This document shows positions 1 through 6,114 of a DNA stretch of 6,114 bases, one piece after another; position 1 is the first letter of the stretch; every line of letters starts with the position of its first letter. A program made the translations under genes and the position numbers. The notes below the pieces were generated by a model that worked only from the letters and a program-made list of their open reading frames with translations, did not search any database and had not been told where the DNA came from. The DNA is from Candidatus Nanopusillus sp. (GTDB lineage: Archaea > Nanobdellota > Nanobdellia > Nanobdellales > Nanobdellaceae), in contig JAWDOO010000016.1 in the NCBI GenBank assembly GCA_046533775.1, positions 1 through 6,114 on the forward strand, read 5' to 3'.

Positions 1-202
1 GGATTAATGTAGATTCATACAAATTTAATATATTTTCAAATAAATCATTTCCATATAATAATTTATATATTTCTCCATATTGTGGGAAAGTATTTGAATA
101 AAATTGAAATTCTTTATCTAACAAATCTAAGTTAGAAGCAAAATAAAATAAAATTAATAATAATACAACAATTGTATATAAATATAATTGACTACGAGCC
201 AT
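1..202 (-). CDS. Hypothetical secreted or membrane-anchored protein; only the N-terminal 67 codons are present (runs off the left edge); not in the supplied ORF track
   Basis: Minus-strand ATG at 202..200 opens a frame with no stop through position 2: MARSQLYLYTIVVLLLILFYFASNLDLLDKEFQFYSNTFPQYGEIYKLLYGNDLFENILNLYESTLI. A 67-codon open frame is unlikely by chance in DNA this AT-rich and stop-prone. The N-terminus (M-A-R-S followed by about 20 hydrophobic residues and then S-N-L) parallels the N-terminus of the upstream 604-aa ORF. The start overlaps that ORF's stop (ATGGCTCGTAG). Confidence 0.6.
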   Translation of the reverse strand, partial: MARSQLYLYTIVVLLLILFYFASNLDLLDKEFQFYSNTFPQYGEIYKLLYGNDLFENILNLYESTLI

Positions 203-2006
203 ATACAGAGAATTTAGAATATCCTAGGCCATATGGATAAACTATACTGCTATAAAATTTATACCCACTTGGTACTGGATTTACATTGAAATAACTCCAA
301 TAATTATATAATATTATTGGTATTAATTGATCTGAATAATAAACATTTACAGGATAACATTGGCTAATATTAATATTCGAAGATAATATATTATTCTGAT
401 AATTTGGGGGAATTGAATAATCTATTATTAATTGAGAATATGGTTCTACAAAATTTATAGATTGTGGATTATTATATGCCTGCATATTATAATTTGGTTC
501 ATTTCCATATAATATTCCTGTATTTGGATTATAATTTTTACCATAATAAATTATTACTGGATTGTAATAATTAAAATCTTCTGAATAATATATATTTTCC
601 AATTGATTTATTGTTAATGGTTGATTATAAAATGCAATTACATATATATTTCCTAAAAATGTACATTGAGGGGAATACATTGTTGTAGGGGTTCCTAAAT
701 ATATTGTTTCATTTGGTGGATAATATAAATTTAAAGGTTGCAAAGATGACCAACCAGGATAAGGTATTATTTGACCATAATATATTCCGCTTTGATTTAT
801 AAATCCTCCATAAAATTGCCCATTACTACTATTATATTCCCAAAAAACAAAAACCCACTGATTCATTGGTAAAGGATAATTTGGTAAATATCCTATATTA
901 CTTTCATCTACCCCCAAATAATATTGACCATTGTTTGGTAAAATTATTTGACTAAATGTAGAACCTGCATAATCATTTAATCCAGATAAATGAACTATTG
1001 CGCTTATATAATTTTCTCCAGAAGCACAGGAAGAAGAATAATAGTCATTTATATAAATCCAAGCAACAACAGTTATTGATGTATTACCTGATAATTGAGA
1101 AGGATAATATGAAGAATTTATTAATTGGAAATATTGATTATTATTTGTAAAAGCTATAACATTAGATTGATCTAAACATTGGGGAGAAATATATAATGTT
1201 TCCCAACTAAATGGAAATATAACATATTGTACTAATTGAGCAGGTAAATTGTTCACCAATTTATAATTGTTTGTTAAATTTAAATAATTAAAATTAGTAT
1301 TTTCAGCCCTAAATAATATAATTATTGGTTGTGTATAACCATTAGGTAAATTTAATGATATATTTATTATTGGAACATATCCATTAGATGTACTAATATA
1401 AGATACATTTAAATATTGGATTTGTATTGGATATAAATCAATATTATATGCATAAAATGAATATGGATCTATAGTATAATTAACAAAACTTGTTACATTT
1501 GTTAAATTTAAATATATAGACAAATTGTTACCAGAATAACTAGATATTGCTACCCCATACCAATCATTACTTGACGCAATATTTCCACATAAATTTCCTT
1601 GTGAATTATATATTAAGAAAAAATTATTAACTTGTCCACTTATATTTAAAGAATATAATAAATTGTTTCCTAAATATGGGAAGGGAAATAAAAATTCATA
1701 ACATGTTGAATTATAAGTATTATAAAAATTCAAACTATAATCTATAGTTTGCTTTAAATCATAATAATTAAAATAACCTGATAACATACTATTATATATT
1801 GAAGCTAATACATCGAATTGATTTGTCTCCAAATAACTAAGAAATTTATCATTATAAGTATTTGCTAAGGCGGTATATAATGTATATTTTTTATTAAATA
1901 TATTTATATATTGTGAAGGATTTTGGGGAAATTGTAAATTTGTTAAGAATACTAATATTAAAGATACAACCAATATTATTTCTACTAAATAATTAAATGA
2001 TCTCAT
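192..2006 (-). CDS. Large Asn/Tyr/Ser-rich, very low-charge extracellular or surface protein. It has an N-terminal hydrophobic signal/anchor and two tandem LamG/concanavalin-A-like (jelly-roll lectin fold) segments.
   Basis: 604-codon ORF; the next in-frame upstream codon set hits TAA, so ATG 2006 is the first possible start. The N-terminus is MRS followed by about 20 hydrophobic residues (FNYLVEIILVVSLILVFLTNL). Residues ~283-475 follow the Laminin_G_3-type pattern: F-x-NNNQY-x-Q-L...SITVVAWIY...NQWVFVFWEYNSSNGQFYGGFIN...ETIYLGT...FLGNIYVIAFYNQPLTINQLENIY. My hand count gives about 15 N-x-S/T sequons, 6 Cys, and only about 10 Lys+Arg in 604 aa. There is no C-terminal TM segment. Confidence 0.75.
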   Translation of the reverse strand: MRSFNYLVEIILVVSLILVFLTNLQFPQNPSQYINIFNKKYTLYTALANTYNDKFLSYLETNQFDVLASIYNSMLSGYFNYYDLKQTIDYSLNFYNTYNSTCYEFLFPFPYLGNNLLYSLNISGQVNNFFLIYNSQGNLCGNIASSNDWYGVAISSYSGNNLSIYLNLTNVTSFVNYTIDPYSFYAYNIDLYPIQIQYLNVSYISTSNGYVPIINISLNLPNGYTQPIIILFRAENTNFNYLNLTNNYKLVNNLPAQLVQYVIFPFSWETLYISPQCLDQSNVIAFTNNNQYFQLINSSYYPSQLSGNTSITVVAWIYINDYYSSSCASGENYISAIVHLSGLNDYAGSTFSQIILPNNGQYYLGVDESNIGYLPNYPLPMNQWVFVFWEYNSSNGQFYGGFINQSGIYYGQIIPYPGWSSLQPLNLYYPPNETIYLGTPTTMYSPQCTFLGNIYVIAFYNQPLTINQLENIYYSEDFNYYNPVIIYYGKNYNPNTGILYGNEPNYNMQAYNNPQSINFVEPYSQLIIDYSIPPNYQNNILSSNINISQCYPVNVYYSDQLIPIILYNYWSYFNVNPVPSGYKFYSSIVYPYGLGYSKFSVYGS

Positions 2007-2029
2007 ATACCTATTATGAAAAAAATAAG

Positions 2030-2040
2030 TTTATATATTT
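2030..2040. promoter_or_regulatory. Putative shared, near-palindromic TATA element in the 53-bp divergent spacer
   Basis: TTTATATATTT (2030..2040) lies about 26-28 nt from both divergent start codons (ATG 2006 on - and ATG 2060 on +). It is flanked by A-runs on each transcribed strand (2019..2025 on +; 2038..2044 read as A on -), which could act as BRE-like purine tracts. The spacing fits leaderless transcripts. In DNA this AT-rich, TATA-like strings are common. Confidence 0.35.
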
Positions 2041-2059
2041 TTTTAAGAATATGTAAAAA

Positions 2060-2938
2060 ATGAGTATATTAATGAAAATCTTATCATTTATAGAAAAAAA
2101 TTACAAGAAGTTTTTAATAATTTCTATATCAATATTTGCAATATTTTTTGGAATAATATTATTTAATTACTTTAAGTACGGTTATATAATTAACAAATCT
2201 ATTACAATTTCTGGAGGTTATATAACATTAATAAATAATAATTATCATATAACAAATTCAGAAATACAAAATGTATTAAATCAAATGAATGTTACTAATT
2301 ATATATTATATAATACACCAAATATTGTTTATATTGAATCAGGAAAACAAATTAATGAAACACTATTAATTAATTTATTTAACCAGGATTATAATATTAA
2401 ATTATCTCCTACAGATATATCAGTACAACAATATAGTTCTTTAGTAGGTAATCTTATATTTAATCAATTTTTATTCTTTGTAATTTTAACTATGATACTT
2501 ACAGCATTTGTAATATTTATAGCATTTAGAGCTTCTAAGATTACTTTAAATATAATATCTACAATATTATTTGATGTTGTTGGATTATTATCAATATTAT
2601 CTATGACAAAATATCCTATAGGAGCGAATGGATTTATTGGAATGCTAATGATTTTAGGATTTGCAATTGATAATAATGTAGTATTATCAACAAATATAGT
2701 AAAGGAAAAAGATAAACCATTTATTGAAAGGGTAAGAATGTCTTTTAGGGTTGGAATGTTAATGGAAGTTATTGCATTATATACATTACTTTTATTATAT
2801 TTTATAGTACCGGAACCATCAGTTGACGAATTTGCATTTGTATTATCTGTTGCAATAATATTAGATTTATTATATTATCTTATTGGAAATATACCATTAT
2901 ATAAATATTTTGAAGCTAAAAAAGAACAAGAAAACTAA
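2060..2938 (+). CDS. secF: SecF-like protein-export membrane protein (SecD/SecF family six-TM unit)
   Basis: 292 aa with the SecF topology: TM1 (res ~17-37), a ~90-aa extracytoplasmic loop, then five clustered TMs. After TM1, SITISGGYITL resembles the GIDFTGGT motif of SecF/SecD. LGFAIDNNVVLSTNIVKE sits where the G-x-S-V-D-D-x-IV-x-x-DRIRE segment lies. Length matches archaeal SecF (~280-300 aa) rather than SecD. Confidence 0.6.
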   Translation: MSILMKILSFIEKNYKKFLIISISIFAIFFGIILFNYFKYGYIINKSITISGGYITLINNNYHITNSEIQNVLNQMNVTNYILYNTPNIVYIESGKQINETLLINLFNQDYNIKLSPTDISVQQYSSLVGNLIFNQFLFFVILTMILTAFVIFIAFRASKITLNIISTILFDVVGLLSILSMTKYPIGANGFIGMLMILGFAIDNNVVLSTNIVKEKDKPFIERVRMSFRVGMLMEVIALYTLLLLYFIVPEPSVDEFAFVLSVAIILDLLYYLIGNIPLYKYFEAKKEQEN

Positions 2939-3393
2939 ACATCAACAACAATTTCTGCACTCCAATAGGTTTTCATTATTTTCGTAATATTTATATCATG
3001 TAAAGTAACTGCTTTAACTTCTTTTTTAAATCCATGTTTTTCTTTATCGTATTTTTCTCCATAAACCTCAAATCTGCATACCCATTTATATTTTTTACTT
3101 TCAACCCTAACTCTCTTTAAATTTTTTACTCTTATATCTCTTACAGCAAACTTATCTTTATAAAAAACCTCTTCTAAACATATTCTAGCAACATTATATA
3201 TAATTTCCAATATATTTTTTCCTTCAATTACAAATTGTTTCGATTCTTTTTTCTCAACTTTCTCATTATCGTATATAATATTAAACATTCCCAATATTAA
3301 TGCCTCAATTGCTCTCTTTGGTGTATTCCCATAACCAACAATCTTTATATCTGCAGTATGATCTTCATATTCATATTCCCTCAAAACAGTCAT
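2935..3393 (-). CDS. Archease (activator/chaperone of the RtcB tRNA-splicing ligase and RNA-modifying enzymes)
   Basis: 152 aa. The N-terminal YEYEDHTADIKIVGYG carries the archease signature (E-x-x-x-HTAD-x-x-x-x-x-x-G). Size and the C-terminal KAVTLHDINI...AEIVVDV are typical of the family. Confidence 0.85.
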   Translation of the reverse strand: MTVLREYEYEDHTADIKIVGYGNTPKRAIEALILGMFNIIYDNEKVEKKESKQFVIEGKNILEIIYNVARICLEEVFYKDKFAVRDIRVKNLKRVRVESKKYKWVCRFEVYGEKYDKEKHGFKKEVKAVTLHDINITKIMKTYWSAEIVVDV

Positions 3394-3414
3394 ATTAAAA
3401 ATATTTTTAAATAA

Positions 3415-3423
3415 TTTTATAAA
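3415..3423 (-). promoter_or_regulatory. Putative TATA box for archease
   Basis: The minus strand reads TTTATAAAA, centred about 26 nt upstream of the archease ATG (3393). This is consistent with a leaderless mRNA. It lies directly after the D box of the sRNA. Confidence 0.35.
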
Positions 3424-3475
3424 TCAGTAGACCGACAATTCATCATTTTTCAGATTTTACATTCTCATCATAAAA
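3421..3475 (-). ncRNA. C/D box sRNA (2'-O-methylation guide RNA) with complete C, D', C' and D boxes
   Basis: The minus strand reads 5'-uuuu AUGAUGA gaauguaaaau CUGA aaa AUGAUGA auugucggucua CUGA uuu-3'. C box is at 3471..3465 and D' at 3453..3450. C' is at 3446..3440 and D at 3427..3424. The guides are 11 nt (3464..3454) and 12 nt (3439..3428), and the D'-C' loop is 3 nt. This is the canonical archaeal C/D sRNA geometry, about 50-55 nt in total. The D guide region is the most GC-rich stretch of the spacer. Confidence 0.8.
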
Positions 3476-3477
3476 GA

Positions 3478-3505
3478 TAAATATATTAAAATTTTTAAAT
3501 AAATA
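3478..3505. promoter_or_regulatory. Putative interleaved divergent TATA elements, one for the PEBP gene (+) and one for the C/D sRNA (-)
   Basis: AAATATATTAAAA (about 3478..3490, +) is centred ~27 nt upstream of ATG 3512. On the minus strand, TTTATTTAAA (about 3503..3494) is centred ~26 nt upstream of a start a few nt 5' of the C box. Both calls rest on spacing in extremely AT-rich DNA, so support is weak. Confidence 0.25.
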
Positions 3506-3511
3506 TATTTT

Positions 3512-4018
3512 ATGGAAATATTGGATATAAAATTACCCGACAATATAATAAAAGTAAATGTATATTCAAGTTCTTTTAGAGATTTAGAAAAAATACCAAA
3601 GGATTATACATGTGAAGGAAAAAACATATCATTTCCAATAGTAATTGAAGAAATACCAAACAATACAAAAAGTATGTTATTATTTGTAGAAGATCCTGAT
3701 GCACCTGGTGGTATATTTAAACACTGGATTGCATATATAAATAAACCAATAAAAAATATACCTCCAGGAATAAAAAAGGAAAGAATTGTTAAAATAGATG
3801 ATGTACAAATTATTCAGGGTAAAAATGATTTTGGAAAAATTGGATATGATGGTCCATGTCCTCCAAAAGGTCATGTTAAACATAGATATTATACAATAAT
3901 ATTATTTCTAAATAAAGAATTATATATAGATGGATGGTTCTTTGATGATTTTATTAGATATGTAAAGGAAGAAAATATTATTGGATATGGATATTTTATA
4001 GGTACATATGAAAGATAA
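3512..4018 (+). CDS. PEBP-family protein (YbhB/YbcL, Raf-kinase-inhibitor-like)
   Basis: 168 aa carrying the family motifs: LLFVEDPDAPGG (DPDAP), HW, GYDGPCPPKGHVKHRYYTIILFL (G-P-x-P-P-x-G-x-HRY). Size is typical of prokaryotic YbhB-type PEBPs. Confidence 0.85.
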   Translation: MEILDIKLPDNIIKVNVYSSSFRDLEKIPKDYTCEGKNISFPIVIEEIPNNTKSMLLFVEDPDAPGGIFKHWIAYINKPIKNIPPGIKKERIVKIDDVQIIQGKNDFGKIGYDGPCPPKGHVKHRYYTIILFLNKELYIDGWFFDDFIRYVKEENIIGYGYFIGTYER

Positions 4019-4037
4019 TTTTTTTAATATTTTTATC
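4019..4037 (+). promoter_or_regulatory. T-rich spacer: probable oligo-T terminator for the PEBP gene, overlapping a TATA-like element for rps15
   Basis: Seven consecutive T (4019..4025) start right after the TAA stop, matching the archaeal oligo-T termination signal. TTTTTAATATTTTTA follows, centred ~22-26 nt upstream of ATG 4050. The whole spacer is only 31 bp. Confidence 0.3.
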
Positions 4038-4049
4038 ATTTAAACTAGT

Positions 4050-4442
4050 ATGGAAAATAATCAAATATCAAAAGAACAAATTAATGATATAATAAAAGAA
4101 TTATGGAATAAAGGATATACACCATCACAAATTGGGAGAGAATTAAAGGAAAAATATGGTATAAAGGTTAAAGAAATATTAAATAAAAAATTGGTAAAAT
4201 ATGCGATAAAAGAATTGAATTTAAAACAAGAAATACCAGAAGATTTATTATATTTATTTAAAAAAATAAATAGAATGCTAAAACATTTAGAATTAAATAG
4301 AAAGGATATTGTAACAAAGAAAAAATTGGAAGAACTTGAAAGTAAAGTAAAAAGCTTAATAAAATACTATAAGAAAAATAAAAAATTACCACAAACATTT
4401 GAATATAGTAGAGATATAGCAAAGATGTATGGATATTCATGA
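4050..4442 (+). CDS. rps15: 30S ribosomal protein uS15 (archaeal S15P / eukaryotic S13e type), short form
   Basis: 130 aa. KGYTPSQIGRELKEKYGI...EIPEDLLYLFKKINRMLKHLELNRKDIVTKKKLEELESKVKSLIKYYKKNKKLP aligns with the archaeal S15 core as I recall it from Sulfolobus: RGYPPSMIG..RDQYGV...[52 protein letters not shown]. An in-frame TAA at 4041..4043 rules out a longer N-terminus. Confidence 0.9.
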   Translation: MENNQISKEQINDIIKELWNKGYTPSQIGRELKEKYGIKVKEILNKKLVKYAIKELNLKQEIPEDLLYLFKKINRMLKHLELNRKDIVTKKKLEELESKVKSLIKYYKKNKKLPQTFEYSRDIAKMYGYS

Positions 4443-5821
4443 ACAATAGATTTTTATCTTATATAGAAGAGATATCTAATAGAATAAATAAGTCAGTAGA
4501 AAATAATCAAAATTTTTTAATTATATCTTCATTAAATCCTGATGGTTTATCTTCATCAATATTTTTATTAAAATATTTATATGAAAAAAATTCTGAAGTT
4601 CATCTAACATTTTTAGATTATATAAGCAAAAAAGAAATTAATAATTTATTTTTAGGTGAAAGTGGGTATGAATATGATAACATAATATTTTTAGATACTG
4701 GATCTATATTTTCAGATGATGTAATAAAATTAAATAAAGATTTAAATAAAAAGATATATATAATAGATCATCATTTTTTATCAATAAAAGATATTGAATT
4801 AAATAATGTTGTAAATCTTAACCCAAATATTTTTAATTTAGATGGATATAAAGAAATATCTACATCAAATATATTATATTATTTATATCAAAGCTTAAAT
4901 CCATATGATAAAAATATTTTATATTTATCATTAGTTGGAAATTTATATGACTTTGATAAACCAAATAATGAAATATTAAATGAATTAATTGATAGAGAAA
5001 TATTATTAAAATATACTGGAATAGATCTTCCAGGTATATTTACAAAACCTTTATATAAAGTATTAAGCTCTCCATTTAATTTTTATATTCCAAACATTAC
5101 TGGAAGTGATGAAAAAGCTTTAGAATTAGTAAAGGAATTAAATATAAAGGATAAAGGAACTGCTGGTATATTTTATATAGATTTATCTGAAGAAGATATT
5201 AAAAAAATAGTTAGTAATATAATAAAATTAAAGTTAAAGTATAATTTACAAAGAACTGACGATTTAATAGGCGAAATATATAAGATTAATAAAAATGAAG
5301 AGATTGGAGATTTATTAGAATTATTATATAATATTGAAGGATTAATTGAAAATAATAAAATAGAAGGGATATTATATTTCATTAAAAAATATAATATTGA
5401 TATTTTAAGAGAATCTGAAAATAATTTAAGATTACAATTTTCAAAATTATTATATGATATAATAAATAATAATGTACAGATAAAAGATGAAAATGGATTA
5501 AAAATAATAACAATTGAGAAAAATTATGGAAACGGATATTTTTTATCTTTATTATTAAATCTTCTAATTAGAGAAAATATAATAAATGGAAAGGTTATTA
5601 TTTTATTATATAAAATAAATAATTTTTATAGAGGAATAATTAAGACAAATAAAGATGAAAATAAAAAATTAATAAATAATATATTGAAAAAGTTATTCGA
5701 TAATAATATAATTTATTATTCTAGTTTTGATAATTTTGGAGGTTTTTTATTAGATATAAATAATTATGAGGAATTTATTAAAAAATTAAAAATAAATTTA
5801 AGACAAGAAAATATTATATAA
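4439..5821 (+). CDS. RecJ-like DHH-family protein (archaeal Cdc45/GAN homologue) with partly degenerate catalytic motifs
   Basis: 460 aa. DHH motif II (IIFLDTGS, D86) and motif III (IYIIDHHF, D110-H111-H112) are present. ITGSDEKALELVKEL matches the ITGDERKAIEWL segment of Thermococcus GAN as I recall it. Motif I reads SSLNPDG instead of H-x-D-x-DG. The DHHA1 GGGH position reads FGGF (res 433-436). The ATG overlaps the rps15 stop (ATGA). Confidence 0.8.
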   Translation: MNNRFLSYIEEISNRINKSVENNQNFLIISSLNPDGLSSSIFLLKYLYEKNSEVHLTFLDYISKKEINNLFLGESGYEYDNIIFLDTGSIFSDDVIKLNKDLNKKIYIIDHHFLSIKDIELNNVVNLNPNIFNLDGYKEISTSNILYYLYQSLNPYDKNILYLSLVGNLYDFDKPNNEILNELIDREILLKYTGIDLPGIFTKPLYKVLSSPFNFYIPNITGSDEKALELVKELNIKDKGTAGIFYIDLSEEDIKKIVSNIIKLKLKYNLQRTDDLIGEIYKINKNEEIGDLLELLYNIEGLIENNKIEGILYFIKKYNIDILRESENNLRLQFSKLLYDIINNNVQIKDENGLKIITIEKNYGNGYFLSLLLNLLIRENIINGKVIILLYKINNFYRGIIKTNKDENKKLINNILKKLFDNNIIYYSSFDNFGGFLLDINNYEEFIKKLKINLRQENII

Positions 5822-6114
5822 TTTTCTTTTCATTTAATCTATAAAATCCTTTCTTTAATATTTTTCTAATTATATATCTTTTATTTAATCCACCCAATCT
5901 AATTGCAGCCTTCCTTAAGCTCCCGCTTTCAATTAAAATATTTAATAATTTTCTTTCCTTTTCATTCAATTTCTCATCATATTTTAATATTAATTTTGCT
6001 AATTCAATTAGATCAATCTTTTTTCCACCCCATGCAAATTCCTCAGAAGATATATTATTTATTATTTCTATAGGTTCAAATTCTATAATTGCAACCTCTC
6101 TATTTAAATCTAAC
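5814..6114 (-). CDS. Hypothetical protein with a C-terminal helix-turn-helix; only the C-terminal 99 codons are present (runs off the right edge); not in the supplied ORF track
   Basis: The minus-strand frame is open from 6113 down to the TAA stop at 5816..5814: ...EFAWGGKKIDLIELAKLILKYDEKLNEKERKLLNILIESGSLRKAAIRLGGLNKRYIIRKILKKGFYRLNEKKII*. LNEKERKLLNILIESGSLRKAAIRLGGLNKRYIIRKILKK has the layout of LuxR/sigma-70-region-4/Tfx-type HTH domains (L-x-x-x-E-x-x-L-x-L-x-x-x-G-S-x-x-x-A-A-x-x-LG). The HTH codons form a locally GC-richer patch. A 99-codon open frame is unlikely by chance at this AT content. Confidence 0.6.
   Translation of the reverse strand, partial: LDLNREVAIIEFEPIEIINNISSEEFAWGGKKIDLIELAKLILKYDEKLNEKERKLLNILIESGSLRKAAIRLGGLNKRYIIRKILKKGFYRLNEKKII

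Follow-up and report, generated by a model that had tools for sequence, protein, structure and literature searches.

A conserved overlapping gene pair of Nanoarchaeota as a candidate surface adhesin pair with pilin-like N-termini

The window, a 6,114-nt stretch of contig JAWDOO010000016.1 to which all coordinates refer, contains at its left end two overlapping genes on the minus strand, ORF1 and ORF2, and next to them, in divergent orientation, secF (Table 1). ORF1 and Nps_01540 of Candidatus Nanopusillus acidilobi have 91% identity. The DNA comes from a nanoarchaeote of the Nanopusillus/Nanobsidianus type, a reduced, host-dependent archaeon, as the initial annotation, made from the letters alone, had set as the condition for its attachment reading. 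The exact sequence of ORF1 matched no database record, and orthologues with 91-92% identity were used as stand-ins. Identity is 83-92% to Nanopusillus orthologues and 58-65% to those of YN1, Nanobdella and other Nanopusillaceae. Nanoclepta and further nanoarchaea have short-form homologues, about 340 aa in length. The ORF positions, the 11-nt overlap, the start of the unlisted ORF at 202 (reading MARSQLYLYTIVVLLLILFYFASNL...) and the two quoted N-termini had all been given correctly, judging by the ORF list and the translation.

Table 1. The gene pair, its sequence features and the divergent neighbour, in window coordinates.
Feature	Position	Strand	Basis or remark
ORF1, 604 aa	192..2006	minus	ORF list; orthologue of N. 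acidilobi Nps_01540
ORF1 leader M-R-S, putative class III signal, proposed cut after Ser3	1998..2006	minus	29 homologues
ORF1 hydrophobic N-terminal helix, residues 4-24, FNYLVEIILVVSLILVFLTNL	1935..1997	minus	mean Kyte-Doolittle hydropathy 2.16
LamG/ConA-like module inserted in ORF1 core, about residues 285-525	432..1154	minus	Laminin_G_3 match below cut-off; short forms are without the module
11-nt overlap ATGGCTCGTAG	192..202	minus	ORF1 stop (192-194) inside ORF2 codons 3-4; ORF2 start at 200-202
ORF2, first 67 codons, then leaves the window at its left end	2..202	minus	translation; orthologue of Nps_01545
ORF2 leader M-A-R-S (191-202) and helix residues 5-25 (128-190), QLYLYTIVVLLLILFYFASNL	128..202	minus	homologue alignment
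Divergent intergenic region ORF1-secF, 53 bp, A/T-rich TATA-like element AAAAAAATATATAAAC	2007..2059		conserved across loci
secF, 292 aa, divergent neighbour of the pair	2060..2938	plus	Pfam SecD_SecF_C, E=4.4e-16

The overlap is read as TAT GGC TCG TAG (Y-G-S-stop) at the end of ORF1 and as ATG GCT CGT AGT (M-A-R-S) at the start of ORF2. In 16 of the 16 nanoarchaeal loci examined that have the junction, the offset between the two genes is exactly -11 nt, and the secF/ORF1/ORF2 layout is kept as well, even at ORF1 identities of 23-37%; the loci span Nanopusillus, Nanobsidianus, Nanobdella, YN1, Nanoclepta, MC-1 and others, and the SecF-anchored scan returned no locus from Nanoarchaeum equitans. 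The overlap itself is conserved far above chance. All 16 loci encode Arg3 of ORF2 by CGT and have NCG as the final sense codon of ORF1. Because CGT is the sole Arg codon compatible with the ORF1 stop, and is always used in a genome of 21% GC, Arg3 itself is under selection. The following Ser codon, AGT, holds the last two bases (AG) of the TAG stop of ORF1; since Ser4 is partly dictated in this way, part of the R-S common to both N-termini is forced by the overlap. In one locus (L008) ORF1 ends in TAA and ORF2 has Asn (AAT) in place of Ser. No Shine-Dalgarno-like motif was found upstream of ORF2 in the loci compared. This, and an overlap that is invariant across the Nanoarchaeota loci, supports the earlier proposal of co-transcription and coupled translation, for which we infer termination-reinitiation at the overlap. 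On the other side of ORF1, every locus recovered has secF as the immediate divergent neighbour, with a spacing of 41-71 nt across loci and a conserved TATA-like element, which by inspection may be the promoter; the ORF1 and secF mRNAs probably have very short leaders or none.

The N-terminus of ORF1 is its best conserved part. The leader is 3 residues long in 27 of 29 homologues, and the residues at -2/-1 are RS in 18, KS in 4, RT in 4, KA in 2 and RG in 1, so that -2 is only ever K or R and -1 varies only among S, T, A and G; two homologues read KRG, then LSF. In the helix, F4, Y6, L7, E9, I10, I11 and L12 are invariant, Glu9 corresponding to position +6. The segment MRSFNYLVEIIL ranks 1st of 264 twelve-residue windows for conservation in the family (3.50 bits vs a mean of 2.53), and as its codons vary synonymously, selection acts at the protein level. 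The helix is followed by F-P-Q-N-P-S, not by the continuation of a long alpha-1 helix. Further downstream, the short forms match positions 1-284 and the C-terminus of the ORF1 profile in two stretches, and a standalone protein (P0147) matches positions 301-511. The lectin fold that the initial annotation had ascribed to these surface proteins receives, for ORF1, slight backing from a Pfam match of residues 303-399 to Laminin_G_3 (PF13385; E=8.3e-5, at 23.2 bits under the 27.6-bit cut-off) and from the name "LamG domain-containing protein" that NCBI gives to two orthologues. The AlphaFold2 model of ORF1 is unreliable (mean pLDDT 42 from a 21-sequence alignment, below 50 in the Laminin_G_3 region); Foldseek with this model against the PDB gave nothing meaningful, and the profile of the short-form family matched no PDB sequence.

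ORF2, which it was feared might prove short and unconserved, is long and conserved: it has 671 aa in one relative (L002) and 648-700 aa in relatives generally, where a core of about 293 aa is joined to a DUF2341/ConA-like module, and short forms of 198-396 aa exist besides. In its helix, Gln occupies the putative +1 and acidic residues are absent; mean hydropathy is 1.64 over residues 4-24. M1, R3, Q5 and L8 are invariant among homologues of 26-66% identity, the N-terminal 12-mer ranks 2nd of 267 windows for conservation, and positions -2/-1 are RS in all 32 family sequences, with RN in the one extra locus L008. The C-terminal 375 aa are 63-82% identical to modules on UpsA-like pilins of the same lineage. 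This module is swapped between strains and elsewhere rides on pilin N-termini or Sec signals. Against the ORF2 protein P0021, Pfam PF10102 (DUF2341) reached E=0.082 and 13.8 bits, below its 23.4-bit cut-off, the module being the part outside the window; precomputed matches to PF10102 exist for the orthologues P0051 and P0056 and the paralogue P0084. The AlphaFold2 model is again unreliable overall (mean pLDDT 44 from 27 sequences), with pLDDT 70-85 over residues 300-410, and Foldseek returned weak matches to L-type lectins, galectins and LamG domains (E>=5.8e-3). Both ORF1 and ORF2 gained their lectin-type modules in the same lineage.

The two proteins have the composition of extracellular proteins. 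Lys and Arg make up 1.6-1.7% of their residues, whereas cytoplasmic proteins encoded in the window reach 12-24%, and each of the two has 15 N-glycosylation sequons. This number is not significantly raised (15 observed vs 11.7+/-3.0 on shuffling, p=0.18) and reflects the N/S/T-rich composition rather than additional selection, as there is no excess once composition is allowed for. Together with the six invariant Cys of ORF1, these features support the surface location that had been assigned to the pair. Proteomics of N. acidilobi did not pick up either protein, which is weak evidence because each yields only 2-4 usable tryptic peptides. Going by its sequence, ORF1 is predicted to be an N-terminally anchored, K/R-poor, glycosylation-rich extracellular protein, and the two proteins are likely to be a co-expressed, N-terminally anchored surface pair.

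The idea that the two N-terminal segments are paralogous is not borne out. Their gapless alignment has 6 of 21 identities (shuffle p=0.069), and a hydrophobic 21-mer of SecF, the unrelated neighbour, scores 7 of 21 against the ORF1 helix. BLASTP of the first 97 residues gave E=0.022; hhalign of the orthologue alignments gave E=0.27 with a probability of 0.2%, and with deeper alignments E=0.003 and 11%, with confidence confined to the 25-residue helix. A local multi-alignment run was in line with these results, and we reject paralogy as unsupported. The ectodomains have no detectable homology, and a patch of the type N-x-x-C-P-[IV]-N...YY common to both proteins was not significant.

The initial annotation had also suggested that the N-termini are pilin-like (class III) signals. 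We took as the criterion a basic residue at -2 and a small one at -1 (G or A, with S tolerated in some systems), directly before a hydrophobic stretch. Both families follow this rule, and in both the putative cut is followed by a hydrophobic helix of about 20 residues and the N-terminus is the best or second-best conserved region. Such a peak of conservation is a common trait of pilins, but not one usually seen in plain membrane anchors. The Ser at -1 had been a worry, and this is largely removed: among 40 UpsA-like/TIGR02537 pilin-domain proteins of the same lineage, K or R is followed by S in 37, by T in 1 and by A in 1, and the ORF1 homologues stay within the small residues at this position. 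The leaders of these pilins have 3 or 5 residues, half of them 3. What does not stand is a link to recognised pilin families. Searches with TIGR02537, Pilin_N (PF07790) and Arch_flagellin (PF01917) gave no match for ORF1, ORF2 (P0021), P0148 or P0151 (NCBIfam at E<=10, Pfam at E<=0.1-1), so that membership of such a family is unsupported for ORF1, ORF2 and their short forms; the pilin P0114, the positive control, matched NCBIfam UpsA (2.9e-18), TIGR02537 (29 bits vs the 20-bit cut-off) and Pilin_N (2.4e-4). The profiles likely miss the two N-termini because Ser is the usual -1 residue in the lineage, and a FlaFind-type motif would presumably miss them too. The Asn at -1 in the ORF2 homologue of L008 makes a poor prepilin-peptidase site. 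Moreover, the succession of K/R, small residue and hydrophobic stretch is also expected from the positive-inside rule for an uncleaved type II anchor.

The genomic record of pilus machinery is mixed. Within +/-10 kb of the pair no pilus genes were found in Nanopusillus, YN1 or Nanobdella, where the neighbours are housekeeping genes. At locus L009, the ORF1 homologue has a Peptidase_A24 gene (27.4 bits vs a 26.5-bit cut-off) at a distance of 1.7 kb, and at L008 a T2SSE ATPase gene at 3.2 kb. Next to this ATPase is a 673-aa gene without a Pfam match, which synteny with N. acidilobi suggests to be the platform protein. In N. acidilobi itself, a pilus ATPase (Nps_02250) and a platform protein (Nps_02245) are listed, and archaellum proteins are expressed; the annotation table has no A24 peptidase, and a scan with the L009 enzyme found no relatives. 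The check for pilus genes that the initial annotation had called for thus turned up the ATPase and platform protein in N. acidilobi and the peptidase in a relative, but no A24 enzyme for Nanopusillus. For one nanoarchaeal clade of pilus ATPases, the matching pilins eluded the authors of an earlier review on archaeal type IV pili (PMC4858521). Our literature search found no paper treating the gene pair, and a 2026 preprint on Nanobdellota genomes makes no mention of pili.

It is quite possible, if on the doubtful side, that the N-termini are uncleaved type II signal-anchors of a surface heterodimer, inserted by SRP/Sec, with the full N-termini kept and without pilus machinery; the proteins would be membrane-tethered stalks across pseudoperiplasm and S-layer, and Glu9 of ORF1 and Gln5, Tyr7 and Tyr9 of ORF2 would pair the helices within the membrane. 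The conserved neighbour is indeed secF and not a pilus gene, a 21-residue hydrophobic stretch after just 1-3 basic residues suits the positive-inside rule, and the lack of pilin-profile matches, the Asn in L008 and the helix-breaking FPQNPS all speak for such anchors. In a published table, both proteins are given one transmembrane helix and are without the "+" that marks the archaellin rows, in a column that we take to be the signal-peptide flag. Coupled translation would suit a heterodimer equally well. However, the first 12 residues are rarely the best conserved part of a plain anchor, as they are here over 23-37% identity, the residues at -2 and -1 in ORF1 obey the class III rule as do those of the lineage's own pilins, and elsewhere the ectodomain module of ORF2 comes attached to pilin N-termini or Sec signals.

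Sec signals of this kind, of the type MKLLKIFIFGLMVILISRFVYSQG, are clearly present in some paralogues with the same C-terminal module, and signal peptidase I (Nps_01795), SecD and SecF are encoded; if the two proteins had classical class I signal peptides, the hydrophobic segments would be removed and the proteins released or associated with the S-layer. This is most improbable, since the h-region runs to about 21 residues, whereas Sec signals of the lineage itself have about 12, inspection finds no small-x-small site after it (...FLTNLQFP, ...FASNLDLL), and conservation in the protein peaks in the N-terminal half of the segment, a strange pattern for a peptide that is cut off and lost. The genes could also be neighbours without a functional link, or serve the Sec translocon as accessory factors such as a SecD-like partner of SecF, and the overlap could simply result from genome compaction. 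Genes are indeed packed extremely tightly (the window has overlaps of 4 nt for S15/DHH, 4 nt for secF/archease and 8 nt for DHH/ASCH), and linkage with secF is conserved. Yet compaction alone would not hold exactly -11 nt and the CGT codon over such divergence, and the acquisition of lectin-type modules by both proteins in one lineage also tells against this very unlikely explanation. A role as SecD substitute can be rejected, as the proteins have one N-terminal helix and not six and match no SecD/Sec_GG or other Sec-family Pfam entry, and a genuine SecD (Nps_01290) is encoded elsewhere.

Known systems offer partial parallels to the pair. Bacterial type IV filament tips (GspK-GspI-GspJ) and the lectin-bearing minor pilins CofB and TcpB consist of large pilin-like subunits to which globular or lectin domains have been added; in minor-pilin tip complexes, some subunits have an acidic residue near +5 that is absent from the capping subunit. 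For our pair this is an analogy only: the Glu of ORF1 is at +6 and not +5, ORF2 has none, there is no sequence or reliable structural similarity, and the tips are bacterial, whereas ORF1 and ORF2 are archaeal and only putatively associated with filaments. Among archaea, UpsA, UpsB and other PibD substrates of Sulfolobales resemble ORF1 and ORF2 in that a hydrophobic helix of some 20 residues is immediately preceded by a basic and then a small residue, and PibD cuts leaders of only 3 residues, as long as that of ORF1 (PMC4187195, PMC10117864). Nanopusillus paralogues with the C-terminal module of ORF2 match NCBIfam UpsA at 2.9e-18, but ORF1 and ORF2 do not; they are 4-5 times larger than pilins, their usual -1 residue is Ser and not Gly or Ala, and the putative cut is followed by FNYLVEIIL in ORF1 and QLYLYTIV in ORF2 instead of the ISPIIA motif. 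ORF2 also resembles the DUF2341 proteins (arCOG03508), predicted extracellular adhesins of archaeal type IV pili that are linked to pilins and were likened to PilY1 by Makarova et al. 2016 (PMC4858521), in its putative DUF2341-like segment, behind which a ConA-like jelly roll is predicted. Those adhesins sit in pilus loci, whereas Nanopusillus ORF2 lies outside any pilus operon, joins the module to a core of about 293 aa that is specific to the lineage and has an N-terminal helix of its own, and is probably coupled in translation to another large protein unrelated to it. A precedent for large globular extracellular proteins that are processed by PibD and displayed by a type IV pilus-like system without a pilus is the Sulfolobus bindosome, whose GlcS and AraS are non-pilin surface proteins with class III signals (PMC4187195). 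Bindosome proteins are solute-binding proteins of ABC transporters, however; ORF1 and ORF2 lack a domain of this sort, and Bas-like genes are absent from their vicinity.

We suggest a model in which ORF1 and ORF2 would be the two subunits of a Nanoarchaeota-specific cell-surface complex, transcribed divergently from secF. A ribosome ending ORF1 at the TAG would reinitiate 8 nt upstream at the ORF2 ATG, leading to roughly 1:1 synthesis. Each protein would insert with its N-terminus in and its C-terminus out by its one N-terminal hydrophobic helix, leaving a large, K/R-poor, N-glycosylated ectodomain outside the cell. The leaders M-R-S and M-A-R-S would be class III signals, cut at the cytoplasmic face by the A24 prepilin peptidase of the lineage. 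The mature helices may then pair, with the Glu at +6 of ORF1 perhaps acting as does Glu5 of type IV pilins and ORF2, as is the case for GspK and similar caps, being devoid of an acidic residue. The pair may be mounted by type IV pilus machinery as a unit resembling minor pilins or tip adhesins, or be displayed in the manner of the bindosome. In Nanopusillaceae, both cores would have gained ConA-like modules (LamG, DUF2341) that probably bind host surface glycans, and exchange of the ORF2 module with the large family of UpsA-like pilin genes would have diversified specificity. Taken in full, as a translationally coupled surface adhesin pair of Nanoarchaeota with class III processing, this reading is tentative and falls a little short of probable. 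More speculative, and unlikely, is the extension in which the pair is the conserved core of a nanoarchaeal host-attachment organelle, a pilin-derived tip/cap complex with ORF2 as cap and the Glu-bearing ORF1 beneath. The lectin modules, above all the recombining C-terminal cassette that ORF2 has in common with dozens of UpsA-like pilin genes, would then set which host S-layer glycans are recognised, and hence the host range.

Judged by their sequences, ORF1 and ORF2 are candidates for gripping the host cell. The locus offers a concrete target for studying how Nanoarchaeota and DPANN archaea recognise and hold their hosts: a two-gene unit conserved across the Nanoarchaeota examined, with pilin-like N-termini that standard pilin profiles have missed and with lectin-type ectodomains that are modular and exchanged between strains. 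If cleavage were confirmed, it would widen the recognised substrate range of archaeal prepilin peptidases and provide specific proteins to localise at the contact site between symbiont and host.

The 11-nt overlap (ATGGCTCGTAG) that the initial annotation reported between the 604-aa ORF1 and ORF2, the reading frame that follows it on the same strand and runs off the window, is exact, as are the coordinates and both N-terminal sequences. The 3' end of ORF1 reads TAT GGC TCG TAG and the 5' end of ORF2 reads ATG GCT CGT AGT. A SecF-anchored search added 16 further loci. Wherever the junction is present, 41-71 nt separate ORF1 from the divergent secF, and the ORF2 start lies exactly 11 nt ahead of where ORF1 ends; this holds for all 16 of the 16 genomes or contigs that contain the junction, window included. 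The codon for Arg3 of ORF2 is CGT in all loci with the junction; no other arginine codon ends in the T that the ORF1 stop supplies, and codons of this type are rare in a genome so rich in A+T. The last residue of ORF1 is S, A or T across the loci, and its codon is always NCG. An Arg3 that is always CGT, together with a variable last ORF1 residue encoded by NCG, therefore speaks for constraint on the arginine of ORF2 and on the overlap itself. Upstream of the ORF2 ATG, the junctions inspected show no Shine-Dalgarno-like motif. Termination-reinitiation coupling would be the natural inference from this arrangement, and with it roughly equimolar synthesis of the two proteins.

Several ORF2 homologues have been called in public annotations with starts 40-55 nt too far downstream, so that the overlapping MVRSQ start is missed, and several ORF1 homologues begin at an internal methionine (MYLVE...) and lack the MRSF leader; such calls, in loci of relatives, are at L007:7022, L009:9022 and L009:7989. 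The DNA of the mis-called homologues contains the conserved starts MVRSQ... (ORF2) and MRSFMY... (ORF1). Proteins truncated in this way lack the N-terminal leader on which predictors of signals or pilins would depend.

ORF1 shares 91% identity with Nps_01540 of Candidatus Nanopusillus acidilobi, 83-92% with other proteins from Nanopusillus, and 58-65% with those of Nanobdella aerobiophila, Nanoarchaeota archaeon YN1 and other Nanopusillaceae; for SecF of the window, identity to the Nanobsidianus stetteri protein is 92-93%. These values place the source among the hot-spring nanoarchaeotes of the Nanopusillus/Nanobsidianus group, as an obligate ectosymbiont of Crenarchaeota (PMC4935971). The G+C content of the window is about 21%. 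Its short overlaps are typical for a highly compacted genome: the convergent secF and archease genes have 4 nt in common (2935-2938), the S15 and DHH/RecJ-like genes share the 4 nt ATGA (4439-4442), and the DHH gene overlaps by 8 nt (5814-5821) a minus-strand ASCH-domain gene that exits the window at its right end. Between the divergent ORF1 and secF, a 53-bp spacer (2007-2059) contains an A/T-rich TATA-like element that is conserved and lies about 25 nt from either start codon, an arrangement suggestive of one bidirectional promoter for both genes and of near-leaderless mRNAs. A role of ORF1 and ORF2 as SecD replacement is rejected, since N. acidilobi encodes SecD elsewhere (Nps_01290).

Coordinates and strands of the features in the window
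Feature	Position	Strand
ORF2 start	1..202	minus
ORF1, 604 aa	192..2006	minus
secF	2060..2938	plus
archease	2935..3393	minus
PEBP-family protein	3512..4018	plus
Ribosomal protein S15	4050..4442	plus
DHH/RecJ-like protein	4439..5821	plus

Real as the coordinates are, the label "paralogous" that the initial annotation attached to the two N-termini is wrong. Aligned without gaps, they share 6/21 identities (p=0.069 by shuffling); an unrelated hydrophobic 21-mer of SecF shares 7/21 with the ORF1 helix. E is 0.022 in BLASTP of the two N-termini and 0.27, at a probability of 0.2%, when the orthologue alignments are compared by hhalign. Deepening the alignments with short-form homologues brings the hhalign values to E=0.003 and 11%, with confidence over the helix only. 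Homology of the ectodomains is not detectable in the BLASTP and hhalign comparisons. The ORF2 serine codon AGT includes the AG of the ORF1 stop codon TAG, and in L008, the locus of a distant relative, the ORF1 stop is TAA and the ORF2 residue at the serine position is Asn. The R-S that ORF2 shares with ORF1 is thus in part due to dual coding with the ORF1 stop.

ORF2 might have proved short and unconserved, but its relatives show it to be long and conserved, with 671 aa in the 92%-identical contig L002, 664 aa in YN1 and 648 aa in Nanobdella. In the cultured N. acidilobi strain 7A (L001:11808-13770, CP010514), ORF2 is interrupted and corresponds to Nps_01545 (482 aa) and Nps_01550 (160 aa), the latter continuing a variant C-terminal module that the MAG protein P0052 has intact; the split reflects either a sequencing error or a mutation acquired in culture (frameshift or stop).

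Short-form homologues of 334-365 aa, identified in Nanoclepta minutus and other nanoarchaea by a full HMMER search with the ORF1 alignment, cover ORF1 positions 1-284 and the C-terminus. As the short forms lack the middle, Nanopusillaceae ORF1 consists of a core and an inserted module of about 240 aa, considered LamG-like because Laminin_G_3 matches it below the cut-off (E=8.3e-5) and a standalone relative, P0147, exists. The ORF2 core of about 293 aa stands alone in Nanoclepta-like genomes (198-396 aa), and in Nanopusillaceae it carries an added DUF2341/ConA-like module of about 375 aa. Most of the 318 proteins retrieved by the ORF2 search have the C-terminal module alone in common with it. 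Over the DUF2341-like segment and C-terminal domain, ORF2 is 63-82% identical to UpsA-like pilins and Sec-signal paralogues, and the C-terminal ConA-like domain (residues ~431-671 in relatives, downstream of window position 1) is 72-73% identical to domains of UpsA-like pilin paralogues. This domain is strain-variable (the orthologue P0021 versus P0047/P0048/P0052, P0070 and P0078): P0047, P0048 and P0052 come from strains whose ORF2 cores are 93-94% identical, yet they carry a different, unalignable C-terminal 240 aa. The mosaicism points to probable recombination (cassette exchange) in a large surface-protein gene family, and is consistent with the raised non-synonymous diversity in nanoarchaeal "hypothetical external" proteins (PMC6142677). 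In archaeal type IV pili, DUF2341 proteins have been put forward as adhesins (PMC4858521). Some paralogues contain two tandem DUF2341/ConA-like modules (P0066/Nps_03075, 1052 aa; P0046, 851 aa) behind a Sec signal or an N-terminus of the type MRS-DIPAIIILIV..., so that at least three N-terminal targeting types deliver the same module.

Lysine and arginine together make up 1.7% of ORF1 and 1.6% of ORF2, compared to 12-24% of the cytoplasmic proteins of the window. N-x-S/T sequons number 15 in either protein, and six cysteines of ORF1 are invariant. Only 2-4 tryptic peptides of usable size are expected from ORF1/ORF2, which accounts for the absence of abundance values for Nps_01540 and Nps_01545 in the N. 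acidilobi proteome; its authors gave the same reason for a missed S-layer protein. AlphaFold2 models are poor (pLDDT 42 for ORF1 and 44 for ORF2, with 70-85 reached in the DUF2341 region of ORF2 alone) and therefore allow no structural conclusion on a pilin-type helix-on-sheet fold. With these poor models, Foldseek matched ORF2 weakly to ConA-like lectins and ORF1 to nothing.

Among homologues that are 23-37% identical, conservation across 264 windows of ORF1 peaks at the first twelve residues (3.50 bits vs a mean of 2.53), and synonymous codon variation there speaks for selection on the protein. The motif is M-[K/R]1-3-[S/T/A/G]-[F/L/I]-x-[Y/F]-x-[V/I]-E-[I/L/M]-[I/L/V]-L. The two residues preceding the helix (n=29) are RS (18), KS (4), RT (4), KA (2) or RG (1), and the leader has three residues in 27/29 sequences; two homologues have MKRG followed by LSF.VEIIL. 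The N-terminal window of ORF2, with the motif M-x-R-[S/N]-Q-[L/F]-[Y/F]-[L/I], ranks second of 267. Dual coding covers only its first 11 nt, and the conservation of Gln5 to Leu8 is therefore independent of the overlap.

The initial annotation saw the serine at -1 as an obstacle to a pilin-like reading of these N-termini. This obstacle is largely removed by the lineage's own pilins and by precedent from PibD, the prepilin peptidase of Sulfolobus, although cleavage is not thereby proved. The N-termini of the ORF2-search matches fall into two main classes. One (n=40) follows M(x0-4)-[K/R]-[S/T/A]-ISPI[IV]A..., with KS in 28, RS in 9 and a leader that is 3 or 5 residues long; its member P0114 matches NCBIfam UpsA (2.9e-18), TIGR02537 (29 bits, cut-off 20) and Pilin_N. 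The other comprises about 14 proteins with ordinary Sec signals of the type ...FVYSQG. Genuine class III proteins of this lineage thus normally have serine at -1 and can have a leader of 3 residues, a length that PibD is known to cut (PMC4187195, PMC10117864). It is plausible, if unproven, and in our estimate close to an even chance, that the M-R-S and M-A-R-S leaders would be class III signals and removed by a prepilin peptidase. The lineage-specific -2/-1 rule and the unusually strong N-terminal conservation favor this reading, as do the Glu that is invariant in ORF1 and the module that ORF2 shares with genuine pilins. Neither ORF1 nor ORF2 matches pilin-domain profiles, and an uncleaved type II anchor would give the same N-terminal pattern; that both proteins are anchored in this way we consider possible, but on the doubtful side.

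Pilus-related genes are absent within 10 kb of the locus in Nanopusillus, YN1 and Nanobdella. Among distant relatives, L009 has a Peptidase_A24 gene 1.7 kb from the locus (27.4 bits vs a cut-off of 26.5), and L008 has a T2SSE ATPase gene 3.2 kb away, adjoining a 673-aa gene without Pfam match that is taken to encode a putative platform protein on the basis of synteny with N. acidilobi. N. acidilobi itself encodes a pilus ATPase (Nps_02250) and platform protein (Nps_02245) and expresses archaellum proteins; a prepilin peptidase is absent from its published table, and a scan with the L009 enzyme found none. L009 is a metagenomic contig of Nanoclepta-like type; its gene for the A24 prepilin peptidase (5505-6341) adjoins an HxsD/radical-SAM/SPASM cluster (neighbours 4724-6574) and lies two genes from archease-secF-ORF1-ORF2.

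Together, our data make it likely that ORF1 and ORF2 are a translationally coupled, N-terminally anchored and glycosylated surface pair, kept across the Nanoarchaeota examined and equipped with lectin-type modules in Nanopusillaceae. We class the pair, as a variant, with the known large proteins that bear pilin-like signals and adhesin modules.

Follow-up and report, generated by a model that had tools for sequence, protein, structure and literature searches.

The 118-nt spacer between an archease gene and a PEBP-family gene of a Nanopusillaceae archaeon (Nanoarchaeota/Nanobdellota) appears to hold the gene of a box C/D small RNA. The window (the whole stretch of DNA that was analyzed, 6,114 nucleotides) has 21% GC. 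Boxes, 11/3/12 spacing, the exclusion of chance, conservation among relatives, and a layout like that of Nanoarchaeum equitans sRNAs all agree, and together they lead us to regard the element as a genuine, conserved archaeal box C/D sRNA gene belonging to a known kind of RNA-methylation guide, which is how the first-pass annotation had read it. Taken as one whole, the best explanation, and one that we hold to be highly probable, is an independent C/D sRNA gene with one selected guide, a substrate other than 16S or 23S rRNA, and dual-guide ancestry.

In C/D ribonucleoproteins (RNPs), boxes C and D form a kink-turn and boxes D′ and C′ a K-loop; L7Ae and Nop5-fibrillarin are the protein partners, and the methylated nucleotide is given by the N+5 rule.

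Boxes, spacing, and flanking signals

The element occupies positions 3471–3424 of the minus strand and reads AUGAUGA/GAAUGUAAAAU/CUGA/AAA/AUGAUGA/AUUGUCGGUCUA/CUGA; the complete C/D′/C′/D set, as first described, can be read directly from the letters. Box C (AUGAUGA, 3465–3471) is followed by the D′ guide GAATGTAAAAT (RNA GAAUGUAAAAU; 3454–3464), which is 11 nt long, orphan or decayed, and different in every lineage. Next come box D′ (CUGA, 3450–3453, invariant in the window's clade and in Nanobdella), a D′–C′ linker AAA of 3 nt (3447–3449), and box C′ (AUGAUGA, 3440–3446), evident both in the sequence and in the spacer alignment. The 12-nt D guide ATTGTCGGTCTA (RNA AUUGUCGGUCUA; 3428–3439), here called type 1, has a conserved core and leads into an invariant box D (CUGA, 3424–3427). 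Both guide spacers lie within the archaeal criterion of about 12 nt (10–13), as do those of relatives (10–13 nt), and the linker, which measures 3–4 nt in relatives and in N. equitans sRNAs too, lies within the short-linker criterion of 3–9 nt. The approximate transcript, comprising the boxes and a few flanking nucleotides, spans 3421–3475 on the minus strand. Both neighbors are confirmed by Pfam: archease at 2935–3393 on the minus strand (PF01951) and the PEBP-family gene at 3512–4018 on the plus strand (PF01161).

The box-and-spacing pattern occurs once in the window. It arose in none of 20,000 first-order Markov, composition-matched simulations of the window, under strict and loose definitions alike, and in none of 200 dinucleotide shuffles. 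Applied to the two guides, the N+5 rule gives the predicted targets UAGA[C]CGACAAU (D guide) and AUUU[U]ACAUUC (D′ guide); on recomputation, the arithmetic of the first-pass annotation proved correct for both. The D guide has 42% GC versus 18% for the D′ guide, the latter matching the background of a 21% GC genome, and this contrast is as expected if only the D guide is constrained. In a folding test the element had no stable structure of its own (z = +0.67). The internal D′/C′ boxes would form a K-loop, by analogy with established C/D RNP structure.

At permissive E-values, five Rfam C/D-box families were placed on exactly the 3424–3471 region, minus strand, and none reached its gathering score: sR5 (RF01304) came closest at 23.5 of 40 bits, followed by sR2 (20.6/42), snoPyro_CD (RF00095; 18.3/45), sR3 (16.5/41), and sR1 (13.5/45). 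These models align to the element end to end in boxes and spacing, and the similarity is limited to the boxes, with membership in none of the five. A model built from Nanopusillaceae and N. equitans sRNAs scores the element at 34.9 bits, the window sequence being in its training set. A weak and unrelated Rfam match in the window, to CRISPR-DR44 at 5312–5339 (minus strand, inside the RecJ/Cdc45-like ORF), scores 30.6 bits against a gathering value of 35 (E = 0.044); present in a single copy and with a GC content of 11%, it almost certainly reflects chance similarity within AT-rich coding sequence.

Flanking signals are harder to read in a region that is AT-rich throughout. TTTAAA at 3494–3499 (minus strand), 23–28 nt upstream of box C, is a putative box A/TATA promoter element of the sRNA, and the T-run directly 3′ of box D (3415–3423, minus strand) is a putative terminator; relatives have ATTTT immediately 3′ of box D. 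The T-run overlaps TTTATAAAA. Centered 26 nt ahead of the archease start codon (ATG at 3393), this motif probably serves a leaderless archease mRNA as its TATA box. N. equitans small-RNA promoters carry TTTAAA 26 nt upstream of the start, with a T-stretch as terminator (PMC3491384).

Partner proteins and sister genes were sought in the available sequence. A motif scan for fibrillarin, Nop5, and L7Ae gave no match in 310 kb of Nanopusillaceae DNA, part of a genome of ~0.7 Mb, and no mention of these proteins in Nanopusillaceae was found in the literature, supplements included; in N. equitans the partner proteins are documented, with fibrillarin as NEQ125 and Nop56 as NEQ342 (PMC3491384). A relaxed box regular expression and a sequence model with default filters found no full-length sister C/D sRNA in 277 kb, and with filters off none appeared in 83 kb, a sample too small to infer genome-wide scarcity.

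Conservation beside archease

The archease of the window is 97–75% identical to proteins of Nanopusillaceae metagenome-assembled genomes, of strain YN1 (AP031373.1, 773 kb; 23.4% GC according to the strain YN1 paper), and of Nanobdella aerobiophila (AP019769.1); the distant relatives L007, L008, and L009 stand at 59–60%. Gene order is conserved as RecJ/Cdc45-like, S15, PEBP, spacer, archease, and SecF, and the C/D element adjoins archease in 7/7 Nanopusillaceae lineages examined. Retention in orthologous spacers was a point on which the first-pass annotation had staked its proposal, and box sequences and spacing are indeed kept across these seven lineages. In the spacer alignment of the window, YN1, L005, L006, and Nanobdella, every box position is invariant, box C included; in L007–L009 the boxes are kept with the exceptions of one CCGA D′ and one AUGAGGA C′, and box C takes the form R-UGAUGA.

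The three distant elements show how the family varies. That of L008, beside archease, reads AUGAUGA-ACUGCCAGUCUC-CUGA-UAA-AUGAUGA-UAAAAAUCUUG-CUGA; that of L009 (9918–9967, plus strand) reads GUGAUGA-ACUGCUUGGUCUU-CUGA-UUA-GUGAUGA-ACUGAACUGCCU-CUGA; and that of L007 (10500–10549, minus strand) reads AUGAUGA-CAUGUCGGUAUA-CCGA-UUAG-AUGAGGA-UCCGAACUGCCC-CUGA. The L007 element is found on the strand opposite archease and just downstream of it, yet it carries a type-1 guide, and since position and orientation have changed while this guide is retained, the archease promoter cannot account for guide conservation.

Within the window's clade the D-guide core UGUCGGUCU is kept, and related forms occur in Nanobdella, L007, L008, and L009; the type-1 guide is AAUGUCGGUCUA in YN1 and UCUGUUCGGUCUC in Nanobdella, the two differing as CA versus AAC at positions 9–10. 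Between lineages it differs by transitions, one indel, and one transversion, and by these alignments it is retained in all lineages examined. The D′ guide, taken lineage by lineage, reads GAAUGUAAAAU, GAUAAAAAAU, GAAAAAUAAUU, and AAGAAUUAUGU, all different. In L007, L008, and L009 the type-1 guide sits in the D′ slot, in the window in the D slot. A MAFFT alignment of the seven lineages places the unit of box C/C′, type-1 guide, and box D/D′ as homologous, with the extra unit 5′ in the window's clade versus 3′ in L007–L009. The type-1 guide appears to have moved from the D′ slot to the D slot during evolution of the family. Guide-slot exchange and circular permutation are documented among homologous archaeal sRNAs (PMC6009581, PMC4644070).

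A second guide that matches 23S helix 93

The partner guide of the distant relatives, here called type 2, served as positive control in the rRNA search in its L009 and L007 forms. As D guides, ACUGAACUGCCU (L009) and UCCGAACUGCCC (L007) both select 23S AGGCAGUUCGGU, the 3′ strand of helix 93. L009 pairs at 12/12 positions, a result equalled by 1/1000 shuffled guides, and L007 at 10/12 (54/1000). Such pairing indicates that the family does guide rRNA modification. The type-2 guides of L007 and L009 are predicted to direct 2′-O-methylation at the equivalent of E. coli A2602, a universally conserved residue of the peptidyl-transferase center. The N+5 nucleotide corresponds to A2602, the numbering having been checked on a published alignment (C2606 being the C of GUUCGG), and the 3′ strand of helix 93 is a pan-archaeal methylation hotspot (PMC4644070).

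As judged by comparison of these sequences, the family would descend from a dual-guide sRNA whose other guide targeted 23S helix 93. That guide appears to be alive in L007 and L009, and to have decayed to background composition in L008, Nanobdella, and the window's clade.

Search for a target of the type-1 guide

Close relatives supplied the rRNA. Thirteen metagenomic contigs, retrieved with a YN1-specific 16S primer from the literature, include many complete 16S and two complete 23S genes with AT-rich flanks; in the retrieved 16S the YN1 FISH-probe site is exact and the primer sites have 0–3 mismatches, agreement that makes the contigs a fair proxy for the window's clade. Pairing was scored as contiguous pairs from guide position 1–2, a Watson-Crick pair was demanded at N+5, and 1000 shuffled guides gave the background. 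The search covered 16S, 23S, and seven tRNA species.

Against the matched 16S and 23S, the best result for the window D guide was 10 pairs including three G:U at 23S 1960, equalled in 332/1000 shuffles; for the type-1 guides of all lineages, the best 16S/23S match was equalled by 196–699 of 1000 shuffled guides. No 16S or 23S site pairs with all guide variants, and in 310 kb of Nanopusillaceae DNA there was no Watson-Crick complement of at least 9 nt to any type-1 guide. Among tRNAs, those for Phe, Ser(UGA), Cys, Glu, Thr, Met, and Lys showed no fit to the type-1 guide; tRNA-Phe hardly differs among YN1, Nanobdella, and L009 and forms only 6–8 bp with each genome's guide. For these RNAs, the check proposed in the first-pass annotation turned out negative: a significant D-guide complement of at least nine pairs with a Watson-Crick N+5 was absent from the 16S and 23S of close relatives and from the seven tRNA species. 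For the AU-rich second guides, the best rRNA match was equalled by 420–982 of 1000 shuffled guides; the window D′ guide, which matches AT-rich DNA everywhere, pairs with rRNA more poorly than 982/1000 of its shuffled versions and differs in every lineage, which bears out the earlier suggestion that it may be an orphan.

Several individual sites were considered and set aside. The LSU stretch that the first-pass annotation compared with UAGACCG of the D-guide complement is correct for other archaea, which carry UUUAGACCGUCG there (23S helix 93, 5′ strand, E. coli C2590), and differs in the window's lineage, where the close relatives L132, L139, and L140 read GGGUUCAGAACGCCGCGAGG / UUCAGAACGCCGCGAGG. 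There an A faces G at N+5, so the position is not a target, and the earlier caution in leaving this 23S site unclaimed was well placed. In 16S, a region near E. coli 990 resembled guide complements in published Sulfolobus and N. equitans alignments, but Nanopusillaceae 16S reads GAGCGACAGCAGAAUGAUGG at this place, which refutes the site. In place of the 23S domain I site GAGACCGAUAGC this lineage has GAGUCCGAUAG, which puts a mismatch next to N+5, and 23S 1077 (GAGACCGAGG) offers only 7–9 bp and fails for L008. Models placing the target in a tRNA anticodon arm (A36-G37-A38-C39) or D-loop (A14...G18G19) give 6–8 bp in tRNA-Phe and fail for Ser(UGA) and Cys; the L007 guide, with A at position 3, would demand U37 or U15. 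A single invariant target reached by G:U wobble, AGACUGG(G)CAGU, is contradicted by the L007 transversion.

By the usual criteria, then, the D guide appears to have a substrate other than 16S or 23S rRNA, a tRNA or some other small stable RNA being the most likely candidate. Archaeal sRNAs that target tRNA typically use one guide and leave the other empty, and conserved orphan guides are also known in archaea (PMC6009581); either a single-guide sRNA directed to tRNA or a conserved orphan guide would fit the window element. It is unlikely, though worth stating, that the type-1 guide directs 2′-O-methylation or chaperoning outside the rRNA/tRNA repertoire, on an mRNA, another sRNA, or a fast-evolving RNA linked to symbiosis. 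Such a non-canonical substrate would explain why the guide changes between lineages while rRNA and the tested tRNAs stay unchanged, and if it were so, the RNA would join a small number of archaeal C/D sRNAs that selection maintains for a non-canonical target only, and this in genomes of ~0.7 Mb.

Relation to known archaeal C/D box sRNAs

The closest parallel in architecture is found in N. equitans, for which 26 C/D box sRNAs have been verified by RNA-seq (Randau 2012, PMC3491384). The element aligns box for box with six of these verified sRNAs, which come from the same phylum and share the layout of box C, a 10- to 13-nt guide, D′, a linker of 3–4 nt, C′, a 12- to 13-nt guide, and D. Like the window element, N. 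equitans sRNAs lack a terminal stem and have unpaired ends; a box A promoter and a T-stretch terminator of their own accompany several of them, and in many, one of the two guides lacks a predicted target (PMC3491384). None of the 26 carries a CGGUCU guide or a type-1-like guide, however, and the window's family, unlike the N. equitans sRNAs, is Nanopusillaceae-specific and archease-linked.

[quoted passage not shown] Like these, the L007/L009 forms have a guide matching the 3′ strand of helix 93; in the pan-archaeal group the common guide lies beside D or D′ according to species and its partner is unrelated or empty, as in the window's family. The predicted L007/L009 site at A2602 is four nucleotides 5′ of the pan-archaeal C2606 site, and the window RNA, unlike this group, has wholly lost the helix-93 guide. 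The tRNA-targeting and orphan C/D sRNAs of Pyrobaculum (Lui 2018, PMC6009581) likewise combine one conserved with one empty guide, vary by indels of 1–3 nt at guide ends, and exchange slots or are circularly permuted between homologues, and Pyrobaculum sR43 likewise has a conserved guide with no rRNA or tRNA target (PMC6009581). Pyrobaculum belongs to a different phylum, and a sequence relationship to the window's family is not expected.

Alternative explanations

The idea that short motifs fell into this arrangement by chance in AT-rich intergenic DNA may be practically dismissed. The motifs are short and frequent (both strands of the window together hold seven TGATGA and 23 CTGA), but the arrangement never arose in the simulations and shuffles described above, and the boxes persist at the orthologous position across seven lineages in which archease identity falls as low as 59%; it is on simulations, shuffles, and spacer alignment that chance is excluded. 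More substantial, though still improbable, is the proposal that the RNA is an rRNA guide after all, its D guide pairing weakly with 23S AGGA[C]CGGUAAA, where helices 68 and 69 meet. Here the window guide forms 10 contiguous pairs (positions 2–11) and that of L005 forms 11, the junction is a known archaeal methylation hotspot, and the site lies 2 nt from the target of N. equitans sRNA26, whose D′ guide targets GGCCGmGUAAACGGC (PMC3491384). Three G:U pairs are needed, however, a number that Dennis et al. consider activity-compromising (PMC4644070); 20–33% of shuffled guides equal the match; and the guide variants of Nanobdella, L009, L008, and L007 do not fit a site that is itself highly conserved.

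We give a similarly low probability to a decaying relic that has lost methylation guiding and retains an L7Ae-binding kink-turn, for example as a cis-regulatory leader of archease mRNA or as an RNA chaperone. The type-2 guide has been lost in 5/7 lineages, no target for the D guide was found in the rRNA and DNA searched, and in six lineages the element shares the orientation of archease, with 30 nt between its end and the start codon; moreover, L7Ae is reported to act on mRNAs as a regulator through k-turns (PMC5539422). Against this, four boxes and exact guide-length spacing are maintained that a plain k-turn leader would not need, and the type-1 guide is GC-rich and conserved in a 21% GC genome. 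A leader also sits awkwardly with the TATA-like box between box D and the archease ATG, and with the L007 element, which is antisense to archease and lies on its downstream side. An independent sRNA gene with a selected D guide remains the preferred reading.

Other features of the window and related contigs

The gene neighborhood is tightly packed. SecF and archease converge with 4 nt common at their stop codons (2935–2938), the RecJ/Cdc45-like gene begins inside the S15 gene, the overlap being 4 nt (4439–4442), and the 118-nt archease–PEBP spacer must find room for two divergent promoters as well as the sRNA gene and the archease promoter. The 604-aa product of the ORF at 192–2006 (minus strand) is very rich in N, Y, and S. 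It has numerous N-x-S/T sequons and a hydrophobic segment at its N-terminus, and its Laminin_G_3/ConA-like match falls below threshold; it is probably a glycosylated surface protein, and relatives have counterparts of 599–603 aa at the same position.

The rRNA genes of related contigs are unusual in sequence and arrangement. Nanopusillaceae 16S (L132, L139, L140) has UUUAAUGGGACCUAACACCGG in place of the usual UUAAUUGGAUUCAACGCCGG, the 23S helix 93 region has UUCAGAACGCCGCGAGGCAGUUCGGUU in place of the usual UUUAGACCGUCGUGAGACAGGUCGGU, and 16S genes deviate at a "universal" anchor (AAUGGGACCUAACACC); with deviations at such positions, anchored searches and universal primers can miss Nanopusillaceae. 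In L132 (23S at 1415–4350, plus strand; 16S at 10290–11783, minus strand) and L139 (16S at 1412–2906, plus strand; 23S at 8841–11775, minus strand), the two genes form no operon: they are on opposite strands, separated by ~6 kb that includes protein-coding DNA, and the two contigs have opposite relative layouts, one convergent and one divergent. An intron-containing tRNA-Met(CAU) of ~101–103 nt occurs ~6 kb from archease in L001 (3890–3990, minus strand), L003 (3839–3939, minus strand), and L009 (4932–5034, plus strand), found by the Rfam tRNA model and missed by ARAGORN. Its intron contains GAUGAG, which is box C-like; the tRNA-Met intron of N. equitans was proposed as a C/D box sRNA.

Proposed mode of action and significance

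If the preferred explanation holds, an independent minus-strand gene would yield a box C/D sRNA of ~50–55 nt, transcribed from the AT-rich box A upstream of box C and ending in the T-run after box D. By analogy with known C/D RNPs, the kink-turn (C/D) and the K-loop (D′/C′) would each recruit L7Ae first and Nop5-fibrillarin second. With the 12-nt D guide paired to its target, a 2′-O-methyl group would be placed on the nucleotide facing guide base five, counted upstream from box D, predicted to be the C in UAGA[C]CGACA. Selection would act on the D guide only; the orphan D′ guide would serve only to maintain the correct spacer length, the helix-93-targeting second guide of the dual-guide ancestor having presumably decayed in the window's lineage.

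C/D box sRNAs escape ORF-based annotation, and this one escapes Rfam too. The practical value is modest, consisting of a specific sRNA and a predicted methylation motif for groups with co-cultures. The small-RNA family is conserved across Nanopusillaceae, including the cultivated YN1 and Nanobdella aerobiophila, and in the extremely reduced, AT-rich genomes of these symbionts, anything retained is likely to be useful. It would offer a compact picture of guide evolution, in which one guide of a dual-guide ancestor decayed in most lineages and the other was kept, and it flags a conserved guide whose substrate appears to be other than 16S or 23S rRNA.
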